Shown piece by piece: positions 1 through 64,000 of a stretch of DNA of 64,000 nucleotides. The notes beneath the pieces are model-generated. The model saw only the letters and a program-made list of their open reading frames with translations, was not told the DNA's origin and made no database searches. Each line of letters starts with the position of its first letter. Positions within the stretch are counted from its first letter, which is position 1. This stretch comes from an uncultured Chloroflexia bacterium (GTDB taxonomy: Bacteria > Chloroflexota > Limnocylindria > Limnocylindrales > CSP1-4). Where the stretch lies: contig CAWFXA010000001.1 of assembly GCA_963819655.1 (NCBI GenBank), positions 480,001 to 544,000 on the forward strand. The letters are read 5' to 3'. Position numbers and translations under genes: made by a program.

Positions 1-2084
1 ATCAGCCCCGCGAGCGCCTCTCGATCGACGGCCGGGCGGCCGCGTGTCCCGTCCAGGAGCCGGGCGGCACGCAGCTCGTCGAGCATGGCATTCGCGAGCT
101 GCGGGGTGACAGGTGCGAGCCTGATCGCAACGTCATCGAGGACCTCGGCGAGCACGCCACCGAGACCGACCACGACGCACGGCCCGAACGACGGGTCACG
201 CCGGAGACCGACGATCAGCTCGAGCCCGAGGTCGGCCATCGGCTCGACGAGCAGGCCGCGTGCATCGACGTCGTGATCGCGGGCGGCCTGCAGCAGGTCG
301 TCGGCAGCCGCCCGGACGTCGTCGTCCCCGGCCAGGCCGAGGCGGACGAGCCCAAGGTCGGTCTTGTGCGGCAGGTCGACGGCGTCGATCTTCAGAACGA
401 CTGCGTGCCCGCCGAGCGGCCGGGCGGCTTCGACCGCTGCGTCCGCGTCGCGCACCGCGAGCGCCGGCGTCACGGACAGGCCGGCAGCCCGCAGGAGGTC
501 GAGGCTTTCGCGCTCCGGCAGGACGCGAGGTTCGGCGAACGACGGCGTGGGCGCCGGCTCGAGGCCGAACGCCGTGCGATCGCGCGCGAGATCCGGCCAA
601 CCCTCGCGCCAGGGGCCCGTGCTCGGGCGCGCTTCCCGGCGACGCTCCCAACGCGCGAGCGAGCCGATCGCCCGGAACGCCTCGCTTGCCCCGCGCAGGA
701 GCGGCGCCCCGCTCCCCTGTTCGTCGAGCAGTGCCTTCGTCTCCGGTGGCGGTTCGCCCGAGGTCAGTGACACGTACACGGGGAGCAGCCACGGTCGCTC
801 GCGGGTCGCGTCGAGCATCGCGCCCGTGACCTCGTTGGCGGTGGCGACCTCGGCCGGCAGCGAGCGATACGGGAAGTCGTGGACCAGCACGAGCACGTCG
901 TAGGCGTCGGATTCGGCCAGTGCCTCGAAGACGGCGCCGTAGGCGATCGCGGAGTCGGCGGCGCCCCACGGATCGAGCGGGTTGCCGATGAAACCCATCG
1001 TCGGGAGAGTCTCGAGGATCCGGTCGCGCGCCGCGTCCGGGATCGGCGGCAGGTCGAGTCCGGCCGCGGGCGCCAGGTCGGCGATGAGCGACGCCTCGCC
1101 GGTGCTGACCGTGACGACCCCGGCGCGGCCACGGCCGATCCCTCGTCCGGTGCGGCGCGTGCCCTCCACGAGCTCGGCGGTCTCGAGCAGCTCGTCGAGG
1201 TCGGCGCAGCGGATGACACCCGCGGCGTCGAGCGCGGCGTCGGTCACCCGTGCCTCGCCGGCCAGCGAGCCGGAATGGGCGATCGCTGCGGCCCGGGCAT
1301 GCTCGCTGCGCCCGACCTTGACCGCCATGATCGGCTTGCCGAGCTCGAGCGCCCGATCGGCGAGGGCCAGGAACCTTTCCGGCCGGCGGAACCCCTCGAG
1401 GAACAGGATGACCGAGGTGGTCGCGGGGTCGTCGAGGCAGTAGGCGAGGTAATCGCACACGTCGAGCACGACCTCCGAGCCGCAGCTGATGATGCGGCTG
1501 AACCCGACACGCGACCCCGACTGGACGAAGGCATCGGTGACCGACCCCGACTGGGCGATGCCGGCCACGCCGCCGCGTGGCAGATACGGCGACACGTCGC
1601 CGATGTAGGTGGCGGCGTTCACGGTCAGGTCGATGACGCCCATGCAGTTCGGCCCGACGAGGGCCATGCCGTGCCGGCGAGCGATGTCGGCCACCTCGGC
1701 CTGCATCGCGGCGGCGGCGGCGCCACCTTCCACGACGCCCCCGCCCGGGATGATGACGGCCGGGATCCCGGCGTCGGCCGCCGCCTGGGTGACGACCGCC
1801 GCCCGGAGCGGATTGAGCGCGACGAGGGCGATGTCGGGCCGCTCCGGGAGCGCCTCGAGCGATGGGTAACAGGGCTGACCGAGCAGCTCGTCGTATTTCG
1901 GGTTGACGAAGTGGCAGCGGGTGTCGCTGCCCATGAGCCGCAGGTTGTCGCGGACGGTCTCGGCGATCCAGCTCCGCGCCGACGCGCCGACGACAGCGAT
2001 CGACGTCGGAGCGAAGACAGGCCGCAGGTCGATCGTCCGGGACGCGGGTGCGGGCTCCATCGCCGCGGCGACGCGATCGATCAT
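1..2084 (-). CDS. acetate--CoA ligase family (NDP-forming acyl-CoA synthetase); 3' end runs off the window
   Basis: Hand translation from ATG 2084 (ATGA overlap with the upstream stop): MIDRV...DLRPVFAPTSIAVVGAS...GPNCMG...QSGSV...NPLD. It is absent from the ORF track because there is no stop in the window. Confidence 0.85.
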   Translation of the reverse strand, partial: MIDRVAAAMEPAPASRTIDLRPVFAPTSIAVVGASARSWIAETVRDNLRLMGSDTRCHFVNPKYDELLGQPCYPSLEALPERPDIALVALNPLRAAVVTQAAADAGIPAVIIPGGGVVEGGAAAAAMQAEVADIARRHGMALVGPNCMGVIDLTVNAATYIGDVSPYLPRGGVAGIAQSGSVTDAFVQSGSRVGFSRIISCGSEVVLDVCDYLAYCLDDPATTSVILFLEGFRRPERFLALADRALELGKPIMAVKVGRSEHARAAAIAHSGSLAGEARVTDAALDAAGVIRCADLDELLETAELVEGTRRTGRGIGRGRAGVVTVSTGEASLIADLAPAAGLDLPPIPDAARDRILETLPTMGFIGNPLDPWGAADSAIAYGAVFEALAESDAYDVLVLVHDFPYRSLPAEVATANEVTGAMLDATRERPWLLPVYVSLTSGEPPPETKALLDEQGSGAPLLRGASEAFRAIGSLARWERRREARPSTGPWREGWPDLARDRTAFGLEPAPTPSFAEPRVLPERESLDLLRAAGLSVTPALAVRDADAAVEAARPLGGHAVVLKIDAVDLPHKTDLGLVRLGLAGDDDVRAAADDLLQAARDHDVDARGLLVEPMADLGLELIVGLRRDPSFGPCVVVGLGGVLAEVLDDVAIRLAPVTPQLANAMLDELRAARLLDGTRGRPAVDREALAGL

Positions 2085-3259
2085 CCGACGACGCGGTCGA
2101 CGCCGCGCTTCTCGAGGGCTCTCGCGATGATCAGGCGCTGGATCTCCGACGTGCCCTCCCAGATCCGGTCGACGCGGAGCTCGCGGAAGAACCGTTCCGC
2201 CGCGGTCTCGCGCATGTAGCCGCGGCCACCGAACACCTGGACGACACGATCCGCGCACCGGAAGGCCGCCTCCGACGCGAACAGCTTGGCCAGCGACGCC
2301 TTGGCGTGGACGACCTTCGGGTCGGCACCGGCGTCGGCGAGCACGGCAGCCTCGCGAGTCAGCAGGCGCGCGGCGGACGCGTCGGCGGCGGAGTCGGCCA
2401 GCGGGAACGACACGCCCTGGAAGTCGAAGATGCGCTGCCCGAACTGGACGCGCTCGGTCGCCCACTCGACCGCGTCAGTGAGGAGCCGCTCCATGGCGCC
2501 GGTGCAGCGCGCCCCGATGTGGATCCGCTCCTCGACGAACCACTCGTTGGTGAGCTCGTCGGCCTTGCCGACGCCGCCGAGGATCGCGGACGCTGGGACG
2601 CGGACGTCCTCGAGCACGAACTGCGGATGCCGATCGGCGAACGTGTGCATGTAGTCGGGGTCGTGCTTGAGGGTCACACCGGGCGTGTCGTAGTCGACGA
2701 GGAACAGCGTCGGCTTGCGCGCGTCCCCGTCGACGACGTGGCAGTGGAAGATCATGAAGTCGGTCTCGTCGGGCGGGCCGGTGACGAACCACTTCTCGCC
2801 GTTCAGGACGTACTCCCCGGTGGCCGCGTCACGGACGGCGGTCGCCGACAGGGCCCGGGCGTCGGAGCCGGCTTCGGGCTCCGTGACGGCGTAGGCGCCG
2901 AAGCGTTCGCCGCGGAGGCTCGGGTCGAGGTAGCGCCGCCGCTGCTCGTCGTCGCAGTGCAGCAGGGCGTTGTAGGCGCCCGGGATGAACGACCACAACC
3001 CGCCGGTCGACTGGCCGAGCTGCTCGTGCACCAGGACCTGCTCGAGCATCGACCAGCCCTGGCCGCCTACTTCCTTTGGTAGCGAACCGCCGACGAGGCC
3101 CGCTTCGATCGATGCGTCACGGATCCGAGCGCGCTGCTCTGGCGGGAGGCGGCCGCCGGCGCGCTCGAACTCGACCTCGACCGGCTGGAGCTCGTCGCGC
3201 GTGAAACGGCGCGCGCGCTCCTGGAGCTCGAGCTGGGCCGGGCTGAGCGTCAGGTCCAC
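2081..3259 (-). CDS. acyl-CoA dehydrogenase
   Basis: Motifs AVTEPEAGSD, LNGEKWFVT, RVQFGQRI, QVFGGRGY and IWEGTSEIQR. Likely GTG start at 3259. Confidence 0.93.
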   Translation of the reverse strand: MDLTLSPAQLELQERARRFTRDELQPVEVEFERAGGRLPPEQRARIRDASIEAGLVGGSLPKEVGGQGWSMLEQVLVHEQLGQSTGGLWSFIPGAYNALLHCDDEQRRRYLDPSLRGERFGAYAVTEPEAGSDARALSATAVRDAATGEYVLNGEKWFVTGPPDETDFMIFHCHVVDGDARKPTLFLVDYDTPGVTLKHDPDYMHTFADRHPQFVLEDVRVPASAILGGVGKADELTNEWFVEERIHIGARCTGAMERLLTDAVEWATERVQFGQRIFDFQGVSFPLADSAADASAARLLTREAAVLADAGADPKVVHAKASLAKLFASEAAFRCADRVVQVFGGRGYMRETAAERFFRELRVDRIWEGTSEIQRLIIARALEKRGVDRVVG

Positions 3260-3599
3260 CCGCCAAGGATGGCGCACGGGATGGGCCGCCTCCGTGCCGC
3301 GTCGCAGGGCGCGGGACGGCGGACAAGGAAGAGGGCCGGTCGCGTGAAGGGCATCGCGCGCTGGAGCCTGTGACCGGGCGCGCCCCCCGGCGCTGCGACC
3401 TGGTCCCAGAGAGTGGTGTACCAGCGCACCAGTCCTGCGTCAAGACCAGGACCTTCATCATCCTGTTAAGCGTGCGTGGGCTGTCTAAGGATTGACACTC
3501 GGACGCGGCGACAGCCCCAGTCCGGTATCGTCGGCCGCGGCCCGGGGGAACGGTCTGCGATCGGACCGGCGGGCGTCATCGCGGCACACCGGAGGGAGC

Positions 3600-5192
3600 G
3601 TGTCCTCGAGCACGGACGAGAGCCAGGGGATCGAACCCGCCCTGGACCCCGACATCGACGCGACGGACGCGGGCCGTTCCGCGAACATCAAACAGATACG
3701 CGGATCCAGCCTGCTTCTCGTGGGCCGGATGATCGGCCTCGGCCTCGACTTCGTGGCCCAGGTCCTGATCGTCCGCTATCTCGACAAGACCGAGTACGGC
3801 GCCTTCGCTCTCGCGCTGTCGATCGTCGCCCTCGGGACGACCGTGTGCCTCCTCGGTCTGGAGCGCACGGTCGGTCGCTTCGCCCCGATCTACCAGGAAC
3901 GTGGCGACCTCCCGCGGATGTGGGGGACGATCGTGGTCGTCGTCAGCACCGTCGCGACGATCGGCCTCGCCCTGATCCTTGCCGCGTGGGCCTTCCAGGG
4001 CCTGATCGGGGGCGTCGTCCAGAACGAGCTCGCGCTCTCGATCCTCCTGATCATGATCGTCCTGGCGCCGCTCACGGCCCTCGACAGCCTGTTGATCGCG
4101 TTGTTCGCGACGTTCGGGTCGGCGCGATCGATCTTCTTCCGACGCTACGTATTCGCGCCCGTCCTCCAGCTCAGCGTCGTCGTCGTGCTGATCGCCAGCA
4201 ACAGCGATGTCCGGCTCCTCGCCTTCGGCTACGTCCTCGCCGCCGCGGCAGGCATCGCGATCTACTCATTCGTGCTGCTTCGGCTGCTCCAACGGCAGGG
4301 TCTGCTCGCCCACCTGCGCCGCGACACGTTGCGGCTGCCGGCACGCGAGATCTTCACGTTCAGCATCCCGCTCCTCGCGTCCGACCTCGTGTTCGTGCTG
4401 CGCAGCTCGCTCACGATCATCTTCCTGGAGGTCCTGCGCAGCACCGAAGAGGTCGCGGACTTTCGCGCGGTCCTGCCGATCGCCATCCAGAACATGTTCG
4501 TGGCCACCAGCTTCCGATTCATCTTCACGCCGGGTGCCTCGCGCCTCTGGGCCCGCGACGACCGGACGGCCTTGAACGACCTGTACTGGCAGACCGCCGT
4601 GTGGATCGCGATCCTGAGCTTCCCTGTCTTCGCGTTGAGCCTTGCGTTCGCCACGCCGATCGCGGTCCTGCTGTTCGGCGAGCCGTACCGCAGCTCCGGC
4701 ACGATCCTGAGCATCCTATGCATCGGCTACTACGTGAATGCAGCAGTCGGGTTCAACTCCCTGCTCCTACGCGTCTTCGGCCGGGTCCGCTACATGGTCA
4801 CCGCAGACCTCGCCACGGCGGCGATCAGCATCGTGGCCACGATCCTCCTGATCCGTGAGTACGGCGCCGTCGGTGCGGCCATCGGGACGACCGGCTCGTT
4901 CCTGCTCCAGAACGCGCTGTACCAGTGGGGCCTGCGGACCCGCACCACGGTCGCTGCGATCGATACCCGGTATATCCGGGCGTACGCATCGATCGCCGTC
5001 GGGGCGGTCGCGGCCTTGCTCGTCGCCAGCGTCGTCGACCCGCCGCTCATCGTCGGCGTCGTCGTGGTGGGCCTCATCTCGCTGGCCATCCTCGGGCTCA
5101 ATCGGCACTCACTGCGCATCGTCGAGACGTATCCGGAGCTCGCCCGCTTCCCGTTGGTGCGCCGGTTCTTCGGCGACCCCGGAACGCCATGA
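3600..5192 (+). CDS. Wzx-like oligosaccharide flippase (MOP/PST family)
   Basis: Many TM helices, VRYLDKTEYGAF, C-terminal LLIREYGAVGAAIGT. GGAGG RBS precedes GTG 3600. Confidence 0.85.
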   Translation: MSSSTDESQGIEPALDPDIDATDAGRSANIKQIRGSSLLLVGRMIGLGLDFVAQVLIVRYLDKTEYGAFALALSIVALGTTVCLLGLERTVGRFAPIYQERGDLPRMWGTIVVVVSTVATIGLALILAAWAFQGLIGGVVQNELALSILLIMIVLAPLTALDSLLIALFATFGSARSIFFRRYVFAPVLQLSVVVVLIASNSDVRLLAFGYVLAAAAGIAIYSFVLLRLLQRQGLLAHLRRDTLRLPAREIFTFSIPLLASDLVFVLRSSLTIIFLEVLRSTEEVADFRAVLPIAIQNMFVATSFRFIFTPGASRLWARDDRTALNDLYWQTAVWIAILSFPVFALSLAFATPIAVLLFGEPYRSSGTILSILCIGYYVNAAVGFNSLLLRVFGRVRYMVTADLATAAISIVATILLIREYGAVGAAIGTTGSFLLQNALYQWGLRTRTTVAAIDTRYIRAYASIAVGAVAALLVASVVDPPLIVGVVVVGLISLAILGLNRHSLRIVETYPELARFPLVRRFFGDPGTP

Positions 5193-6463
5193 CCGGAGAG
5201 GGGCCGCTTCGGTCGCGCCTGCCGCCGGTGTTCGAGTCGCTGGCCTCCCTGTACGGGCCTGCGGATCCCGGGTTCCAGACACTCATCGTGGATGCCGGCG
5301 ATCGGTGGGCGCTGCCGCAATCCCCTCCGGGCGAGGTCGACGTCCTGTTGTGGGGCCGGCTTGGCCGAAACGTGCGCCCCTCCATGAACGCGATCCCGTT
5401 CGCAGCCAGGCGGGAGCTCGCGATCCTGCGCGTGCGCGCCGGCCCGCCAAGCGGCCTGCGACTCGCCGAGCTTCATCGCCTGCCACCGGTCCCGCGTCCG
5501 GGGCGCATCCGGCAGGTCATCCGTGCGGCGGCCCTCGGCGGGGTCCTCGTGGAGCTCGTCCGCGGCGACCGCCCGCAACGCGTGATCGACGCGGTGGCGC
5601 TGGCGGCGGGAGCGCCGTCGATCGGCCGCGGCCTGCGTCCAAGCGGGGACGGCTCGGCAGTCGGACGGCTCGTCCTCAAGAACGGTGCGCTCGCGGCGCT
5701 GCGCGTCTGCAGCGTCCGACATACCAAGGATCCGGCCCGTGGTCGGGAGGCACTCCTCACCCTTGCCGCGGCGGACGTCCCGTTGGTCCCAAAACCGATC
5801 CGTGGTGGCACGACGGCCGGCGCGGCCTGGGCGACCGAGTCGGTCCTGACCGGGAAGCATGTCCAGCAGCTCACGCCCGACCTCCTCGACCAGATCACCC
5901 GATTCCTGGCGGCTCTGCCGGTCGGGCCTTCAGGGCAGCGCGCGGTCGACGACCAGCTGGCCGAGGTCGCTGACGTGTTCCCGGAGCACGCGGCGGCCTT
6001 GCGGTCCGTCGCCTCGGCCGGTGCGCGCTGGGGAACGTCGCTGCCGTCGGTGCTCATCCACGGCGACATGTGGCTCAACAACGTGTTCGTCGCGGACGGT
6101 CGGCTGAGCGGCGTGTTCGACTGGGATACCTGGCATCCTGCCGGCCTGCCGGGCACCGACCTGCTGAGCCTGCTGGCTGCCGAGACCCGCACGCAGCAGG
6201 GCCGGGACATCGGCCTCCTCTTCGTCGACGACTACTGGCGCTCGGCCGAGGTCCTCGATGCGCTTCGCCCGTATTTCGCGGCGCGCGGCCTGCCGTTCCC
6301 GGACACGGTCGGGCTCGCCGCCATCGCGATCGGCTGGTGGGCGAGTCGCATGGCGGGATCGCTCCACAGGGCGCGCCGCGTCGTGGACGATCCGGATTGG
6401 ACGCGATCCAACATCACAGACGTGCTCGCGAAGGTCGACCAGCTCGAGCAGGAGCTGGGTTAG
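5189..6463 (+). CDS. APH/choline-kinase-like phosphotransferase
   Basis: Brenner motif HGDMWLNN plus VFDWD. ATGA overlap with the flippase stop. Confidence 0.75.
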   Translation: MTGEGPLRSRLPPVFESLASLYGPADPGFQTLIVDAGDRWALPQSPPGEVDVLLWGRLGRNVRPSMNAIPFAARRELAILRVRAGPPSGLRLAELHRLPPVPRPGRIRQVIRAAALGGVLVELVRGDRPQRVIDAVALAAGAPSIGRGLRPSGDGSAVGRLVLKNGALAALRVCSVRHTKDPARGREALLTLAAADVPLVPKPIRGGTTAGAAWATESVLTGKHVQQLTPDLLDQITRFLAALPVGPSGQRAVDDQLAEVADVFPEHAAALRSVASAGARWGTSLPSVLIHGDMWLNNVFVADGRLSGVFDWDTWHPAGLPGTDLLSLLAAETRTQQGRDIGLLFVDDYWRSAEVLDALRPYFAARGLPFPDTVGLAAIAIGWWASRMAGSLHRARRVVDDPDWTRSNITDVLAKVDQLEQELG

Positions 6464-6470
6464 GCCGGGA

Positions 6471-7916
6471 TCAGGACGGCTGGGCGAGCACCATGATCCG
6501 GATCTCGGTCATGTCCTCGATGGCCCAGCGGATGCCTTCGCGACCTTGCCCGGAGTCCTTGACGCCGCCGTAGGGCATGTGGTCGATGCGATAGGTCGGG
6601 ATGTCGTTGATGATCACGCCACCGACCTCGAGCTCATTGAAGGCCTGCCAGGCGCCGGCCAGGTCGTTTGTGAAGACCCCGGTCTGCAGGCCGAACATCG
6701 AATCGTTGACGCGCGCGATGGCGTCGGCCATATCGGTGAACGGGAACGCCACGACGAGCGGGGCGAATGCCTCGTTGCTACAGACCTGGGCGGCGACCGG
6801 GACCTCGGTCAGCACGGTCGGCGGGAAGAAATTGCCATCGGCCTTGCCGCCGGCCAGGACCTTGCCGCCCAAGGCAACGGCCTCGTCGACCCAGCGCTGC
6901 GTGCGGCTGGCCTGGTGCTCATCGACCATCGGGCCGACGTCGGTCGTCGGGTCGAGCGGGTCACCGACCTTGAGGTTCGCGACGCCAGCCAGGAACTTCT
7001 CCATGAATGCATCCCAGACCGCCTCCTGCACGAACATGCGCTGCACGCTGATGCACACCTGGCCGGCATACGCGTACGCGCCGACGAGGATCCGCTTGAC
7101 CGCCCAGTCGAGGTTCGAGGTCTGGTCGACGATGACGCCGGCGTTGCCGCCGAGCTCGAGGACCACCTTCTTCTTGCCGGCGCGCTCCTTCATCCGCCAG
7201 CCGACCGACGGCGAGCCGGTGAAGCTCAGCAGCTTGAACCGCTCGTCCTCGACCATCCGGTCACCGAGCTCACGGGTCATCGGCAGGATGCTGACGGCGC
7301 CCTGGGGCACGCCCGCGGCCTCGACGATCTCGGCGACCGTCAGCATCGTCAGCGGGTCTTTGGAGGGCGGCTTCAGGACGATCGTGTTGCCACTGGCGAT
7401 TGCGGGCGACAGCTTGTGCGCCGCCAGGTTGAGCGGGAAGTTGAACGGCGAGATGCCGGCGATCGGGCCGATCGGGAAGCGCCTCGTGATCCCGACGCGA
7501 TCCTTGGAGGCTGGCATCAGGTCGAGCGGGATGAGCTCGCCCGTCATCCGCTCCGCCTCCTCGGCGCCGAGGCGGAACGTCAACGTCGCGCGGTCGACCT
7601 CGACGAGTGCGTCGCGGATCGGCTTGCCGGCCTCCAGCGCGATGAGCCGGCCAAGCTCTTCACGGCGCGCCTTGAGCCCCGCCGAGATCTCGCGCAGGAT
7701 CCGGCCGCGTTCGTACGCCGGGAGCTTGCGGGTCACCTCGAAGGCGTCGACCGCCGCGGATACCGCCTCGTCGTACTGCTCCGGGGTCGCGTTGTAGGTC
7801 GCGCCGGCCGGATGGGCGGGATCCGCCGGGTTCGCGACCTGGAGGAGGTCGGGTGATTCGACCCAGCGCCCGGCGAGGAAGATCGGATGCGGTTTCGTGC
7901 CGGTGGCGACGGTCAT
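6471..7916 (-). CDS. aldehyde dehydrogenase family protein
   Basis: ISPFNFP, FTGS, LELGGN, catalytic GQVC, EAFAP, PYGGVKDSG. AGGAG RBS. Confidence 0.93.
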   Translation of the reverse strand: MTVATGTKPHPIFLAGRWVESPDLLQVANPADPAHPAGATYNATPEQYDEAVSAAVDAFEVTRKLPAYERGRILREISAGLKARREELGRLIALEAGKPIRDALVEVDRATLTFRLGAEEAERMTGELIPLDLMPASKDRVGITRRFPIGPIAGISPFNFPLNLAAHKLSPAIASGNTIVLKPPSKDPLTMLTVAEIVEAAGVPQGAVSILPMTRELGDRMVEDERFKLLSFTGSPSVGWRMKERAGKKKVVLELGGNAGVIVDQTSNLDWAVKRILVGAYAYAGQVCISVQRMFVQEAVWDAFMEKFLAGVANLKVGDPLDPTTDVGPMVDEHQASRTQRWVDEAVALGGKVLAGGKADGNFFPPTVLTEVPVAAQVCSNEAFAPLVVAFPFTDMADAIARVNDSMFGLQTGVFTNDLAGAWQAFNELEVGGVIINDIPTYRIDHMPYGGVKDSGQGREGIRWAIEDMTEIRIMVLAQPS

Positions 7917-8001
7917 GGCTGCGCTCCTGCGCTGGGCGATACGGTACGGTCGCATCATACGTCCGGACCCCCGATCGACCCGTGCCTGGAGGGACGCGCC
8001 C

Positions 8002-8824
8002 ATGGCTCCTCGCCCCGACCTTCGCGCCGAGCTGCGCGTGAGACCCGGCACCCGCGTCCGACTGGCCCGCCGGGATCACGCGGCGACCCACGGATGGGAC
8101 AAGCCGGCCGCCGAGGCCGAGCTGGCCCGGCAGAACGTCCGGCTCGCGAGCCTCCAGGACCGCTTCTGGGCGGAGGCGAAGCGGTCGGTGCTGGTGGTGC
8201 TGCAGGGGATCGACGCGGCCGGCAAGGACGGCACGATCAACAAGGTCATGGAGGCGTTCAACCCTCAGGGCTGCCCGGTCACGGCATTCAAGGTGCCGAG
8301 CACCGAGGAGCTCGCCCACGACTACCTGTGGCGAGTCCACAAGGCCGTGCCCCGCAAGGGCGAGATCGGCATCTTCAATCGCTCGCACTACGAGGATGTC
8401 CTCGTCGTCCGCGTCCACGACCTCGTGCCGAAGACGGTCTGGGGCGCAACGCTACGACCAGATCAACGCGTTCGAGCGGCATCTGACGGCGAATGGCACG
8501 ACCATCGTGAAGTTCTTCCTGTCGATCGACCGCGACGAGCAGCGCGAGCGTTTCCAGGCTCGCTACGACGATCCAACGAAGCGCTGGAAGTTCTCGATGG
8601 GCGACATCGAGGAGCGCGCCCGCTGGGACGATTACCAGGCGGCCTTCGATGACGCGCTGTCGAAGTGCTCGACCGTCGATGCGCCGTGGTACGTCATCCC
8701 GGCGAACCGCAAGTGGTTCCGCAATCTGGCTGTCGCGACGATCCTCGCCGACACGATCGCCGGACTGAACCCACGCTATCCGGCGGTCGCCCCCGACGTC
8801 CCCGAGGACTTGGTCATCGCCTGA
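8002..8824 (+). CDS. ppk2: polyphosphate kinase 2 family, one frameshift near 8441
   Basis: GIDAAGKDG and IFNRSHYEDV lie in one frame; KFFLSI...KRWKFS...APWYVIPANRKW lie in the next. There is an extra G in TGGGGCGCAA. Confidence 0.85.
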
Positions 8825-8849
8825 CCACAGCGCTCAGAGCAAGGCGCGC

Positions 8850-9542
8850 CTACGACTCGCCGCGAGTCAGCCCATTGCGGATGGCATAGCGCGTGAGGGC
8901 GTTCATGCCTCGGATCCCGAGCTTCGCCGACACATTGGCCAGGTGGCGTCGCACGGTGTGGACGCTGATATCGAGCGACCGGGCGATCTGGGCCGGGGAC
9001 TGACCGGACGCGAGCATGCTCAGGACCTCGCGCTCGCGCTCGCTGATCGAGCCGGCCTCCTGCCAGCGGAGGGAGTCCTCGACGACGGCGTTCGTCACGC
9101 TGCTGTGGAGGTACCGCTCTCCGCGGGCGACGGCGCGGATCGCCTCCACGAGCTCCCGGGACTGTGCCCCCTTGATCATGAAACCCGCTGCCCCGGCGGC
9201 CAGCGCCTGGCGGACGGTCTCGGGGTCGCTGTGCATCGTCAACACCACGATCCGCAGGTCCGGCTGCCGCGCGCGCAGATCTCGGAGGAGCGGCATGGCG
9301 TCCCCCTCGGGGAACGTCAGGTCGAGGACCAGCACGTGCGGACGCTGGTTCACGACCAGGTCGATGGCGGAGGCGTGGTCGGCGGCCTCACCGACGATGT
9401 CGAAGCCGTCCTCGGCCTGCAGGACGCGACGCACGCCTTCACGGATCAGCTGGTGGTCATCGACGAGGGCGACCCGGATCGTCCCGGGCAGCGACACCCG
9501 GGCCGACGCAGATGCGGCGAGTTCGGGCCCTTGTGCCATCAC
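8850..9542 (-). CDS. NarL/LuxR-family response regulator
   Basis: LVDDH, VLDL, LTMH receiver domain plus a C-terminal SEREREVL...ISVHTVRRH HTH. Confidence 0.92.
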   Translation of the reverse strand: MMAQGPELAASASARVSLPGTIRVALVDDHQLIREGVRRVLQAEDGFDIVGEAADHASAIDLVVNQRPHVLVLDLTFPEGDAMPLLRDLRARQPDLRIVVLTMHSDPETVRQALAAGAAGFMIKGAQSRELVEAIRAVARGERYLHSSVTNAVVEDSLRWQEAGSISEREREVLSMLASGQSPAQIARSLDISVHTVRRHLANVSAKLGIRGMNALTRYAIRNGLTRGES

Positions 9543-10630
9543 CGGCCGATGCGGACCACTGGGCCGATCTGCAGGTCAGGGCGCGTCACCGGCGGCTTCG
9601 TGATCGGCACGATGATCTCGACGCGCGTGCCGGCGCCCGGCCGCGATCGCACCTCGACGGTGAGGCCATGGATGCTCGCGCGGTCATTCATGCCGTCGAG
9701 GCCGAGGCCGCGCTCGCGCGCTTTCGCATCGAAGCCGATGCCGTCATCCCCCACCACCAGCCGGACCGTGTCGTCGACGATGTGACCTCCGATCCAGATG
9801 TGACGCGCATGGCTATGGCGTGCCGCGTTCCCGATCGCCTCCTGGACGATCCGGTAGAGGTCGATCTCCATCTCGGGCTCGAGATAGCCGGGCGGCAGAA
9901 GCGCGGGATCGAAGCGCAGCTCGACCGGAACGCCGGCCGTCCGCGCCAGGTTGTTGAGTGCCGCGCCGAGCCCGATCTCATGCACGCGCGTGGGACGCAG
10001 CTTGGCCGCGACCTGGCGGGTCTCCGCCAAGGCTGACGACGCGAGCTCGCGGGCGCGCAGGACGCCGGCGCGGCCGGTCGAGCCGGCCTGGGGGTTCGGC
10101 GCGTCGAGCTCGTTATCGGCCGCATCGAGCGTGAGGATGACCGCGGTCAGCGTCTGGCCGACACCGTCATGGAGCTCGCGCGCGAGGCTCGCGCGCTCCT
10201 CTTCATGCGCGGTGACCAATCGCTCGCTCGCTTGGCGATACAGCGTCGCGTAGTGGCGGGCGGAGGTCGAGACCCGGTCGGCGAGGACGGCGACGATCAC
10301 GGCGATCGACACCATCAGCGGCCACTCGGTGAACTCGAGCTGCTCCTCCGTCGGCGGGACACCGACCGCGTCCGAGATCGCGAGGTAACCGACCATCACG
10401 ATGGTCGCCACGAGGATCCGCCAGAGCGCAGCAGCCAGGCCGTACAGGAACGCGCCGATCGCGACGGTGAGCCACAGGCCCTGGAGAAGGATCTCCGGAT
10501 CGGCCAGGCGGAGGAACAGGGCGACAGCGAACACGCCGCACGCGAGGTCGACCAGGCGTCGCAGAAGGACCGGGTCGAGATTCGCGAGACGCGATGAACG
10601 ATGGTCCCGCAACGGACCGCCAATGGTCAT
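9539..10630 (-). CDS. membrane sensor histidine kinase (HisKA_3 type)
   Basis: N-terminal TMs, ARELHDGVGQ, YRIVQEAIGNAARH, DDGIGF, GLGL. Confidence 0.92.
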   Translation of the reverse strand: MTIGGPLRDHRSSRLANLDPVLLRRLVDLACGVFAVALFLRLADPEILLQGLWLTVAIGAFLYGLAAALWRILVATIVMVGYLAISDAVGVPPTEEQLEFTEWPLMVSIAVIVAVLADRVSTSARHYATLYRQASERLVTAHEEERASLARELHDGVGQTLTAVILTLDAADNELDAPNPQAGSTGRAGVLRARELASSALAETRQVAAKLRPTRVHEIGLGAALNNLARTAGVPVELRFDPALLPPGYLEPEMEIDLYRIVQEAIGNAARHSHARHIWIGGHIVDDTVRLVVGDDGIGFDAKARERGLGLDGMNDRASIHGLTVEVRSRPGAGTRVEIIVPITKPPVTRPDLQIGPVVRIGR

Positions 10631-10809
10631 CCGTGAGCCCCCATTTGATGGATGTTGAGTATAGGCAGGGGTAGTCGGGGGAACAATGATGTGCGGGCCG
10701 AATCGGGGGATTCGGTCGGGATCGTGGTGGGTCCTGTCAACACCCGACGTCGCTGAGGGGTGGCGTTGATGGTTCCGAGTTCGATCGGACTTCGGTGGGG
10801 GATGACACG

Positions 10810-13800
10810 ATGATGCGCGCCCTTGTCAGCACGAGCGTTCGTTTCCGACTGCTGGCGATCGGCCTGGCCGGAGTGCTGCTCCTCGTCGGAGCGACCCAGC
10901 TGCAGACCGCCCGCGTCGACGTCCTGCCCGAGTTCACGCCCACGACCGTCGAGGTCCAGACCGAGGCGCTCGGTCTCTCCGCGGAGGAGGTCGAGGAGCT
11001 CGTGACGGTGCCGCTCGAAGCGGACCTTCTGCACGGCGTCGCGTTCCTCGAAGAGATCCGGTCCGAATCGATCGCCGGCCTGTCGTCGATCGTGATGATC
11101 TTCGAGCCGGGCACGGACATCTTCAAGGCGCGCCAGGTGGTCGCCGAGCGGCTGACGCAGGCACACGCTCTGCCGAACGTCGCCAAGGCGCCGGTCATGC
11201 TCCAGCCCCTGTCGTCGCTCAGCCGCTTCATGATCGTCGGCCTGAGCTCGAGCGAGAAATCGCTCATCGAGATGTCCGTGCTCGCGCGCTGGACCGTCCA
11301 GCCTCGGCTGATGGGTGTGCCGGGCGTGGCCAACGTCTCGATCTTCGGCCAGCGCGAGCGCCAGCTCCAGGTGCTGGTCGATCCGGCCCGGCTCAACCAG
11401 CGCGGCATCACGCTCGACACCCTCGTCGAGACGACCGGCAACGCGTTGTGGTTCTCGCCCCTGACGTTCCTCGAGGCATCGACCCCCGGCACCGGCGGCT
11501 TCATCGACACGCCTCAGCAGCGCCTTGGCATCCAGCACATCCTCCCGATCCAGTCCGCCGAGGACCTCAGCAACGTCGCGCTCGATCGCGCTCCGGGTGA
11601 GACCCCCCTGCGGATCGGCGACGTCGCCACGGTGGTCGAGGACCATCAGCCCCTCATCGGCGACGGCCTGGTCGCCGGCGGCAACGGCCTGCTGCTGGTG
11701 ATCGAGAAGTTCCCCGACGTCAACACGCTCGAGGTCACCCGCAACGTCGAATCCGCGCTCCAGGCGATGCAGCCCGCGCTTCCTGGAATCGCGATCGATA
11801 CGTCGGTCTTCCGCGAGGCGTCGTTCATCGATGCGTCGATCGGCAACGTGTCGATGGCGCTGCTGATCGGGTTCCTGCTGATCGCGCTTGTCCTCGGCGC
11901 GCTGCTGTTCGACTGGCGCGCGGCGCTCATCAGCGTCATCACGATCCCGTTGTCGATCATCGCGGCGGCGATCGTCCTCCACCTGGCGGGTGCATCGATC
12001 AACGCCATCACGCTCGTCGGGCTGCTGATCGCGACGGCCATCGTCATCGACGACATCGTCGGGCTCGTGGACGGCGTGCTCGTGCGCCTGCGTGATCCAA
12101 GGGCAGATGACGCAGAGAAATCCCGATCGGCCATCGTCACCGAGGCGGTTCTCGAGAGCCGCAGGCCGGCCGTCTACGGGACGTTGATCATCCTCGTCGC
12201 GCTGGTGCCACTGCTGTTCATGACGGGCACCATCAGCGCGTTCCTGCCGTCGCTCGTCGCCGCGTACGGGGTCGCCATTTTGGCCTCGATCCTGGTGTCC
12301 GTCACGGTGGCGCCCGCATTGGCGGTGCTCATCCTCACGGCCGCGCCAGGCGAGCGACGCGAATCCCCGATCCTGCGACGCCTGCGCAACGTCTATCGGT
12401 CGTCGGTCGCAGCCTTCCTGCGGCGAACCCGGCCCGCGCTCGTGACCGGTGGCGTCGCGGTGGTCGCCGTAGTCGTCGTCCTGGGCCTCGCCTTCGTCCC
12501 CGCCGGCGACGATGCCGCACTCCCGAGCTTCCGTCAGCGCGACTTGCTCATCCACTGGAACGGGGCGCCGGGGATCTCGCATCCCGAGATGTCCCGGATC
12601 GTGGCTCGCGCGAGCGACGAGCTGCGCTCGATCCCTGGCGTCCACAGCGTCGGTGCCCATGTCGGCCGAGCGATCCTGTCCGACGAGCGGACGAGCGTGA
12701 ACTCCGGCGAGATCTGGGTCAGCATGGATCAGGCCGCCGATTACGATCCGACGCTCGCGGCGATCAAGTCGACAGTCGATGGGTACCCGGGGCTCGACCG
12801 AACCGTCACGACCTATCCGGCCGATCGCATCGCCGAGGTCTTCGGTCCTGGCGAGCGCGACGTCGCGGTCCGCATCTATGGCCAGGACCTGGCCGTCCTC
12901 GGGACCAAGGCCGAGGAAGTCCGCACGGCGATGTCCGAGATCACTGGGATCGACGCTCCGTCGGTCACCGCGCCGATCACCGAGCCTACGGTCGAGATCA
13001 AGGTCGACCTCGAGAAGGCGGCCGCCCACGGACTCAAGCCCGGCGACGTCCGGCGCGCCGCTACATCGCTGCTATCGGGCATCCAGGTCGGCAACCTGTT
13101 CGAGGAGCAGAAGGTCTTCGAGGTCGTGGTGTGGGGGACGCCCGAGCTTCGCACGAGCCTGGACAGCATCCGAGACCTCCAGTTCGATACCCCGAGCGGG
13201 GCCCTGGTCCGGTTGCGCGATGTCGCCGACGTCCGAGTCCAACCATCGCCGAGCGTGATCGATCGGGAAGGCGTCATGCGCTACCTGGACGTCACCGCCG
13301 ACGTTGCGGGTCGCGATCTCGGCGCCGTCATCGGGGACCTCGAGACCCGACTCGCGAGCATCCCCTTCGCGATCGAATACCACGCCGAGATCCGAAGCGC
13401 AGCGATGGTGCAGCAGGAGGCCCAGACCCGCTTGTTCGCGGTCGTCGCCGGCGTCACTATCCTCGTGCTCCTCCTCCTGCAGGCAGCCTTCGGTGCGTGG
13501 CGGCTCGCCTTCCTCGTTCTGCTCGCCCTGCCGGTGGCCGTGGTCGGCGGCAGTCATCGCCACCCTGGCTACAGGTGACCTCTTCACGATCGGCGCCGTC
13601 GCAGGCCTGATCCTGGTCGGCTCGATCACGATCCGCCATGCCATCGCGCTCGTGGACCGCTTCCGTCGACTGGAGAAGGCCGGCGAGGCCTCGAGCCTGG
13701 AGGTCGCCCTCGCCGGCGTCCAGGAGCGGCTGCTGCCGATCCTGACGACGGTGCTGGGCACTGCGGCGTTCAGCCTGCCGTTCATCGCCCTCGGCGACGT

Positions 13801-13978
13801 CGCGGGGCTGGAGATCATGCGGCCGGTGGCGATCTTCGTCCTCGGCGGCCTCATCAGCTCAGCTGTGCTGCTGCTGTTCCTCCTCCCGAGCATCTACACG
13901 CTGTCTGGCCCGAGCCCTGAATCGGAGACCGACACCCTCTTGAGCGAACAGCCGGCCTTCGAGCCGACCGCGGCATAG
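10810..13978 (+). CDS. RND efflux permease (CusA/CzcA-like), frameshift near 13550
   Basis: VDVLPEF...VEELVTVPLE N-terminus. The C-terminal TMs (ERLLPILTT, IFVLGGL) continue in ORF 13304..13978. Confidence 0.85.
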
Positions 13979-13988
13979 GAGCATCGAG

Positions 13989-14417
13989 ATGACACGACAT
14001 CGCTGGTTCTTCGTCGGGCTCGCGGTCGCCGCGTTGGCGCTCGGCGGGTGCAACTCGGCTACGACGTCCGCGCCCAAGGTCGAGGCGATCACGATCGAGG
14101 AGCAGGAGTCCGGCCTCAAGATCCTGACCCTCTCGGAGAAGGCCGCGGAGCGGCTCGGCGTCGTGACAGCTCCGGTCGCAGCCAGCGGCTCGAGCATGAC
14201 GATCCCATACGCGGCCGTCGTCTACGACGCCCAGGGGGCGACGTGGGCCTACGTCAACTCGCAACCGTTGGTCTACATGCGCGAGGCCATCACGGTGGAC
14301 GAGATCGACGGTGATGTGGCTCGCCTATCCGCAGGACCGGCCTCCGGCACACCCGTCGTGACGACCGGCGCGGCCGAGCTGTACGGCGCCGAGATCGGCG
14401 TCGGCGGCGGTCACTGA
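13989..14417 (+). CDS. small lipoprotein resembling the C-terminal part of an RND periplasmic adaptor
   Basis: Lipobox LGGC; IPYAAVVYD..G.TWAY and GP..GTPVVTTGAAEL motifs; GGAG RBS; lies between two RND genes. Confidence 0.7.
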   Translation: MTRHRWFFVGLAVAALALGGCNSATTSAPKVEAITIEEQESGLKILTLSEKAAERLGVVTAPVAASGSSMTIPYAAVVYDAQGATWAYVNSQPLVYMREAITVDEIDGDVARLSAGPASGTPVVTTGAAELYGAEIGVGGGH

Positions 14418-14456
14418 CATCGGCCTGACGCCAGGCACTGGGGGGAGACCTCGATC

Positions 14457-17400
14457 ATGATGCGCCGGATCATCGCCACCAGCTTGCGCTTCCGCTTCAT
14501 CGTCGTCGCGCTGGCGGCGGGGATGATGATCTTCGGAGCCGTCCAGGTCCGGGCCATGCCCGTCGACGTCTTCCCGGAGTTCGCTCCCCCCAAGGTCGAG
14601 ATCCAGACGATCTGCATCGGCCTGTCCGCGGAGGAGGTCGAGCAGCTCGTCACCGTCCCGATCGAGCAGTCCCTCGCCGGGATCGAGGGACTCGAGACGA
14701 TCCGTTCGAAGTCGGTCATCCAGCTGTCCCAGGTCGTCCTGCTGTTCAAGCCGGGCACGAATGAACTGCTGGCACGCCAGCTCGTCGCCGAGCGGCTGGC
14801 CCAGATCACCCCGTCGCTGCCGACGTGGGCGGCGCCGCCGGTGATGCTCCAGCCGCTGTCGGCGACAAGCCGTGTCATGAAGATCGGCATGAGCTCGGAG
14901 ACCGTGTCGCAGATCGACATGTCGATGATCTCGTACTGGACGATCCGCCCGCGACTGCTCAGCGTGCCCGGCGTCGCCAACATCGCGATCTGGGGCGAAC
15001 AGCTCGACATGCTCGCGGTCCAGGCCATCCCGGACAAGCTCGTCGAGCATGGCGTCGCGTTGACGGACATCATGAATGCCGTCTCCGAGACGCTCGATGA
15101 CGGCCTCCTCCAGTTCAACGCCGGCAACTTCACCGGGACCGGCGGGTTCGTCGATACGCCGAACCAGCGTTTGGTGATCCGTCACGTCCCACCGGTCGTC
15201 ACCGCGGCCGACCTCGCCCACGTGACCGTCCCGGGTCGCGACGGCAAGGCCGTGCCACTGACCGACGTCGTCGAACTGGTGAAGGCGCACCAGCCCCTGA
15301 TCGGCGAGGCTGTCATCAACGACGGACCAGGCGTCATGTTGATCGTCGAGAAGTTCCCATGGGCGAACACGCTGGATGTCACGCGCGGCGTCGAGGAAGC
15401 GCTCGCCGACCTCGCCCCCGGCCTCCCTGGGATCGACGTCGACCACACGATCTTCCGGCCGGCCAGCTTCATCGAGCAGGCGCTTCACAACCTGTCGAAC
15501 GCGCTTCTCCTGGGAAGCGTGCTGGTCTTCGTGATCCTGCTGCTGTTCCTGTTCGAGTGGCGGACGGCGCTCATCAGCCTCGTCGCCATCCCGCTGTCGC
15601 TGATGGCGGCGGCGATGGTCCTGTACGTCCGCGACGTCACGATCAACACGATGATCCTGGCGGGGTTCGTCATCTCGGTGGGGGTGGTCGTGGATGACGC
15701 GATCATCGACGTCGAGAACATCACGCGTCGGTTGAGGCAAGCCCGTCTCGAGGGGAGCACTCGCTCGACCGCGTCGATCGTCCTGGATTCGTCCCTCGAG
15801 GTCCGCAGCGCGATCGTCTACGCGACGTTGATCGACGTCGTCGCGGTCTCGCCGGTCTTCTTCATCAGCGGACTGTCGGGCTCGTTCTTCCAGCCACTGG
15901 TCATCTCGTACGGCCTCGCGGTCCTCGCCTCGCTCGGGGTGGCGCTGACGGTCACCCCGGCTCTTGCCTTCATCCTGCTCCGCAACGCGCCGATCGAGCG
16001 GCAGCGGTCACCGATCACCCGCCGGCTGCAGGACGTGTACGGCAGGGCTGTCTCCCGCATCCTGCGCTCCACCCGACCGGCGTTCGTGACGGTCGGGTTC
16101 GTGAGCATGGTCGGTCTTGGGATCTGGCCGCAGCTCGGGCAGTCGCTGCTGCCGGACTTCAAGGAACGGGATTTCCTGATGCACTGGGTCACGGCACCCG
16201 GCACGTCCATCGGCGAGGAGACCCGGATCAGCATCGACGCCTGCAACGAGCTTCGAGCGATCCCGGGCGTCCGCAACTGCGGCTCCCACATCGGCCAGGC
16301 CTTCGTGGCCGACGAGCCGTACGGCGTGGAGTTCGGCGAGAACTGGATCAGCGTCGACCCAGCCGTCGACTACGACAAGACACATGCCGCCGTCCTGGAG
16401 GTCGTCAACGGCTATCCCGGGTTGCGACGTGACGTCCAGACGTACCTCAAGGAGCGCATCCGCGAGGTCCTGACCGGGTCCAGCGACGCGATCGTCGTGC
16501 GGATCTACGGCCCCGACCTCGGCAAGCTCAAGGACCTCGCCGAGGAAGTCGAGAAGAAGCTCGACGTCGTCCCTGGCATCATCGACCTCCATTCCGAGCA
16601 GCTGGTCAACATCGCGCAGATCCAGGTGACGGTCGACCTGGCTGCTGCACAGCGATACGGCGTGAAACCCGGTGATGTGCGGCGGATCGCGTCCACCTTC
16701 ATGGCCGGCGAAGAGGTCGGCGACATCTTCAATACCGGCAAGGCGTACGACGTGGTCGTCTGGAGCGTCCCGGAGAGCCGGGCGAGCCTCACGGACGTCG
16801 AGAACCTGCTCATCGACACGGCCGACGGCGGCAAGGTCGCCCTGAAGGAGATCGCGGACGTCGCGGTCGCCCCGACGGCCGGACACGTCAGCCACGAGCA
16901 GACCGCGCGACGCATCCATGTCGATGCCAACGTCAGCGGGCGCGACCTCGGGGCGGTCATCGAAGACGTCAAGGTCGCGCTCGCCACGGTCCAGTTCCCG
17001 GAGGAGTACCACCCGGAGCTGCTTGGCGAGTTCCAGGAGCGCCAGAAGGCTCAGGATCGACTGCTGCTATTCGCGATCGTGGCCGCGATCGGAGTGTTCC
17101 TGCTCCTGCAGGCCTCGTTCGGCAGCACGCGTCTGGCGATCCTGTCGTTCCTCACGCTCCCGGCAGCGCTAGTCGGGGGGATCATCGCCGCGTGGCTCGG
17201 GGCGGGGGTCATCTCGCTCGGGGCGCTCGTCGGGTTCTTCACGGTGCTCGGCATCGCGGCCCGGAACGGGATCATGATGATCAACCACTTCCAGCACCTC
17301 GAGCGCTATGAGGGCGAAGAGTTTGGCGTCGACCTCGTCGTGCGCGGTGCCCGGGAACGCCTGGCGCCGATCCTCATGACTGCCCTGGCGACCGGGCTGG

Positions 17401-17582
17401 CGCTGGTGCCGCTGGCGATCGCCGGCGACCTGCCGGGCCACGAGATCGAGCACCCGATGGCGATCGTCATCCTCGGCGGGCTCGTCACGTCGACCCTGCT
17501 GAACCTGTTCGTGGTGCCGTCGCTGTACCTGCGCTTCGGGCGCAGCACGAAGCCAACGCCAGAAGCGGCCTCGGCGGCCTGA
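14457..17582 (+). CDS. RND efflux permease (CusA/CzcA-like)
   Basis: 1041 aa; VDVFPEF, GVVVDDAIIDVEN, ARNGI, ERLAPILMT. Confidence 0.93.
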   Translation: MMRRIIATSLRFRFIVVALAAGMMIFGAVQVRAMPVDVFPEFAPPKVEIQTICIGLSAEEVEQLVTVPIEQSLAGIEGLETIRSKSVIQLSQVVLLFKPGTNELLARQLVAERLAQITPSLPTWAAPPVMLQPLSATSRVMKIGMSSETVSQIDMSMISYWTIRPRLLSVPGVANIAIWGEQLDMLAVQAIPDKLVEHGVALTDIMNAVSETLDDGLLQFNAGNFTGTGGFVDTPNQRLVIRHVPPVVTAADLAHVTVPGRDGKAVPLTDVVELVKAHQPLIGEAVINDGPGVMLIVEKFPWANTLDVTRGVEEALADLAPGLPGIDVDHTIFRPASFIEQALHNLSNALLLGSVLVFVILLLFLFEWRTALISLVAIPLSLMAAAMVLYVRDVTINTMILAGFVISVGVVVDDAIIDVENITRRLRQARLEGSTRSTASIVLDSSLEVRSAIVYATLIDVVAVSPVFFISGLSGSFFQPLVISYGLAVLASLGVALTVTPALAFILLRNAPIERQRSPITRRLQDVYGRAVSRILRSTRPAFVTVGFVSMVGLGIWPQLGQSLLPDFKERDFLMHWVTAPGTSIGEETRISIDACNELRAIPGVRNCGSHIGQAFVADEPYGVEFGENWISVDPAVDYDKTHAAVLEVVNGYPGLRRDVQTYLKERIREVLTGSSDAIVVRIYGPDLGKLKDLAEEVEKKLDVVPGIIDLHSEQLVNIAQIQVTVDLAAAQRYGVKPGDVRRIASTFMAGEEVGDIFNTGKAYDVVVWSVPESRASLTDVENLLIDTADGGKVALKEIADVAVAPTAGHVSHEQTARRIHVDANVSGRDLGAVIEDVKVALATVQFPEEYHPELLGEFQERQKAQDRLLLFAIVAAIGVFLLLQASFGSTRLAILSFLTLPAALVGGIIAAWLGAGVISLGALVGFFTVLGIAARNGIMMINHFQHLERYEGEEFGVDLVVRGARERLAPILMTALATGLALVPLAIAGDLPGHEIEHPMAIVILGGLVTSTLLNLFVVPSLYLRFGRSTKPTPEAASAA

Positions 17583-17633
17583 CAGGTCGCGGGGTGCGGG
17601 TCGCGGGGTGCCCGAGCGCGCGCCCCGCGACCT

Positions 17634-18656
17634 TCAGCCCGTAACCCGGCGATCCAGGCGCTCCACGAGATCGACCAGCCACATGGCGGAGGCGTCGCCG
17701 TGCCCGTCCATCGCTGCGGGGTCGAGCCCGCCGAGCGCCCGAGCCCATGCCGCTGCCTTGCCGATCCGGCCAAGATCCAGCGCACGCTCCAGGACCTCGG
17801 CCAGCGCCGGCCTGGGCAGCACGTCGGTCCAGGCTTCGATGTAGGCGTCGCGCAGGCGCGTGAGCTGCGGGACATCCGCGTCCGTGCCCAGCCGGTACGC
17901 GATCGAGTTCAGGGTCGTGACCAGCGTCCCGAACGGGTGGGCGACGACCGCGTCGCCCCAGTCGAAGAAGCGGATCCCAGGCTCGACGAACACGTTCCCG
18001 CCGTGCAGGTCGTCGTGCTGGATCGTGGCCGCGATCCCCGAGCGTTCCAGCTCCCCGGCGGTGGCCGCGACCCACTCCCCGAGCTCCCGCAGCCGACCTC
18101 GCCCGTGGTCGGCCGCGGACCGATCCTTGTCCGCGACGAGAGCCCACCACGCGTCATCGTCGACGAGCCGCTGGAATGTGACGGGCAGCGCGGCCGGCCG
18201 CCCGTCCGGGACGCCGATCCGCAGCAGCTCGCCGGCCCGACCCTCCACGGCGCGCTGCAGCTCCGCGTACGTCGCGAGGATGCCCTCCCACGCCCCGAGA
18301 TCGCGGTCGCCCTCGCCATCGGGTCGCGTCTGCCGAAGCGTCGGGCCGCCGTCCTCGAATAGCAGCCATCCCCGCTCCGTGTCGACGTCAATCGGGAGCA
18401 GGACGTGCCGGACGTCCCACGCGGCAAACTCCACGAGCAGTCGCACCTCGTGTGCCGTGCCCGGGCCGGCGGCCTTGCACCACACCGGCCCGCGGTCGGT
18501 CGGGATGCGCAGGACCGTCGACCACGGCCGGACGTGAGGCTGCTCGACCGGGCCGACGACCGAATTGCCCTGCGCAGAAAGTCGATCGCGGGCCCAGTCG
18601 ACGATAGCTGCCAGCCAGATCGGGTCGGTCCAGTCCCGGGCCCGGGGAACCGTCAC
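17634..18656 (-). CDS. APH-like phosphotransferase
   Basis: HVRPWSTV, WCKA, QHDDLHGGNV, FFDWGD. Confidence 0.8.
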   Translation of the reverse strand: MTVPRARDWTDPIWLAAIVDWARDRLSAQGNSVVGPVEQPHVRPWSTVLRIPTDRGPVWCKAAGPGTAHEVRLLVEFAAWDVRHVLLPIDVDTERGWLLFEDGGPTLRQTRPDGEGDRDLGAWEGILATYAELQRAVEGRAGELLRIGVPDGRPAALPVTFQRLVDDDAWWALVADKDRSAADHGRGRLRELGEWVAATAGELERSGIAATIQHDDLHGGNVFVEPGIRFFDWGDAVVAHPFGTLVTTLNSIAYRLGTDADVPQLTRLRDAYIEAWTDVLPRPALAEVLERALDLGRIGKAAAWARALGGLDPAAMDGHGDASAMWLVDLVERLDRRVTG

Positions 18657-19642
18657 GACGCCGTAAAGAACTCGTCCATCGTCCCGGCCGCACAGGATTC
18701 AGCCAGGCAGTCGAGACCCCACGCGTCCTGGATCGTGCGCAGCAGGCTGTAATGGTCGTGCCGCTCGGTGGAGCGGAAGCCCGCGGGAACGTGGCGCGAA
18801 ACCACGATCGTGGCGATGTGTCCGCCTGAAGGATCGTTGCCGGCGTCTTCGTCGAACGTCACGATGAGAAGTCCGCCTGCCTCGAACGCCGCGCTGTCGA
18901 GGATGGCCGGGAGGAACCCCCCGAGCCAGTCGTCCGCTTCGCGCATCGAGCAGTCGTGTGCGCTGTGGCACTGGTTCGGGACGATCAACGCGTAGTCCAC
19001 GTCGCCCGGCTGGAATGCGGTCAGGTCCTCGAGACGGCCGCAGCGCTGCGGATCGGTCCGGATGCTGTCGAAGCTGATGGCCGGCGCATGTTTCCGCTCG
19101 TAGACACCGGGCCCGTCGCGGCCGTCCTCGGCTGAGCTGCCCGTGAAGCAACCCGGCGGCCGGTTCTCGGCGTACTCGCCCCAGGTCCGCCCGCTCGCCT
19201 CGATCTGATCGGCGATCGACGGCGCATCGAGGTCGTGCCGGTCGTTGTCGGTCACCCCATGCGTCGAGCCGCTGAACAGCGCGAGGTAGTTCGGCTGGGA
19301 CGGCCGCGCGACGCCGAACGACTGCTCGGCCAGTCCGTAGCGGTCGATCAGGCCGGCGATGTACGGGAGATCGTCGGCGCCCACGACACGGTCGTAATCG
19401 CGGTTCTCGAGCACGACGATCCAGACATGTGGGAAGTCGGGGATCGCCGAGCCGCCGGACGCGATCGGGGTCGGGCTGGCCGGCGACGACGGGCTCGCGG
19501 ACGGCGCCGGACTCGAAGAAACCGCGCTCGGTGGCGCCGGGGCCGTCGGCGCGGACGTCGGGCGGCACCCGCCGAGCATCACGAGCATCAACGCCAGAAC
19601 GAGGCCGATCGCCCGTGTCGACCGAATTGGCCGGTGCCCCAT
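18653..19642 (-). CDS. secreted phosphoesterase / acid phosphatase family lipoprotein
   Basis: Lipobox LGGC, Pro/Ser linker, IVVLENR, PSQPNYLALFSG, IVTFDE, HYSLLRTI. Confidence 0.85.
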   Translation of the reverse strand: MGHRPIRSTRAIGLVLALMLVMLGGCRPTSAPTAPAPPSAVSSSPAPSASPSSPASPTPIASGGSAIPDFPHVWIVVLENRDYDRVVGADDLPYIAGLIDRYGLAEQSFGVARPSQPNYLALFSGSTHGVTDNDRHDLDAPSIADQIEASGRTWGEYAENRPPGCFTGSSAEDGRDGPGVYERKHAPAISFDSIRTDPQRCGRLEDLTAFQPGDVDYALIVPNQCHSAHDCSMREADDWLGGFLPAILDSAAFEAGGLLIVTFDEDAGNDPSGGHIATIVVSRHVPAGFRSTERHDHYSLLRTIQDAWGLDCLAESCAAGTMDEFFTAS

Positions 19643-19656
19643 GTCCCCCCTCGCGT

Positions 19657-21333
19657 TCAGCCCTTCCGACCGCCGCCGAAGAGTGTTCCGAAGATGCCGC
19701 GCAGGATGTCCTGGCCGAGGCGCGAGCTCGCGACCCGTCCGCCGGTCCGGATGGCGGTGTCGATGGTCTTCTGGCGGGCCTTTGCGTCTGCCGCGGCCGC
19801 GCGCTCCTCCGCCTTGCGCTGGCGCGCCTCCTCCGTGGCGGCGCGCTTCCGGGCGGCCTCTATCTCCCGCTGCTGGCGCGCGATCTCGCGTTGCTGCTGC
19901 GCCGGCGTCATGTCGTTCAGACCGCCGGCCGTGGTCGGCTCGACACCGGCGCGGGTCGCGGCCTCGATGGCCGCCTGGCGTGCGGCGTTGATCCGCGCCG
20001 TGATGCGCTCGTGCGCGCTCTCGCGATCGACCGTCGCGCCGTACTTCGTGGCGAACGTGCTGCCGGCGACCGCGGCCGCGAAGGCCTCCGGTGGCATCGG
20101 CGCCATCAGCGAGTCGGGCGGCAGGATCCGGGTCGCGGCGAGGGGAGTCGGCACACCCCGCGGCGACAGGACGGTGACGAGCGCCTCACCGGTACCGAGT
20201 GAGGTGATGGTCTTCTCGACGTCGTAGAAGTCGGTCATCGGGAATGTCCGCGCTGTCTTGCGCAGGGCATCGGCATCGTCCGGCGTGAACGCGCGCAATG
20301 CGTGCTGCACCCGGTTCCCGAGCTGGGCCAGGACCGATGATGGGACGTCGGTCGGCGCCTGGGTCACGAAGTAGACTCCGACGCCCTTCGACCGGATCAG
20401 CCGAGCCGTGCGCTCGATCTGGTCCATCAGCGCCTCGGACGCGTCGTCGAAGAGGAGATGGGCCTCGTCGAAGAAGAAACACAGCTTCGGCTTGGGGAGG
20501 TCGCCCGCCTCCGGCAGCGTCTCGTAGAGCTGGGCCAGCATCCAGAGCATGAACGTCGAGAACAGGCGGGGCTGATCCATCACGTCGGCGAGCTCGAGGA
20601 CGCTGATGATCCCGTGCCCATCCGACGTCGTGCGGATCAGGTCCTCGACCTCGAACTCGGGCTCACCGAAGAACACGTCGGCGCCCGCCTGCTCGAGGAC
20701 CACGATCGACCGCAGCAGGACGCCGACCGTCGCCGTCGACATCCCGCCGTAGTCCTCGAGGATCGCCTTGCCCTCATCGGATGCGAGGTATTTCAAGGTC
20801 GTCGCGAGGTCCTTCAGGTCGAGCAGCGGCAGGTCGTTGTCGTCGCAGTACTTGAAGATCAGCGCCAGCACGCTCGTCTGCGTCTCGTTGAGGTCCAGCA
20901 CCTTGCCGAGCAGCAACGGCCCGAAGGAATGGACCGTCGCGCGGACCTGAGCCCCTTGCATCCCGGAGAGGGACAGGAATTCGACCGGATGTCCGGATGC
21001 CTCGAACTGCAGACCGAGCGACGCGGCCCGCTCCTGGACCTTCGGGTTCGCGGCATCGCCGGGCAGCGCGATGCCGGACAGGTCGCCCTTGATGTCGGCC
21101 GCGAACACGGGCACACCGGCCTTCGACAGCTGACCGGCGAGCAGTTGGAGGGTCTTCGTCTTGCCTGTGCCGGTCGCGCCGGCGACCAGGCCGTGCCGGT
21201 TCAGCGTCGACATCGGCACGCTCACGCGCACGTCGTTGAACAGCTCGCCATCGTGCATGGCGCTGCCGATCACCAGCGCCGGCTCATCGAACGCATAGCC
21301 AGCCGTGATGGCGTCGCGGAATGCCTGGTCCAT
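19657..21333 (-). CDS. DUF853/YjgR HerA-like P-loop ATPase
   Basis: NRHGLVAGATGTGKT, FFFDEAH, RLIRSKGVG, QLGNRVQHALRA. GGAGG RBS precedes ATG 21333. Confidence 0.88.
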   Translation of the reverse strand: MDQAFRDAITAGYAFDEPALVIGSAMHDGELFNDVRVSVPMSTLNRHGLVAGATGTGKTKTLQLLAGQLSKAGVPVFAADIKGDLSGIALPGDAANPKVQERAASLGLQFEASGHPVEFLSLSGMQGAQVRATVHSFGPLLLGKVLDLNETQTSVLALIFKYCDDNDLPLLDLKDLATTLKYLASDEGKAILEDYGGMSTATVGVLLRSIVVLEQAGADVFFGEPEFEVEDLIRTTSDGHGIISVLELADVMDQPRLFSTFMLWMLAQLYETLPEAGDLPKPKLCFFFDEAHLLFDDASEALMDQIERTARLIRSKGVGVYFVTQAPTDVPSSVLAQLGNRVQHALRAFTPDDADALRKTARTFPMTDFYDVEKTITSLGTGEALVTVLSPRGVPTPLAATRILPPDSLMAPMPPEAFAAAVAGSTFATKYGATVDRESAHERITARINAARQAAIEAATRAGVEPTTAGGLNDMTPAQQQREIARQQREIEAARKRAATEEARQRKAEERAAAADAKARQKTIDTAIRTGGRVASSRLGQDILRGIFGTLFGGGRKG

Positions 21334-21521
21334 GGGTCCTCCGAGGCGGCCGATGGGGTGGTGCCGGGGGAGGCGCAAGGGTATCACCGGGCCCTTTCCG
21401 GGCCACAGCGGTTCGCCGTCACGGACGGCGATCGGGACCTTCGTACGGGTGACCATCGAGGGTCCGACGCGGTACAGATATGTCAGCGGGGGGACGTTCC
21501 ATGGGGGAACTTGGCGAAAGC

Positions 21522-23147
21522 ATGTCCGCACGACCGACGACGACGATCTCACGATCGTCGGCACGAGCGATCCGCCGCCTCACGACCGCCGCCTTCGCAT
21601 CGGAGGTCCTGCTTGCCGGGATCGCCGTCGGGGCATCGGTCGCCCTCGCCGTCCGTGCCTTCGACCCGCGGCAATCGGTCGTCGATCCTGTCGTCGTCAT
21701 CGGCGCGGCCGCGGCGACAGTCGCGGTCCTCGTCCTCGGCGGACTCGCCTTCGCGACTGCCCGCATCCGTCGCCACGCGGCCGTGCTCGATTCGGAGCGG
21801 ACCGATCTGCGCGAGGCCTACGACCGAGCTCGGCTCGATTCGCTGCGTGACGGCCTGACCGGCCTCGGCAACCATCGAGCGTTCCAGGAGGAGCTCGACG
21901 CCCAGGTGGCAGCGGCCCGGGACGACGAGTCGCCACTGGCCCTGCTGATCATCGATGTCGACGATCTCAAGAAGATCAACGATCGCAAGGGTCATGCAGC
22001 CGGCGATGAGTTGCTGCGAACGGTCGCCCAGGTCATGCGGGCGAACCTCCGACGGTCGGACCGTGCCTACCGGCTCGGCGGCGACGAATTCGCCCTGTTG
22101 CTGCCCGGCTGCGAGATCGACGACGCGGGGATCATCGCCAACCACCTGCTGGCCGCGACGCTCAGCGGGCACCACGGCCGCATCGGCGCGTTCTCGGTGA
22201 CGATCGGGATCTCCGCGTTCCCGGCTCCGAGTGCCGATCGACAGCAGCTGCTCCACCACGCCGACGCCGCCATGTACTCGGGGAAGCGGCACGGCCGGAC
22301 CAAGGTCGAACGGTTCGATCCACAGCGACACGGCATCGCCGACGACCCCAGGACACTCGCGCAGCTGGTCGCGTCGGTGGAGCGGGTGACCTCGAACGGC
22401 CAGTTACGGGCCGTCTACCAGCCGATCTTCTCGTTGCGGACCGGCGAAGTCAGCGGGTTCGAGGGCCTCGTCCGGCTCGGCCCCGACGCGGAGTTCGACG
22501 AACCGACCGCGCTCTTCGTCGCGGCCGAGGCGACCAGCCGGACGATCGAGCTCGATGTGGTGTGTGCGCAGACCGTCCTCGCCGGTGCGCGGGACCTCCA
22601 GCCCAACCAGTACCTGTCGATCAATCTCTCACCGCGGACACTGGAGTCCGACGCGTTCAGTCCGCTCGAAGTGGTCGCCCTCGCGCGACGACACGGCGTA
22701 CCCCCGGAGCAGCTCGTCATCGAGCTCACCGAACGCGAGGCGGTGGAGGATCTCGAAAGCCTCCGTGCCGCCGTCGCGACCCTGCGCCGCCAGGGCGTGC
22801 GCATCGCGCTCGACGACATCGGGGCGGGTAACGCCGGTCTGCGCCTGCTGAGCGAGGTCGATTTCGACATCATGAAGATCGACCTGTCGCTGGTTCGGGC
22901 AGGCGCCACGCACGAGCCGTCGGAGGCGGTCCTGCGCGCACTGGGCAGTTTCGCCCGCCAGCGCGGTCACCAGATCGTCGCGGAAGGGATCGAGACGCCC
23001 GATCTGCTCGAGGCGGTGTTGGAGCTCCAGTACGACGCTGGTCAGGGATACCTGTTCGGGCGGCCGGCCTCGACGATGGCGATGACCAATCTCAAGCTGG
23101 TGGATCTGATCACCGGCGCCGGCCGCTCCGAGGATCCAGCCGCCTGA
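21522..23147 (+). CDS. 2-TM GGDEF-EAL protein
   Basis: [49 protein letters not shown]. Start uncertain (21480-21522). Confidence 0.9.
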   Translation: MSARPTTTISRSSARAIRRLTTAAFASEVLLAGIAVGASVALAVRAFDPRQSVVDPVVVIGAAAATVAVLVLGGLAFATARIRRHAAVLDSERTDLREAYDRARLDSLRDGLTGLGNHRAFQEELDAQVAAARDDESPLALLIIDVDDLKKINDRKGHAAGDELLRTVAQVMRANLRRSDRAYRLGGDEFALLLPGCEIDDAGIIANHLLAATLSGHHGRIGAFSVTIGISAFPAPSADRQQLLHHADAAMYSGKRHGRTKVERFDPQRHGIADDPRTLAQLVASVERVTSNGQLRAVYQPIFSLRTGEVSGFEGLVRLGPDAEFDEPTALFVAAEATSRTIELDVVCAQTVLAGARDLQPNQYLSINLSPRTLESDAFSPLEVVALARRHGVPPEQLVIELTEREAVEDLESLRAAVATLRRQGVRIALDDIGAGNAGLRLLSEVDFDIMKIDLSLVRAGATHEPSEAVLRALGSFARQRGHQIVAEGIETPDLLEAVLELQYDAGQGYLFGRPASTMAMTNLKLVDLITGAGRSEDPAA

Positions 23148-23527
23148 CCAGCTGCTTGCCACGCAGGCCGGCTCGGGCGGCATGTTGAGCAGCATCGACA
23201 TGTGGCTGCTGGTCGGTTGGTGCCGCTCACGCTCGGGCTGGCGTGCGGCGCCGTGGCGATCGTCGTGGCTCGGCGATCCGCGTTAGAGCGGCATCGGCCA
23301 CCGTCGAGATCGGCGACGATCGGCGGCACGGCGCACAAGGCGCACACGGCGGACCATGCGCCTCGCGATTCTGGTGGCAGCAGACGATCCGGCGCTTGGA
23401 GTGCCATAAGGCCATCGACGGCCGGTTGCCAACGCCTCGCACACGCTCGGCCGTGAGCGAATACCCGCATCAACCCACCGTTACCGCCTCCGAACGCCCC
23501 GATCGTCTGGTGGGGGCAGAATCAGGA

Positions 23528-23610
23528 CCGACACCGGGCTCACGGGGGCGGGGACGAGCCGACACCGGGCACGAGCCGACACCGGGCTCATGGGGGCCGG
23601 GCACGAGCCG
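23528..23610. repeat. short degenerate tandem repeat
   Basis: CCGACACCGGGC at 23528, 23559 and 23576, interleaved with ACGAGCCG at 23554, 23571 and 23603. Confidence 0.7.
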
Positions 23611-23642
23611 CCTGACCACCTGACAGGCGGTCGGACCGCGTA

Positions 23643-24482
23643 TCAGGCGTCGGGGCTCGGATAACTGCCCAGGACCCTGGTCATCGTCGTGACGCCGCGG
23701 ACCTCGTCCAGCGCGGCCGCCATCGCGGGATCGGCCATGTCGCCGTCGAGGTCGATCCAGAAGACGTATTCCCACGCCCGCTCGCGGCTCGGGCGCGACT
23801 CGAGCTTGCGCATGTTCAGGCCGTGGGCGGCGATGACCCGCAGGACGGCGAGCAGGGTCCCGGGCTCGTTGCGCACAGCGACGACGAGCGTCGTCCGACG
23901 CATCGTTGGCGGGTCGATGAGGTCGGGCGGCTGGCCGTCGGGTCTGGCCAGGAGGAGGAACCGCGTCCGGTTGTCGGGCAGGTCGCCGATGTCGTCGGCC
24001 AGGACCTCGAGGCCGAACAGGGCCGCCGCCCGCGGCGACAGCACGGCGGCTGCGCCACGCTCACCGCTGTCCGCGATGGCCTTGCCGGCGCCGGCGGTGT
24101 TGTAGGTCGAGAGCAGCTGCCATGGCCGCGATCGAAGGAACACCTCCGCCTGGCCGAGGGCCTGGATGTGCGAGTACACGCGCTCGATGTCGTCGATCCG
24201 CTGGCCCGCGACGGCAGCGAGGCAGAGCCGGACCGGCACCACGATCTCGCCGCGGATCACGAGGTCGTACTCGACCAGGAGGTCGTAGTTCTCGCGGACC
24301 GTCCCGTTGATGACGTTCTCGATCGGGACGACGCCCGCGTCCGCCTCGCCGTCGGTCACGGCACGGAACACGGCCCTGAAGCTCGCCACGCTCGTGCGCG
24401 CCACGTCGCCGAACGCGGCAAGGACCGCGTCCTCGGCGAACGCACCGGGTTCGCCGGCGAACACGATGGGGAGACTGGGCAT
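23643..24482 (-). CDS. pheA: prephenate dehydratase
   Basis: GEPGAFAE, VVPIEN, SHIQALGQ, NRTRF, ACT domain with LESRP. Confidence 0.93.
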   Translation of the reverse strand: MPSLPIVFAGEPGAFAEDAVLAAFGDVARTSVASFRAVFRAVTDGEADAGVVPIENVINGTVRENYDLLVEYDLVIRGEIVVPVRLCLAAVAGQRIDDIERVYSHIQALGQAEVFLRSRPWQLLSTYNTAGAGKAIADSGERGAAAVLSPRAAALFGLEVLADDIGDLPDNRTRFLLLARPDGQPPDLIDPPTMRRTTLVVAVRNEPGTLLAVLRVIAAHGLNMRKLESRPSRERAWEYVFWIDLDGDMADPAMAAALDEVRGVTTMTRVLGSYPSPDA

Positions 24483-24608
24483 GCGCGAGTCTAGTCACCC
24501 CCACGCCCGGCGATGGTCCCATCGCCACCCATACCTCCAGCGTGGTGCGTGGAGAGGCCACGTTGGATACAACAGGACGACGACCCTCGAGACCTAGGAC
24601 CGTGCCGT

Positions 24609-27297
24609 TTGCCGAGTTTCAACAGGGGCATCCGCAGCCATCGAGAGCCACAGGCAGGCACATCCGCTGACGCTCGCTCGCTCAGCACTGTGCCGCTGCG
24701 GCATGGTCTCGTCGCATCCGCGGAACGGATCCCCACGCACGTCCGCGTCTGGGCCCTGACCGCCTTCCTGGCGGCGCTGGCCGTCGTCGGTTACGCGGTC
24801 CTGCTGGTCGATCGTCCGGGCCGCGAGGTGCCGATCGCCATCCCGTGGCCGGTGATCGCATTCGGGTTCCTCGTCGCCGAGCTCAAGGTGGTGCAGGTCC
24901 ATTTCCGCCGCGAGACGCACGCGTTCTCGCTGAGCGAGTTCCCGGCGGTCATCGGCATGTTCTTCCTGCCGCCCGCGGAGTACCTCCTGGCTGTCCTCGT
25001 CGGATCGGCAGCCGCCTTCGTGCTCACCGGCTCGCGCCCCGTCAAGCTCGCGTTCAACCTCGCGAACTACGGGCTGATCGCGGTCATCTCGATGGCGATC
25101 CTCCTGTCGATCGCATCGCCGACCGGTCCGCCCGGCATCCGCGAGTGGGCCGCGGCCTTCACCGCGACCACGTTCGCGACGGTCCTCAGCTCGATCACGA
25201 TCGCCCTCGTCATCACCCTCTCGGGCGGCGCACCGCAATTCCAGAAGCTGCCCGAGATGATCCAGTTCGGGAGCATGGTCGCGCTGGCGAACACGAGTCT
25301 CGCGCTGCTCGCCGTCACGATCCTGTGGCTCCAGCCCATCATGCTGTGGCTTCTCGTGCTCCCGCTCGTGATGATCTTCGTCGCCTACCAGGCGTACATC
25401 TCCGAACGCGAGAAGCACGAACGGCTCGAGCTGCTCTACGAGTCCTCGCGGATCCTGCAGCTGTCGCCGGAGATCGATTTCACGCTCGTGGCGCTTCTCA
25501 GCCACGCCCGCACGATGTTCCGGGCGGAGCTCGCCGAGGTCATCCTCTACCCGCGATCACCGGACGCCGAGGGCCTGTGGGCGCGGTCGTGGCACGACCG
25601 GGACCCCGAGGTCTCCAGCCCCACCAGCGACGCCCTCCAGGACTCGCTCCACGATCTCGTCCGATCGTCGACCGGGCCGTTCATGCACGAGACCCGCGAT
25701 CCGGACGGACGCGTGCGACGGCACATGGTCAGCGCGCTGCGCGGCGAGTCGGACATCATCGGCTCGATGGTCATCACCAATCGGTTGACGGAGGGGACCT
25801 CGTTCGGGGACGACGATCTCCGGTTGCTGGAGACCCTCGCCAACCAGACGGCGGTCGCCCTCGAGAACGGCCACCTGGAGCAGTCGCTGGCCGAGCTCTC
25901 TCGCCTCAAGGAGCAGCTCCGCCACCAGGCCTACCACGACCCGCTCACCGGTCTGCCGAACCGGACCCTCTTCCTCGAATCGGTGGGTGAGCGGATCGGT
26001 TCGACCGGCCCCGAGATGCCGGTCGTCATGTTCCTTGACCTCGATGACTTCAAAGTCGTCAACGACACCCTCGGTCACGAGGCGGGGGATCGGCTGCTGT
26101 GTGATGTGGCGGGCCGTCTGCGGACGACCCTGCGGTCCGGGGATATCGCCGCCAGGCTCGGCGGCGACGAGTTCGCGATCCTGCTCGACGACGACCCGGG
26201 TCTTGCCCGAGCCGAAGCGGTCGCCGACCGGATCATCGACGCGCTCCGCGCGACGTTCCCGCTCGAAGGGCAGGAGATCACGATCGGGGTCAGCATCGGC
26301 ATCGCCGCGGCCCGATCGGGCATCAGCGCGGACGAACTGCTGCGCAACGCGGATGTCGCCATGTACACGGCGAAGGCCACCGGCAAGAACAGGGTCTCGG
26401 TCTTCGAGCCGACCGTCCATGCCGCGATCGTCGCCCGCCACGAGCTGAGCGCCGAGCTGTCGCGCAGCCTCGGTCGCGGCGAGCTCCACGTCTTCTACCA
26501 GCCGATCGTGGAGTTGGCGACCCGTCGCGTGACCGGGGTCGAGGCATTGATCCGCTGGCAGCATCCGGTCCGCGGCCTGATCGGCCCGAGCGAGTTCGTG
26601 CACCTCGCCGAGGAGACGCGCCTGATCCGGCCGCTCGGTCGCTGGGTCCTGCTCGAGGCCTGCCGCCAGGCCGCCGACTGGGCCGCGGTCATCCCGGGCG
26701 GCGACGACCTGACGATGTCGGTCAACCTGTCCGCGCAACAGCTCCAGGAGCCCGACTTCGTCAACGACCTCCGCCAGATCATCGCCGACACCGGCATCCG
26801 CCCCCACCAGCTCGTCCTCGAGATGACCGAGACGGTCATGTTCCACGACACGCTGACGACCCTGTCCCGGCTTGCAGCCATCCGCGACCTGGGCGTGCGC
26901 ATCGCGATCGACGACTTCGGGACCGGCTACTCGTCGCTCGGCTACCTCCGCCGCTTCCGGGTCGACATCCTCAAGATCGCGCGCGACTTCATCGGACCGG
27001 CAGAGCGCGAAGAGGAGTGGGCGTTCGCGAGCGCGATCGTCGCGATCGGTCGATCACTCGGAGTGACGATGGTCGCCGAGGGCATCGAGGAGACCGGTCA
27101 GCTCGATCGGCTGCTCGCGCTGGGGTGCGAGCTTGGCCAGGGATACCTGTTCGCCCGCGCCAGCTCGGGCCGAGGACATCGGCGCGCTGCTCGGCGTCGA
27201 GCCGGCGGCGAGTCGCGCGACCGGGGAGCGGGCCGCCAAGGGCGGAACAGTGGCGTCGTCGGGCCGGCGACGGACCATGGCCATCGATCCGACCTAG
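24609..27297 (+). CDS. multi-TM sensor + GAF-like + GGDEF-EAL protein; frameshift near 27168
   Basis: About 7 TM segments, then DLRLLETLANQTAVALEN, HDPLTGLPNR, RSGD..GGDEF, VEALIR, DDFGTGYSSL, QGYLF. After the frameshift it reads AEDIGALL...MAIDPT* (TAG 27295-27297). Start uncertain. Confidence 0.85.
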
Positions 27298-27318
27298 GCC
27301 TGGGTTACCGAAGCCATC

Positions 27319-27915
27319 ATGTTCATCCTGTACGCGCTCGTGATCGGCGTCGGGGTCGGGCTCGCCCTCGGTGGGCGCCCCGCAGGGCTCGGCAGCCTGC
27401 GGTTCCGCTGGTCGGGCGTGATGCTCGCCGGGCTGCTCGTCCAGGTCGTGCTGTTCTCCGACGCGGTCGCGGGACGCATCGGCGCGCTCGGACCGCCGAT
27501 CTACGTGGCGTCGACCGTGTTGGTGCTCGCCGCAGTCGTCGCCAACCGCTCCATCCCGGGCATGGCCATCGTCGCGCTGGGCGCAGTGAGCAACCTTGCC
27601 GCGATCGTCGCCAACGGCGGGTACATGCCGGCGGCCCGATCCGCCCTGGACGCCCTCGGCAAGACCGATCCGACGACGTATTCCAACAGTGCGACCGTCG
27701 AGCATCCGGCCCTCGGGCCGCTGACGGACATCTTCGCGATGCCCTCGTGGCTGCCCTTCGCGAACGTGTTCAGCGTCGGCGATATCCTCATCGTCGCCGG
27801 TGTCGTGACGACGATCGTCCTGGCGATGCGGAGCCCCGCGCAGGACGGCGAAATGGGCAGGGGTGCCCCCGAGCAACTCCCCCATCCAGCCGACCTCGCC
27901 AGTACGGTCGAGTGA
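27319..27915 (+). CDS. DUF5317-family membrane protein
   Basis: Family-like motifs GG...L..LRFRW, SNLAAIVANGGYMP and LTDIF...VFSVGD, recognised from memory. Confidence 0.8.
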   Translation: MFILYALVIGVGVGLALGGRPAGLGSLRFRWSGVMLAGLLVQVVLFSDAVAGRIGALGPPIYVASTVLVLAAVVANRSIPGMAIVALGAVSNLAAIVANGGYMPAARSALDALGKTDPTTYSNSATVEHPALGPLTDIFAMPSWLPFANVFSVGDILIVAGVVTTIVLAMRSPAQDGEMGRGAPEQLPHPADLASTVE

Positions 27916-27975
27916 CTGGTCCCGCGTCCTCGCCGGCCGCACCATCCCGAACGAGGGACGCTCGTCCCCCCGCTA

Positions 27976-28057
27976 ACCGGATCGTCCAGGGCAAACCCGT
28001 CGCGAGGCGGGGACGCAAAGCCAGGGATCTCTCATTCGAGACCGCCCGGCTGCCGGT
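27976..28057 (+). ncRNA. c-di-GMP-I (GEMM) riboswitch aptamer
   Basis: CAGGGCAAACCCGTC-GCGA-GGCGGGGACGCAAAGCC...GGCTGCCG matches the class I pattern GGCAAACC..GNRA..GGGACGCAAAGCC..GCUGCC. Confidence 0.92.
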
Positions 28058-28095
28058 CCTGCGAGCGTCGACCCTTCGCTGAAGAAGGAGAACGC

Positions 28096-28185
28096 GTGAA
28101 GGCGAACCTGGCGCGCTTCACCTGGGCACTCACGCTCCTGGCCAGCATGGCCCTGACCGTGGGAGCCGGGATCCGGTGGAACTGA
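28096..28185 (+). CDS. 29-aa signal-peptide-like small protein MKANLARFTWALTLLASMALTVGAGIRWN
   Basis: AAGGAG RBS 5 nt before GTG; GC3-rich codons; lies directly downstream of the riboswitch and upstream of a strong hairpin. Confidence 0.8.
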   Translation: MKANLARFTWALTLLASMALTVGAGIRWN

Positions 28186-28304
28186 CCGTGGCGGCATACG
28201 TCGCGGCCTCGACCGACCGGGTCCAGTCGACGACCGGGTACCACCCCGAGATCGTCATCGAGTCCGGGCACCGCTGGGGCTGAGTTCCAGCGAGCCGATC
28301 TCAT

Positions 28305-28335
28305 CGAGGGGCGCCGGCCACGCCGGCGCCCCTCG
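28305..28335 (+). terminator. GC-rich hairpin, probable terminator
   Basis: CGAGGGGCGCCGGC-CAC-GCCGGCGCCCCTCG is a 14-bp perfect stem; the U tract is weak. Confidence 0.6.
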
Positions 28336-28427
28336 TACGTGTCCGGGATGGGCGCCTGGCCTCCGGAACGGGGATCCTGGACCCACTCGTGCATGGTGCT
28401 ACTCTTGTGTGCATGGGAGGACCGCGC

Positions 28428-29210
28428 ATGACGGTTCCCTGGGTGGATGCCCCCCCGGAAGACGCTCGCCGCGCTCTTGTGCTCCATGATCGCCCAGCGG
28501 TCGTGGACCTCATCGAGCTGACGCTGAACCACGGTCTCTTCGTGGTCCGAGCCGCGCAGACCCTGACCGAGGCGATGGATCTCCTCGCGACGTGGCACCC
28601 GCATATGGCCGTCGTCGACATGGATCACGACGAGAGTGCCGACTTGCTCAAGCGCCTGGGCGCCTCCAATAACCTGGCGGCGAGCGGCACGCCCGTCCTC
28701 GGCCTCACGCGCCGCGGCGATCTGCGGAACAAGCTCAAGGCATTCGACCTCGGGGTGGACGACATCCTGGCGATGCCGTTCTCACCGGAAGAGTTGTTGG
28801 CCCGGTCGATCGTGATCACGCGTCGGGCTTCGGGGGTCGACCGACCGATCGTCCCCACGATCAGACTCGGCGAGATGGAGATCGACATCGTCAATCGTGT
28901 GGTCCGTGCGGGCTCTTCCGTGATCCACCTGAGCTCCATCGAGCAGAGCCTGTTGTACCTGCTTGCCAGCCGGGGTGGTCGGGTGATCTCCCGGGACGAG
29001 ATCCTGGACGGCGTCTGGGGCACCGACTTCGTGGCCGAGAGCAACATCGTCGATCGCCATATCCGGAGCCTGCGGATCAAGCTGCAGAACGACTACCGCC
29101 ACCCGCGCTTCATCGAGACGGTCCCGGGCAAGGGCTATCGGTTCATCCCGACATTCTCGAACCAGGGCTGGGACGGTGGGTCCGGCGCGGCCGAGGATCC
29201 GCCCGACTGA
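28428..29210 (+). CDS. OmpR-family response regulator with an atypical receiver
   Basis: GVDDILAMPFSPEELLAR plus a winged helix (SRDEILDGVWG, VDRHIRSLRIKL, IETVPGKGYRF). GGAGG RBS. Confidence 0.88.
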   Translation: MTVPWVDAPPEDARRALVLHDRPAVVDLIELTLNHGLFVVRAAQTLTEAMDLLATWHPHMAVVDMDHDESADLLKRLGASNNLAASGTPVLGLTRRGDLRNKLKAFDLGVDDILAMPFSPEELLARSIVITRRASGVDRPIVPTIRLGEMEIDIVNRVVRAGSSVIHLSSIEQSLLYLLASRGGRVISRDEILDGVWGTDFVAESNIVDRHIRSLRIKLQNDYRHPRFIETVPGKGYRFIPTFSNQGWDGGSGAAEDPPD

Positions 29211-29347
29211 CGAGATGACGGTTCGTCATGACGAGCCGTCATGACGACAACAGACTCGCCCCAGTCCCCGAAGCGTTGGACGGTCTGCGACCTGGGGGGC
29301 GGGACATCCAGCAGGGGTGCTTCGGGGACATAACCTGCCCCCCGGGC

Positions 29348-29923
29348 TCAGCGCCCCTGAGCGGCTGGGCGTGCGCCCGACACGATCCCTTCCCAGAACT
29401 CGACCGCGGCGCCCTCATACAGCAGGCCCATCCTCAACGTCTCGCCGCGCCAGTGTTCGACCGTCCGCTCGCCCTTTCCTGGCCCGCCGGGGCGATGCTC
29501 GAACCGCTCCTCCTCCTTGTACGCCGCCAGCTTCGCGCGATGGATCGCGAGCTGCTGCTCGGCAAGTCGCAGCCTGGCGTCCGCGGACGCCAGGTCGGCG
29601 AAGAACAGCTGCAGGAGCCCGGGATCGCGAAGTTCCGTGGGCACGTCGGACGGCCGGTCGAGCCACTCATCGAGGGCCGCGACACCGGCATTCGTGATCG
29701 TGAAGACGCGTCGCCGCCGGCCTTCGGTCTCGCGCGTCTCGGTAAGCAGGCCAAGGGCAGCGAGACGGGGAGGTTCGCTGTACAGAAGGGTGTGCGGGAA
29801 GGACCAGAAGTTTCCCAGCGTTGCTCGAACGTGGCGCTCCAGGTCGTAGGGCGTGGACGGTCCTTCCCGTGCGAGGAGCCCAAGGACGAGGTAGGACGTG
29901 GGGGTCAGGGTCCCGCTTGACAT
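29348..29923 (-). CDS. PadR-family transcriptional regulator
   Basis: LVLGLL...TPYDL...FWSFPHTLLY...RRRVFTITNAG. Confidence 0.88.
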   Translation of the reverse strand: MSSGTLTPTSYLVLGLLAREGPSTPYDLERHVRATLGNFWSFPHTLLYSEPPRLAALGLLTETRETEGRRRRVFTITNAGVAALDEWLDRPSDVPTELRDPGLLQLFFADLASADARLRLAEQQLAIHRAKLAAYKEEERFEHRPGGPGKGERTVEHWRGETLRMGLLYEGAAVEFWEGIVSGARPAAQGR

Positions 29924-29930
29924 AATACGC

Positions 29931-29945
29931 ATCGTACCATACGAT
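29931..29945. promoter_or_regulatory. palindrome containing the padR -10 box; candidate PadR operator
   Basis: ATCGTA-CCA-TACGAT; on the minus strand TACGAT lies 7 nt before the padR ATG. Confidence 0.5.
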
Positions 29946-30067
29946 ACGAACTATTCCGCACTGTCCACACCGGACCAGTCGCCGGGGAAATCCAAACCCG
30001 GTGGGCATCCACGATGCTCGAACCTGGACCCGCTCACGCCAGCGCGGCCAGTAGCAAGGGTGGTTAC

Positions 30068-30505
30068 ATGACCACGGAAACCCTGAGGATGATCGAGCGG
30101 ATCCCGCTCGAGGTCCTGAACAACGGCAACTTCGGTCTTCTCGACGAGATCGTGTCGACTGATTTCGTCGAGCACTATGCCCAGCAGGGCGTGCCCCCGA
30201 CGCGCGAGGGCTTCAAGCAGACCGTGACCGCGCTCAAGACCGCGTTCCCCGATCTCCACTACACGATCGACGACGCGCTCGAGAGTGGCGACAAGATCAT
30301 CCATCGCCTGACCGCGAGCGGCACCATGAAGGGTGACTTCATGGGCATCCCCGCGACGGGCAAGCGAGCGACGTGGACCGAGATCCACATCGGGAAGGTC
30401 GCCAATGGGCGCCTGACCGAGCACTGGGGTCTCGTCGATCAGCTGGGCATGCTCGTCCAGCTCGGCGTCGTTCCTGCCCCTGGCAGGGTCCCCGTCACGG
30501 TCTAA
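30068..30505 (+). CDS. SnoaL-like ester cyclase family protein
   Basis: AFPDLHYTIDD...GTMKGDFMGIPATGK...EHWGLVDQLGMLVQLG. Confidence 0.88.
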   Translation: MTTETLRMIERIPLEVLNNGNFGLLDEIVSTDFVEHYAQQGVPPTREGFKQTVTALKTAFPDLHYTIDDALESGDKIIHRLTASGTMKGDFMGIPATGKRATWTEIHIGKVANGRLTEHWGLVDQLGMLVQLGVVPAPGRVPVTV

Positions 30506-30525
30506 GTCGTCGACGACGACGCGAT

Positions 30526-30553
30526 GAAGGCCCCGGCATACGCCGGGGCCTTC
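30526..30553. terminator. hairpin between convergent genes
   Basis: GAAGGCCCCGGC-ATAC-GCCGGGGCCTTC. Confidence 0.7.
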
Positions 30554-30584
30554 GTGCGTCCCACTCGAAACGGCGGCGTGTCGG

Positions 30585-31571
30585 TCAGCGCGCGTCCACC
30601 CGATCGGACAGCTCGCTGCGGCTGGGCATCGGCATCGGCGCTTCGCACACGCGCCGCAGGACATCGCTGAATCGGGCCGTTGCGAGCCCGGTCACACTGT
30701 CGGCGGCGCCGTAGTAGAGGTACAGGAGGTCGGCATCCTCGTCGAGCGTCCAGCCACACGGGAACACGACGCGTCCCACGTCGCCTGTGATCTCGTACTG
30801 CGCTGACGGCCCGAACACCCATTCATCGGTCTGGTGCAGCACCGTGGTCGGGTCCTCGAGGTCCAACAGCGCAAGGCCCGCTCTGTAGATCGGGCCATCG
30901 GCAGTCGAGTGGACGCCGTGGTACAGGATGAGCCAGCCTTCTGTCGTCTCGAGCGGAGGGGGACCGAGGCCGATCTTGCCCGCATCCCACCAGGCTCCGT
31001 CGCGGGCCTCCAGGAGCAGCTTGTGGTCGCCCCAGTGGCGGAGATCCGGCGAGTAGGAGAGCCACATGTGAGCTCCGCCTCGCAGCGGCGACGGGCGATG
31101 GATCATCGCCCATCGTCCATCGAAGCGGCGGGGGAAGAGCGCCGCGTCCTTGTCCTCGGGCGGCATCGCCGGGCCGAGTCGACGGACGGTCCGGAAGTCT
31201 GGCGTCATGGCCAAAGAGACGAGTGGCCCACGCCGGCTGTAGGCGGTGTAGGCGATCGCCCACTCCTCGCGCTCGGGAAGCCAGGTGAGCCGCGGGTCTT
31301 CGCAGCCCCAGATCTCCTCAGGAGCTTGAGCCACGTCGGATCGCAGGAGGGGTTCCGGGTCGAATCGCCAGTCCGAGATCCCGTCGCGGCTGCGGGCGAC
31401 GTGCAGCTGGGAGATCCCGCGCATGTCCTCGACCCGGGCCAGGAGGACGGTCTCGTCGCCGACCCGGGCCGCTCCGGGGTTGAAGACCGAGTTGGCGTGA
31501 TACGGCACGTCGGCCGCGACAAGGATCGGATTCGCCGCCGATCGCTCGAAGAGCTCGCGCGGTGCGGTCAT
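30585..31571 (-). CDS. GH130-family glycosidase/phosphorylase
   Basis: SVFNPGA, GCEDPR, DKDAALFP, YHGV, VVFPCG, YYGAADS. Confidence 0.88.
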   Translation of the reverse strand: MTAPRELFERSAANPILVAADVPYHANSVFNPGAARVGDETVLLARVEDMRGISQLHVARSRDGISDWRFDPEPLLRSDVAQAPEEIWGCEDPRLTWLPEREEWAIAYTAYSRRGPLVSLAMTPDFRTVRRLGPAMPPEDKDAALFPRRFDGRWAMIHRPSPLRGGAHMWLSYSPDLRHWGDHKLLLEARDGAWWDAGKIGLGPPPLETTEGWLILYHGVHSTADGPIYRAGLALLDLEDPTTVLHQTDEWVFGPSAQYEITGDVGRVVFPCGWTLDEDADLLYLYYGAADSVTGLATARFSDVLRRVCEAPMPMPSRSELSDRVDAR

Positions 31572-32665
31572 CGCGCGACAGCGACTGCCAGGGCTTCGGT
31601 CCGGGTGGGCGCTGCCGTAGGAACGCCGCGGATGTTCCGGATCCGTTCCAGGGCGATCAGCCACATCAAGGTCGATTCGGCTCCCTGATTCTCGTTGACA
31701 CCCTCAGGCGTGAGACCGTCGAAGCATGCGCCTCGCTGCGGGACGGCCACGGCCACATGCAGATCGTTCTCACCGAGGAACCACGCGTACGCCCGCTCCA
31801 TCGCGGCATGGTACTTGTCATCGCCGGTCGCTTCGTAGGCCGACTCGGCGGCGAGCACCAGCGCCGTCGCCTCGATCGGTTGCTGGTCGAACTTGGACTT
31901 TTCTCCGCCGCGTGGCCACCAACCGTTGCCGACCGGCGAGAGGTGACCCGCCGGGTCGGTCTGCGAGACGATGAGCCAGTCGAGGACGTCCAGGCCGGCC
32001 TCGAGCAGCGCACTCTCGTCGAGGTAGCGCCCCGCGGCGACAAGCGCCTGCGCGGGAAGTGCGTTCTCATAGGTCAGTCGGGTCTCCGGCCAGCGCCAGG
32101 CGGACGTTCCGAGGGACTCGAAGGTCGCTCCGATCCGATTGGCCAGTGGGCGATAGGCAAGCGCGGTTCGTCCGGTCGGGGCAGCCCGCATCACGGCGTC
32201 GCAACCCAGAAGGACCGATGACTGCGCGCGCAAGGCACGCACCGTCTGGGTCGCCGGCAACGCCCCCGAGAACAGCGACGACGCGGACGCGATCATGGCC
32301 GGGTCAGAGGCCGACGCGATCGTCCAGCCGAGTGCCAGCATCGCCCGCCCCTGACTGTCCTCCGAGGCGACCCCGTCGAGCCACGACCCGTCGACACGTC
32401 GGAAGTTCCGGAACCTTCCTGTCGTGCGATCGAACGCGTCGTCCAGGAAGCGGATGCTTCGCCACGCGCTCGCCGCGACCGCATCCCAACCAAGCTCGCG
32501 CTGGTGAAGGAGATCGACCTGCAGCGCTCGGGCGACGTCATCGGTGCAGTAGCCATGGGCCGGATCGGGCTGCGGCCCGATGGCGTGCTGCATGATCCCG
32601 AGGTCACCAGTCAGTGCGTCGAGATGGTCCCGGACCACGGGATAGAGCGGCGCGAGGTCAGGCAT
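31568..32665 (-). CDS. glycosyltransferase-associated six-hairpin-like protein
   Basis: GIMQHA...GYCTDDVARAL, SEDSQGRA, LTYENA, FDQQPIEA, NQGAEST. This domain is commonly found C-terminal to GT4 enzymes. Confidence 0.75.
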   Translation of the reverse strand: MPDLAPLYPVVRDHLDALTGDLGIMQHAIGPQPDPAHGYCTDDVARALQVDLLHQRELGWDAVAASAWRSIRFLDDAFDRTTGRFRNFRRVDGSWLDGVASEDSQGRAMLALGWTIASASDPAMIASASSLFSGALPATQTVRALRAQSSVLLGCDAVMRAAPTGRTALAYRPLANRIGATFESLGTSAWRWPETRLTYENALPAQALVAAGRYLDESALLEAGLDVLDWLIVSQTDPAGHLSPVGNGWWPRGGEKSKFDQQPIEATALVLAAESAYEATGDDKYHAAMERAYAWFLGENDLHVAVAVPQRGACFDGLTPEGVNENQGAESTLMWLIALERIRNIRGVPTAAPTRTEALAVAVAR

Positions 32666-33821
32666 TGATGGCCGTCAGGACCCTGGCCGGCTCCGTCCGC
32701 GGGATGTCCGTAGCCGCCCGTCCGAGGAGGCCTTGATACTCGGCGCCAACGGCGGACCAGACCATCCTCCGGCTGTACGCATATGCACGACGCCCGATCG
32801 CGGTACGAAGACCGCGATCTCCGAGGACCTCGTTCAGAGCGTTCGCCCATGCCGAGACAGAGTCGGGTGGGACAAGGATGCCGCGTCCGTTCGCCAGCAG
32901 TTCGGTCGCGTAGGCGTACGGCGTCGAGACGATCGCACGGCCGGCACCCATGGCATATGACAGCGTGCCGGACACGATCTGGTCGAGCTTGGGATAGGGC
33001 GTGACGAACACGTCCGCCGCCTCGAGCCAGCGGGTCAGCTCGACCCGTCCGACGAATTTATCGACGAATCGGACGTGATCGGTCATCCCCAGGCGCTGGA
33101 CCTGGGCGACCAGCCGCTGCCGATACGCTTCACCCTCGGTTCGCAGCAGATCGGGATGAGTGGCGCCGACAAGCACATAGAGCGCTGAGGGGTTGGCGGC
33201 GACGACGGCCGGGAGAGCGTCGAGCACGAGTTCGTAACCCTTGCCCGGACCCAGCAGGCCGAAGCTCAGGATCACGCTTCGTCCCGCCAGGCCAAGGTCG
33301 GCTTTCACGGCCGACGGGTCGACGAGCGGCAAGTCGGGCACCCCGTGGGGGATGATGTGGAGGCGATCCGAATCGACGCCGTAGACGTTTCGGAGGAGCG
33401 TCGCCGCAGAGCGCGACATCACGACCGTGGCCTCGGTCCGACGGACCAACTCCGAGAGGACGGCTCGCTGGCCATCCGTCGGGTCCTTCAGGACGGTGTG
33501 GAGGGTGGCGACGGCAGGGACGCGAAGCGACCGGACGAAATCGTTGACGTACGAGCCGTCCTGGCCGCCCCAGATCCCATATTCATGCTGGATCGAGACG
33601 ACGCTGACGCAACGATCCAATGTCCGGGCGACCTGGGTGTAGTCGGCGAGCTCGTCCCGTCGGATGCGATGGTGCACCTCGATGGGGTACGGCAACGTCT
33701 GGCTGGCCGGGTGCAGGGCGACGATCTCGCGGCTGCCTGTCGAGGCGGCGAGGTCGTGCGTGAAGGACGCGATCCCGCACCGCCGAGGGGGGTATGTGGA
33801 AACGAATGCAGTCCGTGCGAT
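32658..33821 (-). CDS. GT4 glycosyltransferase with a probable ATC start
   Basis: The frame extends 42 codons above the track start: IARTAFVSTYPPRRCGIASFT; also QHEYGIWG, FGLLGPGKG, SGTLSYA, STPY. Confidence 0.88.
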   Translation of the reverse strand: MARTAFVSTYPPRRCGIASFTHDLAASTGSREIVALHPASQTLPYPIEVHHRIRRDELADYTQVARTLDRCVSVVSIQHEYGIWGGQDGSYVNDFVRSLRVPAVATLHTVLKDPTDGQRAVLSELVRRTEATVVMSRSAATLLRNVYGVDSDRLHIIPHGVPDLPLVDPSAVKADLGLAGRSVILSFGLLGPGKGYELVLDALPAVVAANPSALYVLVGATHPDLLRTEGEAYRQRLVAQVQRLGMTDHVRFVDKFVGRVELTRWLEAADVFVTPYPKLDQIVSGTLSYAMGAGRAIVSTPYAYATELLANGRGILVPPDSVSAWANALNEVLGDRGLRTAIGRRAYAYSRRMVWSAVGAEYQGLLGRAATDIPRTEPARVLTAINA

Positions 33822-33941
33822 GAGTTGGCTCCTCTCGGTCGACCCGCGTCGCGACGGCCTCCGAACGATGGGAGGCGGTGGACGGCGACCAGATCGGGAG
33901 TCGGAACGGCCCGCCTGAGTCAGGCGGGCCGGACCATGTGA

Positions 33942-34145
33942 CTAGGCGGACCGGACCTGGGCCGCGCGCGGGCCTTTGGGGCTCGTCTCGATCTCGAACG
34001 TGACACGCTCGCCGCCGACGAGGCGGTCAAAGTCGATCGAGGAATCCAGTGCGCCGCGATGGAAGAAGTATTCCTTCGCATCCTCGGCGGTGATGAAGCC
34101 GAAGCCGCGATCGGCGACGACCTTCTTGATGGTTCCGGTGGTCAT
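33942..34145 (-). CDS. cold-shock protein
   Basis: 67 aa with RNP1 RGFGFI and RNP2 YFFH; GGAGG RBS. Confidence 0.93.
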   Translation of the reverse strand: MTTGTIKKVVADRGFGFITAEDAKEYFFHRGALDSSIDFDRLVGGERVTFEIETSPKGPRAAQVRSA

Positions 34146-34247
34146 GAGGACCTCCAACACTTCCCGAACAGGGATGCTGAGCGCACGGTCCGTTCGAGAA
34201 GGGGGATCGACCACGCGGAGAGTCGTCACGAAGCGCGACGAAGTCCA

Positions 34248-34256
34248 AGGATAGCA
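34248..34256 (-). promoter_or_regulatory. extended -10 of the csp gene, implying a ~95-nt 5' UTR
   Basis: TGCTATCCT on the minus strand. Confidence 0.45.
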
Positions 34257-34317
34257 CAGACGTTCCGGATGGGGGCGGCGGCGGGCGCCTCGAGCGTCGG
34301 CGCGGACCTCTCGGCCC

Positions 34318-34869
34318 CTACTGGTTGAACCAGTCGACCGTGTCGATCTTGCCCGCGTCCTCGTCCAGCTCTGCGCGGCGCTCACGGGCCGCGCCGGCTG
34401 TGACGCCCGACTTGCGCCGCGCCCTCTTGCCCGTCACCGCGGCCGCCTCCGGGGCGCCCGTCCACTGCTCCTCGCCGAGCATCTTGTTGAGCGCGACCAG
34501 GTAGGCCTCGATCGACGCGGCGATGACGTTGGGGCCGCGCGCCTCGCCGTCGTACTCGCCCTCACCGCGTTCCCCCGAGGCGAGCGGCGGCGCGATCCGC
34601 ACGTTCACGACCCCGATGGTGTCGGTCCCCTCCCCCAGCGCGTGGATGTCGAACCCCACCAGGCGCGGGTGGCCGTCGAGGACCTCCGCGATCGCCTTGT
34701 CGACCGCGCGATAGAGCGCGTCGATCGCCCCGTTTCCTTCGGCCGACGCCTGCCAGTGATGATCGCCCGAATCGATGATCACGGCGCCGCGGCTGCGGGC
34801 ATTCGAACCCGACGAGACCGTCCAGCGGGTGAGGTGCAAGGGCGCCGTGGCGCGATCGTGGTCGGGCAT
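34318..34869 (-). CDS. stand-alone LeuA allosteric (dimerisation) domain protein
   Basis: AEGNGAIDALYRAV...IHALGEG...NVIAASIEAYLVALN parallels the LeuA C-terminus in this window. GGAGGT RBS. Confidence 0.8.
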   Translation of the reverse strand: MPDHDRATAPLHLTRWTVSSGSNARSRGAVIIDSGDHHWQASAEGNGAIDALYRAVDKAIAEVLDGHPRLVGFDIHALGEGTDTIGVVNVRIAPPLASGERGEGEYDGEARGPNVIAASIEAYLVALNKMLGEEQWTGAPEAAAVTGKRARRKSGVTAGAARERRAELDEDAGKIDTVDWFNQ

Positions 34870-34874
34870 CGGGA

Positions 34875-36545
34875 TCACCTCCGGGGAATCGCGGGATCGG
34901 GCTCGGGGACGGTCGTGAAATGGCGTTCGTCGCGCCGGCGCAGCTCGGCGCCGGACTTCCAGATGGCGTACTCGAGCGAGTCGGCCAGGGCCGCCGCCGA
35001 GGCCGCGATGATGTTGGTGTCGCTGCCCATCGTCGACCACGTCCGGGCCCCGTCCTGGGAGTCGATGATCACCCGCGTCCGCGCGGCGGTCGCAGATTCA
35101 CCGTCGAGGATGCGGACCTTGTAGTCGACGAGATGCACGTCGTCGATGGCCGGGTAGAAGGCCCGCAGCGCCTTGCGCAGCGCTGCATCGAGCGCATTGA
35201 CCGGGCCGTTGCCGTCGGCCGCCGTGTGCAGGGTCTCGCCGGCGACCTCGACCTTGACCGTCGCCTCGGCGAGCAGCTCGCGCCCGCCCCGCTGTTCGAC
35301 GAGACAGGTGTAATCGACGATGCGGAACGGTGCCGCGTAGTCCACGGCATGGCGCCGGATGAGGAGCTCGAACGACGCCTCGGCGCCCTCGAAGGCGAGA
35401 CCCTCCGACTCGAGCTGCTTGATGAGCTGCGACAGCTCGCGCGCGTCCACGAGACCCTCCAGCTCATGGCCGAGCTGGCGGGCGCGGATGGATGTGTTCG
35501 CCCGGCCGCCGAGCTCCGACACGACGAGCCGTCCGGCGTTGCCGACCGAACCCGGCTCGACGTGCTGGTACGACCGCTCGACCTTGGCGACCGCCGCGCC
35601 GTGGACGCCGCCCTTGTGGGCGAACGCCGACCGGCCGACGTACGGCTGGTAATCGTTCGGGGCGATGTTGGCGATCTCGGCCACGCTGCGCGACAGCTCG
35701 GTCAGGCCGTCCAGCCGGCCGCCGCCGGCGGGAACCAGCTGGTGCTCTGTCTTGAGCGCGAGGTTGGCCAGGATCGACACCATGTTCGCGTTGCCGGCCC
35801 GCTCGCCATAGCCGTTGATCGTCCCCTGGACGTGACGGATGCCCGACGCGACCGCGGCCATCGAGTTCGCGACTGCGAGATCGGCGTCGTTGTGGGTGTG
35901 GATGCCCCAGGTGACCGGCGGGGCGTCCGGGTCGCCTTCGATCGATGCACGCACGTCGCCCACGATCGTGATCAGGTCGTCGGTCAGGGTGCCACCGTTC
36001 GTGTCGCACAACACGAGCGTCCGCGCGCCGGCCTGACGTGCCGCGCGCAGCGTCGCGAGCGCGTACTCGCGATCGGCCCGATAGCCGTCGAAGAAATGCT
36101 CAGCGTCGTACACCGCTTCGCGTCCGCGGTCCGCGATGAAGCCGATCGAGTCGGCGATCATGTCGAGGTTCTGCTGCGGCGTGGCGCCGAGGACCTCCGT
36201 CACGTGCAGCAGCCAGGACTTGCCGAAGATCGTCACGACCGGCGTCTCCGCGGCGACCAGCTCGCGCAGGTTCGGGTCGTCGGCGGGCGCGTTCGAGCGG
36301 TGGCGGGTCGAGCCGAAGGCCGCCAGCCTGGCCGTCTCCCAGCGCATGGTCCGAGCGGCGGCGAAGAACTCGATGTCCTTGGGGTTCGAGCCTGGCCAGC
36401 CGCCCTCGATGTAGGGCATGCCGTACTCATCGAGCATCCGCGCGATGCGCAGCTTGTCGGCGAGCGACAGCGTGATGTTCTCGCCCTGGGTCCCGTCGCG
36501 CAGGGTCGTGTCGTAGAGCGCCACCGGGAGATCGGTGGCGGTCAT
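34875..36545 (-). CDS. cimA: citramalate synthase
   Basis: YDTTLRDGTQGE, IEGGWPGSNPKD, FGKSW, YDAEHFFDG, HTHND, AFAHKGG. Confidence 0.9.
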   Translation of the reverse strand: MTATDLPVALYDTTLRDGTQGENITLSLADKLRIARMLDEYGMPYIEGGWPGSNPKDIEFFAAARTMRWETARLAAFGSTRHRSNAPADDPNLRELVAAETPVVTIFGKSWLLHVTEVLGATPQQNLDMIADSIGFIADRGREAVYDAEHFFDGYRADREYALATLRAARQAGARTLVLCDTNGGTLTDDLITIVGDVRASIEGDPDAPPVTWGIHTHNDADLAVANSMAAVASGIRHVQGTINGYGERAGNANMVSILANLALKTEHQLVPAGGGRLDGLTELSRSVAEIANIAPNDYQPYVGRSAFAHKGGVHGAAVAKVERSYQHVEPGSVGNAGRLVVSELGGRANTSIRARQLGHELEGLVDARELSQLIKQLESEGLAFEGAEASFELLIRRHAVDYAAPFRIVDYTCLVEQRGGRELLAEATVKVEVAGETLHTAADGNGPVNALDAALRKALRAFYPAIDDVHLVDYKVRILDGESATAARTRVIIDSQDGARTWSTMGSDTNIIAASAAALADSLEYAIWKSGAELRRRDERHFTTVPEPDPAIPRR

Positions 36546-37678
36546 GCCGGCACCGCCACGTCGAGGGCCTCGATGACGGCCGTCGCCATCCCTGTGGTAC
36601 CGACGACGACGAGGCCGTCGTCCGGGTTCGCCGGATCGGCCAGATCCGCCGTGCGCCAGCCTTGGTCGATCGCCTGGCCGACCGCGGCTTCGATGGCGGC
36701 CGACACGTCCTTTCGATGGAACGACGAGAACATCATCATCGCGGCCGAAAGGATCGTGCCGATCGGATTGGCCCGGTCCTGTCCGGCGATGTCGGGCGCC
36801 GACCCGTGGATCGGCTCGTACAGCCCGAACGTCCCGTGGTCGGTCTGGCGGTCGGCGAGTGACGCCGACGGCAGCATGCCGAGGCTGCCGGCGAGGACTG
36901 CTGCTTCGTCCGACAGGATGTCGCCGAACAGGTTCTCGGTGACGATGACGTCGAAGTCCGCGGGTCGCTTGACCAGCAGCATCGCGCATGAATCGACGAG
37001 CTGGTGGCTGACCTCGACGTCCGGCATGCGTCGGCGCTCCTCGTCGACGACCCGTCGCCAGAGGCGAGACGTGGCCAGCACGTTGGCCTTGTCCACGCTC
37101 GTCAAACGGCGTCGACGGGTCAACGCGAACGCTCCCGCAAGCAGGACGATCCGCCGGATCTCGTCCTCCGAGTACGGCATCGTGTCGACGGCACGACGCC
37201 GGCCCTTCTCTTCGGCGGCCTCCTGGCGCTCACCGAAATAGACGCCGCCGGTCAGTTCCCGGACGATCAGCATGTCGACGCCTTCGAGCAGCTCGGGCCG
37301 CAGCGGCGACGAGGCGACGAGCGCTGGGTGGACCTTGACTGGGCGCAGGTTCGCGAACAGCCCGAGGCCGCCACGCAATGCGAACAGGGCCTGTTCAGGC
37401 CGGACCGCCGCGGACGGATCGGACCACTTCGGGCCTCCGACCGCGCCCAGCAGGATCGCGTCGGACGACCGGCAGGTCTCGACATCTTCCGGACGGATCG
37501 CGACGCCGTACGCATCGATGGCCGCGCCGCCCGCCACGATCTCCGTCCAGTCGACGGCGAAGCCGAACCGTCGACCGGCCGCGTCCACGACCCGCCGCGC
37601 CGCGTCGATGACCTCCGGGCCGACACCGTCGCCGGGGATGGCTACGACGCGGTAGCGCTGGAGGTCACCCTCCGTCAC
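36542..37678 (-). CDS. leuB: 3-isopropylmalate dehydrogenase
   Basis: GDGVGPEV, GAVGGPKW, RELTGGVYFG, NLFGDILSD, EPIHGSAPDIAG. Confidence 0.95.
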   Translation of the reverse strand: MTEGDLQRYRVVAIPGDGVGPEVIDAARRVVDAAGRRFGFAVDWTEIVAGGAAIDAYGVAIRPEDVETCRSSDAILLGAVGGPKWSDPSAAVRPEQALFALRGGLGLFANLRPVKVHPALVASSPLRPELLEGVDMLIVRELTGGVYFGERQEAAEEKGRRRAVDTMPYSEDEIRRIVLLAGAFALTRRRRLTSVDKANVLATSRLWRRVVDEERRRMPDVEVSHQLVDSCAMLLVKRPADFDVIVTENLFGDILSDEAAVLAGSLGMLPSASLADRQTDHGTFGLYEPIHGSAPDIAGQDRANPIGTILSAAMMMFSSFHRKDVSAAIEAAVGQAIDQGWRTADLADPANPDDGLVVVGTTGMATAVIEALDVAVPA

Positions 37679-39312
37679 GGCAGCCCACGCTCCGTGCGCT
37701 GGTTGGCGAACGCGACCGCGACGCCGTTGATCTCGGCCCCGTGGAGCTTGTTGGTGGCAACGAGATAGGCGTCGAGCGACGCCTCGATGATGTTCGTGCT
37801 TAACCCGTGGCCGGACACGACCAGTGCGCCCGGGCCTTCATCCGACGAGCGACGGCAGCGGACCAGCACCTGGCCCTGAGCGTCCTCGCCGGCCGACACG
37901 GCCTTGATCTCGTACTCGGTCAGCGTCGGATGCCAGCCGAGGACCGGCTGGATCGCATCGTCGACGGCCTGGAACAGCGCGTTGACAGGGCCGTTGCCGA
38001 TCGCCTCGGCGCTGCGTTCGCGGCCGGCCACGGCCAGGGTGACCGTCCCGGTCGCATTGCCGCCGTGCGACGACGTCACGCTCCAGCCAACGAGCGCCAC
38101 GCTCGCCGGGACCTCGGAGGCGCGCTGCTCCACGAGGGCCAGCAGGTCGGCGTCGGTGACCTCCTTCTTCGCATCGGCCAGCTCGATGGCCTGGCGGTAG
38201 ATCGTGTCGAGCGCCTCGCCCTCGAGGTCGTGGCCGAGCTCGCGGAGCTTGCCCTGCAGCCCGCGCCGCCCAGACAGCTTGCCGATCGTCAGCTGGCTGC
38301 CCGACAGCCCGACCGACTGCGGGGTCATGATCTCGTAGGTCAGTGGGTGCTTGATCACGCCATCCTGGTGGATGCCCGACTCGTGGGCGAACGCGTTGCC
38401 GCCGACGATGGCCTTGTTCGGCTGGACGGCGAATCCGGTCAGATAGCTGACAAGCCGGGACGCCGCGGTGATGTGCTCGGTCTGGATCCCGGATCCGACC
38501 GCCGCGAACTGGGTCGGTCGGGTGCGGAGCGCCATCACGACCTCTTCGAGCGACGCGTTGCCGGCGCGCTCGCCGAGGCCGTTGATCGTGACCTCGACCT
38601 GGCGGGCGCCGGACTGCACCGCAGCGAGGGTGTTGGCCGTCGCCAGACCCAGGTCGTTGTGGCAATGGATGCTGACGGTCGCCTGGTTTCCGACGAGATC
38701 GACGACGCGCTTGGTGAGCGTCGCGAACTCACTCGGGATCGCGTAGCCGACGGTGTCCGGGATGTTGACGGTCGATGCTCCGGCCTCGACGACGGCCTCG
38801 TAGACCTGCATGAGGAAGTCGGTGTCGGTGCGCGAGGCGTCCTCGGCACTGAACTCGATCTCGGCGTCGCGGCCGAGCTGCTCGCGCCCATAGCGGACCC
38901 AGCGCACGGCCTCGGCCAGCGCGGTCTCGCGATCGACCCGGAGCTTGTGCTTCAGATGGATGTCGCTGGTGGCGATGAACACATGGAGGTGCGGCTTGTG
39001 GGCGACCTTGATCGCCTCGATCGCCCGTTGCGGGTCACCGTCCCGGCAGCGGGCGAGGGCCGCGACTGCGATGTCCTGCGGCGTCTCCTGGGCGATGCGG
39101 CGGACCGCCTCGAAATCGCCCGGCGAGGCAGCCGGGAAGCCGGCCTCGATGACATCGACCTTCAGGCGTGCCAGCTGGCGGGCGACCTCGAGCTTCTCGG
39201 CGGCGGTCAGCCCCGCGCCCGGTGCCTGCTCGCCGTCGCGCAGGGTGGTGTCGAAGATCCTGACGCTGCCGGCCGGGACGAACGGTCCGGCCGGCCTGGG
39301 TACCGCACTCAC
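37675..39312 (-). CDS. leuA: 2-isopropylmalate synthase
   Basis: [38 protein letters not shown] plus the regulatory domain. Confidence 0.95.
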
Positions 39313-40385
39313 GACGTGGTCCCCGCCGCTGCCGGCGTGGGTGCCGCGGCGGCGCCAGTGGCTGCCGCCTGGGCCTGTCCAGCCTGCACGGTGACCGGGT
39401 CGAGGAACGGCATCTTGGACCGGAGCTCGGCGCCGACCTGCTCGATCTGGTGGTCACGGTCCTGCTGGCGGAAACGCTGGAACTGCTGGCCGCCCGTCTC
39501 GTACTCGTCGATCCAGCGCTGGGCGAACGAGCCCGACTGGATGTCCGACAGCACGTCCTTCATGGCGGCCTTGGCTCCCTCGGTCACGCGCGGCCCGGAG
39601 ACGTAGTCGCCGAACTCGGCCGTGTCGGACACCGAGAAGCGCATGAAGTTGAGGCCGCCGCGATACATGAGGTCGACGATGAGCTTGAGCTCGTGCATCG
39701 TCTCGAAGTAGGCGAGCTCGGGCTGGTATCCCGCTTCGACCAGCGTCTCGAACGCCGCCTTGACCAGGGATGAGACACCGCCGCACAGCAGGGCCTGCTC
39801 GCCGAACAGGTCGGTCTCGGTCTCCTCGGCGAAGGTCGTCTCGAGCACGCCGGCCCGCGTCGAGCCGAGACCACGCGCGTAAGCCAGCACCCGGTCGCGA
39901 GCCGTCCCGGACGCGTCGCGCTCGACCGCGAAGAGGGCCGGGACCCCGCCGCCCTGCTTGTACACGCTGCGAAGGAGATGGCCCGGTCCCTTGGGCGCGA
40001 CCATCCCCACATCGACGACGTCGGGTGGGCTGATCCGCCCGAATCGGATGTTGAACCCGTGGGCGAACATCAGCAGCTGCCCGGGCCGCAGGTTGGGGGC
40101 GATGTCGGCGTCGTAGACGGCCTTCTGGGCCGTGTCCGGGACGAGGATCATGATGATGTCGGCCTCGCGGACCGCGTCGCCGACATCCGCGACGCGCAGC
40201 CCGGCCTCTTCGGCGAGCGCGCGGCTCTTGGAGCCGGGCGCAAGGCCGACCACCACGTTCGCCCCGCTGTCGCTGAGATTCTGGGCATGCGCGTGCCCCT
40301 GGCTGCCGTACCCGATGATCGCGATCGTCTGCCCCGCGAGGGCCTCAGGGTTCGCGTCGTCGTCGTAATACATCCGTGCCGTCAT
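39309..40385 (-). CDS. ilvC: ketol-acid reductoisomerase
   Basis: [31 protein letters not shown]. Start MTARMYY. Confidence 0.95.
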
Positions 40386-41001
40386 CGCTTCACTGCCTCC
40401 TCGATCGATCCCGCTCCCCTCGCCATCACGACCGCACCGGTCCGGACGAGTTCCTTGATGCCATAGCTGCGCACGAGCGCCACGAACGCGTCGATCTCGC
40501 TCTCCGGGCCGGTGACCTCGGCGATGACCGAGCCCTCGACGACGTCGACGACGCGGCCGCGCGACAGCTCGACGAGCCGCAGGATCTCGTCGCGGTTCGT
40601 GTCGGTCGCACGGACCTTCACGAGCGCGAGCTCGTGGGCCACCGTCGGCTCCGACGTGACGTCCTGGACCTTCAGCACATCGATGAGCCGGTACAGCTGC
40701 TTGGCCGCCTGCTCGACCGCGACATCGTCGCCGTGCAGCGTGATCGTCATGCGGCTGACGTCCTCGCGGTCGGTGTGGCTGACCGCCAGGGAGTCGATGT
40801 TGAAGTTGCGTGCGCGCATGAGGCTGGACACGCGGTTGAGCACGCCAGGCTTGTTGAGGACGACCGCCACGAGGACGTGGCGACGGGTCTCGCCACCGCC
40901 GGGCAGGGCGCGGGGCGGTGGGACGGCGTGGGCCGGTTGGGAGGATCCGGCCGGCGCCGCCCCCGCCGGGACCTTGCCGTTCGAATTGGGTCAGCGGGCA
41001 T
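40382..41001 (-). CDS. ilvN: acetolactate synthase small subunit; probable frameshift near 40990
   Basis: [18 protein letters not shown]...FNIDSL...KQLYRLIDV. The ACT start lies above the track start; ATG 41001 joins the frame if one C is added. Confidence 0.88.
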
Positions 41002-41067
41002 CTGTTTTCTCGCTCTCCGAGGTCGGAGGCTGAGCTCCGCGAAGCCATCCGCCCGAGGATTCAGCGC

Positions 41068-42951
41068 TCACTCGTCGGCCCCGTCCCAGTTCTCGATGAG
41101 ATCGGACAGGCCCTTACCCGCCGGCATCATCGGGAAGACGTTCTGCTCCTCGGCGATCTCGAACCAGATCAGCGCCGGGCCGTCGACCCCTTGCGCGAAG
41201 CGGATCGCCTCGTCGACCTCGGCCGGCGTCGATGCCTTCATGGCCGGGATCCCGAACGCCTCGGCGAGCTTCAGGTAATCCGGGCCGAGCAGGTGCGCCG
41301 AGTGGTAGTTGCCGCCGTAGATGATCTCCTGCCATTGCCGGATCATCCCCAGCTTCTTGTTGTCGAACAGGGCGATCTTCACCGGGATGCGGTCCTGGAC
41401 GAGCGTCATCAGCTCCTGGAACGTCATCTGGAAGCCGCCGTCGCCGGTGATCGCCCAGGTCTCGCGATCCGGTCGCCCGAGCGCGGCGCCCATGGCGGCC
41501 GGGACGCTGAAGCCCATCGTGCCGAGGCCGCCCGACGAGACGTGCTGGTTCGGTTCGCGGAAGCCCGTGTAGCGGGCCAGCCACATCTGGTTCTGGCCGA
41601 CGTCCGCGACGTATGTCGCCTTGTGATCGCTGAGTTCGCCGATGCGGGCGACGACGTAGTCGGCCGACAGGAGCCCGTCGCGCCAGGCGCCGGAGCCGTG
41701 CCAGGAGGACGATTCCGAATCACGCCGCCACTCGGCGAGCTGGTCGAGATACTCCTGGCGGTCCGCCATCGGCGTCTCGGGCACCATCCGCGTGAGCGCC
41801 TGGAGCACCCGCTTCGCGTCGCCGACGATCGGGACCTCGACCGCGACGTTCTTGCCGATCTCGGCCGGGTCGATATCGGCGTGGACGATCCGAGCGTACG
41901 GCGCGTACGTCCGCACGTTGCCGGTCACCCGATCGTCGAAGCGCATGCCGATCGCGACGAGCAGGTCGGCCGATTGGATCGCCCGATTGACGTGCTTCCA
42001 GCCGTGCATGCCCATGTAGCCGTAGGCCAGCGGGTGGGTCTCGTCCATCGCGCCGATCCCGAGCAGCGTCCACGCCACGGGGATCGAGGTCTTCTCGGCG
42101 AACGCGCGCAGGTCGTCCCACGCCTCGGCGTGGAGGACGCCGTGACCTGCGAGGATGACCGGCCGCTTGGCGGCGGCGATCTCGGCGACCGCGGTCTTGA
42201 GCTGGCGGGCGTGTCCCTCGAGGTTCGGGCGAAAACCGGGCAGCCCGGCGATGACATCGTCCTCGGACGGGTGCTCGGCCCGGGTCTCCTGCTGAAGCGC
42301 GTCCTTCGTGATGTCGATATGGACCGGGCCCGGCCGGCCGCTCCGGGCGATGTGGAACGCCTCGGCGACGACGCGTGGCAGCTCGTCTGCGTCGCGGACC
42401 AGGTAGTTGTGTTTCGTCATCGGCAGCGTGATGCCGTTGATGTCGATCTCCTGGAACGCGTCCTTGCCGATCAGCGCCGACGGAACGTTGCCGGTGATCG
42501 CGACCATCGGCACGGAGTCGAGGAGGGCGGTCCCGATCCCGGTGACGAGGTTCGTGGCTCCCGGTCCCGACGTGCCCATGCACACGCCGACCCGACCGGT
42601 CACCCGCGCATAGCCGTCGGCGGCGTGGGCGCCGCCCTGCTCGTGGCGGACGAGCACGTGGCGGAGCTCCGGGTAATCCCCGAGGACGTCGTAGAGGGGC
42701 AGGATGACCCCGCCCGGATAGCTGAAGAAGACGTCGACGCCCTGGCGAAGCAGGGCCTCACACAGGACGTCGGCGCCGATCCGGGTGCGCTTGAGGTCGC
42801 GCGCCTCGTGGAGCATGGCCTTGCGGGCCTGCTCGACGGCTGCGGCGTGGGCCGTCCCGTCGCCTGGCACGTGACTGCGACGCGCAGGCGGCGTCGAGCT
42901 CGGCGGCTTCGCCGGACTCGGCGGCTTCGCGGGATCGGTCTCGGTCGTCAT
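41068..42951 (-). CDS. ilvB: acetolactate synthase large subunit
   Basis: YPGG, RHEQG, TSGPGATN, GMHG, SSGGLGTMG, GDGGFQM. Confidence 0.95.
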   Translation of the reverse strand: MTTETDPAKPPSPAKPPSSTPPARRSHVPGDGTAHAAAVEQARKAMLHEARDLKRTRIGADVLCEALLRQGVDVFFSYPGGVILPLYDVLGDYPELRHVLVRHEQGGAHAADGYARVTGRVGVCMGTSGPGATNLVTGIGTALLDSVPMVAITGNVPSALIGKDAFQEIDINGITLPMTKHNYLVRDADELPRVVAEAFHIARSGRPGPVHIDITKDALQQETRAEHPSEDDVIAGLPGFRPNLEGHARQLKTAVAEIAAAKRPVILAGHGVLHAEAWDDLRAFAEKTSIPVAWTLLGIGAMDETHPLAYGYMGMHGWKHVNRAIQSADLLVAIGMRFDDRVTGNVRTYAPYARIVHADIDPAEIGKNVAVEVPIVGDAKRVLQALTRMVPETPMADRQEYLDQLAEWRRDSESSSWHGSGAWRDGLLSADYVVARIGELSDHKATYVADVGQNQMWLARYTGFREPNQHVSSGGLGTMGFSVPAAMGAALGRPDRETWAITGDGGFQMTFQELMTLVQDRIPVKIALFDNKKLGMIRQWQEIIYGGNYHSAHLLGPDYLKLAEAFGIPAMKASTPAEVDEAIRFAQGVDGPALIWFEIAEEQNVFPMMPAGKGLSDLIENWDGADE

Positions 42952-42975
42952 GGCGGGCCCTCAGAAGGTGGCTGA

Positions 42976-43010
42976 CAAACAGAAGACCCTCGCCTCCCGG
43001 CGAGGGTCCC
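42976..43010 (-). terminator. attenuator terminator of the ilv-leu operon
   Basis: Minus strand GACCCTCGCC-GGGA-GGCGAGGGTC-TTCTGTTTG, between the leader ORF and ilvB. Confidence 0.85.
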
Positions 43011-43035
43011 TTCGGTAGTGCGTGGTTCGTGACGC

Positions 43036-43173
43036 CTAGCGTCCGTCCCTCCGCGTCCCTCCGTTCTCCCGCCGGGAGCCGGTAATGAGGCCAAGAAGGC
43101 CATCAAGCCCCAGAAGCGAGCGAAGAAGCGAGAGGAGCGATACGTCGCCGAACGGGTTCGACTCGATCGGCAT
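43036..43173 (-). CDS. Leu-rich leader peptide (45 aa)
   Basis: MPIESNPFGDVSLLSLLRSLLGLDGLLGLITGSRRENGGTRRDGR; 10 Leu, 6 of them the low-GC3 codon CTT. Confidence 0.75.
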   Translation of the reverse strand: MPIESNPFGDVSLLSLLRSLLGLDGLLGLITGSRRENGGTRRDGR

Positions 43174-43461
43174 GTGGACGCGGCGGCCATCCGTCGTGAT
43201 CACGACGGCGACGGTGCGGCGATCCTGTCGATCGAAACGGCCCAAGCTGGCCTCCAAACGCTGACCCGCGCGGGTACGACCCTGCGGTTGGCCGCAGTCT
43301 AGCAGGGATGCACGACCCGTCAACGTTCCCCCGATGGTCCTGGGTCTGCCCGATACGTGGCGAGATGCTCGTGCAGCGCCCCTGAGGTCGCTAGTCGCGT
43401 GACGGCCGGCACACCGGCCCAACGGGCCGCTCGACCGGTCATCCGCACCGCGGCCGTCTGG

Positions 43462-43666
43462 CGTTGACCGACGGTCAACGTTTTGGACGCGAAGGGCTCC
43501 GGGTCTGGTGGTCGGCACCCTTTCGTTGGCCGACGGTCAACGCTTATGGGCGAGAGCTGCTCCAGCCCGGTAGTCGTCGCTGATTCGTCGACCGACGGTC
43601 ACCAGATCGACGAGAAACGAGCCCCGGTCCGCCGATCGGTCCGATATCGTTGACCCACGGTCAGCG
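43462..43666. repeat. four copies of the 19-bp palindrome CGTTGACCGACGGTCAACG at a 62-bp period
   Basis: Copies start at 43462, 43524, 43586 and 43648 with 0, 1, 3 and 2 mismatches; spacers are all 43 bp. Confidence 0.85.
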
Positions 43667-43673
43667 CGCCGGG

Positions 43674-45410
43674 TCAGGCGCCGGCCCCGAAGCCGGACAC
43701 GGAACGGAACCCCTCGCCGAGCCGCAGGCCCTGGCTGCGGATGAGCTCCTCGAGGTCGAGCGTCTCCGTCGACGGCCGCTCCAGGGGCACGCCGAGCAGG
43801 TAGCCCTGGCCCGCCCGGATCCCCAGGGAGCGGACGAACTCCAGCTGCTCGACGGTCTCGACACCCTCCGCGATGACGAGCGCGCCCCAGCGGTCGGCGA
43901 GGTCCTTGAGCGTCAGGACGACCTCCTGCGACGTGGCCCGGACGACGCCGCCCTGGACGAGCGACAGGTCGATCTTGACGATGTCGAAGCGGAGCTGGGA
44001 CAGCAGCCGCAGACCGGCGTTGCCGGCGCCCACATCGTCCGCGGCGATCCGCATCCCGGCGGCGCGGCAGGCATCGACCGCGCGGGTCAATCGCTCCATG
44101 TCCTCGACCGCCTCTCGTTCGGTGAGCTCGAGGACGACCCGTCCCGGGTCGACGCCGTTGCGATGGAGAAGCTGCACCAGCCCGTGCACGCTGAACTGGT
44201 CCGACTCGAGCGAGCGCGGGGAGAGGTTCAGCGTCAGGCTGCCGGGCAGGGACAGCCGGGCGAACGAGGCGATCGATGTCGTCAGGCAGGCCAGATCGAG
44301 CTCGACGGTCCGGCCGAAGGCCTCGGCCGCGGTGAACAGGTCGGTGGCGTCCGTGAAGCCCGACCCGGGCATCGGCCGGCTGAGGGCCTCGAACCCGCGC
44401 GGCCGACCCGAGCCCAGGTCGAAGATCGGTTGGAAGACCGTCGTCAACGCGCCGGTCGCGGCGACACGGGCGACGAGCGCCGCTCGACCGGCGTCGGATC
44501 GCTCCATCCCCGGCGAGCCGTGGCGTTCGGGCTCGAAGATCGAGACGCACGTCCGGCCGTGCTTCTTGCCGTACGCCAGCGCGGCGTCGGCCTCGCGGTA
44601 CAGCGTTGCGCGATCCCGCGCGGTGCCTGGGACCGCGGCGATGCCCACCGTGAACGACCACGGCTGGGCGATCGCCGTCCCGGGCCGTCGGCCGTCGTCG
44701 ACCCCCCGATCGAGGACCGTGGCCAGGACCCGGCGCATCGCCAGGTAGGCGCCGTCTGCATCGACGCCCGGCATCAGGACGGCGAACTCATCGCCCCCGA
44801 TCCGGAACACCTGGTCGCCCCGTCGAAGGCCCGCGGCGAGCAGGCCGCCGACCCCGACCAGGACGCGGTCCCCACCCGCGTGCCCATCGGCTTCGTTGAC
44901 CTTGCCGAAATCGTCCAGGTCCAGGATCGCCAGGGCGAGCCGGCTGTTGTGGCGGGTCGCGCCGACCCACTGGCGCTCGAGCTCCTCCTGGAAGGCCCGG
45001 TGGTTGCCGAGACCGGTCAGGGCATCGCGCAGCGATTCCGCACGCGCTCGGGTGTAGGCGTCCTCGAGGACGACGCGCGCCCGGTCGAGCCGTTCGGCTG
45101 GTTCGAGGATACGTTTCGCCATCCACACCGTGAGCCAGGCGAGGGCGATCGTGATGCCCGCGATGCCGGCCATCGGCAGGAGGATCGATTCGCCGTCGCC
45201 GATGGTGAGCGCGTAGATGATCGGCGCGCCAGCGCGACCGGGATCGTGAACATCGTGACCAGAGCCAGGATCAGGCGCAGGCGGACGACGCGCAGGTCGG
45301 TCGACCCGTCGAAGATCGTCTGCTCGGGCTCGCGGGCGTCGTGGGTCGGGGGGCTGGTCTGGATGTCGGGGCCTCCGGATCGGGACGATGCTCCGGTCGG
45401 ACGTGGACAC
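43674..45410 (-). CDS. 2-TM GGDEF-EAL protein; N-terminus frameshifted near 45230
   Basis: [33 protein letters not shown]. The first TM ([18 protein letters not shown]) is in ORF 45017..45472. Confidence 0.85.
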
Positions 45411-45546
45411 GCGCGGTCGCCTCGTTTATACGCCGCCCGCTGGTGGCGCGTACGGGCACCGTGGTACCGCACGCCATAGGACCTCCGGTCCCTCTGCTAC
45501 CCTCTCCCGACCGCACGACCAGCCCACCGGAGACCCGCGCCCCGCC

Positions 45547-46986
45547 ATGACCGCGCCTCGCACGATCATCGACAAGATCTGGGCCGACCACGTCGTGACC
45601 CAGGACCCGGGCGCCCCGGCCGTGCTCGCCGTCGACCTCCACCTCGTCCACGAGGTCACCTCGCCGCAGGCGTTCACCGGCTTGCGCGAACGGGGTCTGA
45701 CAGTCCGCCGGCCCGGGCAGACCGTCGCGACCGCCGACCATTCCATCCCGACGACCCCGCGCGACCTGCCGATGCTCGACCTACAGGCGGCGGCACAGAT
45801 CGGCCAGCTCGAGCGCAACTGCGCCGAATTCGGGATCCCGCTCCACGGCATCGGCTCGCCGTCGCAGGGCATCGTCCACGTCATCGGCCCACAGCTCGGC
45901 CTGACCCAGCCGGGCATGACGATCGTGTGCGGGGACTCGCACACGTCGACGCACGGTGCCTTCGGCGCCCTGGCGTTCGGGATCGGGACGAGCGAGGTCG
46001 AGATGGTGCTCGCGACCCAGACGCTCCTCCAGCGCCAGCCGAGGAGTTATGAGGTGCGGGTCGACGGGCGGCTCGCCCCGGGCGTCTCGGCGAAGGACAT
46101 CATCCTTGCCCTGATCGCACGGATCGGGGTCGGCGGCGGGACCGGCCATGTGTTCGAGTACCGCGGCGACGCGATCCGGGCGCTGACCATGGAACAGCGC
46201 ATGACGATCTGCAACATGAGCATCGAGGGCGGTGCACGCGCCGGCCTGATCGCCCCTGATGACACGACGTACGAATACGTCCATGGCAGGCCGCACGCGC
46301 CGCAGGACGCCGAGTGGGATGCGGCCGTCGAGCGCTGGCGCGGCCTGCCGACCGACGATGGGGCGGCGTTCGACCGGTCGATCACGATCGACGCGGATGG
46401 CCTGGAGCCGATGATCACGTACGGCACGAACCCCGGCATGGGTATCCCGATCACGTCGCGCGTCCCCTCCCCGTCCGACGAGGCGGATCCGGCGCAGCGT
46501 CGCGCGCTCGAGCACGCGCTCGCCTATATGGACCTGCAGCCCGGGCAGCCGATCCTCGGCCAGAAGGTCGATGTCGTGTTCGTCGGATCGTGCACGAACG
46601 GGCGTATCAGCGACCTGCGGCTGGCGGCCGCGGCGCTGAAGGATCGGCGCGTCGCCGATGGCGTGCGCCTCATGGTCACGCCAGGGAGTGACGAGGTGAA
46701 GCGCGAAGCCGAGCGCGAGGGCCTCGCCGAGGTCTTCAAGGCGGCGGGAGCGGACTGGCGCGAGTCTGGCTGCTCGATGTGCATCGCGATGAACGGCGAC
46801 CAGCTGACACCCGGCCAGTACGCCGTCAGCACGTCCAACCGCAACTTCGAGGGTCGCCAGGGCAAGGGCGGCCGGACCTTCCTGGCGTCGCCGTTGACCG
46901 CTGCCGCATCGGCGATCACCGGCGTCGTGACCGATCCGCGGACGCTGCCCGGCATCGAAACGCTGACCGCCGTCGGGGGCCGCTGA
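45547..46986 (+). CDS. leuC: 3-isopropylmalate dehydratase large subunit
   Basis: [48 protein letters not shown]. Confidence 0.95.
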
Positions 46987-46988
46987 CC

Positions 46989-47609
46989 GTGGGCGAGCCG
47001 TTCCGGATGTTCACGAGCAAGGTCGTCCCGATCGACGCTGAGAACGTCGACACAGACCAGATCGTACCGGCCCGTTATCTCAAGGTGACGGATAAGGCCG
47101 GCCTCGCGGAGGCCCTCTTCCGTGACTGGCGGTTCGAGGAGGACGGCTCGCTCAAGACGCCCTCGTTCATCCTGGATACGCCGGGCATGGCCGGCCGTCA
47201 GATCCTCCTGGTCGGCAGCAACTTCGGGTCGGGCTCGTCACGCGAACACGCGCCATGGGCGCTGACGGCGTGGGGTGTGCGCGCCATCCTGTCGACCGGC
47301 TTCGCGGACATCTTCCGCAGCAACAGCCTCAAGAACGGCCTGCTGCCGATCGTCGTGACACCCGATGTCCATGACCGGTTGCGCGAGATCGTCGCGCGCG
47401 ACCCGGACGCCGAGCTGACGGTCGACCTCGCGGAAGAAGGCGTGTTGCTGCCGGACGGTTCGACGATCGACTTCGAGGTCGACCCGTTCGCCAAGCGCAT
47501 GTTGCTGGCGGGCACCGACGAGCTCGGGTACCTCTTGTCCAAGGCGCACGACATCGACGCCTGGGAGGCGTCGCACCCGCCCTTGATCGAGACTCGCGCG
47601 GCGAGCTGA
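46989..47609 (+). CDS. leuD: 3-isopropylmalate dehydratase small subunit
   Basis: NVDTDQIVPARYLK, NFGSGSSREHAPWAL, FADIF. Confidence 0.95.
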   Translation: MGEPFRMFTSKVVPIDAENVDTDQIVPARYLKVTDKAGLAEALFRDWRFEEDGSLKTPSFILDTPGMAGRQILLVGSNFGSGSSREHAPWALTAWGVRAILSTGFADIFRSNSLKNGLLPIVVTPDVHDRLREIVARDPDAELTVDLAEEGVLLPDGSTIDFEVDPFAKRMLLAGTDELGYLLSKAHDIDAWEASHPPLIETRAAS

Positions 47610-47692
47610 CGCCGACCGTTGGACGAGTGGCAGACATCCAGCCAGTCGGGCTGTCTCGGAACCGCGCGACGCCCCTTGCCGTCTCCGCAGCC

Positions 47693-48217
47693 ATGAACAT
47701 CATCCGATCCACCGGTCGCCTCGGCGCCGGTCTTCTCGCCATTGCGCTCCTGGCGGCGTGTGCGAGCGGCGGCGCCGCTCCTTCAACGGCGCCCACCCAG
47801 CCGCCGGCCGATGCGCCCGTCACGGCACCGCCCAGTGACGGCACGGGCGTGAACCCAAATCCCGATCCGGGTATCGGCGCCAAGCCGATCGTCCCGAAGC
47901 CGGGTCAGGCGATCGATGTCCATCCCGTCGTCGCGGACACCATCGCGGCGCGCGTCGATGGCAACAAGATCCTCGTCACGGTGACCTGGACGAGCGGGGT
48001 CGAGCCGTGCACGATCCTCGACTCGATCGTCGCCACCAAGGGCGACGGCACCTACACGGTCACTCTGAACGAGGGCAGCAACCCGCAGGAGATCGCGTGC
48101 ATCGCGATCGCCGAGCAGCACGTGACCGAATTCGAGATCCCCGATGTCGCGGCCGGGACGTGGACGATCAGCGACTCGGGCGGCGTCGCCCCGCCGGTCG
48201 AAGTGACGGTCGGCTGA
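47693..48217 (+). CDS. hypothetical lipoprotein
   Basis: Lipobox LAAC, Pro/Thr linker, and a beta-rich domain with a Cys pair (VEPC, ACIAIA). Confidence 0.7.
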   Translation: MNIIRSTGRLGAGLLAIALLAACASGGAAPSTAPTQPPADAPVTAPPSDGTGVNPNPDPGIGAKPIVPKPGQAIDVHPVVADTIAARVDGNKILVTVTWTSGVEPCTILDSIVATKGDGTYTVTLNEGSNPQEIACIAIAEQHVTEFEIPDVAAGTWTISDSGGVAPPVEVTVG

Positions 48218-48315
48218 CCCTCCGGCCCCCGCACCGGCCACCCTCGACCACCCAGGAATGCCCCGGACCTGACCGGCCCGGGGCATCCTCATGAGCCCTG
48301 TGCGACGATCGGCGC

Positions 48316-49502
48316 GTGAACCCGCTCGACCTCGTGGCCATCCTGCTGGTCATCCTCGCCGTCGTTCTCGGGTTCAACTCCGGAGCGCTGCCCCAGGTCG
48401 GCGGCCTGCTCGGTGCCGTCGGTGGCGGCGCGCTCCTCGTCCTTGCGTTGCCGGTCGTCGTCGGGCCGCTCGACAGCGTTCCCGTCAACGTGCGCCCGTA
48501 CGTCGTGCTGGCCGGCCTGCTGATGGCGGTCGGGATCGGCGAATCGGTCGGCTCGGCCATCGGCCGGACGGCGGCGCGGTCCCTGGGGAGCGGGTTCCTC
48601 GGGGCCGCCGACCGCCTGGCGGGCAGCATCACCGGCGCTGCCCAGGCACTCCTCATCGTGTGGCTCGCCGGCGGCCTGCTGGCGATCGGCCCGGTGCCAC
48701 GTCTGACCGAGGCCGCCCAGACGTCGACCGCCATCCGGACACTCAACGCGGTCCTGCCGCCGCCCACGGAGATCGCCACCGGGCTGGGTAGCCTGCTCGA
48801 CGACTCGGGCCTGCCCGACGTGTTCGTCGGCTTCGAGCCGCTGCCGCGCCCACCGGTCGACGATGCCGACCGACGCGACGGCGCGTCAGATCGCCGAGCA
48901 GGCCGGCGGCAGCACGGTGCGGATAGTCGCCGGTGTCTGCGGCGCGCAGGCATCGGGCAGTGGCGTCGTCGTGGCCGACGGGTACGTCGTCACCAACGCC
49001 CATGTCGTCGCCGGGGCACGGGATGGGGCCGTCACGGTCTCGACCGTCGGCGGCGACCGCGTCGGCGCGCGGGTCGTCCTGTTCGACCCGGCGCTCGACG
49101 TGGCACTGCTCCTCGTGCCGGACCTCCGAGCACCGCCGCTCCGGTTCGCGACCGCCGATCCGCGGCGCGAGACGGATGGCGCGGCGCTCGGCTACCCGGG
49201 CGGCGGCTCCCTCACGATCGTAGCCGGCGGCCGTGACCGGCGCGTACCGGGCGACGGGTCGCGATATCTACGGAGAGGCTCGGGTCGATCGCAACATCCT
49301 CGAGCTCCGGGCCAAGATCGAGCGCGGCGACAGCGGCGGCCCGTTCGTGCTGCGGGACGGCACGATCGGTGGCCTCGTCTTCGCCGAGGCGCGGACCGAC
49401 CAAGAGGTCGGCTACGCGTTGAGTCCCACCTCAGTAGCGGTCAGGATCGCGCCTGGCCTGGGCCGCACCGGCGCAGTCGACACAGGTCGCTGCCTGCGCT
49501 GA
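48316..49502 (+). CDS. MarP-like CvpA + trypsin serine protease; two frameshifts (~48860, ~49222)
   Basis: TM N-terminus, then GSG..VTNAHVV and DVALL (ORF 48863), then GDSGGP (ORF 49233). Confidence 0.8.
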
Positions 49503-49503
49503 G

Positions 49504-49920
49504 TCAGTTCGTGTGATCCGGCGTCAGGGTCGCGATCCACGCGGCAATGACCCGCAGGATCTTGCCCTGGATCTTCGGGTGTTCGGAGAGCAGGGACGTG
49601 AACTCCCGGTGACCGACGACGAGGAGGAGTGCCGGTGTCGTGGCGGTGGCAGTCGCCGTGCGCGGGACCTTGCCCAGCATCGCCAGCTCGCCGAAGAAGT
49701 CGCCAGGGCCGAGATCGCGGAGGTGGCGACCCCCACGGCTGATCTCGATCGTGCCATCGAGCACGATGAAGAACTCCTCCGCTGTGGCGCCTTCCTTGGT
49801 GAGGACCTTGCCGGCCTTGACGGACACTTCGTCCGCGAGCCGACCGACATCGCGCAACTCCTTGGTGCCGAGTCCGGCGAAGAGCGGCACCTTCGAGAGC
49901 ATCGTCAGCTTCTCGTCCAT
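49504..49920 (-). CDS. stand-alone cyclic-nucleotide-binding domain protein
   Basis: VPLFAGL, LGPGDFFGELAML...PRTAT. Confidence 0.88.
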   Translation of the reverse strand: MDEKLTMLSKVPLFAGLGTKELRDVGRLADEVSVKAGKVLTKEGATAEEFFIVLDGTIEISRGGRHLRDLGPGDFFGELAMLGKVPRTATATATTPALLLVVGHREFTSLLSEHPKIQGKILRVIAAWIATLTPDHTN

Positions 49921-50033
49921 CGGTCCTGGGATCCCTCCGTGTCGGCCCGTATGTCTGCGTCCCGGAGGATACGCGCTCGGCGTGGCGCTCGAAAGAGCCC
50001 TCGGACGGGGTCCGGGCTGGCTATCCTTCCGGG

Positions 50034-51701
50034 ATGCCGCAACGGCTCGCGGGCCGCCTCGAGCCGGCGGTCGGCGCCCTCCGGACCGCGATGGCGGATA
50101 GCGCAGTCCGTCGGCTCATCGTCGCCTGGTTCGCGGTGGTCGCCGGCAAGTGGGCCCTGCTGGTCACCACCCTCGTCATCGCCTATGAGCAAGGCGGCAC
50201 GGTCGCGGTCGGGGTCCTGGGTGTCGTGCGTTTTCTCACGCCGGCCATCTTTGCGCCGTTCGCCGGGGTGCCCGCGGCGCGCTGGACGGCGCTCACGGTG
50301 CTGCGCGCGACCAACATCGCCCGGACCATCGCGGTCGTCGCTGTTGCCGTGGTCGTCGCGATCGACGCGCCTTTCGTCGCCCTCGCGCTGGTGGTCGGGC
50401 TCGAGGCAGGCCTCGGCGCATTCACGCGGCCCCTCCATATGGGGCTGCTGCCGGCATGTGCCCGCTCCCCCGATCAGCTCGTCGCGGCGAACGTCACGTC
50501 GAGTGCGGCAGAAGGCCTGGGAACGTTCGTGGGACCTGCCGTCGCGAGCCTGCTGCTGGTCTGGACCGGACCATTCGGCGCGATCGTCGCGGTCGGCGCG
50601 CTCTATGCCGCCGGGGTGGTGGCGCTCGCCCAGGCCCATATCCAGGTCGTCGGTCGACGGGACGCACGAGGGGGTCCGGACGAGGTCCTGGACGAGATCC
50701 TCGCCGGTGCCCGGGCCGTGGGCCGGCTACCGGGTCCGCGCCTCGTGGTCATCGGTTTCGCGCTTCAGACGTTCGTCCGCGGCCTGCTCACGGTGCTGAC
50801 GGTCGTCGCCGCCATCGAGCTTCTCGGGATGGGCGAACCGGGGGTCGGCACCCTCAACGCGGCGATGGGTCTTGGCGGGCTGGTCGGCGCCGCGGCGTCG
50901 ATCGCGCTCGCCGGTCGGGCGCGACTCTTCCCGGCGTTCGTCGTCGCGCTCGCGGGCTGGGGTGCGCCGATCGCACTCATCGGCCTGCTGATGAACCCGA
51001 CCGCGGCGATCGTGGCCATGATCGCGGTCGGCGTCAGCAACGCATTCCTCGACGTCGCCGGGTTCACGCTCGTGCAGCGGACGACGCCGAATGAGGCCCG
51101 TGTCGCCGTGCTCGGGCTGATCGACGGCGTCGCCAACCTCGGCCCGGCCATCGGTGGGATCGTCGCGCCGCTCCTGATCGCGGGTGCCGGCGTGCAAGGA
51201 GCCCTCGTGCTCACCGGTGCGCTGCTCCCGCTTGTCGCCGTCGCGCTCGGGTTCGCCTCGAGGGGCCTGGACGAGGGCGGACCCGCTGCGGCCCGGCGCG
51301 TCGAATTGCTGCGTGGCCAGCCGCTTTTCGCGCCGCTGTCGCTGGCCATCGTGGAACACCTGGCCGCATCCCTGGTCCCGGTCCCGTTTGCCGCCGGGAC
51401 ATGGCTGATCCGGGAGGGCGACGTCGGCGACGACTACCTCCTCATCGACGAAGGCGAGGTCGAGATCAGCCAGGGCGAGCGCCTGCTTGGGACGGGCGGC
51501 GCCGGGCTCGGCGTCGGTGAGATCGCGCTGATCAACGACATCCCGCGCACGGCATCGGTCCGCGCCGTCACTCCGGTGACGGCGTTCCGGATGGATCGCG
51601 ACGCGTTCCTCGAGGCGGTCACAGGTCACGCACAGAGCGACCTCGCCGCGCGCACGCTCGCCGCGGAGCGGCTGGCATCGGACCGCGGACGCGGCGCCTG
51701 A
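50034..51701 (+). CDS. MFS transporter with a C-terminal cNMP-binding domain
   Basis: About 12 TMs, then PLFAPL...IREGDVGD...GEIALINDIPRTASV. Confidence 0.87.
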   Translation: MPQRLAGRLEPAVGALRTAMADSAVRRLIVAWFAVVAGKWALLVTTLVIAYEQGGTVAVGVLGVVRFLTPAIFAPFAGVPAARWTALTVLRATNIARTIAVVAVAVVVAIDAPFVALALVVGLEAGLGAFTRPLHMGLLPACARSPDQLVAANVTSSAAEGLGTFVGPAVASLLLVWTGPFGAIVAVGALYAAGVVALAQAHIQVVGRRDARGGPDEVLDEILAGARAVGRLPGPRLVVIGFALQTFVRGLLTVLTVVAAIELLGMGEPGVGTLNAAMGLGGLVGAAASIALAGRARLFPAFVVALAGWGAPIALIGLLMNPTAAIVAMIAVGVSNAFLDVAGFTLVQRTTPNEARVAVLGLIDGVANLGPAIGGIVAPLLIAGAGVQGALVLTGALLPLVAVALGFASRGLDEGGPAAARRVELLRGQPLFAPLSLAIVEHLAASLVPVPFAAGTWLIREGDVGDDYLLIDEGEVEISQGERLLGTGGAGLGVGEIALINDIPRTASVRAVTPVTAFRMDRDAFLEAVTGHAQSDLAARTLAAERLASDRGRGA

Positions 51702-51725
51702 AGCCGTCGCCCTACACTGCAGCGC

Positions 51726-53495
51726 ATGCCCGACCCGTCCGCGCCGGCACCGTCACACCCGTACGACCGGCCGACCGACCCGGCCAAGCGCCATTCGTCG
51801 GCCCTGACCGATGGCCCCGATCGGGCCGGCGCCCGGGCGATGCTCAAGGCGATCGGCTTCACCGACGAGGACCTCGCCAAGCCGCTCGTCGGCGTCGCGA
51901 CGACGTGGATCGAGACGATGCCGTGCAACTACAACCAGCGCCGGCTGGCCGAGTCGGTGAAGGACGGGATCCGGGCGGCGGGCGGCACGCCGATGGAATT
52001 CAACACGGTCTCCGTGAGCGACGGCGTGTCGATGGGCACCGAGGGGATGAAGGCATCGCTCGTCAGCCGCGAGGTCATCGCCGATTCGATCGAGCTCGTC
52101 ATGCGCGGCCATCTGCTCGATGGCGTCGTCTGCCTGGTCGGCTGTGACAAGACCATCCCGGGAGCGGCGATGGCGCTCGGGCGCCTCGACGTCCCGGGCA
52201 CGATCCTCTACAACGGCACGATCTACCCCGGCGTCTATCGCGGGCAACGAAACGCGACGATCGTCACGGTCTACGAGGCGATCGGCGCATATCGGGCAGG
52301 CAAGATCAGCCTCGACGAGCTGTACGAGATCGAGAACGTGGCGTGCCCCGGTCCGGGCGCGTGCGGCGGCCAGTACACCGCCAACACGATGTCGACCGTG
52401 ATGGAGTTCATCGGCCTCTCGCCAGCGGGTTTGAACGGCATCCCGGCCGAGGACCCGGCCAAGGACGAGGCAGCGCGCAAGACCGGCGAGCTCGTGATGG
52501 ACCTCGTCCGCCGCGACGTCCGGCCATCGAGGTTCGTCACACGCGCGTCGCTCGAGAACGGCATCGCCAGCGTGGCCGCGACCGGTGGCTCGACCAACGG
52601 CGTGCTGCATCTGCTCGCGATCGCGCACGAATTCGGAATCGACCTCGACATCGACGACTTCGGAGCGATCGCCGATCGGACCCCGATCGTCGCCGACATG
52701 CACCCGGGCGGCCGCTACCTGGCCGCCGACATGTACGACGCGGGCGGCATCGGTCTGGTCATGCGCGAGCTGCTGAAGCGCCCGGGCCTGCTGCAGGGCG
52801 ATGCGCCGACTGTCGACGGCCGGACCATCGCGCAGATCGCCGCGGACGCCAGGGAGACCGAGGGCCAGAAGGTCGTGCTCCCGATCGATACCCCGCTCAA
52901 GCCGACCGGCGGGCTGGCGATCCTGCGCGGCTCGCTGGCACCGGATGGCTGTGTCGTGAAGCTGGCAGGGCACGAACGCCGGCTGCACCGCGGGCCGGCG
53001 CGCGTGTTCGACTCCGAGGCGGCCTGCTTCGAGGCCGTCAGCGACCGCCGCATCGTCCCGGGCGACGTCGTCGTGATCCGGTACGAGGGGCCGGTCGGCG
53101 GACCCGGGATGCAGGAGATGCTGAGCGTGACCGCCGCGCTGGTCGGCGAGGGTCTTGGCGACGAGGTCGCGCTGATCACCGACGGCCGCTTCTCGGGCGG
53201 CACGCACGGACTGATGATCGGCCACATCGCACCGGAGGCCGCACTCGGCGGGCCGATCGCGGTCGTCGAAGAGGGCGACGAGATCGTCATCGACGTCGAT
53301 CGGAAGGCGCTCGACCTGGACGTCCCGGTCGACGAGATCACGCGCCGGTTGGCCGCCTGGACACCGCGCCCGCCGAACTACGTCGGCGGCGTGCTGGCGA
53401 AGTACGCGGCGCTGGTCGGTTCGGCGTCTTCCGGGGCCGTGACGACGGGCGGCCGGATGGCCGCCAACCTCACGGGGCCGCGCATCGCTCCATGA
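51726..53495 (+). CDS. ilvD: dihydroxy-acid dehydratase
   Basis: [41 protein letters not shown]. Confidence 0.95.
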
Positions 53496-54399
53496 GCCGT
53501 CGGATCTCGATCGGCATCAAGACGTCGCCGCAGGCCGTCGACTGGAGCACCCTCGACGCTGCGTGGCAGCGCATCGGCACGCACGACGTCTTCGAGTCGG
53601 TCTGGATGAACGACCATCTGGTCGATGTCGCGCATGACCGCCACGGCGCGAGCCTCGAATCGATGACGGCGTTGGCAGCGCTCGCCCATCACGTGCCCGG
53701 GCGCTGGCTCGGCACGGCGGTCCTGGCGGCGACGTTCCGGCATCCCGCCGTCCTGGCCAAAGCGGCGACGGTCATGGACCACGCCACCGGCGGCCGGTAC
53801 ATCGTCGGCCTGGGAGCCGGCTGGCACGAGGGCGAGCACCTGCCGTTCGGCATCCCGATGCCGTCGATGCCGGAGCGGTTCGACCGCTTCGAGTCGGCTG
53901 TCCATGTCCTCCGCGCACTGTGGTCCGACGCCGCGCGGACCCCGCCCGGCGTGACCCGTCCAGACCGGTTCTACCCACTCACCGACGCCACGAACGAGCC
54001 GCCGACACTGACGCCGCGGTGGGCCACGCCTGTGGCTCGGAGGCCAGAGACGCCGCGGGATCGCGCTGGCGGCCGCAGTCGCCGACGGATGGGTCCAACC
54101 GGCGGTGGCGGTCGGCGAGGGTCGGCCGACCAGCCTCGAGGACTTCAGCGACAGGCGTGGGGCGCTGATCCGCGCCCTCGAGGAGGTCGGCCGCGACCCT
54201 GACACCTTCGAGTTCGGCGCCCAGGTCCCGACGGGCACGACCGATGACGACCGGCGGCACGCGTTGGACCAGGCGCATGAGGCGGTCGAGCGCGGGGCGA
54301 CCCACGTGATCCTCGGGCTGCGGCCCGAGCCTTGGCCCTGACGGCGTCGACGCCGTCGCCCGCCTGGTCGCCGAGCCGCTGCGGCAGGCGCTCGGGTGA
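53492..54399 (+). CDS. LLM-class flavin/F420-dependent oxidoreductase; frameshifts near 54017 and 54330
   Basis: [30 protein letters not shown], then P.LWLGG...ADGW in the shifted frame. Confidence 0.8.
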
Positions 54400-54449
54400 G
54401 GGCACGCGCCACCACGGGCCGATCCGCCCGGAGCGCGCATCATGAGCAC

Positions 54450-54707
54450 GTGACCGAGAGACCCTCGTCGCCGGCGTCGGGACTGCCGCCGGACCCGCTC
54501 GCCTATGACTCGCCGCGGGCCGTGCGCGCTCGCGAGAAGGGTCTCCAGGCACCGTACATCGCCGGCGGACTCGACCCGGATCCGGCCGCGGGCAGGGCCG
54601 AGGAACGACGGCTGGGGCGGCTGCTCGTCGCGATGATCGTGGTCATCGTGTCGTCCGGCTTCGTGATCGGCACTCTCGTCGCCCTTCTCGGCCCAAGCGG
54701 CTCGTGA
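54450..54707 (+). CDS. small membrane protein
   Basis: C-terminal TM LLVAMIVVIVSSGFVIGTLV; GTGA overlap with the next gene. Confidence 0.6.
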   Translation: MTERPSSPASGLPPDPLAYDSPRAVRAREKGLQAPYIAGGLDPDPAAGRAEERRLGRLLVAMIVVIVSSGFVIGTLVALLGPSGS

Positions 54708-56149
54708 CGACCGGCGCAAGGAGCCTCCCGTCCGCCGCGGTCGCGGCCGCGGACTGGGAGGCGGCTCACGAGGGGGTGGTCACGACCCTGCGCGAGCTGA
54801 TCCGCATCCCTTCGGTCAACCCGCCCGACCCCGCGGCACCCGACCAGGAGACGCGCGCCGCTCGCTATCTGGAGGGGCGCATCCGGGCGCTCGGCCTCGA
54901 TCCCGAGGTCGTCGAGCCCGCCCCGGGTCGCGGTTCCGTCCACGCGCGCCTGCGGGGTGACGGCACCGGCGGCGAGCCGTTCCTCCTGCTGTCGCACCTC
55001 GACGTCGTCCCGGCACCGCCCGACCGCTGGTCGCACGACCCGTTCGCCGCGGATATCGCCGACGGCTACGTCTACGGCCGCGGCGCGGTCGACATGAAGG
55101 GCATGATCGCCCTCGAGCTCGGCGTCATCGAGCGGCTGGTCGACGAGGCACGCGCGGCCGGCCGCGACCCCGCCAGGGACCCGATCCCGGGCATGCGACG
55201 AGACGTGCTGTTGACCTGCGCGGCCGACGAGGAATCGGGCTCGACCGACGGTGCCCGCTGGTTCGCCGCACATCGCCCGGAATGGTTGCGGGCCGCGGGA
55301 GCGGTGAACGAATGCGGCGGTGTGTCGGTGACGGTCGCTGGCCGGAGGCTCTATCCGATCCAGGTCGCCGAGAAGGGCTTCGTCCCGTACCGCATCCACG
55401 TCACGGGCAACTGGGGCCACGGCTCGATGCCACGCGACGACAACGCGGCGGTCCTCGCGGCCGCCATCATCGAGCGACTCGCCGTGCCCGGGCCGGTCCG
55501 GATGACGCCGGTGATGGTCCGGTTCCTCGAAACCGCAGCCGCGGTACTGCCCGGCGATGCGGCCGCGACGCTGCGCTCGATCGCCCGCGGTGAGCTCGCC
55601 CCTGACGCGACGGACCACGCGATCGATGGGCTGTGCGACCCGATGTATGCGCGCGCTCTGCGAGCCCTGATCCGCGACACGCTCAGCCCGGACGTCATCC
55701 ATGCCGGCGTCAAGTACAACGTGATCCCGGGCGATGCGGACATCGAGGTCGACTGCCGCATCCTGCCCGGTACGACCGAGGCCGACATCCGCGCGGAGGT
55801 CGAGCGGCGCATCGGCCCGGACCTGCTCGCCGCGTGCAGCATCGAGCGGTTAGCCTGGGGCGACCCGGTCGAGGCGCCGGCCGAGGGGCCGCTGTGGGAC
55901 ACGCTGGTGGCCACGCTGCGCGACCACGATCCCGAGGGCATCCCCCTCCCGGTCATGACGCCATTCGCCACGGATGCCAAGGCGACATCGCTTGTCGGCA
56001 CCCCGACCTACGGCTTCTCGCCGTTCCGCCTCGAGCCCGACGAGCGCTTCCTCGAGCGCTTCCACGGCGTCGACGAACGGATCTCGCTCGACGCGCTCCG
56101 GTTCGGGCTCCCGGTGCTGTACGACGTCGTGCGCCGCTTCTGCGGCTGA
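54704..56149 (+). CDS. M20/M25/M40 metallo-hydrolase
   Basis: SHLDVV, YGRGAVDMKG, ADEE, GHGS, HGVDER. Confidence 0.92.
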   Translation: MTTGARSLPSAAVAAADWEAAHEGVVTTLRELIRIPSVNPPDPAAPDQETRAARYLEGRIRALGLDPEVVEPAPGRGSVHARLRGDGTGGEPFLLLSHLDVVPAPPDRWSHDPFAADIADGYVYGRGAVDMKGMIALELGVIERLVDEARAAGRDPARDPIPGMRRDVLLTCAADEESGSTDGARWFAAHRPEWLRAAGAVNECGGVSVTVAGRRLYPIQVAEKGFVPYRIHVTGNWGHGSMPRDDNAAVLAAAIIERLAVPGPVRMTPVMVRFLETAAAVLPGDAAATLRSIARGELAPDATDHAIDGLCDPMYARALRALIRDTLSPDVIHAGVKYNVIPGDADIEVDCRILPGTTEADIRAEVERRIGPDLLAACSIERLAWGDPVEAPAEGPLWDTLVATLRDHDPEGIPLPVMTPFATDAKATSLVGTPTYGFSPFRLEPDERFLERFHGVDERISLDALRFGLPVLYDVVRRFCG

Positions 56150-56161
56150 CGGGGCCGCCGG

Positions 56162-56395
56162 TCAGTCGTTCGGCCGCTGCTCCTTCGGGACCGTGACGCG
56201 GACGCGCTCCTCACACGATTGGCAGACGTAGTAATGGCCGCGCTGCCATTCCTGTTCCGGGTCGAGCTCGGCGACATCGTGCGCCATGCGCTCGGGATCC
56301 GGCTCCGGTTCGGGGACCATGTTGCCCCACGACCCGTCTGAATGTTGGTGCTGGACGTAGAACAGCGCGTTGGACAACTGGCCGTATTGGAACAT
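56162..56395 (-). CDS. 77-aa hypothetical protein with HxH and CxxC
   Basis: GGAGGT RBS; QHQHSDG and YVCQSCEE. Confidence 0.65.
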   Translation of the reverse strand: MFQYGQLSNALFYVQHQHSDGSWGNMVPEPEPDPERMAHDVAELDPEQEWQRGHYYVCQSCEERVRVTVPKEQRPND

Positions 56396-56440
56396 CCGGG
56401 TGTGACCTCCTGACCGTAGCCTACCTCCCCGCCGGTCCCG

Positions 56441-57001
56441 TCACGTCCCGGGTTCGCGCCGTGCCCGGATCAAGCGGCCTCTGCGACTGATCGCGTGCGT
56501 CGCGAGCGCCGCGACGCCCATCGCGACGATCGATCGTTCCGCGGTCGGGAGGGGCCGCACCGCGGACAGGAATTGCTCGGCGCGCCCGCGGTCGACGACC
56601 CGCAGGATGGCGTGACCGCGCGGGGTCAAGCGCAGGACCTTCTGGCGCCGGTCCTCCTCCTCGGCGCGGCGCTCCACCAGGCGCCGCTTGACCAGACCGT
56701 CGATGAGGCGGCTCGTCGCCGACGGCGACCGGTTGATGGACTCGGCCAGCTCCCCGATCGTCAGCGTGCTGCCGTCGGCGAGCACGTACAGCGCAGCGAG
56801 CTGGGTGAAACCGAGCCGCAGCTCGCCGAGCTGGCTCGCGAAGCCGATGACGAGCTCGCGCCACAGCGCACGACCCATCGCCACGCGCTCGCTGATCTGA
56901 CGGACGTTGGGCAGCCGCGTCCCCGCAGCCAGGACCGGTGCCGAGAGATCGGCTTCGAAGCGCTGTGCGATCGCGCGGCGGGGCGCCGGTCGGGTAGCCA
57001 T
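56441..57001 (-). CDS. MarR-family transcriptional regulator
   Basis: LTIGELAE...SATSRLIDGLVKRRLVER...DRRQKVLRLTPRG. Confidence 0.88.
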   Translation of the reverse strand: MATRPAPRRAIAQRFEADLSAPVLAAGTRLPNVRQISERVAMGRALWRELVIGFASQLGELRLGFTQLAALYVLADGSTLTIGELAESINRSPSATSRLIDGLVKRRLVERRAEEEDRRQKVLRLTPRGHAILRVVDRGRAEQFLSAVRPLPTAERSIVAMGVAALATHAISRRGRLIRARREPGT

Positions 57002-57016
57002 GCATGCAAGCATGCA
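57001..57016. promoter_or_regulatory. inverted repeat, candidate MarR operator
   Basis: TGCATGC-AA-GCATGCA in the 60-bp divergent marR/fabD gap. Confidence 0.6.
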
Positions 57017-57061
57017 CGTGAATCCCGGTGCCCGGCAAGGCCTGCCCGTACGCTTCCGGCG

Positions 57062-58024
57062 ATGTCCCCATTCGCATTCGTGTTTCCCGGCCAGGGCTCG
57101 CAATCGGTGGGCATGGGCCGGGACCTCGCCATGTCATCACCTACCGCTGGGGCAGTGTGGTCCGCGGCTGACGACGCCCTCGGCGAGCCACTGGGTGCGC
57201 TCGCATGGGATGGCCCCGCAGACCGGCTCGACCGCACCGAGAACGCGCAGCCCGCCATTCTCGCGGCGTCGATCGCGATCCTCGAGGCGATGCGCGATCG
57301 CTGGGCGGCCGCCGGTCTGGAGCCCCCGACACCGGCCTTCGCCGCGGGCCATTCGATGGGTCAGTACTCCGCACTCGTCGCGAGCGGCGTCCTGTCGCTG
57401 GCGGATGGCGTTCGACTCGTCCGCCGCCGCGGTGAGCTGATGCAGGCGTCGGGCCAGGGTCGCGACGGCGCGATGGCCGCGATCATCGGCCTCGATGACG
57501 CGCGGGTCCCCGAGCTGCTCGAGGCGGCCGCGAAGCATGGCACGTTCGTCGTGGCGAACCGGAACGCGCCCGGCCAGGTCGTCGTGTCTGGCGAGCGCGG
57601 CGCGATCGAGGCCGGTGCCGAGATCGCCCGTGAGCTGGGCGCCAAGCGCTCGATCGTGCTGCCCGTCAGCGTCGCGGCTCACTCGCCGCTCATGGCCGAG
57701 GCGGCGGATGGCATGCGCGCCACGCTCGAGGGTGTCGAGTTCCACGATCCGTGGACGACGCTCCTGGCCAACGCAGACGGCCACCCGATCACGTCGGCTG
57801 CGGGTGCACGAGAGGAGCTCGTGGACCACCTGACGGCCGGGGTCGACTGGGTCGGGGCGGTCCAGCGGATGACCGGCGCCGGCGTCACGACCTTCATCGA
57901 GGTCGGCCCGGGCAAGGTCCTGACCGGTCTCATCAAACGCATCGCCCCGGATGCCGAGACCGTCCCCGCGGACGATCCGGCCACACACGACCGACTCCTC
58001 GATCTCGCCGCCGTCGCGGCCTGA
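57062..58024 (+). CDS. fabD: malonyl-CoA:ACP transacylase
   Basis: FVFPGQGSQ, GHSMGQY, VSVAAHS, EVGPGKVL. Confidence 0.93.
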   Translation: MSPFAFVFPGQGSQSVGMGRDLAMSSPTAGAVWSAADDALGEPLGALAWDGPADRLDRTENAQPAILAASIAILEAMRDRWAAAGLEPPTPAFAAGHSMGQYSALVASGVLSLADGVRLVRRRGELMQASGQGRDGAMAAIIGLDDARVPELLEAAAKHGTFVVANRNAPGQVVVSGERGAIEAGAEIARELGAKRSIVLPVSVAAHSPLMAEAADGMRATLEGVEFHDPWTTLLANADGHPITSAAGAREELVDHLTAGVDWVGAVQRMTGAGVTTFIEVGPGKVLTGLIKRIAPDAETVPADDPATHDRLLDLAAVAA

Positions 58025-58052
58025 TCGCCCACTCCTGGAGGGATAGCCCAAC

Positions 58053-59327
58053 ATGCGTCGACCCGACTACGACCGCCGCGTCGTCGTCACCGGACTCGGG
58101 GTGGTCAGCCCCGTCGGCAACGACAAGGACACGGCCTGGTCGAACCTCGTCAACGGTGTCTCCGGCCTCGGCCCGATCACCCATTTCGACTCATCGCCGT
58201 ACGAGGCGAAGGTGGCCGGCGAGGTCCGCGATTTCGACGCCAAGGAATGGATGGACCCGAAAGCCGCGCGCCGCAGCGAGTCGAGCATGCATTTCGGGGT
58301 CGCGGCGGCCAAGCAGGCCCTGGCCGATTCCGGCTTCGAGCTGACGGACGAGAACCGCACCGAGGTCGGGGTCGTGTTCGGCTCGGGCGCGGGCGGTCAG
58401 CAGCTGATGATCGACAACTACATGACCCTCCACGAACGTGGCCCGCGGACGGTCGCACCGACGTTCATCGCGAACGCCCTCGTCGACAGCTGTTCGGGGA
58501 TGATCGCGATCGAGACGGGGGCGATCGGTCACAACGTCTGCATGGTGTCAGCCTGCGCGACCGGCACGCACAACGTGGGCGAGGCGGCCGAGGCGATCCG
58601 TCGCGGCGATTGCGTGGCGGTGATCAGCGGCTCGACCGAGGCGCCTCTGCTCGAGGTCGCGCACGCCGGGTTCTCGAATATGCGCGGCATGGGCCTCCCC
58701 CGCCCCGGCGAGGAGCCGCAGACCGTGTCGCGCCCGTTCGATGCCACGCGCGATGGATTCGTCCTCGGCGAGGGCGCCGGCTCCCTGTTCCTCGAAGACC
58801 TCGACATCGCCAAGGCCCGTGGCGCGACGATCTACGCCGAGGTCGTCGGGTACGGCTCGGCCGCCGACGGGTGGGACATGGTCCAGCCGATCGACGCCGG
58901 CGTCGGGTCGGCACGGGCGATGCAGATGGCGCTCGACCGCCGCGGCGTGCCCGCCGACGAAGTCGACCTGATCAACCCCCACGGCACCTCGACGCCGCTC
59001 GGCGACAAGCGCGAGGCGGAGGCGATCTGGACGACGTTCGGGTCGCGCTCCGCGCGCGACGCCAAGGCGATCGCGATCAGCGGGACCAAGTCGATGACCG
59101 GGCACATGATGGGCGCGGCGGGGGCATTCGAGGCGTTCGCGACGGTGATGGCGGTCGCCGAGCAGTGCGCGCCGGGCACCCTCAACTACCGCGACTACGA
59201 CCCGGAGTGCGACCTGTGGGTCCCGGCCGAGACGGTCCCGATGCCGATCCGCCACGCGCTGTCCAACAACATCGGTCTGGGTGGACACAACGGCGCGGTC
59301 ATCTTCAAGCGCTACGACGGCGACTGA
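58053..59327 (+). CDS. fabF: beta-ketoacyl-ACP synthase II-like
   Basis: Cys-His-His triad in SACATG, PHGTST and GHMMGA. Confidence 0.85.
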   Translation: MRRPDYDRRVVVTGLGVVSPVGNDKDTAWSNLVNGVSGLGPITHFDSSPYEAKVAGEVRDFDAKEWMDPKAARRSESSMHFGVAAAKQALADSGFELTDENRTEVGVVFGSGAGGQQLMIDNYMTLHERGPRTVAPTFIANALVDSCSGMIAIETGAIGHNVCMVSACATGTHNVGEAAEAIRRGDCVAVISGSTEAPLLEVAHAGFSNMRGMGLPRPGEEPQTVSRPFDATRDGFVLGEGAGSLFLEDLDIAKARGATIYAEVVGYGSAADGWDMVQPIDAGVGSARAMQMALDRRGVPADEVDLINPHGTSTPLGDKREAEAIWTTFGSRSARDAKAIAISGTKSMTGHMMGAAGAFEAFATVMAVAEQCAPGTLNYRDYDPECDLWVPAETVPMPIRHALSNNIGLGGHNGAVIFKRYDGD

Positions 59328-59500
59328 CCGTTCTGCCCCCTTCCCGCGTGGGTCACTCACGGTGACGGTGTCTCGCTCGGTCACGCCCGTCAGTCTCGCG
59401 CGAGGAGCGTTGGATGGCGTTGACGCCGATGCCGGGCCCGTCCCGGACCTCGCTGCCTACAATCTGTGCGTGCCCGTGCCCCACCCCACCGTGACGTCCC

Positions 59501-60766
59501 ATGGCTGAGCGCGACCCGGCCCGGCGTGCGGTCGTCACCGGCCTCGGCGCGATCATGCCCATCGGCAACGACTTCCCGACGTACTGGGCGAACCTCAAGG
59601 CCGGCGTGACCGGCACGCGCACGATCCGAAGCTTCGATGCGTCGCAGCACGAGGTCCGCATCGCGGCCGAGGTCCTCGATTTCGATCCGGCCACGGTCAT
59701 GGACCCCAAGATGGCGCGCCGGATGAGCCGCTTCATCCACCTCGCGATGGGCGCCGGCAAGGAGGCGGTGGCGGACTCGGGCATCGATTTCGCAGCCATG
59801 ACGCCGGAGCAGCGCGACCGCGTCGGGGTCGTCGTCAACACCGGCGGTGGCGGCATCGAGCAGATCATCGACGGGACTCACGTCCACGATCGGAAGGGCC
59901 CCCGGTTCGTCTCGCCGTTCGCCGTGCCCGCGCTGTCCGGGTCCATGGCGGCGGCCTTGCTGTCGATGGAGTGGGGCCTGACTGGGCCCGTCATCACCCA
60001 GGTCGCCGCGTGCGCGACGTCCGTGATCGCCTTCCACGACGCGCTCCGCCTCATCCGCGAGGGCGAATGCGACGTGGTCGTGACCGGCGGCTCGGAGGCG
60101 CCGATCTGGCCGATGGGGGTCGCCGCGCTCGCCAACATGACGGCCCTCTCGAAACGGAACGACACCCCCGAGACCGCGTCGCGACCGTTCGACCTGACGC
60201 GGGACGGGTTCGTCCTGGGCGAAGGGGCCGGCATCGTGATCGTCGAGTCGCTCGCCCACGCACGAGAGCGTGGCGCCACGCCGATCGCCGAGGTGCTCGG
60301 CGGCGCACTCACTGCCGACGCGTTCCACATCAGCGCCCCCGAGCCGACGGGTCGCGGCCAGATGCGGTCCATGACGAATGCCATGCGGAACAGCGGTATC
60401 GCGCCGGACGAGGTCGACTACATCGTGGCCCATGGCACGGCGACGCCGCTCAACGACGTCACCGAGACGCGCGCGATCAAGGGTGCGTACGGGGAGCACG
60501 CCTACAAGGTCGCCATCAGCTCGCCGAAATCGATGATCGGCCACCTCGTCGGCGCGGCAGGCATCGCCAGCGCGCTGGCCGGACTGGGCGCGATCCGCGA
60601 CGGGGTCATCCCGCCGACCGCCAACCTGCGCACACCCGATCCCGAGTGCGACCTGGACTACGTGCCGCTCACGGCGCGCACGGCCAGGGTCGACACGGTT
60701 GCTGTGGACGGTTTCGGGTTCGGCGGCCAGAACGCGGTCTCGATCTTCCGCCGCGTGGTCGACTGA
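59501..60766 (+). CDS. fabF: beta-ketoacyl-ACP synthase II-like (second copy)
   Basis: AACATS, AHGTAT, GHLVGA, GFGFGGQN. Confidence 0.85.
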   Translation: MAERDPARRAVVTGLGAIMPIGNDFPTYWANLKAGVTGTRTIRSFDASQHEVRIAAEVLDFDPATVMDPKMARRMSRFIHLAMGAGKEAVADSGIDFAAMTPEQRDRVGVVVNTGGGGIEQIIDGTHVHDRKGPRFVSPFAVPALSGSMAAALLSMEWGLTGPVITQVAACATSVIAFHDALRLIREGECDVVVTGGSEAPIWPMGVAALANMTALSKRNDTPETASRPFDLTRDGFVLGEGAGIVIVESLAHARERGATPIAEVLGGALTADAFHISAPEPTGRGQMRSMTNAMRNSGIAPDEVDYIVAHGTATPLNDVTETRAIKGAYGEHAYKVAISSPKSMIGHLVGAAGIASALAGLGAIRDGVIPPTANLRTPDPECDLDYVPLTARTARVDTVAVDGFGFGGQNAVSIFRRVVD

Positions 60767-60770
60767 CGGC

Positions 60771-61259
60771 TTAGCGCAGCGCGCGACCCTCGAACGTCTC
60801 GATCGCGTCGATGTGCGCCGGGCTCAGCGGCGCGGAGCGATCGGCCTCGTAGTCGTAGCGGACCATCACCGAGTCGCTCGTCGCGACCAGTCGTGGACTC
60901 CCGCCGGGTCCGCACGCCGTCAGCCGGTGCTCGAGCGTGAACGACGACCGACCGATGTGCGTGGCTCGCGTCTCGACCGTGACGGTCTCGCTGTGGAAGA
61001 CCGGCGCCCGGTACGTGATCCGTGCCTCGGCGAGGATCAGACTCTCGGCCCCTTCGTGGCCGGCCGACACCGGCTCACCGGTGACGTCGGTCCAGTACCG
61101 GATGCGGGCCATCTCGCAGTAGGTCAGGTAGACCGCGTTGTTGACGTGGCCCATCGCATCGGTGTCGGCGAAACGCACCTCGATGGCGACGGTGTGGGCG
61201 AAGTCGCCCGCCAGGTCGCGTGGATCCGCCGGGGTCTCGATGCGTGCGCGGGCCGCCAT
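60771..61259 (-). CDS. hot-dog acyl-CoA thioesterase (4HBT/YbgC-like)
   Basis: VRFADTDAMGHVNNAVYLTYCEMAR. Confidence 0.88.
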   Translation of the reverse strand: MAARARIETPADPRDLAGDFAHTVAIEVRFADTDAMGHVNNAVYLTYCEMARIRYWTDVTGEPVSAGHEGAESLILAEARITYRAPVFHSETVTVETRATHIGRSSFTLEHRLTACGPGGSPRLVATSDSVMVRYDYEADRSAPLSPAHIDAIETFEGRALR

Positions 61260-61267
61260 GTCGAGGC

Positions 61268-63973
61268 TCAGTCTGGCGACTCGACGAGGAGCGTGCCGGC
61301 CATCCCGGCATCGGCGTGACCCGGCACGGTGCACACGATCCGGTAGGTGCCGGGTTGGTCGATCGCGAACCGGATCGTGCGGGTCTGGCCCGGACGCGCG
61401 CCGGCGTCGACGTTGGCCAGCCCCTCGACCTCCCAGTCATGGAAGATGGGGTCGTCATTTCGGAAGGACAGGACCACGGTCCGGCCCGCCTCCACTCGCA
61501 CCTCGGCCGGGGTGAACGCGGTGTCGCGGGCCGTGACCGCCAGGCGCGTGGCGCCGGCGTCAACCCAGCGGTCGGCGGCCATGACACCTCCTGCCAAACC
61601 GACCGCCGCCAGCGCGACCGCGGCGAGAAACCAGGCCTGGCGCAGTCGGCCGAAGAGGCCGGCCCGGCGGATCCGATGTGGCGCCTGCGGTCGCGCATCG
61701 AACGACCGGAGCCGAAGGGCGTTCGCGACGACCGTGACCGACGAGAGCGCCATCGCACCCGCGGCGAGCGCCGGCGAGAGGGCGATCCCGAACGCCGGGA
61801 TCAGGACGCCCATGGCCACCGGGATGAGGACGATGTTGTAGGCGAAGGCCCAGAAGAGGTTCTGGCGGATCACCGTCATGGTCGCCCGTGACAGCCCGAT
61901 CGCGGCCGGCACGCCGCGCGGATCGCCGCCGATGAGCGTCACGCCGGCGGCGTCGATCGCGACGTCGGTCCCGGTCCCGATGGCGATCCCGAGATCGGCC
62001 TGCGCGAGCCCGGGCGCGTCATTGATCCCGTCGCCGACCATCGCGACCGTTCGGCCCCGGCCCTGGAGTCTTTCGACGATCCCCGCCTTGTCGGTCGGAC
62101 GCGTCTCGGCCACGACGCGATGCGCCGGGATGCCGACCTGGCCGGCGACCGCGGTCGCCGTGGACCGCGCGTCGCCCGTCACGAGCCAGACCTCGATGCC
62201 CGCGGCGGACAGCTCGCGCACCGCACCGGCCGCCTCGACCCTGACGGGGTCGGCGATGGCGATCAACCCGGCAGCACGGCCGTCGATGGCCACACCGACG
62301 GGTGTTCGCCCGTTCGTCGCAAGAGTCTCGAGCGCCGAACCCAACCGTGAGAAGTCGATCCCGTCAGCGGCGAGCCAGGACGGTCGGCCCACGATGACGC
62401 TTCGTCGACCTGCGGCTGTCTCGACGACGCCACGGACACCGCCGCCGATGGTCGCATCGAACTCGACGACGCGGTCGAACCCGAGCTCGCGCTCGTTGGC
62501 GTACGCGACGATGGCCGCCCCGAGCGGGTGTTCGCTCGCACGCTCGAGGGCACCGGCGAGGTCGATGACGGTTCGTGCCGCCTCACCGGGTGCGACGACC
62601 ACATCGGTGACGCTCGGGCGACCGAGCGTGAGCGTGCCCGTCTTGTCGAACACGACGGTATCCACGCGATGGGCCGTCTCGAGGGCCTCACCCCCGCGGA
62701 TCAGGATGCCGGCCTCCGCCCCACGACCGGTCCCGACCATGACCGCGGCCGGTGTGGCCAGACCCATCGCGCACGGGCAGGCGATCACCACGACACCGAT
62801 GAATGCGGTGAGGGCCAGCGTCGTCCTTGGCTCCGGTCCGAAGACGAACCAGACCACGAACGTCGCGCCGGCCACCAGGAGAACCAGCGGAACGAACACC
62901 TCCGCGATCCGATCCGCGAGGTGCTGGATCGGGGGCTTGCTTCCCTGCGCACGACGCACTGCCTCGACGATGCGCGCGAGCGCGGTCTCACGACCCACCC
63001 GGGTCGCGCGCATCACGAACGTCCCTGTCGTGTTGAGGGTCGCCCCGACGACCTCGATGCCGGCCGTCACCTCGACCGGAAACGCCTCCCCGGTGAGCAT
63101 GCTGGCATCGACCGCCGACACTCCTTCGACGACGACTCCGTCGACCGGCACCCTGTCGCCCGGCCTCACGCGGAGGAGGTCACCGACCGCGACGCCCTCG
63201 AGCGGGACGTCGACCTCTCGGCCGCCCTCGACCCGACGTGCGGTCGCCGGCTGCAGGCCGACCAGCCGGCGGATCGCGCCCGCCGTGCTGGCCTTCGCGC
63301 GTCCTTCCAGCCAGCGCCCGAGGAGGACGAGGCCAAGGATGATCGTCGATGCATCGAAGTAGGTCTCCGGATGCAGCCCAGCCGCGTGGATCGCTTCCGG
63401 GAAGAGGGTCACGCCGACGCTGTACAGCCAGGCGGCCGTCGTTCCGATCGCGATGAGCGTGTCCATGTTGGCCGTCCCGTGACGAGCGGCCCGCCACGTC
63501 GCTCGATAGAAGCGGGATCCCGCCCAGGCCTGGATGAACGTGGCCGGAACGAGCGCCAGCCAGTTGATGGTCTCCATCGGGATGCGCGTCTGGGGGACGA
63601 ACATCGCGACCATGATCGCGACGGCCACGGCGATCGACACCAGTGCCTGGCGGAGAAGCGTGCGCGACTCCTCGTCGCGACGAGCATCGGCGTCGGCCGC
63701 CTCGGCGGTCAGCGAGATCGGTGGCTCGTCGCGGCTCCGCTCGGCATCGGGGCGGACGTCGTAGCCGGCCGCCTCGACGGCGGCCACGAACCGGGCGCGG
63801 TCGGCCACGCTCGGGAGGTAGCGGATGGTCGCCTGCTCGGTGGCGAGATTGACGCTCGCGGTCTCGACCCCGTCCGTCGCCCGCAGGAATCGCTCGATCC
63901 GATTCACGCACGATGCGCACGTCATGCCCTCGACGGGAAGCTGGATCTCGGCGGTCGTCGGCTCGCGCATCAT
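61268..63973 (-). CDS. copA: Cu(I)-translocating P1B ATPase with a C-terminal cupredoxin domain
   Basis: [35 protein letters not shown]; tail FHDWEV...[11 protein letters not shown]. Confidence 0.92.
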
Positions 63974-63988
63974 ACTCCTGGGGAGTAT
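63972..63988. promoter_or_regulatory. CsoR-type operator candidate overlapping the copA -10/RBS
   Basis: ATACTCC-TGG-GGAGTAT pseudo-palindrome with a TAC..G-tract..GTA layout. Confidence 0.6.
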
Positions 63989-64000
63989 ATCAGCCGTCGG

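What the first reader, a model, noticed from the sequence alone, without database searches (positions are those of the whole stretch)
24609..28335. Candidate new peptide-signalling circuit coupled to c-di-GMP (sensor-GGDEF/EAL + DUF5317 + riboswitch + pre-peptide)
Seen: four co-oriented elements in a row, namely a ~7-TM sensor fused to GAF-GGDEF-EAL, a DUF5317 membrane protein 21 nt downstream, a c-di-GMP-I riboswitch, and a 29-aa hydrophobic ORF closed by a hairpin. Known: Agr-type systems pair a pre-peptide, a membrane peptidase and a membrane receptor, but they signal through a histidine kinase. Inference: DUF5317 matures the peptide, the TM domain senses it and changes c-di-GMP, and the riboswitch feeds back on peptide synthesis. 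That would be an autoinduction loop whose output is a second messenger. I know of no characterised system with this layout.
Basis: partly seen in the sequence, partly recalled or inferred. Interest (0 to 1): 0.92.

Follow-up and report, generated by a model that had tools for sequence, protein, structure and literature searches.

The report
Riboswitch-driven mini-peptides beside c-di-GMP enzymes
A tiny membrane peptide gene switched by a c-di-GMP-type riboswitch sits, in many soil Chloroflexota, next to an uncharacterised membrane protein (DUF5317) and a membrane-bound c-di-GMP enzyme, which points to an undescribed feedback or signalling module for this second messenger.

Summary
All four elements are real: a 7-TM-GAF-GGDEF-EAL gene, DUF5317, an Rfam-scoring riboswitch and a 29-aa ORF. 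Corrections: the riboswitch is the variant family c-di-GMP-I-GGC (RF03167). The sensor gene carries one extra base (27159) in this assembly. A second small ORF lies between the 29-aa ORF and the hairpin.

The 29-aa ORF is a true gene. In 54 distinct homologous DNA sequences, variation is highest at codon position 3, and seven residues are invariant.

The layout recurs. Of 80 related DUF5317 loci, 58 have the riboswitch just downstream, and 57 of those have the peptide.

Elsewhere the parts are swapped but the logic is kept. In other Chloroflexota, DUF5317 sits beside HD-GYP phosphodiesterase genes (24 of 40 loci) and similar mini-ORFs. In DUF5317-MFS loci, including a second one in this genome, a class II c-di-GMP riboswitch precedes a mini-peptide, HD-GYP and DUF5317-MFS.

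Peptide maturation by DUF5317, secretion and sensing are untested, because structure and complex predictions could not be run. My best reading is a c-di-GMP feedback loop through membrane mini-peptides. The autoinducer version remains a live rival.

The parts
24513..27297 (+). Gene for a 7-TM / GAF / GGDEF / EAL protein. The reading frame is broken by one extra base at 27159; the corrected stop is 27295-27297.
   Evidence: Pfam EAL 228.3, GGDEF 150.6, GAF_3 36.7 bits. Motifs read in the translation. Frameshift shown against 6 of 6 orthologs.
24729..25385 (+). Membrane input domain (seven predicted TM segments, aa 73-291). It matches no Pfam or NCBIfam family and may be related to the N-terminal TM domains of DUF5317-linked HD-GYP proteins (MASE9-like).
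   Evidence: Hydropathy. No family found. hhalign against HD-GYP N-terminal domains: probability 83%, E 8.4e-6, 124 columns.
27159..27159 (+). Extra G that shifts the frame of the sensor gene 46 codons before its normal stop. Probably an assembly error, but unproven.
   Evidence: Alignment with L053, L054, L055, L058, L060 and L095. L053 and L095 carry other indels.
27319..27915 (+). DUF5317 membrane protein, 198 aa, five predicted TM segments. Invariant N92, M103-P104, D137 and G154-D155 lie at the predicted outer face.
   Evidence: PF17248 92.6 bits. Invariant columns across 30 sequences down to 22% identity. Topology.
27981..28058 (+). Riboswitch aptamer, Rfam family c-di-GMP-I-GGC (RF03167).
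   Evidence: 65.8 bits against a gathering score of 59. 29 genus-level aptamers align with changes on both arms of the second stem.
28073..28090 (+). Small hairpin pairing CCUUC with the GAAGG of the Shine-Dalgarno AAGGAG (28085-28090). Likely a translational expression platform.
   Evidence: Fold. Homologous loci show different arm sequences that still pair with their own SD (listing). RNAalifold gave no consensus, so this rests on reading by eye.
28096..28185 (+). PEP1: 29-aa single-helix peptide MKANLARFTWALTLLASMALTVGAGIRWN. GTG start. Invariant K2, R7, G23-A24-G25, R27, W28.
   Evidence: ORF. Coding signature over 54 distinct DNA sequences. 136 cluster representatives at E<=0.001 in 1.84 billion proteins. 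RNA-library contigs cover it.
28176..28283 (+). PEP2: second small ORF (35 aa as listed, start uncertain) ending ESGHRWG. It is a degenerate form of a paralogous 33-aa helix peptide that ends EAG[QH]RW in other genomes.
   Evidence: ORF. Homologs after 44 of 56 PEP1 copies. Coding signature for the canonical form over 25 sequences.
28305..28335 (+). 14-bp G+C stem-loop closing the PEP1-PEP2 unit. No U tract.
   Evidence: -35.3 kcal/mol, z -4.4. Not called by the consensus terminator scan.

Best explanation
This is one copy of a conserved, undescribed c-di-GMP module with four parts:
1. a c-di-GMP-type riboswitch;
2. one or two mini-peptide genes (about 29-33 aa: basic N-terminus, one helix, a small-residue motif, then [KR] and an aromatic residue);
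3. DUF5317;
4. a membrane-anchored c-di-GMP enzyme.

Most likely working: the riboswitch sets how much peptide is translated, through a hairpin that covers the ribosome-binding site. The peptide inserts in the membrane N-in, so its G-A-G-x-R-W end sits at the outer leaflet. There it meets the conserved Asn/Asp face of DUF5317. Together they act on the intramembrane input domain of the GGDEF-EAL (elsewhere HD-GYP) enzyme and shift c-di-GMP synthesis against breakdown. This closes a cell-autonomous feedback loop.

Shown: the parts, their conservation, the coding status of the peptides, and the linkage.
Inferred: membrane orientation, physical contact, the direction of regulation, and whether the peptide is cut.

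I put about 0.85 on 'functionally coupled module' and 0.45 on this cell-autonomous version.
For: The peptide is a gene:
- Over 54 distinct homologous DNA sequences, entropy is 0.57 / 0.32 / 0.97 at codon positions 1 / 2 / 3.
- G23, A24, G25, R27 and W28 are invariant, while the third positions of G23-R27 vary by 1.2-1.8 bits; W28 has only one codon.
- The start is GTG in 52 and ATG in 2, and an SD-like purine run lies upstream in the 54 listed.

Linkage within the class:
- 58 of 80 DUF5317 loci carry the riboswitch on the same strand. 57 of the 58 carry the peptide, and the other is cut by a contig end.
- 49 of the 58 also carry the sensor; 7 of the other 9 have under 1.9 kb of upstream flank.
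- Gene order differs between lineages (sensor before DUF5317, or after the peptides), yet the set stays together.
- Across 121 class genomes: 13 have both peptide and sensor, 2 peptide only, 7 sensor only, 99 neither.

Parts are swapped but the logic is kept:
- L196 and L209: HD-GYP, DUF5317, RF03167, PEP1, PEP2.
- L160, from another class: c-di-GMP-II aptamer, two identical 31-aa ORFs, TM-HD-GYP, DUF5317.
- DUF5317-MFS loci: HD-GYP directly upstream in 19 of 19; a mini-ORF upstream of it in 13 of 19; RF01786 over its cut-off in 13 of 20. One of these is in this genome.
- Other classes: HD-GYP within 3.3 kb of DUF5317 in 24 of 40 loci, against 9-12 such genes per 3.2-4.4 Mb genome.
- Mini-ORFs of the same build occur in 14 of 39 such loci, against 0 hits in 139 kb of control DNA.

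Geometry: the DUF5317 invariant residues cluster at the predicted outer face.

Transcripts: RNA-library contigs from 4 runs in 3 studies match 27994-28260 with 0-2 differences.

Precedent: c-di-GMP riboswitch-controlled small membrane proteins exist in C. difficile (PMC13724677; abstract and sections 7 and 14 read).
Against: - No contact between any two parts has been shown or modelled.
- Seven sensor homologs at 39-44% identity stand without DUF5317, aptamer or peptide in the 8.5-16 kb fetched around them.
- 18 of the 80 DUF5317 loci have neither riboswitch nor peptide.
- A DUF5317 with two invariant aspartates looks more like an enzyme or transporter than a passive partner. Its frequent fusion to MFS exporters (most of the 79 longer forms) favours processing or export.
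- PEP2 variants without a hydrophobic helix keep only the C-terminal G-H-R-W motif. An in-membrane role does not explain this.
- Genomes of one class are kin, so the counts overstate independent support.
- I could not read any validation of the ligand of the GGC variant aptamer.
Confidence: 0.45

Rival explanations
1. PEP1/PEP2 are pre-peptides. DUF5317 is an intramembrane aspartyl peptidase that cuts at the small-residue motif (G-A-G, S-G-A-P or G-G-A-S) and frees a 3-10-residue Trp/Phe-containing tail. Where DUF5317 is fused to MFS, the pair processes and exports. The tail is sensed by the TM domain of the c-di-GMP enzyme, in the same or in neighbouring cells, and the riboswitch feeds back on peptide synthesis.
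For: - The peptide is built like a signal peptide: a basic N-region, a hydrophobic core, and small residues at -3/-1.
- The tail after R-W varies in length from 0 to 8 residues while the motif is fixed.
- DUF5317 has two invariant Asp 18 residues apart at the outer face.
- 11 of 24 members give weak Peptidase_A8 hits, best E 0.0028. A low-confidence hhalign puts both Asp opposite the two conserved Asp motifs of the genome's LspA family.
- Most of the 79 longer DUF5317 forms are fused to MFS transporters (PF07690/PF05977).
- Helix-less PEP2 forms keep only the C-terminal motif.
- Peptide genes are duplicated in tandem.
Against: - The similarity to LspA is not significant: 16.5 bits against a cut-off of 25, hhalign probability 7% and 0.7%, and no PDB sequence hit.
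- K2, L5, R7, F8, T9 and the helix are as conserved as the tail.
- The freed product would be only 3-5 residues in most genomes, with R-W invariant. That leaves little room for strain specificity.
- After an outer-face cut no exporter would be needed.
- Nothing shows secretion.
Confidence: 0.3
2. The peptides are c-di-GMP output effectors, not feedback elements. They are small regulatory subunits of DUF5317, a transporter-like protein that is often fused to MFS, in the way small proteins tune pumps and transporters. The neighbouring c-di-GMP enzyme genes are merely co-regulated.
For: - The tightest core is DUF5317 plus peptide. 4 loci, and this genome's second DUF5317 locus, have a peptide but no riboswitch or enzyme gene nearby.
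- DUF5317-MFS fusions are common.
- Small proteins binding transporters is a well-known theme (recalled, not from a call).
Against: - The enzyme partner is retained through gene-order changes and through the swap of GGDEF-EAL for HD-GYP.
- The enzymes appear to share a related TM input domain. That would be odd for mere passengers.
Confidence: 0.12
3. The mini-peptides are membrane-active toxins or leaderless two-peptide bacteriocins made at a given c-di-GMP level. DUF5317 (with or without MFS) is the immunity or export protein.
For: Two adjacent short helical peptides with small-residue motifs and an aromatic end. DUF5317 is often fused to an MFS transporter domain. Duplicated copies.
Against: The systematic pairing with c-di-GMP-making or c-di-GMP-breaking enzymes is unexplained. 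The peptides carry little net charge. No other bacteriocin genes were seen in the loci mapped. 0 matches to Pfam or NCBIfam families.
Confidence: 0.08
4. The small ORFs are not translated. The conserved sequence is part of the riboswitch expression platform or a small RNA, and the gene neighbourhood is inherited synteny without shared function.
For: Short ORFs arise easily in DNA of about 70% G+C. Most supporting genomes belong to one class.
Against: - Variation peaks at codon position 3 while residues stay invariant.
- A start codon and an SD-like purine run are listed upstream in all 54 sequences.
- Analogous ORFs with different sequence follow a different riboswitch class.
- Gene order is rearranged yet the set is kept.
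Confidence: 0.03

Closest known systems
C. difficile CD1980.2 family: small membrane proteins under class I c-di-GMP riboswitches (Nat Commun 2026, PMC13724677; abstract and sections 7 and 14 read)
   Same: A c-di-GMP riboswitch directly precedes a very small, hydrophobic, multi-copy protein gene. The gene was overlooked by annotation.
   Different: Those proteins are 58 aa. The paper reports no homologs outside C. difficile. They act on sporulation and are not described next to c-di-GMP enzymes or DUF5317. Here the peptides are 29-35 aa with a fixed C-terminal motif and always sit with DUF5317. Sequence similarity was not tested, because I had no sequence from a tool.
MASE9-type membrane sensor domains of HD-GYP and GGDEF-EAL proteins (Galperin and Chou, bioRxiv 10.1101/2021.11.05.467447; passages read)
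   Same: An integral-membrane input domain shared by HD-GYP and GGDEF-EAL outputs. The authors think its ligand binds within the membrane, and no ligand is known.
   Different: The window's TM domain gives no Pfam MASE9 hit. Only the HD-GYP partners give weak ones: E 0.0032 and 0.078, both below the cut-off. The text held does not mention DUF5317 or neighbouring genes (0 occurrences each).
Small membrane-protein feedback on a membrane sensor, such as MgrB on PhoQ (recalled, not from a call)
   Same: A mini membrane protein whose synthesis depends on the pathway's own output acts back on the membrane sensor.
   Different: There the output is a phosphorelay and control is transcriptional. Here the output would be c-di-GMP read by an RNA, and a third conserved protein (DUF5317) takes part.
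Agr- and Phr-type peptide quorum sensing (recalled)
   Same: A short precursor gene next to a polytopic membrane protein and a membrane receptor. Precursor genes are duplicated.
   Different: DUF5317 gives no AgrB-type hit in Pfam. The adjacent membrane receptor has GGDEF-EAL or HD-GYP output domains, not a histidine-kinase domain. Secretion is not shown, and control is by riboswitch.
Signal peptidase II (LspA, Peptidase_A8)
   Same: A small polytopic protein with two conserved Asp near the outer leaflet, about 18-19 residues apart. Its substrate motif is small residues at the end of a signal-type helix.
   Different: Below every significance threshold here. The peptides have no lipobox cysteine. 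The genome has its own ordinary LspA elsewhere.

Membership tests
c-di-GMP-I-GGC riboswitch (Rfam RF03167) | Covariance-model score at or above the curated gathering score | tested here: met
   65.8 bits against 59, full length 1-80 of 80. Same result in the genome search.
c-di-GMP-I-GGC riboswitch (Rfam RF03167) | Stems kept through compensatory changes | tested here: inconclusive
   In the 29-aptamer alignment, peptide-type and other aptamers differ on both arms of the second stem (CACGGGCC...GGTAGCCGGG against CAGGGATC...GACCGCCCGG). I did not run a pair-count test.
c-di-GMP-I-GGC riboswitch (Rfam RF03167) | Binds c-di-GMP | not testable with these tools
   The 3 papers that name the family mention it once each. 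No validation was found in the passages read. Indirect support: paralogous modules use class II c-di-GMP aptamers in the same position.
DUF5317 (Pfam PF17248) | Profile score above the curated cut-off | tested here: met
   92.6 bits against 25, profile positions 2-150 of 151.
Signal peptidase II (Peptidase_A8, PF01252) | Profile score above the cut-off, or significant profile-profile similarity | tested here: not met
   16.5 bits against 25. 11 of 24 members give weak hits, best E 0.0028. hhalign probability 7% and 0.7%. No PDB sequence hit.
Signal peptidase II (Peptidase_A8, PF01252) | LspA-like fold with a catalytic Asp dyad | not tested
Two invariant Asp exist (D137, D155).
GGDEF diguanylate cyclase / EAL phosphodiesterase | Domain scores and signature motifs | tested here: met
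   GGDEF 150.6 and EAL 228.3 bits. GGDEF, RxxD, EAL, DDFGTG and EGIE were read in the translation. The last 7 profile positions of EAL lie behind the frameshift.
MASE9 (PF20972) | Profile match of the TM domain | tested here: not met
   0 families at E up to 5 for the window's TM domain. It is related at 83% hhalign probability to the TM domains of DUF5317-linked HD-GYP proteins. Two of those give sub-threshold MASE9 hits.
Agr-type quorum sensing | AgrB-family peptidase and AgrC-type histidine kinase beside the precursor | tested here: not met
   The Pfam scans of DUF5317 and of the sensor list no AgrB or histidine-kinase family.
C. difficile CD1980.2 small-protein family | Sequence homology to the 58-aa proteins | not tested
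   No sequence of that family was available from a tool. The paper states there are no homologs outside C. difficile.

The most novel reading that the evidence does not exclude
DUF5317 founds a new family of intramembrane aspartyl peptidases. Each is paired with its own mini-precursor. It releases, or when fused to MFS exports, a very short Trp/Phe-ending peptide. That peptide is the long-sought ligand of MASE9-like membrane domains. The result is a peptide autoinduction circuit whose output is c-di-GMP and whose precursor synthesis is gated by c-di-GMP riboswitches of two different classes.
Probability: 0.3. Interest if true: 0.95.

Novelty: new variant of a known kind. Interest (0 to 1): 0.85.

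Why it matters
- **A first lead on DUF5317.** The family occurs in 92 of 301 sampled Chloroflexota genomes and also in the Thermus and Thermotoga control genomes. No paper in the library searched mentions it. This gives it a testable functional context.
- **A candidate ligand for an orphan sensor domain.** MASE9-like input domains of c-di-GMP enzymes have no known signal. These peptides are concrete candidate ligands or partners.
- **An unusual circuit.** Two unrelated c-di-GMP riboswitch classes have been recruited to the same task, driving a mini-peptide gene beside c-di-GMP enzymes. This suggests a general design in which an RNA sensor of the messenger controls a membrane mini-protein that acts back on the messenger's own enzymes.
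- **Missed genes.** The family of 29-35-aa genes matches no Pfam or NCBIfam family, yet it has at least 136 cluster representatives in public data.

Tried and rejected
Not run:
- Structure prediction of DUF5317. So no fold search was made.
- Complex prediction of DUF5317 with PEP1. The queue was full, and there was no usable answer. No job ran, so there is no verdict.

Searches that found nothing:
- Sequence searches of solved structures with DUF5317 alone and with two profiles.
- ESM Atlas: the window sequence is not held, and a stored homolog gave no usable hit.
- NCBIfam for PEP1, PEP2, the L160 peptide and the TM domain.
- The consensus promoter and terminator scan of 27200-28500.

Weak or inconclusive:
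- hhalign of DUF5317 against an LspA alignment from 22 genomes of the order: probability 7% and 0.7%.
- BLASTP of the window's TM domain against the L160 HD-GYP: E 0.06-0.11.
- RNAalifold on 26 aptamer-to-start-codon spacers gave no consensus structure. The SD-hairpin covariation is therefore only read by eye.

Read-laying caveats:
- Depth over the aptamer is inflated by relatives.
- The thin cover of the flanking genes is not used as evidence.

Rejected ideas:
- The response regulator at 28389-29210 belongs to the module: it was not found in the 18 other loci mapped.
- The riboswitch regulates that regulator: a strong hairpin and two conserved ORFs lie between them.

Full report
**1. What is in the window**

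- **Sensor gene.** The translation of 24513-27140 contains GAF (GAF_3 36.7 bits), GGDEF (150.6) and EAL (228.3) domains. Seven hydrophobic segments precede them at aa 73-291. That membrane part matches no Pfam or NCBIfam family. GGDEF, an RxxD site five residues before it, EAL, DDFGTG and EGIE are all legible in the translation.
- **Frameshift.** As assembled, the frame has no stop until 28082. Aligned with six orthologs, the window has one extra G at 27159 that all six lack. Without it the protein ends ...TMAIDPT* at 27295-27297, which is 21 nt before the next gene. Two of the orthologous records (L053, L095) carry other indels. I therefore read this as a probable assembly error, though a real pseudogene is not excluded.
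- **DUF5317.** 27319-27915; PF17248, 92.6 bits.
- **Riboswitch.** 27981-28058 scores 65.8 bits against the Rfam family c-di-GMP-I-GGC (gathering score 59). It is the only Rfam hit in the 64 kb.
- **Small ORFs.** A GTG at 28096, six bases after AAGGAG, opens a 29-aa ORF. A second small ORF, 28176-28283, overlaps its end.
- **Hairpin.** A 14-bp G+C hairpin at 28305-28335 closes the unit: -35.3 kcal/mol, z -4.4.

**2. The small ORF is a gene**

- Of 30 RF03167 hits fetched from 24 genomes of the same genus plus the window's own genome, 12 are followed by a homolog of this ORF. One more is cut by a contig end.
- Across 54 distinct homologous DNA sequences, entropy at codon positions 1 / 2 / 3 is 0.57 / 0.32 / 0.97.
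- K2, R7, G23, A24, G25, R27 and W28 never change. The third positions of G23-R27 vary by 1.2-1.8 bits.
- 52 start with GTG and 2 with ATG. An SD-like purine run lies upstream in the 54 listed.
- A profile of 30 such peptides finds 136 cluster representatives at E<=0.001, and 25 at E<=1e-10, among 1.84 billion proteins.
- Contigs from RNA libraries of 4 runs in 3 studies (soil, rhizosphere, sediment) match 27994-28260 with 0-2 differences. Such contigs show presence in an RNA library, not a level.
- The second ORF is the local, degenerate form of a paralog. Its canonical version is about 33 aa, one helix, ending E-A-G-[QH]-R-W. It follows 44 of 56 PEP1 copies and has its own coding signature of 0.83 / 0.44 / 1.18 over 25 sequences. 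In the window's lineage only the C-terminal E-S-G-H-R-W-G is kept.

**3. The four-part layout is conserved**

- Mapping 18 regions around genus riboswitches showed two gene orders:
  - sensor, DUF5317, riboswitch, PEP1, PEP2;
  - DUF5317, riboswitch, peptides (sometimes two cassettes), sensor.
- A scan of one genome per species with a DUF5317 alignment returned 80 loci. All are Limnocylindrales-like Chloroflexota MAGs by their record titles, apart from four titles naming other phyla (Patescibacteria, Methylomirabilota, Verrucomicrobiia and Sulfomarinibacteraceae).
- A covariance model built from 29 aptamers hit 58 of the 80 loci on the DUF5317 strand.
  - 57 of the 58 have a peptide-profile hit. 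The other ends 190 nt after DUF5317.
  - 49 of the 58 hold the sensor. Of the other nine, seven have under 1.9 kb of upstream flank.
  - Four further loci have a peptide without a riboswitch, and 18 have neither.
- In two searches of 121 genomes of the class, which show identical family totals, 13 hold both PEP1 and the sensor. In 12 of these the two lie within about 3.5 kb on one contig. Two hold PEP1 only, seven the sensor only, and 99 neither.
- The seven 'sensor only' genes are more distant (39-44% identity). They have no DUF5317, aptamer or peptide in the 8.5-16 kb fetched.
- The two 'PEP1 only' genomes have HD-GYP, DUF5317, riboswitch, PEP1, PEP2 (L196, L209).

**4. The logic extends beyond this module**

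- DUF5317 occurs in 92 of 301 sampled Chloroflexota genomes. One of these, G271, is unpublished and adds only to that tally.
- In 40 DUF5317 loci of 7 kb each, 39 of them from other classes, an HD-GYP (HD_5) gene lies within 3.3 kb in 24, and on the same strand in 23. Five of those genomes hold only 9-12 such genes in 3.2-4.4 Mb.
- A pattern for 'hydrophobic helix, small-residue motif, 1-14 residues, stop' finds mini-ORFs in 14 of the 39 loci, and none in 139 kb of control DNA.
- In L160 the whole set appears with other parts: a class II c-di-GMP aptamer (RF01786 52.7 bits against 53.5; RF03169 40.9 against 40), two identical 31-aa ORFs, a 497-aa TM-HD-GYP, and DUF5317.
- The class also has a DUF5317-MFS fusion.
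  - In 19 such loci an HD-GYP gene lies directly upstream in all 19.
  - A mini-ORF ending A-G-G-A-[SG]-x-[KR]-G-[FW] lies upstream of that in 13. The control gave 1 hit in 139 kb.
  - RF01786 passes its cut-off just upstream of the mini-ORF region in 13 of 20 loci.
- One of these 20 is in the window's own genome (contig C2): class II riboswitch, a 29-aa ORF, HD-GYP, DUF5317-MFS.
- The third DUF5317 gene of this genome is followed by a PEP2-like ORF with no riboswitch hit by sequence pattern; no covariance-model search was run on that locus.

**5. What DUF5317 looks like**

- Thirty sequences down to 22% identity keep G88, N92, M103, P104, D137, G154, D155 and G161 invariant. I96, N99, G101, L132, L135 and S152 are nearly invariant.
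- Hydropathy and charge give five TM segments, N-terminus out and C-terminus in. The 52-residue loop (98-149) and the start of TM5 are outside, so the conserved polar residues face the outer leaflet.
- Resemblance to signal peptidase II is suggestive but not significant. No solved structure matches by sequence.
- Of 79 longer DUF5317 proteins, most are fusions to MFS transporters (PF07690, PF05977).
- A few apparent GGDEF or EAL fusions may be frameshift artefacts like the one in this window.

**6. The sensor's membrane domain**

It aligns with the N-terminal TM domains of DUF5317-linked HD-GYP proteins at 83% hhalign probability (E 8.4e-6, 124 columns). Two of those proteins give sub-threshold MASE9 hits. 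MASE9 was described as a membrane sensor found with both HD-GYP and GGDEF-EAL outputs. Its ligand is unknown and was thought to bind within the membrane (passages read).

**7. How it most likely works**

- **Shown.** The riboswitch is always the element directly before the first peptide gene. The SD lies in a small hairpin. The peptide, DUF5317 and a membrane c-di-GMP enzyme travel together while riboswitch class, enzyme type and gene order change.
- **Inferred.**
  - The messenger level sets peptide synthesis.
  - The peptide inserts N-in, given K2 and R7 against a single R27.
  - Its G-A-G-x-R-W end meets the Asn/Asp face of DUF5317.
  - The pair acts on the enzyme's intramembrane input domain, closing a loop on c-di-GMP.
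- **Odds.** I put 0.45 on a cell-autonomous loop with a membrane-resident peptide. The second is favoured by the signal-peptide-like build, the invariant Asp pair, the MFS fusions and the helix-less PEP2 forms. It is disfavoured by the strong conservation of the N-terminus and helix, and by the tiny, nearly invariant product.
- **Open.** Whether the switch turns synthesis on or off with ligand.

**8. Comparison with what is known**

- No paper in the library mentions DUF5317.
- Three papers name c-di-GMP-I-GGC, once each.
- No paper combines HD-GYP, Chloroflexi, peptide and quorum.
- The closest precedent is the C. difficile family of 58-aa membrane proteins under class I c-di-GMP riboswitches. 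It shares the 'riboswitch then mini membrane protein' step. As described in the parts I read, it has no link to c-di-GMP enzymes or DUF5317.
- I therefore file the finding as a new variant of a known kind, with a categorically new reading still open.

**9. Limits**

- No structure or complex could be computed.
- All linkage evidence is comparative and comes from one phylum, mostly from MAGs of one class. Relatives are not independent.
These include the MASE9 figure S5 and the C. difficile supplements, which may bear on domain borders and on peptide sequences.

Noticed in passing
L006-L012, L015, L016 (same-genus genomes), starting about 10-13 nt after each RF03167 aptamer: A second, unrelated family of 35-aa hydrophobic ORFs, with a strong SD (AGGAGGTGG) and ending ...AAAA-x-F-H-R or similar, follows 9 of the 30 genus riboswitch hits. 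So this riboswitch family drives at least two different mini-peptide families.
   Followed up: partly
G000:C1:464653-464729 (minus strand; outside the window, L002): The genome's second RF03167 aptamer (64.6 bits) precedes a large Pro/Thr-rich protein with one N-terminal membrane helix. Homologous arrangements occur in L023, L025 and L028. L013, L014 and L026 have signal-peptide proteins after the aptamer.
   Followed up: partly
window 27159: A single extra G breaks the sensor gene's frame. 6 of 6 orthologs lack it. Other records of the same kind (L053, L095) show other indels, which suggests long-read assembly errors.
   Followed up: yes
window 27271-27297: The last residues of the sensor (…R-x-M-A-[IVA]-D-P-T, then stop) are conserved in the five orthologs whose tail reads in frame, although the preceding 30 residues are not. 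The reason is unknown: it could be a C-terminal motif or a signal for translating DUF5317.
   Followed up: no
window 21480-23147 (+): A second, two-TM GGDEF-EAL gene (GGDEF 136.1, EAL 166.2 bits) lies 1.4 kb upstream of the sensor. A homolog at 31-40% identity to the sensor's domains lies next to the module in 9 of the 18 other regions mapped.
   Followed up: partly
L034/L097, L037, L041, L082, L126 (related genomes): Two riboswitch-peptide cassettes stand in tandem about 500-630 nt apart. L160 has two identical peptide genes after one class II aptamer.
   Followed up: partly
window 28176-28283 and homologs: Helix-less PEP2 variants (16-35 aa) keep only P-x-[SA]-G-H-R-W-x at the C-terminus. 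Neither the in-membrane reading nor the outer-face cleavage reading explains a soluble peptide with this motif.
   Followed up: partly
window 28389-29210 (+): An OmpR-type response regulator (Response_reg 40.5, Trans_reg_C 80.8 bits) follows the hairpin. It was not found in the 18 other regions mapped, so it is probably not part of the module.
   Followed up: partly
L180 6893-7001 (another Chloroflexota class): A c-di-AMP riboswitch (RF00379, 80.7 bits, cut by the locus end) lies 3 kb from a DUF5317 gene that has its own upstream mini-ORF.
   Followed up: no

Follow-up and report, generated by a model that had tools for sequence, protein, structure and literature searches.

The window, by which we mean the whole 64,000-nucleotide stretch of DNA that was analysed, holds a gene for a DUF5317 membrane protein with a gene for a c-di-GMP enzyme upstream of it and, downstream, a c-di-GMP riboswitch aptamer in front of a very small gene, all on the same strand:

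24513..27297, + strand: upstream gene, encoding MASE9-like membrane domain (~aa 77-303)-GAF-GGDEF-EAL
27319..27915, + strand: DUF5317 gene, intact ORF, 198 aa
27727-27729, + strand: codon of DUF5317 D137
27781-27783, + strand: codon of DUF5317 D155
27981..28058, + strand: c-di-GMP-I-GGC riboswitch aptamer (RF03167), 38 nt upstream of the mini-protein start codon
28073..28090, + strand: possible expression platform, hairpin CCUUC-GCUGAA-GAAGG over the Shine-Dalgarno GAAGGAG of the mini-protein gene
28096..28185, + strand: mini-protein gene, GTG start, 29 aa, AAGGAG 7 nt upstream

The product of the 198-residue ORF belongs to PF17248 (DUF5317) above the curated Pfam score (92.6 bits, E 3.2e-26, profile positions 2-150 of 151); an NCBIfam scan of the protein gave no meaningful match. 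It has five predicted transmembrane helices (residues 2-16, 32-45, 55-75, 82-98 and 153-171), and the density of Lys and Arg assigns loops 46-54 and 99-152 to the outside by the positive-inside rule, the second of these being a structured loop. AlphaFold2 models reached pLDDT values of 93.4 and 93.7. The family is large (2,614 clusters at 50% identity, E <= 0.001) and accessory, being present in 40 of 121 genomes of the phylum compared to 119 of 121 for the lipoprotein signal peptidase LspA, which is retained in every genome that has DUF5317. The DUF5317 gene does not adjoin ileS.

The upstream enzyme matches the Pfam families EAL (6.5e-72), GGDEF (4.5e-44) and GAF_3 (7.5e-9). Seen against its orthologues in loci L035-L037, one extra base near 27157 breaks its frame, so that the +1 frame carries the last ~47 codons, up to 27297. 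The Pfam MASE9 model (PF20972) gave no match to this protein at E <= 0.1; the MASE9-like label rests on an hhalign comparison of its membrane domain with the N-termini of MASE9-type HD-GYP proteins (Prob 96.9%, E 1.4e-10, 220 columns), 3 of the 16 HD-GYP neighbours of DUF5317 themselves matching PF20972 (E 1e-6 to 5e-6). By profile comparison, this is a MASE9-like membrane domain in the GGDEF-EAL enzyme, and it is new here.

The riboswitch in front of the mini-protein is also new here, having been overlooked in the preliminary description. Infernal scores the RF03167 match at 65.8 bits (E 2.8e-15), against a gathering score of 59, over the full model (positions 1-80 of 80), and nothing else in the window matches Rfam. 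Of 20 loci scanned, 19 have a riboswitch of this clan in the corresponding position (17 of 17 loci L035-L051, plus L172 and L177). Near-identical RNA-library contigs span 27994-28260, over the mini-protein gene, and pile up on the riboswitch core; they come without strand, ends or level and could include DNA contamination, and are thus used as presence only. The hairpin at 28073..28090 occurs in both the minimum-free-energy and the centroid folds of 27975-28120, a stretch that is no more stable than its shuffles (z -0.41), and is a possible expression platform of the mini-protein gene. A consensus scan of 27200-28450 found no promoter or terminator. At the paralogue locus L001 the mini-protein is of type B, and no riboswitch there reaches the gathering score.

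Invariant residues of DUF5317 and its likeness to LspA

The preliminary description had read DUF5317 as a divergent LspA-fold aspartyl peptidase from a handful of short motifs. The strings it quoted are all present (A86-LGAVSNL-93, N99-GGY-102, L135-T-D137-I-F and V150-F-S-V-G-D155), and D137 and D155 are indeed 18 residues apart. Six residues (N76, L135, D137, S152, G154 and D155) are invariant in an alignment of 73 DUF5317 members with 33-58% identity to the query. Conservation extends much further: in the best 150 representatives of the 50%-identity clusters, counting those that cover a column, the remainder being fragments short of it, D137 is Asp in 130 of 130, D155 is Asp in 124 of 124, S152 is Ser in 125 of 125 and G154 is Gly in 124 of 124. 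The conservation of D137 and D155 is far from chance. G88 (146 of 149) and N92 (148 of 150) are nearly as constant, and are followed by A95 and I96 (Ile in 139 of 150), without an Asp-Arg pair.

The LspA motifs that had been cited for comparison are equally sound. The genome's own LspA (L004:1456-1986, - strand; 125 bits to Peptidase_A8) carries the invariant G..GN117..D120R121, VVD129F and FN144xAD147, so that the LspA Asp pair is also 18 residues apart. According to PMC6952399, the dyad of S. aureus LspA is Asp118 and Asp136; of the 14 conserved LspA residues given there, seven (D21, K25, N52, G54, D109, R110 and V116) have no counterpart in DUF5317. D137 and D155 are predicted to lie in or beside the outside loop, as the LspA dyad does, and their catalytic role is putative.

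Structure searches with residues 50-170 were topped by LspA in both programs used (Foldseek and VIA-align, one of them searching 48,161 and the other 350,542 chains), and we refer to this region as the LspA-like core. The first five of eight Foldseek matches were LspA chains (best E 1.2, prob 0.54, TM 0.48-0.53), with E values of 1.2-4.8, and among the first ten VIA-align matches listed LspA had the highest sequence identity to DUF5317. With the whole model, Foldseek gave no match at E < 1 and LspA stood at rank 13 of the fold search, and the ESM Atlas yielded no usable neighbour. GxGD proteases of the presenilin/prepilin-peptidase type, an idea prompted by the S-V-G-D motif, were absent among the fold-search matches listed.

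Sequence profiles point to the same pairing. Aligned by hhalign, 73 DUF5317 and 39 diverse LspA sequences pair D137 with the Asp of VVD-F and D155 with the Asp of FNxAD, D129 and D147 in the genome's own LspA. The score was 24-25.5 (P 0.003-0.005; probability 6-10%), with 20.5 (P 0.0059) for cut-down alignments and 12.9 and 15.3 for reversed controls. Twenty-five of 100 shuffles in 20-column blocks reached the real score, a result given little weight because this null preserves motif blocks and is a poor one. A narrow LspA alignment (rows 72-100% identical) had aligned a different region at Prob 5% and was replaced by the 39 diverse sequences. The Pfam model Peptidase_A8 (PF01252) matches residues 78-168 at 16.5 bits (E 0.0099), below its cut-off of 25; it is the most recurrent weak non-self Pfam match of the family, yet is found in only 4 of 73 members (E <= 1). 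Searches of PDB sequences with DUF5317 by phmmer and HMM found no LspA, and BLASTP against the genome's own LspA gave no match.

Could the likeness be chance, a common three-helix arrangement and some short motifs in a protein with its own fold, serving for example ion or lipid binding? We consider this unlikely. Foldseek E values above 1 and the lack of a usable ESM Atlas neighbour are what coincidence would give, as is the low hhalign probability beside the 96.9% that the same method gave a genuine distant membrane-domain pair; however, LspA had been named beforehand and still ranked first in two structure-comparison programs, a sequence-only profile alignment sets both invariant Asp on the catalytic Asp of LspA, a separate Pfam model weakly matches the same region, and topology and Asp spacing both agree. 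The earlier reading survives in part. The fold relationship is supported, although every score is sub-significant, and the Asp pair is conserved, whereas the beta-cradle, the Asp-Arg of GNxxDR and the substrate Cys are missing.

The mini-protein and the neighbourhood of DUF5317

The preliminary description had also proposed that DUF5317 cuts a neighbouring peptide, and that peptide exists: the ORF at 28096-28185 (+) ends in ...LTVGAGIRWN. It consists of a basic N-region (K2, R7), ~17 hydrophobic residues and the end V-G-A24-G25-I-R27-W28-N, and judged by its sequence it resembles a Cys-less type II signal peptide with almost nothing after it. With a family HMM, the mini-protein was detected at 59 of the 80 related loci but at none of 35 control loci, and across the whole genome it had only two significant matches, each just after a DUF5317 gene. 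Its 94 distinct DNA versions differ per site by 0.39/0.30/0.52 at codon positions 1/2/3. Neither the Ala nor the Trp varies, and all 94 retain R/K; the residue after the Ala is Gly in 85, Ala in 6, Trp in 2, Glu in 1 and Cys in none. A type-C form, with Ser or Gly after the invariant Ala, occurs as a 29-aa mini-ORF in the operon of the genome's third DUF5317 copy and in the DUF5317 operons of 6 of 6 further genomes. Pfam and NCBIfam contain no family that matches the mini-protein. On its conservation, coding substitution pattern and genome-wide restriction to the side of DUF5317, the mini-protein is a real gene.

In 48 of the 80 related loci DUF5317 is directly preceded, on the same strand, by a homologue of the GGDEF-EAL enzyme, and 47 of these 48 have the mini-protein, the exception being interrupted by a contig end. 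Another 20 of the 80 have neither, and a search of the 700 nt downstream in 17 of these 20 found no small hydrophobic ORF. Phylum-wide, only 3 of 29 DUF5317 loci have the mini-protein, which is thus not universal. A second arrangement, also new here and present in all seven genomes examined, consists of a c-di-GMP-II riboswitch, a mini-protein, a MASE9-HD-GYP protein and a DUF5317-MFS fusion; RF01786 was found in each of these seven loci, six times above its gathering score. Further neighbours, among them the response regulator at 28389-29210, a PadR protein and a prephenate dehydratase, recur in just 2-7 of 80 loci and do not belong to the system.

Among the 29 phylum-wide loci, an HD-GYP protein is a neighbour in 16 and a BTAD regulator in 9. 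DUF5317 is also found in true fusions, DUF5317-GAF-GGDEF (P0154) and DUF5317-...-GAF-GGDEF-EAL (P0400), and joined to MFS_3 or MFS_1 transporters in both orders, as seen in 4 of the 21 longer forms of a first scan and also in the third copy of this genome; a second scan found DUF5317-MFS fusions in 13 of 26 longer forms. In five of five loci tested (L154, L156, L157, L160 and L164) small proteins of the Os1348 family, NHLP clan, lie directly downstream, one of the five scoring above the curated cut-off.

These transporter fusions, NHLP-clan proteins and BTAD neighbours, together with the lack of a mini-protein at most DUF5317 loci outside this class, would suit an LspA-like hydrolase of some other substrate, such as the cargo of the fused MFS transporter or, in other lineages, the NHLP-clan proteins, with the mini-protein, under riboswitch control, serving as a pseudo-substrate to block or tune the enzyme. 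We regard this as quite improbable, as the mini-protein, where present, is very tightly tied to DUF5317 and accompanies the MFS-fused form as well (7 of 7 loci), and as NHLP-clan proteins have no membrane segment with which to reach an intramembrane site.

A possible cleavage circuit in the membrane

The conservation, gene association, riboswitches and fold likeness observed here are best explained, in our tentative view, by DUF5317 being an LspA-fold protein within a c-di-GMP module that cuts the mini-protein, which in turn feeds back through MASE9; we put this at somewhat short of an even chance, and catalysis by DUF5317, the cut at A24/G25 and the effect on MASE9 are the parts that we infer. 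The last three helices and the outside loop of DUF5317 would share a fold origin with helices H2-H4 of LspA, with both putative catalytic Asp kept at the outer membrane face, while two N-terminal helices would have been gained, and the parts that in LspA deal with the lipid-modified lipoprotein Cys, namely the beta-cradle and the Asp-Arg pair, lost. Its partners in the module would be an enzyme that makes and breaks c-di-GMP through domains linked to a MASE9-like domain (GGDEF-EAL here, HD-GYP elsewhere) and a c-di-GMP riboswitch followed by an unlipidated, signal-peptide-like mini-protein of 29-33 residues. The riboswitch would set the amount of mini-protein, which would insert into the membrane with its N-terminus inside, bind in the LspA-like groove of DUF5317 and be cut after its invariant Ala. 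Intact or cut, it may then act on the MASE9 domain in the membrane, giving feedback on c-di-GMP. The conservation of the mini-protein, its signal-peptide-like build and the invariant Ala before Gly all fit a role as substrate. MASE9 has been proposed (bioRxiv 10.1101/2021.11.05.467447) to bind a ligand inside the membrane, and a membrane peptide as the MASE9 ligand would fit this proposal.

The proposed cut would free only 4-8 residues, which is odd for a product.

A more specific version, in which two unrelated classes of c-di-GMP riboswitch control mini-proteins that are signal peptides only, DUF5317 as a cradle-less LspA relative cuts these behind the invariant Ala, and either the helix that stays in the membrane or the freed 4-8-residue end is the MASE9 ligand and thereby tunes the neighbouring diguanylate cyclase or phosphodiesterase, would be a feedback circuit not described before and seems to us doubtful. 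The riboswitch and the tie to MASE9-type c-di-GMP enzymes, both overlooked in the preliminary description, change the purpose of the system.

Complex prediction bears on the first step, binding. DUF5317 and the mini-protein gave a median score of 0.33 (0.42, 0.33 and 0.31) compared to 0.01 for the best of three controls, on a scale calibrated without any chain below 30 residues (the mini-protein has 29). Of 80 solved complexes in this calibration 58 attained the mark, as did 2 of 110 mismatched pairs; passing scores of <= 0.60 came from only 7 of the 80 solved complexes and from both passing mismatches. The runs showed at least 82% contact agreement, with a partner pLDDT of at least 61, and the models lend weak support to binding of the mini-protein by DUF5317. 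Since binding is predicted in either case, this score does not separate catalysis from a role of DUF5317 as a non-catalytic membrane receptor or scaffold, for which the uncut mini-protein would be a small regulatory subunit whose state is passed to MASE9 and whose invariant Arg, or a cation, the invariant Asp pair perhaps holds.

Such a receptor is, we think, on the unlikely side, but deserves more than passing attention. Fusion to c-di-GMP enzymes is typical of sensor domains, not of proteases, and in the GAF-GGDEF(-EAL) fusions P0154 and P0400 DUF5317 forms the N-terminal membrane module, the usual position of a sensor domain. The invariant R/K and W of the mini-protein would sit at the predicted outer membrane edge near D137/D155, the complex score is in keeping with binding, and the scores for LspA homology are all sub-significant. 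However, strict invariance of an Asp pair along with S152 and G154 over 124-130 divergent representatives is seen more in active sites than on binding surfaces, and the pair aligns with the catalytic dyad of LspA, the fold that tops both structure searches. Furthermore, the most conserved residue of the mini-protein is a small one, Ala, with another small residue behind it, as at a cleavage site.

To our knowledge, LspA has so far been treated as a family without relatives that serves purely to process lipoproteins. If DUF5317 is built on the LspA catalytic core, the scope of this antibiotic-target fold widens; if the cutting circuit is true, it would provide the first non-lipoprotein substrate class for the fold, first functions for DUF5317 and MASE9 and a new kind of target gene for c-di-GMP riboswitches. 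Three unknowns, namely the function of DUF5317, the ligand of MASE9 and the targets of Chloroflexota c-di-GMP riboswitches, would become one testable four-part system, and mini-ORFs overlooked by gene callers can be under riboswitch control. A literature search, with subscription journals and supplements outside its scope, found nothing on DUF5317/PF17248 and nothing that joins HD-GYP proteins with signal peptidase II; among the matches listed for small proteins with c-di-GMP-II and HD-GYP, none was relevant.

Comparison with known systems

Set beside LspA (signal peptidase II, Peptidase_A8; structures 5DIR, 6RYO and 6RYP), DUF5317 has in common a three-helix core with an outside loop and an active side, putative in DUF5317, that faces outward; an Asp pair of the same spacing, at the end of the loop strand and the start of the last helix; a G-x3-N in the preceding helix; and an F-x-x-small-D at the second Asp. 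Unlike LspA, it has two additional N-terminal helices and a 33-residue insert preceding the first Asp. The LspA beta-cradle (H1-H2, Asn52, Gly54) is missing, residues 46-54, the loop between the helices ahead of the core, being a stretch of ~9 residues that forms a short helix but no sheet. Of the G-x3-N-x2-D-R motif in LspA H3 (Gly102, Asn106, Asp109, Arg110) the G and N are kept and A-I stands in place of D-R, and where LspA has the Asn of FNxAD there is an invariant Ser. The candidate mini-protein resembles the LspA substrate in its basic N-region and hydrophobic helix and in the small residue that precedes the (predicted) cut, but the LspA substrate has a lipobox with a diacylglyceryl-Cys at +1 and the mini-protein has no Cys.

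The MASE9 domain (PF20972), known from HD-GYP and GGDEF-EAL proteins, is probably the same as, or close to, the domain in the upstream partner of DUF5317; the available part of the MASE9 paper (bioRxiv 10.1101/2021.11.05.467447) mentions neither DUF5317 nor a small peptide nor a riboswitch. PMC12452182 groups c-di-GMP-I-GGC with the c-di-GMP riboswitch classes. The riboswitches found here match the known c-di-GMP riboswitches (c-di-GMP-I-GGC, RF03167; c-di-GMP-I, RF01051; c-di-GMP-II, RF01786) over the full length and at scores above the curated value, and like them stand in front of an ORF; the target in this system is a mini-protein of 29-33 residues that automatic annotation is liable to miss.

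Peptide pheromones of Firmicutes derive from lipoprotein signal peptides or small hydrophobic peptides and are processed in the membrane by LspA and Eep. Like their precursors, the mini-protein is very short, with a basic N-terminus, a hydrophobic body, a conserved end and a (putative) membrane protease gene nearby. The protease family differs, and c-di-GMP enzymes and riboswitches take the place of Rgg/PlcR-type receptors; no pheromone-type importer or receptor for the mini-protein was found. Bacteriocin ABC exporters, in which a C39 peptidase is fused to the transporter, offer a further parallel. Although the transporter here is of the MFS type, the putative peptidase is intramembrane and no bacteriocin-like cargo was seen, DUF5317-MFS proteins likewise join a putative peptidase domain to an exporter.

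A conserved four-part module around DUF5317

A c-di-GMP enzyme with a MASE9-like membrane domain, DUF5317, a riboswitch and a mini-protein form a conserved four-part module, which is laid out in the window as follows.

24513–27297, +, upstream enzyme: membrane domain, then GAF-GGDEF-EAL (Pfam)
27319–27915, +, DUF5317 gene: intact 198-aa ORF, Pfam DUF5317 match (E 3.2e-26)
27981–28058, +, c-di-GMP-I-GGC riboswitch aptamer: full-length Rfam match, 65.8 bits against a gathering score of 59, E 2.8e-15
28096–28185, +, mini-protein ORF: 29 aa, GTG start, AAGGAG 7 nt upstream

The sequence strings that the preliminary description quoted from DUF5317 are all present in the ORF, and the two Asp indeed lie 18 residues apart (D137, codon 27727–27729; D155, codon 27781–27783). 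The pair also proved to be conserved. In an alignment of 73 members, 33–58% identical to the query, N76, L135, D137, S152, G154 and D155 are invariant. Among the best 150 cluster representatives, counted without fragments short of the column, every one that reaches the column keeps D137 (130/130) and D155 (124/124), as well as S152 (125/125), G154 (124/124) and L135 (131/131), with N92 kept in 148/150 and G88 in 146/149. An AlphaFold2 model of the whole protein (pLDDT 93.4) shows five helices, and its loop at 99–152 is structured. K+R density separates the loops, with 17–31 (0.22), 76–81 (0.17) and the C-terminus (0.19) predicted inside and 46–54 and 99–152 (0.04 each) predicted outside, and the invariant Asp pair is therefore predicted to face outward, as does the dyad of the lipoprotein signal peptidase LspA.

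The family comprises 3,721 proteins at E ≤0.001 among 8,000 candidates scored and, clustered at 50% identity, 2,614 representatives at the same threshold, 939 of them at E ≤1e-10. Judged by how its close relatives are named, the organism belongs to Limnocylindrales (Chloroflexota). A search of the searchable library for ‘DUF5317’ or ‘PF17248’ found no paper naming either. Among sampled Chloroflexota, DUF5317 is an accessory family (40/121 genomes) whereas LspA is near-universal (119/121); both tallies include one unpublished genome, G078, used nowhere else. The control panel places the family in Thermus thermophilus and Thermotoga maritima as well. Within the window's genus, 22/24 genomes carry DUF5317, usually in 2–4 copies; in a sister family of small genomes from the same order (~1.0–1.4 Mb; G025–G040; completeness 84–93%), a DUF5317 match was found in 0/16 searched.

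A homologue of the upstream enzyme lies directly upstream of DUF5317 in 48/80 related loci, 47 of which have the mini-protein, the remaining one being cut by a contig end. This enzyme shares a homologous membrane domain (Prob 96.9%) with the N-termini of HD-GYP proteins found beside DUF5317 in other loci, some of which match Pfam MASE9, described as a sensor whose ligand is probably bound inside the membrane (bioRxiv 10.1101/2021.11.05.467447). Relative to its orthologues in loci L035–L037, the GGDEF-EAL gene has one extra G at 27150–27165, just past the GQGYLFAR codons; its last ~47 codons are frame-shifted, and the annotated long ORF extends to 28082 across the DUF5317 gene. The extra G is probably an assembly indel, because once the frame is restored the gene stops at 27297, like its orthologues. 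A similar break occurs further upstream in L035. After the mini-protein gene comes an OmpR-type response regulator (28389–29210, +), with no histidine kinase seen adjoining. This regulator probably lies outside the module, because it is kept in only 2/80 related loci.

The mini-protein and its riboswitch

The mini-protein family HMM matches in 59/80 related loci and in 0/35 control loci around LspA genes; among the 29 DUF5317 loci sampled across the phylum it matches in two, with a third, diverged copy in locus L175. A genome-wide search of 60,274 stop-to-stop tails gave no more than two significant matches, both just downstream of DUF5317 genes. The 94 distinct DNA versions differ per site by 0.39, 0.30 and 0.52 at codon positions 1, 2 and 3, and the ORF is coding. 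GTG stands immediately before the conserved Lys in 58/94 versions, and most of the upstream stretches printed (15 of the 94 versions) have a GGAG-type Shine-Dalgarno. Sub-types A and B often occur in tandem.

The N-region is basic (K/R in 94/94, R five residues later in 92/94), the middle has ~17–19 hydrophobic residues, and the end reads [LVI]-x-Ala (94/94)-Gly (85/94)-x-R/K (94/94)-Trp (94/94), followed in most versions by 0–4 variable residues. The site is Cys-less, as first described, with no Cys after the invariant Ala. The mini-protein is laid out like a type II signal peptide without anything behind it. Predicted complexes with DUF5317 scored a median of 0.33 (0.42, 0.33, 0.31) and the best of three controls 0.01, with contact agreement between runs of at least 82% and partner pLDDT of at least 61. 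The calibration mark was reached by 58/80 solved complexes and 2/110 mismatched pairs, in a set with no chain below 30 residues (the mini-protein has 29), and the passers at ≤0.60 were only 7 of the 80 solved complexes and both passing mismatches. The prediction lends weak support to the pairing. Elsewhere in the genome, an orphan small ORF of mini-protein build (L182, G000:C2:109913-110050, +; HMM E 0.11) ends ...ILAIALTLVAARRW, without an adjacent DUF5317 gene and with no Rfam riboswitch nearby.

The riboswitch, the sole Rfam match within the 64-kb window, is, like the upstream enzyme, a part of the system that the preliminary description had missed. In 17/17 loci L035–L051, DUF5317 and the mini-protein have a same-clan riboswitch between them (14 RF03167, 3 RF01051), and riboswitches of this clan are also found in L172 and L177; the Rfam scan of the paralogue locus L001 found none. 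The core pattern is present in 48/80 related loci, 47 of them with the mini-protein, and in 0/35 control loci. Four metatranscriptome runs on the region gave a sharp contig pile at 27992–28043, and RNA-library contigs near-identical to the window cover 27994–28260. A hairpin covering the mini-protein Shine-Dalgarno could be the expression platform, and the signal-peptide-like mini-protein appears to be under the control of this predicted c-di-GMP riboswitch. A second c-di-GMP-I-GGC riboswitch (L180, G000:C1:464653-464729, −; 64.6 bits), ~15 kb before the window, precedes a different gene, whose product looks secreted and contains a stretch rich in Pro and Thr.

A second arrangement and the reading of the module

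In a second arrangement, independent of the first, the third DUF5317 copy in the genome lies downstream of a MASE9-HD-GYP gene and forms a fusion with an MFS transporter. Directly upstream of this operon is a 29-aa ORF of mini-protein build (mini-protein HMM E only 1.9), which ends ...A-G-G-A-S-L-R-G-F. In front of that ORF stands a c-di-GMP-II riboswitch (RF01786; 62.2 bits against a gathering score of 53.5, E 1.6e-12), a class unrelated to c-di-GMP-I-GGC. Six further genomes with the operon all have the RF01786 riboswitch (five above gathering score, one at 38.8 bits) and the mini-ORF (6/6, in one case probably frameshifted near the end). The strongest evidence that the four parts form one system is that two riboswitch classes stand ahead of mini-proteins of one kind, with DUF5317 and a MASE9-type enzyme alongside in both cases.

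Gene contexts were sampled in Chloroflexota genomes, where 16/29 phylum-wide DUF5317 loci have an HD-GYP neighbour and 9/29 a BTAD regulator. In five loci (L154, L156, L157, L160, L164) DUF5317 lies between a BTAD-domain regulator and, just downstream, an 83–107-aa Os1348-family protein of the NHLP clan, which in L160 also matches Pfam Frankia_peptide; some of these sets have an HD-GYP or sigma-70 gene alongside.

DUF5317 is fused to an MFS transporter in 5/29 phylum-wide loci, and true fusions to c-di-GMP enzymes exist (DUF5317-GAF-GGDEF and DUF5317-...-GAF-GGDEF-EAL). The latter favour the main rival explanation, that DUF5317 is a non-catalytic receptor. If DUF5317 is instead a peptidase, as first proposed and as we prefer, it would cut the mini-protein after the invariant Ala, and the mini-protein or a fragment of it may act on MASE9, giving a feedback loop on c-di-GMP. 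Most DUF5317 loci outside the window's class lack the mini-protein, so either DUF5317 has other substrates or the mini-protein is a lineage-specific addition.

Comparison with LspA

LspA is described as having four helices (H1–H4), a beta-cradle, 14 highly conserved residues and a dyad, Asp118 and Asp136, close to the outer surface (PMC6952399). A single true LspA (125 bits) is encoded in the window's genome; its invariant motifs are G..GN117..D120R121, VVD129F and FN144xAD147. BLASTP of DUF5317 against this LspA gave no match, and sequence searches of the PDB with DUF5317 did not find LspA. Pfam Peptidase_A8 matches DUF5317 at E 0.0099 (aa 78–168 against profile positions 82–139) and is found in only 4/73 members, yet in more than any other foreign family. 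In hhalign, the 73 DUF5317 sequences against 39 diverse Chloroflexota LspA scored 24–25.5 (P 0.003–0.005, probability 7–10%), pairing D137 with the Asp of VVD-F and D155 with that of FNxAD; cut-down alignments paired these Asp in the same way (score 20.5, P 0.0059, probability 6.3%). Reversed profiles scored 12.9 and 15.3, and 25/100 block shuffles, a null in which the motif blocks are preserved, reached the real score. The signal looks real but faint when set against the 96.9% that hhalign gave for two membrane domains that are genuinely, if distantly, related.

When residues 50–175 were modelled alone (AlphaFold2, pLDDT 93.7), the best structural match of this predicted core was the LspA core. 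The first five of eight Foldseek rows were 5dir_A, 6ryp, 5dir_B, 5dir_C and 6ryo_A, from entries annotated ‘Lipoprotein signal peptidase’ (E 1.2–4.8, probability up to 0.54, query-normalised TM 0.42–0.53), and among the first ten VIA-align rows LspA had the highest identity to the DUF5317 core. The proposal of a divergent LspA fold, a family named beforehand, is supported by its first rank in two different structure programs and by the Asp pairing, although every single score, in sequence and structure, falls under the usual significance lines. Because of this double first rank and the sequence alignment of both Asp with the catalytic pair, we consider it quite likely that the DUF5317 core is homologous to LspA. 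By membership DUF5317 stands outside Peptidase_A8, yet it resembles the catalytic core of that family.

Five genomes of one Chloroflexota family have short ORFs (L145–L149; 124–176 aa) with sub-threshold Peptidase_A8 matches (20.7–23.9 bits), at G068:C65:79144-79350, G131:C6:61907-62125, G158:C50:26554-26760, G056:C163:2019-2225 and G080:C2:1157410-1157613. They retain GGLxGN, YATDW and TNVAD motifs and are a second, shortened LspA-like family alongside normal LspA.

Compared with LspA, DUF5317 has two additional N-terminal helices and a ~33-residue insertion ahead of the first Asp, the loop at the beta-cradle position is only ~9 residues long, the Asp-Arg after G-x3-N is replaced by A95-I96, and an invariant Ser takes the place of the Asn in FNxAD. 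The loss of the beta-cradle and of the Asp-Arg would match the absence of a lipid-modified Cys in the mini-protein.

Follow-up and report, generated by a model that had tools for sequence, protein, structure and literature searches.

The window, i.e., the whole stretch of 64,000 nucleotides of DNA that was analyzed, contains a riboswitch aptamer followed on the same strand by two very short open reading frames, ORF1 and ORF2, and preceded by genes for two membrane proteins. The locus comprises the following features:

24513..27297, + strand: gene for a membrane domain-GAF-GGDEF-EAL protein (Pfam EAL, 6e-72; GGDEF, 4.2e-44; GAF_3, 6.9e-9)
27319..27915, + strand: gene for a DUF5317 membrane protein of 198 aa (Pfam PF17248, 3.2e-26)
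27981..28058, + strand: c-di-GMP-I-GGC riboswitch aptamer (RF03167, 65.8 bits, gathering score 59, E = 2.6e-13)
28073..28090, + strand: hairpin of CCUUC (28073-28077) and GAAGG (28084-28088) overlapping the Shine-Dalgarno sequence AAGGAG (MFE folds)
28096..28121, + strand: hairpin GUGAAGGCG...CGCGCUUCAC containing the ORF1 start codon (MFE)
28096..28185, + strand: ORF1, 29 aa with a GTG start, a single hydrophobic helix with A-G-x-[RK]-W near the C-terminus
28176..28283, + strand: ORF2, 35 aa (or 31 aa from the GTG at 28188; start uncertain), ending VIESGHRWG
28305..28335, + strand: terminator-like hairpin with a 14-bp G+C stem and a 3-nt loop, without a U-tract (sequence and structure line)

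The product of the first gene is predicted to be of the c-di-GMP synthase/phosphodiesterase type. This gene carries an apparent frameshift near 27124-27160, so that the mechanical ORF extends to 28082; the C-termini of its relatives go on in another frame and end at about 27297. Together with GGDEF-EAL and DUF5317, the neighbors of ORF1 in the window include an OmpR-type regulator, PadR, SnoaL, and GH130.

ORF1 encodes the peptide MKANLARFTWALTLLASMALTVGAGIRWN (28096-28185). Its start codon, the GTG at 28096, lies 5 nt 3' of the Shine-Dalgarno sequence AAGGAG (28085-28090), and the peptide comprises basic residues (K2 and R7), an uncharged segment (F8-V22), the small residues G23-A24-G25, and the tail I-R-W-N. 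These elements, from the ribosome-binding site to the tail, were pointed out in a first-pass annotation and are all present in the sequence. The open frame by itself is no evidence of a gene, because 81 open frames of at least 20 aa overlap positions 25000-32000, where the DNA is 70% G+C. No Pfam or NCBIfam family matched ORF1. Matches in the ESM Atlas were only to unnamed “hypothetical protein” clusters of 29-33 aa (scores 0.89-0.93), which are leads and not evidence.

We collected 58 copies of ORF1, which contain 49 different cores of 28 residues; they come from two families within a single class of Chloroflexota, and the relatives are labeled Candidatus Limnocylindrales. No indels were found from M1 to W28 in any of the 58 copies, and 56 of these start with GTG at the same place, with a Shine-Dalgarno sequence upstream. 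In an indel-free set of 25 copies, the codon-position entropies are 0.55/0.33/0.96, and pN/pS is 0.42 in frame vs 0.96 and 2.40 in the other frames; GC3 holds for 27 of the 29 codons of ORF1. Synonymous codons are used at A16, G23, A24, and G25, and alternative Arg and Lys codons at position 27. Among the copies, codons 2-9 vary unusually little in their nucleotides (AAG 20/25, GCG 19/25, AAC 18/25, CTG 23/25, GCG 22/25, CGC 21/25, and TTC 21/25), and there are also nucleotide-divergent versions that retain the peptide, such as the K-S-T-L-A-R-L-S clade. Given this conservation (58 copies, 49 cores, no indels, and frame-specific substitutions), ORF1 is more than a chance frame and is under purifying selection, and we take it to be a real, genuinely protein-coding gene.

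Judged on sequence alone, the peptide is built like a signal peptide, as had been proposed: K2 is present in 44 of the 49 cores and R7 in 46, residues 8-22 are hydrophobic, residues 8-26 lack charge in all 49 cores, A24 (position -1) is found in 48, and position 22 (-3) is occupied by L, V, or I in 45. With 29 residues, that is, fewer than 50, and one uncharged helix of membrane length, ORF1 equally has the size and helix of a small single-pass membrane regulator. Toward the C-terminus, all 49 cores have G25, W28, and either R or K at position 27; position 26 is variable (M/I/L/V/Y/K), and the tail after W28 is free in both sequence and length (0-12 residues; three copies stop at W). The first-pass annotation had expected a conserved GA..[RK]W tail with synonymous variation and considered free variation of the C-terminal tail to be evidence against its reading; G25, [RK]27, and W28 are fixed and synonymous codons are in use at A16, G23, A24, and G25, which agrees with the expectation; position 26 and everything after W28 vary, so that half of what was to count against the reading is observed. 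W, Y, D, and N abound in the tails, a composition reminiscent of a membrane interface. In one copy (L024), the tail AGIKWL is duplicated.

The n- and h-regions are better conserved than the tail, with K2, L5, and R7 near-invariant, and conservation along the helix follows a period of 4 on one face (A11/L12, L15/A16, A19/L20, and G23/A24). The conservation moment peaks at 85-90 degrees, a value matched by only 78-212 of 10,000 shuffles, depending on the range used. A packed membrane helix fits this one-face pattern and the conserved n- and h-regions better than a disposable signal peptide does.

The riboswitch invoked in the first-pass annotation is real: the match to RF03167 at 27981-28058 (+) is full-length (model positions 1-80 of 80) and above the gathering score. 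ORF1 begins on the same strand, 37 nt 3' of the aptamer, and local hairpins contain both its Shine-Dalgarno sequence and its start codon; across the genus, the spacing between aptamer and ORF1 is 31-39 nt. An aptamer is located upstream of ORF1 in 15 of 17 and in 16 of 16 further loci scanned, and, with the coding signal described above (58 indel-free copies and in-frame pN/pS of 0.42), ORF1 stands as the conserved, riboswitch-linked gene that it was claimed to be. The RF03167 variant is not known to have an established ligand; the GGDEF-EAL and HD-GYP genes found alongside it point to c-di-GMP or a closely related molecule. Tiny membrane peptides are among the commonest targets of the aptamer in this class, and other targets across the phylum are mostly exported proteins; outside the class, the genes that follow RF03167 encode larger proteins with signal peptides and not such tiny peptides. 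The same genus also contains a second class of riboswitch-controlled hydrophobic peptides, of 35 aa, without fixed neighbors.

In this window, the hairpin at 28073..28090 is presumed from the MFE folds to be part of a translational expression platform, and equivalent hairpins with different sequences occur at the Shine-Dalgarno sequence in the window's own clade. Across 56 loci, the mean pairing probability of the Shine-Dalgarno sequence was 0.64 vs 0.59 for paired controls with shuffled upstream sequence (33/56 above control), a difference that is not significant, so that the translational-gate mechanism rests on the window's clade. Taken in its entirety, the 151-nt leader is no more stably folded than its shuffles (z = -0.97). 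At the other end of the unit, the best local fold at 28305..28335 is -33.7 kcal/mol vs -24.0 for shuffles, and a comparable hairpin is found 3' of the unit in most loci (mean -28.0 vs -19.8 kcal/mol for shuffles; z < -2 in 35/58). This terminator-like hairpin closes the riboswitch-ORF1-ORF2 unit. The genes downstream of it differ, with infC-rpmI-rplT in one family and regulators or enzymes in the other.

Near-identical contigs from four metatranscriptome runs (three studies) bridge the aptamer and ORF1 as well as ORF1 and ORF2, for example, contigs at 27994-28124 (0 differences), 28109-28260 (0), and 28031-28215 (2); contigs of RNA libraries may contain DNA and reveal neither strand nor ends. 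Positions 27864-27957 are covered by no near-identical contig in any of the four runs, and the flanking genes are little covered in two. We did not use this gap to place a transcript start because holes in contigs prove nothing. In every metatranscriptome run, fewer than half of the words sampled from the stretch were present.

ORF1 had been regarded as the only plausible target of the riboswitch. This is refuted by ORF2, a conserved frame (28176/28188-28283) in the same unit that overlaps or abuts the ORF1 stop, is present after 49 of the 58 ORF1 copies, and ends in the same [AS]G-x-R-W motif. In its last 10 codons, pN/pS is 0.58 vs 1.99 and 1.50 in the other frames; the invariant Gly is encoded by all four codons (14/13/10/9), and the Arg codon is CGC in 45 of 46 cases. 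Comparison of ORF1 with the family of ORF2 that has a transmembrane segment gave an hhalign probability of 92.3% (E = 5.5e-7) and, on this profile match, ORF2 is a paralogue of ORF1. In many lineages, including this window, ORF2 lacks a hydrophobic stretch and keeps the [AS]G-H-R-W end, which is awkward for a motif acting at the outer face of the membrane. Paralogous type-2 copies number up to four per genome, some without a riboswitch. The same genome has another DUF5317 gene, behind which lies a 32-aa paralogue that lacks a riboswitch.

Among the neighbors, only DUF5317 and GGDEF-EAL are conserved across the ORF1 loci; the downstream response regulator is confined to the window's clade, and no conserved receptor, Opp-type/ABC transporter, or Trp-modifying gene is linked to these loci. 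DUF5317 is encoded directly upstream of ORF1 on the same strand in 36 of the 40 copies with at least 1000 nt of upstream sequence (the other 4 lack it), and a GGDEF-EAL-type gene is found upstream in most loci. Of the 251 genomes sampled in the phylum, 78 encode DUF5317 (one genome in this tally, G546, is flagged as unpublished), and the protein is widespread without such peptides: outside the class, a single one of 25 loci passed a crude filter for RW-type peptides 3' of DUF5317, and that peptide (locus L137) is unlike the family. A full-text literature search found no paper mentioning DUF5317.

The AF2 model of DUF5317 has a pLDDT of 87.6. In 19 sequences of the protein, N92, N99, D137, N149, and D155 are invariant; the two Asp are separated by 18 residues and are predicted to lie on the outer side. 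Complex prediction for DUF5317 and ORF1 gave a score of 0.32 (runs 0.58/0.32/0.29), compared with 0.01 for the best of three controls, with at least 84% contact agreement among the runs and a partner pLDDT of at least 62. In a calibration that included no protein shorter than 30 residues (ORF1 has 29), 58 of the 80 solved complexes and 2 of the 110 mismatched pairs attained the mark that this score passes; a passing score of at most 0.60 occurred in only 7 of the 80 solved complexes, but in both of the mismatches that passed. The prediction thus lends weak support to binding, in a score class that is more often wrong than right unless the pair was likely beforehand.

DUF5317 was also compared with signal peptidase II (LspA), and the likeness is within noise. 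The match to Pfam Peptidase_A8 (PF01252) is sub-threshold (16.5 bits, cut-off 25, E = 0.0099). Two LspA structures rank 7 and 9 among 48161 chains in VIA-align at 18% identity (6ryp_A with a Z of 5.1 and an rmsd of 4.2 over 97 residues, and 5dir_A with a Z of 5.0 and an rmsd of 3.0 over 92 residues), Z-scores that, being below 8, lie inside the stated noise range of the tool for helical bundles. Foldseek against PDB returned nothing at E of 0.001 or better, the DUF5317 profile gave 0 matches at E up to 10 against all PDB sequences, and hhalign with the LspA of the same genome yielded 2.8%. A lipoprotein signal peptide, i.e., an LspA substrate, was considered for ORF1 and rejected: Cys is absent from all 49 cores, where G25 is invariant, and the motif is therefore not a lipobox.

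On balance, we favor, with slightly better than even confidence, the reading that ORF1 and ORF2 are two single-pass membrane peptides, gated together by a riboswitch, whose action involves DUF5317 and c-di-GMP enzymes. ORF1 would be a 29-residue peptide with its basic N-terminus (K2 and R7) inside, a 20-residue helix spanning the membrane, and A-G-x-[R/K]-W at the outer membrane interface. ORF1 and its paralogue ORF2 would be made from one short, self-terminated transcript, and the c-di-GMP-type riboswitch would gate translation via structures that enclose the GUG start and its Shine-Dalgarno sequence. The conserved face of the helix, with its period-4 small and leucine residues, would pack against a membrane partner, most likely the adjacent DUF5317, itself tied to enzymes that make and break c-di-GMP. 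The second messenger would thereby exert feedback on this membrane module or work through it, whatever the sign of the switch and its effect on physiology. Under this reading, the main target of an orphan riboswitch variant becomes a well-defined and highly unusual one, namely, two peptides that scarcely exceed a single membrane helix in length and belong to no Pfam or NCBIfam family, and DUF5317, a widespread membrane protein that keeps company with c-di-GMP enzymes, gains a first testable hypothesis. The system is also small: with an RNA of 360 nt, the two peptides, and a single membrane protein of 198 aa, it could be reconstituted in vitro or in a model host.

A secreted peptide signal appears unlikely. 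In this scenario, ORF1 would be inserted in the manner of a signal peptide, and either signal peptidase I or a signal peptidase II-like DUF5317 would cleave it behind V/L-G-A24, freeing G-x-[R/K]-W-x to serve as a signal outside the cell. The n-h-c build and the residues at -3 and -1 are compatible with such a cut, and because V/L/I at position 22 and A24 fit a signal-peptidase site, the peptide might indeed not stay intact. The preserved G25, [RK]27, and W28, with their synonymous Gly and alternative Arg/Lys codons, the mostly exported riboswitch targets elsewhere in the phylum, the duplicated tail of L024, and the leads from DUF5317 to LspA point the same way. Against this, the part to be released is free at position 26 and after W28, whereas the one-face helix and the near-invariant K2, L5, and R7 would be unusual for a disposable signal peptide; furthermore, many versions of ORF2 carry the motif without an export signal, the cores have no Cys, the likeness of DUF5317 to LspA does not rise above noise, and the loci offer no conserved receptor, Opp/ABC exporter, or modifying enzyme. 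For the same reasons, namely, the variable tail, the helix conserved on one face, and the lack of a linked receptor, transporter, or modifying gene, the pheromone precursor proposed in the first-pass annotation finds no support. A RiPP or modified-Trp product was dropped as no modifying enzyme is encoded nearby, and so were an Flp/type IV pilin and a KdpF-like subunit, for which ORF1 presumably lacks the matching motif and neighbors.

It is quite unlikely that the peptides act without a protein partner, as membrane-active effectors of the type I toxin or holin kind that depolarize or permeabilize the bilayer under second-messenger control, for example, in dormancy or matrix release. Their size, hydrophobicity, and small-xxx-small pattern could drive self-association, and both the multicopy nature of the family, including copies without a riboswitch, and the presence in the same genus of the 35-aa hydrophobic class without fixed neighbors would suit such a role. 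The tight synteny with DUF5317 (36/40) is unexpected for a free-standing toxin, and a C-terminal motif that is both polar and conserved speaks for specific recognition.

We consider decidedly improbable a route in which DUF5317, related to signal peptidase II but diverged and independent of Cys, cuts ORF1 and its paralogues at the lipobox-like L-x-G-A|G at the outer face, the resulting riboswitch-gated G-x-R-W peptides being sensed by the membrane domain of the GGDEF-EAL protein. If true, a second messenger inside the cell would here be coupled in a new way to a peptide signal outside it, and DUF5317 would have its first function.

The shared end motif of ORF1 and ORF2, a few codons 5' of the stop, brings to mind regulatory leader peptides, whose translation would set the fate of the transcript or the downstream gene through stalling at G-x-R-W, coupling, or terminator masking. 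The near-uniform CGC codon of ORF2, the nucleotide conservation of ORF1 codons 2-9, which pair with the start region, and the R-W codons of ORF1, which form a GGUGG-like Shine-Dalgarno sequence before the ORF2 start, agree with this possibility. It is nevertheless very improbable: the downstream genes are not the same between the families, a strong terminator-like hairpin follows the unit, the distance from motif to stop is not fixed (0-12 residues), and the whole 28-residue helix, unneeded for a stalling motif, is under amino acid selection. That ORF1 is a chance frame in G+C-rich DNA and the expression platform is the conserved entity is most improbable, even with open frames abundant in the region and the first nine codons overlapping RNA structure, given the frame-specific substitution pattern, the 58 indel-free copies across two bacterial families, the synonymous codon turnover at invariant residues, and the divergent nucleotide versions that keep the peptide.

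Several known systems share parts of this arrangement. Phr, ComX, and SHP/XIP precursors are short, and their active part consists of the last few C-terminal residues, often with a basic residue or Trp; Phr precursors have a signal-peptide-like N-terminus, and the cognate receptor, exporter, or modifying gene of Phr, ComX, and SHP systems is adjacent. No such partner gene is linked to ORF1, in which the helix is conserved and the tail, as a unit, is not. The L-x-[VL]-G-A-G ending of ORF1 recalls the lipobox, and, as in lipoprotein signal peptides, it terminates an N-in, signal-like helix; unlike in LspA substrates, the lipobox Cys is missing from 49/49 cores. To LspA itself (PDB 5dir and 6ryo/6ryp), DUF5317, with its two invariant Asp, gives weak matches, all homology tests being sub-threshold or noise.

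The preferred reading, membrane peptides that pack on a larger membrane protein, has its counterparts in MgrB/PhoQ, AcrZ/AcrB, KdpF, and PmrR, regulators of fewer than 50 residues with one transmembrane helix that are often induced by the pathway on which they feed back. ORF1 is likewise short and single-helix, with one conserved helix face. It differs in having no sequence relation to these proteins, in a partner that is inferred only, in control by a riboswitch instead of a transcription factor, and in the presence of two paralogues in one unit. With respect to Rfam family RF03167, of which the aptamer is a full-length member above the gathering score, the association with tiny membrane peptide genes is what is added here.

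The closest precedent, by analogy, appears to be in Clostridioides difficile, where class I c-di-GMP riboswitches control the CD1980.2/CD2309 family of small membrane proteins (PMC13724677, Nat Commun 2026). These proteins are 58 aa long, with a hydrophobic helix at the C-terminus and a fold predicted to comprise four helices; premature termination controls them, sporulation is their output, and homologues beyond C. difficile are not reported (PMC13724677). Both cases involve small, partly unannotated ORFs directly 3' of c-di-GMP-I-type riboswitches, membrane association through a hydrophobic helix with an i,i+4 pattern (there proposed to be a helix interface), and multicopy, paralogous families in which some paralogues lack a riboswitch (PMC13724677). 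The peptides described here are set apart from the 58-aa family in having 29-35 aa, hardly more than one helix, in forming a tandem pair with a C-terminal G-x-R-W, in their ties to DUF5317 and GGDEF-EAL, in a control that is probably translational instead of by premature termination, and in their hosts, uncultured Chloroflexota. The idea of a c-di-GMP riboswitch that acts through tiny membrane proteins, published only in October 2026 (PMC13724677), would thereby extend from C. difficile to an unrelated, uncultured phylum and an unrelated peptide family.

The 29-residue frame behind the c-di-GMP-type riboswitch (ORF1) is a protein-coding gene under purifying selection. The unit to which it belongs and the two genes upstream have the following features.

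24513-27297: membrane-GAF-GGDEF-EAL gene, upstream of the unit
27319-27915, + strand: gene for a DUF5317 membrane protein (Pfam, 3.2e-26), upstream of the unit
27981-28058, + strand: c-di-GMP-I-GGC aptamer, RF03167 (Rfam, full model, 65.8 bits; gathering score, 59)
28085-28090, + strand: Shine-Dalgarno (SD) sequence AAGGAG of ORF1, read in the sequence
28096-28185, + strand: ORF1, 29 codons from GTG 28096 to TGA 28183-28185, encoding MKANLARFTWALTLLASMALTVGAGIRWN
28176-28283, + strand: ORF2, 35 codons, alternative GTG at 28188, encoding MELTVAAYVAASTDRVQSTTGYHPEIVIESGHRWG and overlapping the end of ORF1
28305-28335: hairpin with a 14-bp G+C stem and a 3-nt loop, from sequence and fold

The AAGGAG, GTG start and 29-aa frame reported in the first-pass annotation are all present in the sequence. 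Given that 81 ORFs of at least 20 aa overlap 25000-32000 in an ORF scan of the window, open frames are common locally and this one is by itself no proof. ORF1-type frames lie downstream of the aptamer at least 26 times among 76 aptamer matches in the genus sample, and a profile of 25 copies (alignment A1) detected ORF1 in 45 of 301 genomes of the class (E ≤ 0.01), with 21/91 in the window's family and 20/103 in a second family, where E-values reach 1e-11. The 58 copies collected comprise 49 distinct 28-residue cores, free of indels from M1 to W28, and 56 have the GTG start at the identical position. M1, G25 and W28 are invariant, and K2, L5, R7, T9, A11, L15, A16, A19, L20 and A24 nearly so. 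Among the 25 copies, three or four codons each are used at the invariant A16 and G25 and at the near-invariant G23 and A24, entropy at codon positions 1/2/3 is 0.55/0.33/0.96, and pairwise pN/pS is 0.42 in frame vs 0.96 and 2.40 in the other two frames. In the window's ORF1, third codon positions are G/C in 27 of the 29 codons, matching real genes of this 70% G+C genome. ORF1 has no family in Pfam or NCBIfam, and ESM Atlas returned only unnamed clusters of 29-30 residues. One copy (L024, oriented 310-423) ends in ...GAGIKWLGVAGIKWL, with its C-terminal motif duplicated in tandem, and others carry read-through tails, ...KWMAAFVVAGPIGS (L079) and ...RWDLIRILI (L041).

Of the 58 ORF1 copies, 49, drawn from both families, are followed by a frame whose end reads [LV]-[VI]-x-[EDR]-[AS]-G-[HQR]-R-W with 0-6 further residues. 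Over the last ten codons of this ORF2, pN/pS is 0.58 in frame vs 1.99 and 1.50, and the invariant glycine is encoded by GGC/GGG/GGT/GGA in 14/13/10/9 cases, the arginine by CGC in 45/46; because the motif served to choose the set, its own invariance is built in. Several genera have an ORF2 that encodes a complete hydrophobic peptide (alignment A3; consensus MKxxxKxQAFRVLLALSxLASSALVLEAGQRW); non-hydrophobic N-terminal parts are found in the window's clade and in most second-family members. Profile-profile comparison of A1 with A3 gave a probability of 92.3% (E 5.5e-7, 27 columns), and ORF1 and ORF2 are therefore paralogues. The A3 type occurs in 45/301 genomes of the class, in up to 4 copies per genome, many of them apart from ORF1. 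The second-family versions at L097-L107 begin M-x-x-x-V-C, with a conserved Cys at position 6, and continue through a Pro/Thr-rich stretch to a conserved DLVIRAGHRWY end.

RF03167 is the sole Rfam family matched across the whole window, and its aptamer ends 37 nt before the ORF1 start, an interval too short for a terminator. In fold predictions, the SD lies inside a CCUUC/GAAGG hairpin and the GUG start inside a GUGAAGGCG/CGC-CUUCAC hairpin. Relatives in the window's clade have hairpins of differing sequence at the equivalent place, and codons 2-9 of ORF1 are unusually invariant at the nucleotide level. Across 56 loci, SD pairing was no higher than with shuffled upstream sequence (0.64 vs 0.59), so that translational gating of ORF1 by the riboswitch, of either sign, is our inference.

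The aptamer was found in 31 of 36 other genus-sample genomes, often in multiple copies, and in none of the 24 small sister-family genomes searched. Across the phylum, 31 of 151 sampled genomes carry it, and copies outside the class mostly precede larger signal-peptide proteins. A second copy in the window's genome (L002, C1:464653-464729, - strand), ~43 kb upstream of the window's copy at C1:507981-508058, precedes a large anchored exported protein with a Pro/Thr-rich linker, an arrangement with orthologous counterparts at L023, L030, L036 and L039. Elsewhere in the genus, the aptamer stands in front of S8-type peptidases (L053, L058, L059, L062) and secreted proteins of 120-155 aa. Another class of tiny ORFs (34-35 aa, MEVQISPRVR...LLAAAANVQG type, one hydrophobic helix) starts 10-15 nt past the aptamer at L003-L011, L013, L015-L017 and L175 of the genus (for example, L009 oriented 1588-1695), with variable neighbors and DUF5317 absent; this class accounts for 13 of the 31 loci in one listing.

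Most loci have a hairpin similar to that at 28305-28335 after the peptide unit: averaged over loci, the best 45-nt fold reaches -28.0 kcal/mol vs -19.8 in shuffles, and z is below -2 in 35/58. A consensus terminator scan found no terminator because the T-run is absent. Downstream genes are not shared, being infC, rpmI, rplT and pheS in one family and regulators, GGDEF-EAL paralogues or unrelated genes in the other. In the window, an OmpR-type response regulator (28389-29210) follows, with no adjoining histidine kinase and with PadR next on the opposite strand; it is not a conserved neighbor of the peptides. Tandem duplicates of the whole module of riboswitch and ORF1, with or without ORF2, each including an aptamer and spaced ~500-590 nt, occur at G008:C27 (L034/L035), G016:C2 (L019/L041), G010:C16 (L038/L043) and G297:C2 (L079).

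Near-identical contigs were present in four metatranscriptome runs from three studies; such contigs report presence only, not strand, ends or level, and may include DNA carry-over. Three bridge the aptamer and ORF1 (27994-28124, 0 differences; 28006-28113, 1; 28006-28120, 1), and two bridge ORF1 and ORF2 (28109-28260, 0 differences; 28031-28215, 2).

According to an HMM of 19 DUF5317 sequences (A2), 36 of the 40 ORF1 copies with at least 1000 nt of sequence have DUF5317 upstream in the same orientation, 34 of them at a gap of 104-303 nt; the four copies without it are L025, L091, L094 and L109. Three DUF5317 genes occur in the window's genome. At 175 nt past the second one (L115) comes a peptide, MKNIIKSGAFRTLMLLSVLASSGLVLEAARRW, that has an SD and a hairpin of its own and matches nothing in Rfam. 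The third (L117, G000:C2:602863-603309, - strand) lies directly after an HD-GYP-type gene and carries, as a fusion, a long multi-pass transporter-like domain (at least 673 aa). These loci associate DUF5317 with both c-di-GMP enzymes and these peptides. DUF5317 frames of 600-750 aa occur in many genomes of the class. Outside the class DUF5317 is common (78 of 251 sampled phylum genomes, including one flagged unpublished), but at the loci examined there no such peptides follow it. The relatives found with the protein, all metagenome-assembled, have titles such as Chloroflexota bacterium, uncultured Chloroflexia bacterium and Candidatus Limnocylindrales bacterium. The GGDEF-EAL gene changes frame at 27124-27160, ~50 codons before its end, through either an assembly indel or a true frameshift; its catalytic domains are intact. 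Relatives have the C-terminus (...DIGALLGV...MAIDPT) in frame, ending just ahead of DUF5317; in the window the mechanical ORF extends to 1189 aa, crossing DUF5317 and the riboswitch before it ends at 28082.

AF2 modeling of DUF5317 was confident (pLDDT 87.6, pTM 0.80) and revealed five long helices and a conserved loop region, 99-152, that bears N99, Y121, N123, S124, D137 and N149 and would face outward by the positive-inside rule; D155 opens the last helix. A sub-threshold match to Pfam signal peptidase II (E 0.0099) and two structures, verified as LspA against the genome's own LspA, that ranked 7 and 9 in a structural search against 48161 representative chains (18% identity; Z 5.1 and 5.0, where Z < 8 falls within noise for helical bundles) make an LspA-like nature a lead, not a finding. 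Foldseek with the model gave no match at E 0.001 or better, and hhalign against the genome's LspA gave 2.8%.

Complex prediction for DUF5317 with ORF1 gave a median score of 0.32 (runs 0.58/0.32/0.29) vs 0.01 for the best of three controls, graded "weak support" by the tool. The runs share at least 84% of contacts, with partner pLDDT of at least 62. In a calibration in which every chain had at least 30 residues (ORF1 has 29), solved complexes reached that mark in 58 of 80 cases and mismatched pairs in 2 of 110; passing scores of 0.60 or less came from just 7 of the 80 solved complexes but from both passing mismatches.

ORF1 barely exceeds one helix in length. Its conservation has a period of four (A11/L12, L15/A16, A19/L20, G23/A24, then W28), and the conservation moment is maximal at 85-90 degrees, matched by only 78-212 of 10000 shuffles; this is the pattern of a transmembrane helix that would pack lengthwise on another helix. 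K2 and R7, set against one R/K near the C-terminal carboxylate, suggest that the N-terminus is inside. Past W28 come 0-12 residues, chiefly W, Y, D, N and H, which behave like interface-anchoring residues. From helix pattern, charges and tail, we read ORF1 as a probable membrane-resident micro-protein, with DUF5317 as its most likely partner. The riboswitch would make its supply depend on the second messenger that the neighboring enzymes synthesize and degrade.

The first-pass annotation had proposed a secreted pheromone precursor releasing GIRWN or IRWN; a cut after G-A24 would free G-x-R/K-W-x. This reading fits the -3/-1 rule and the invariance of G25 and W28. Against it speak the freely varying tail, the conservation of one helix face, the lack of a linked receptor or exporter, and the ORF2 versions that have the motif without an export signal; we consider it unlikely but plausible. 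A membrane-resident ORF1 does not explain those ORF2 versions either, and they are the chief difficulty for that reading.

Full-text searches on c-di-GMP-I-GGC, variant riboswitches and DUF5317 gave nothing on these peptides, and within that scope, supplements and the variant's 2017 defining paper aside, their association with the riboswitch is new. One close precedent was found in the same way: five class I c-di-GMP riboswitches in C. difficile control a family of 58-aa membrane-associated proteins, some previously unannotated and with extra paralogues lacking a riboswitch, that jointly promote sporulation (PMC13724677, Nat Commun, October 2026). These proteins differ from ORF1 and ORF2 in phylum and genomic partner and are unrelated in size and build, but they are the same kind of thing.
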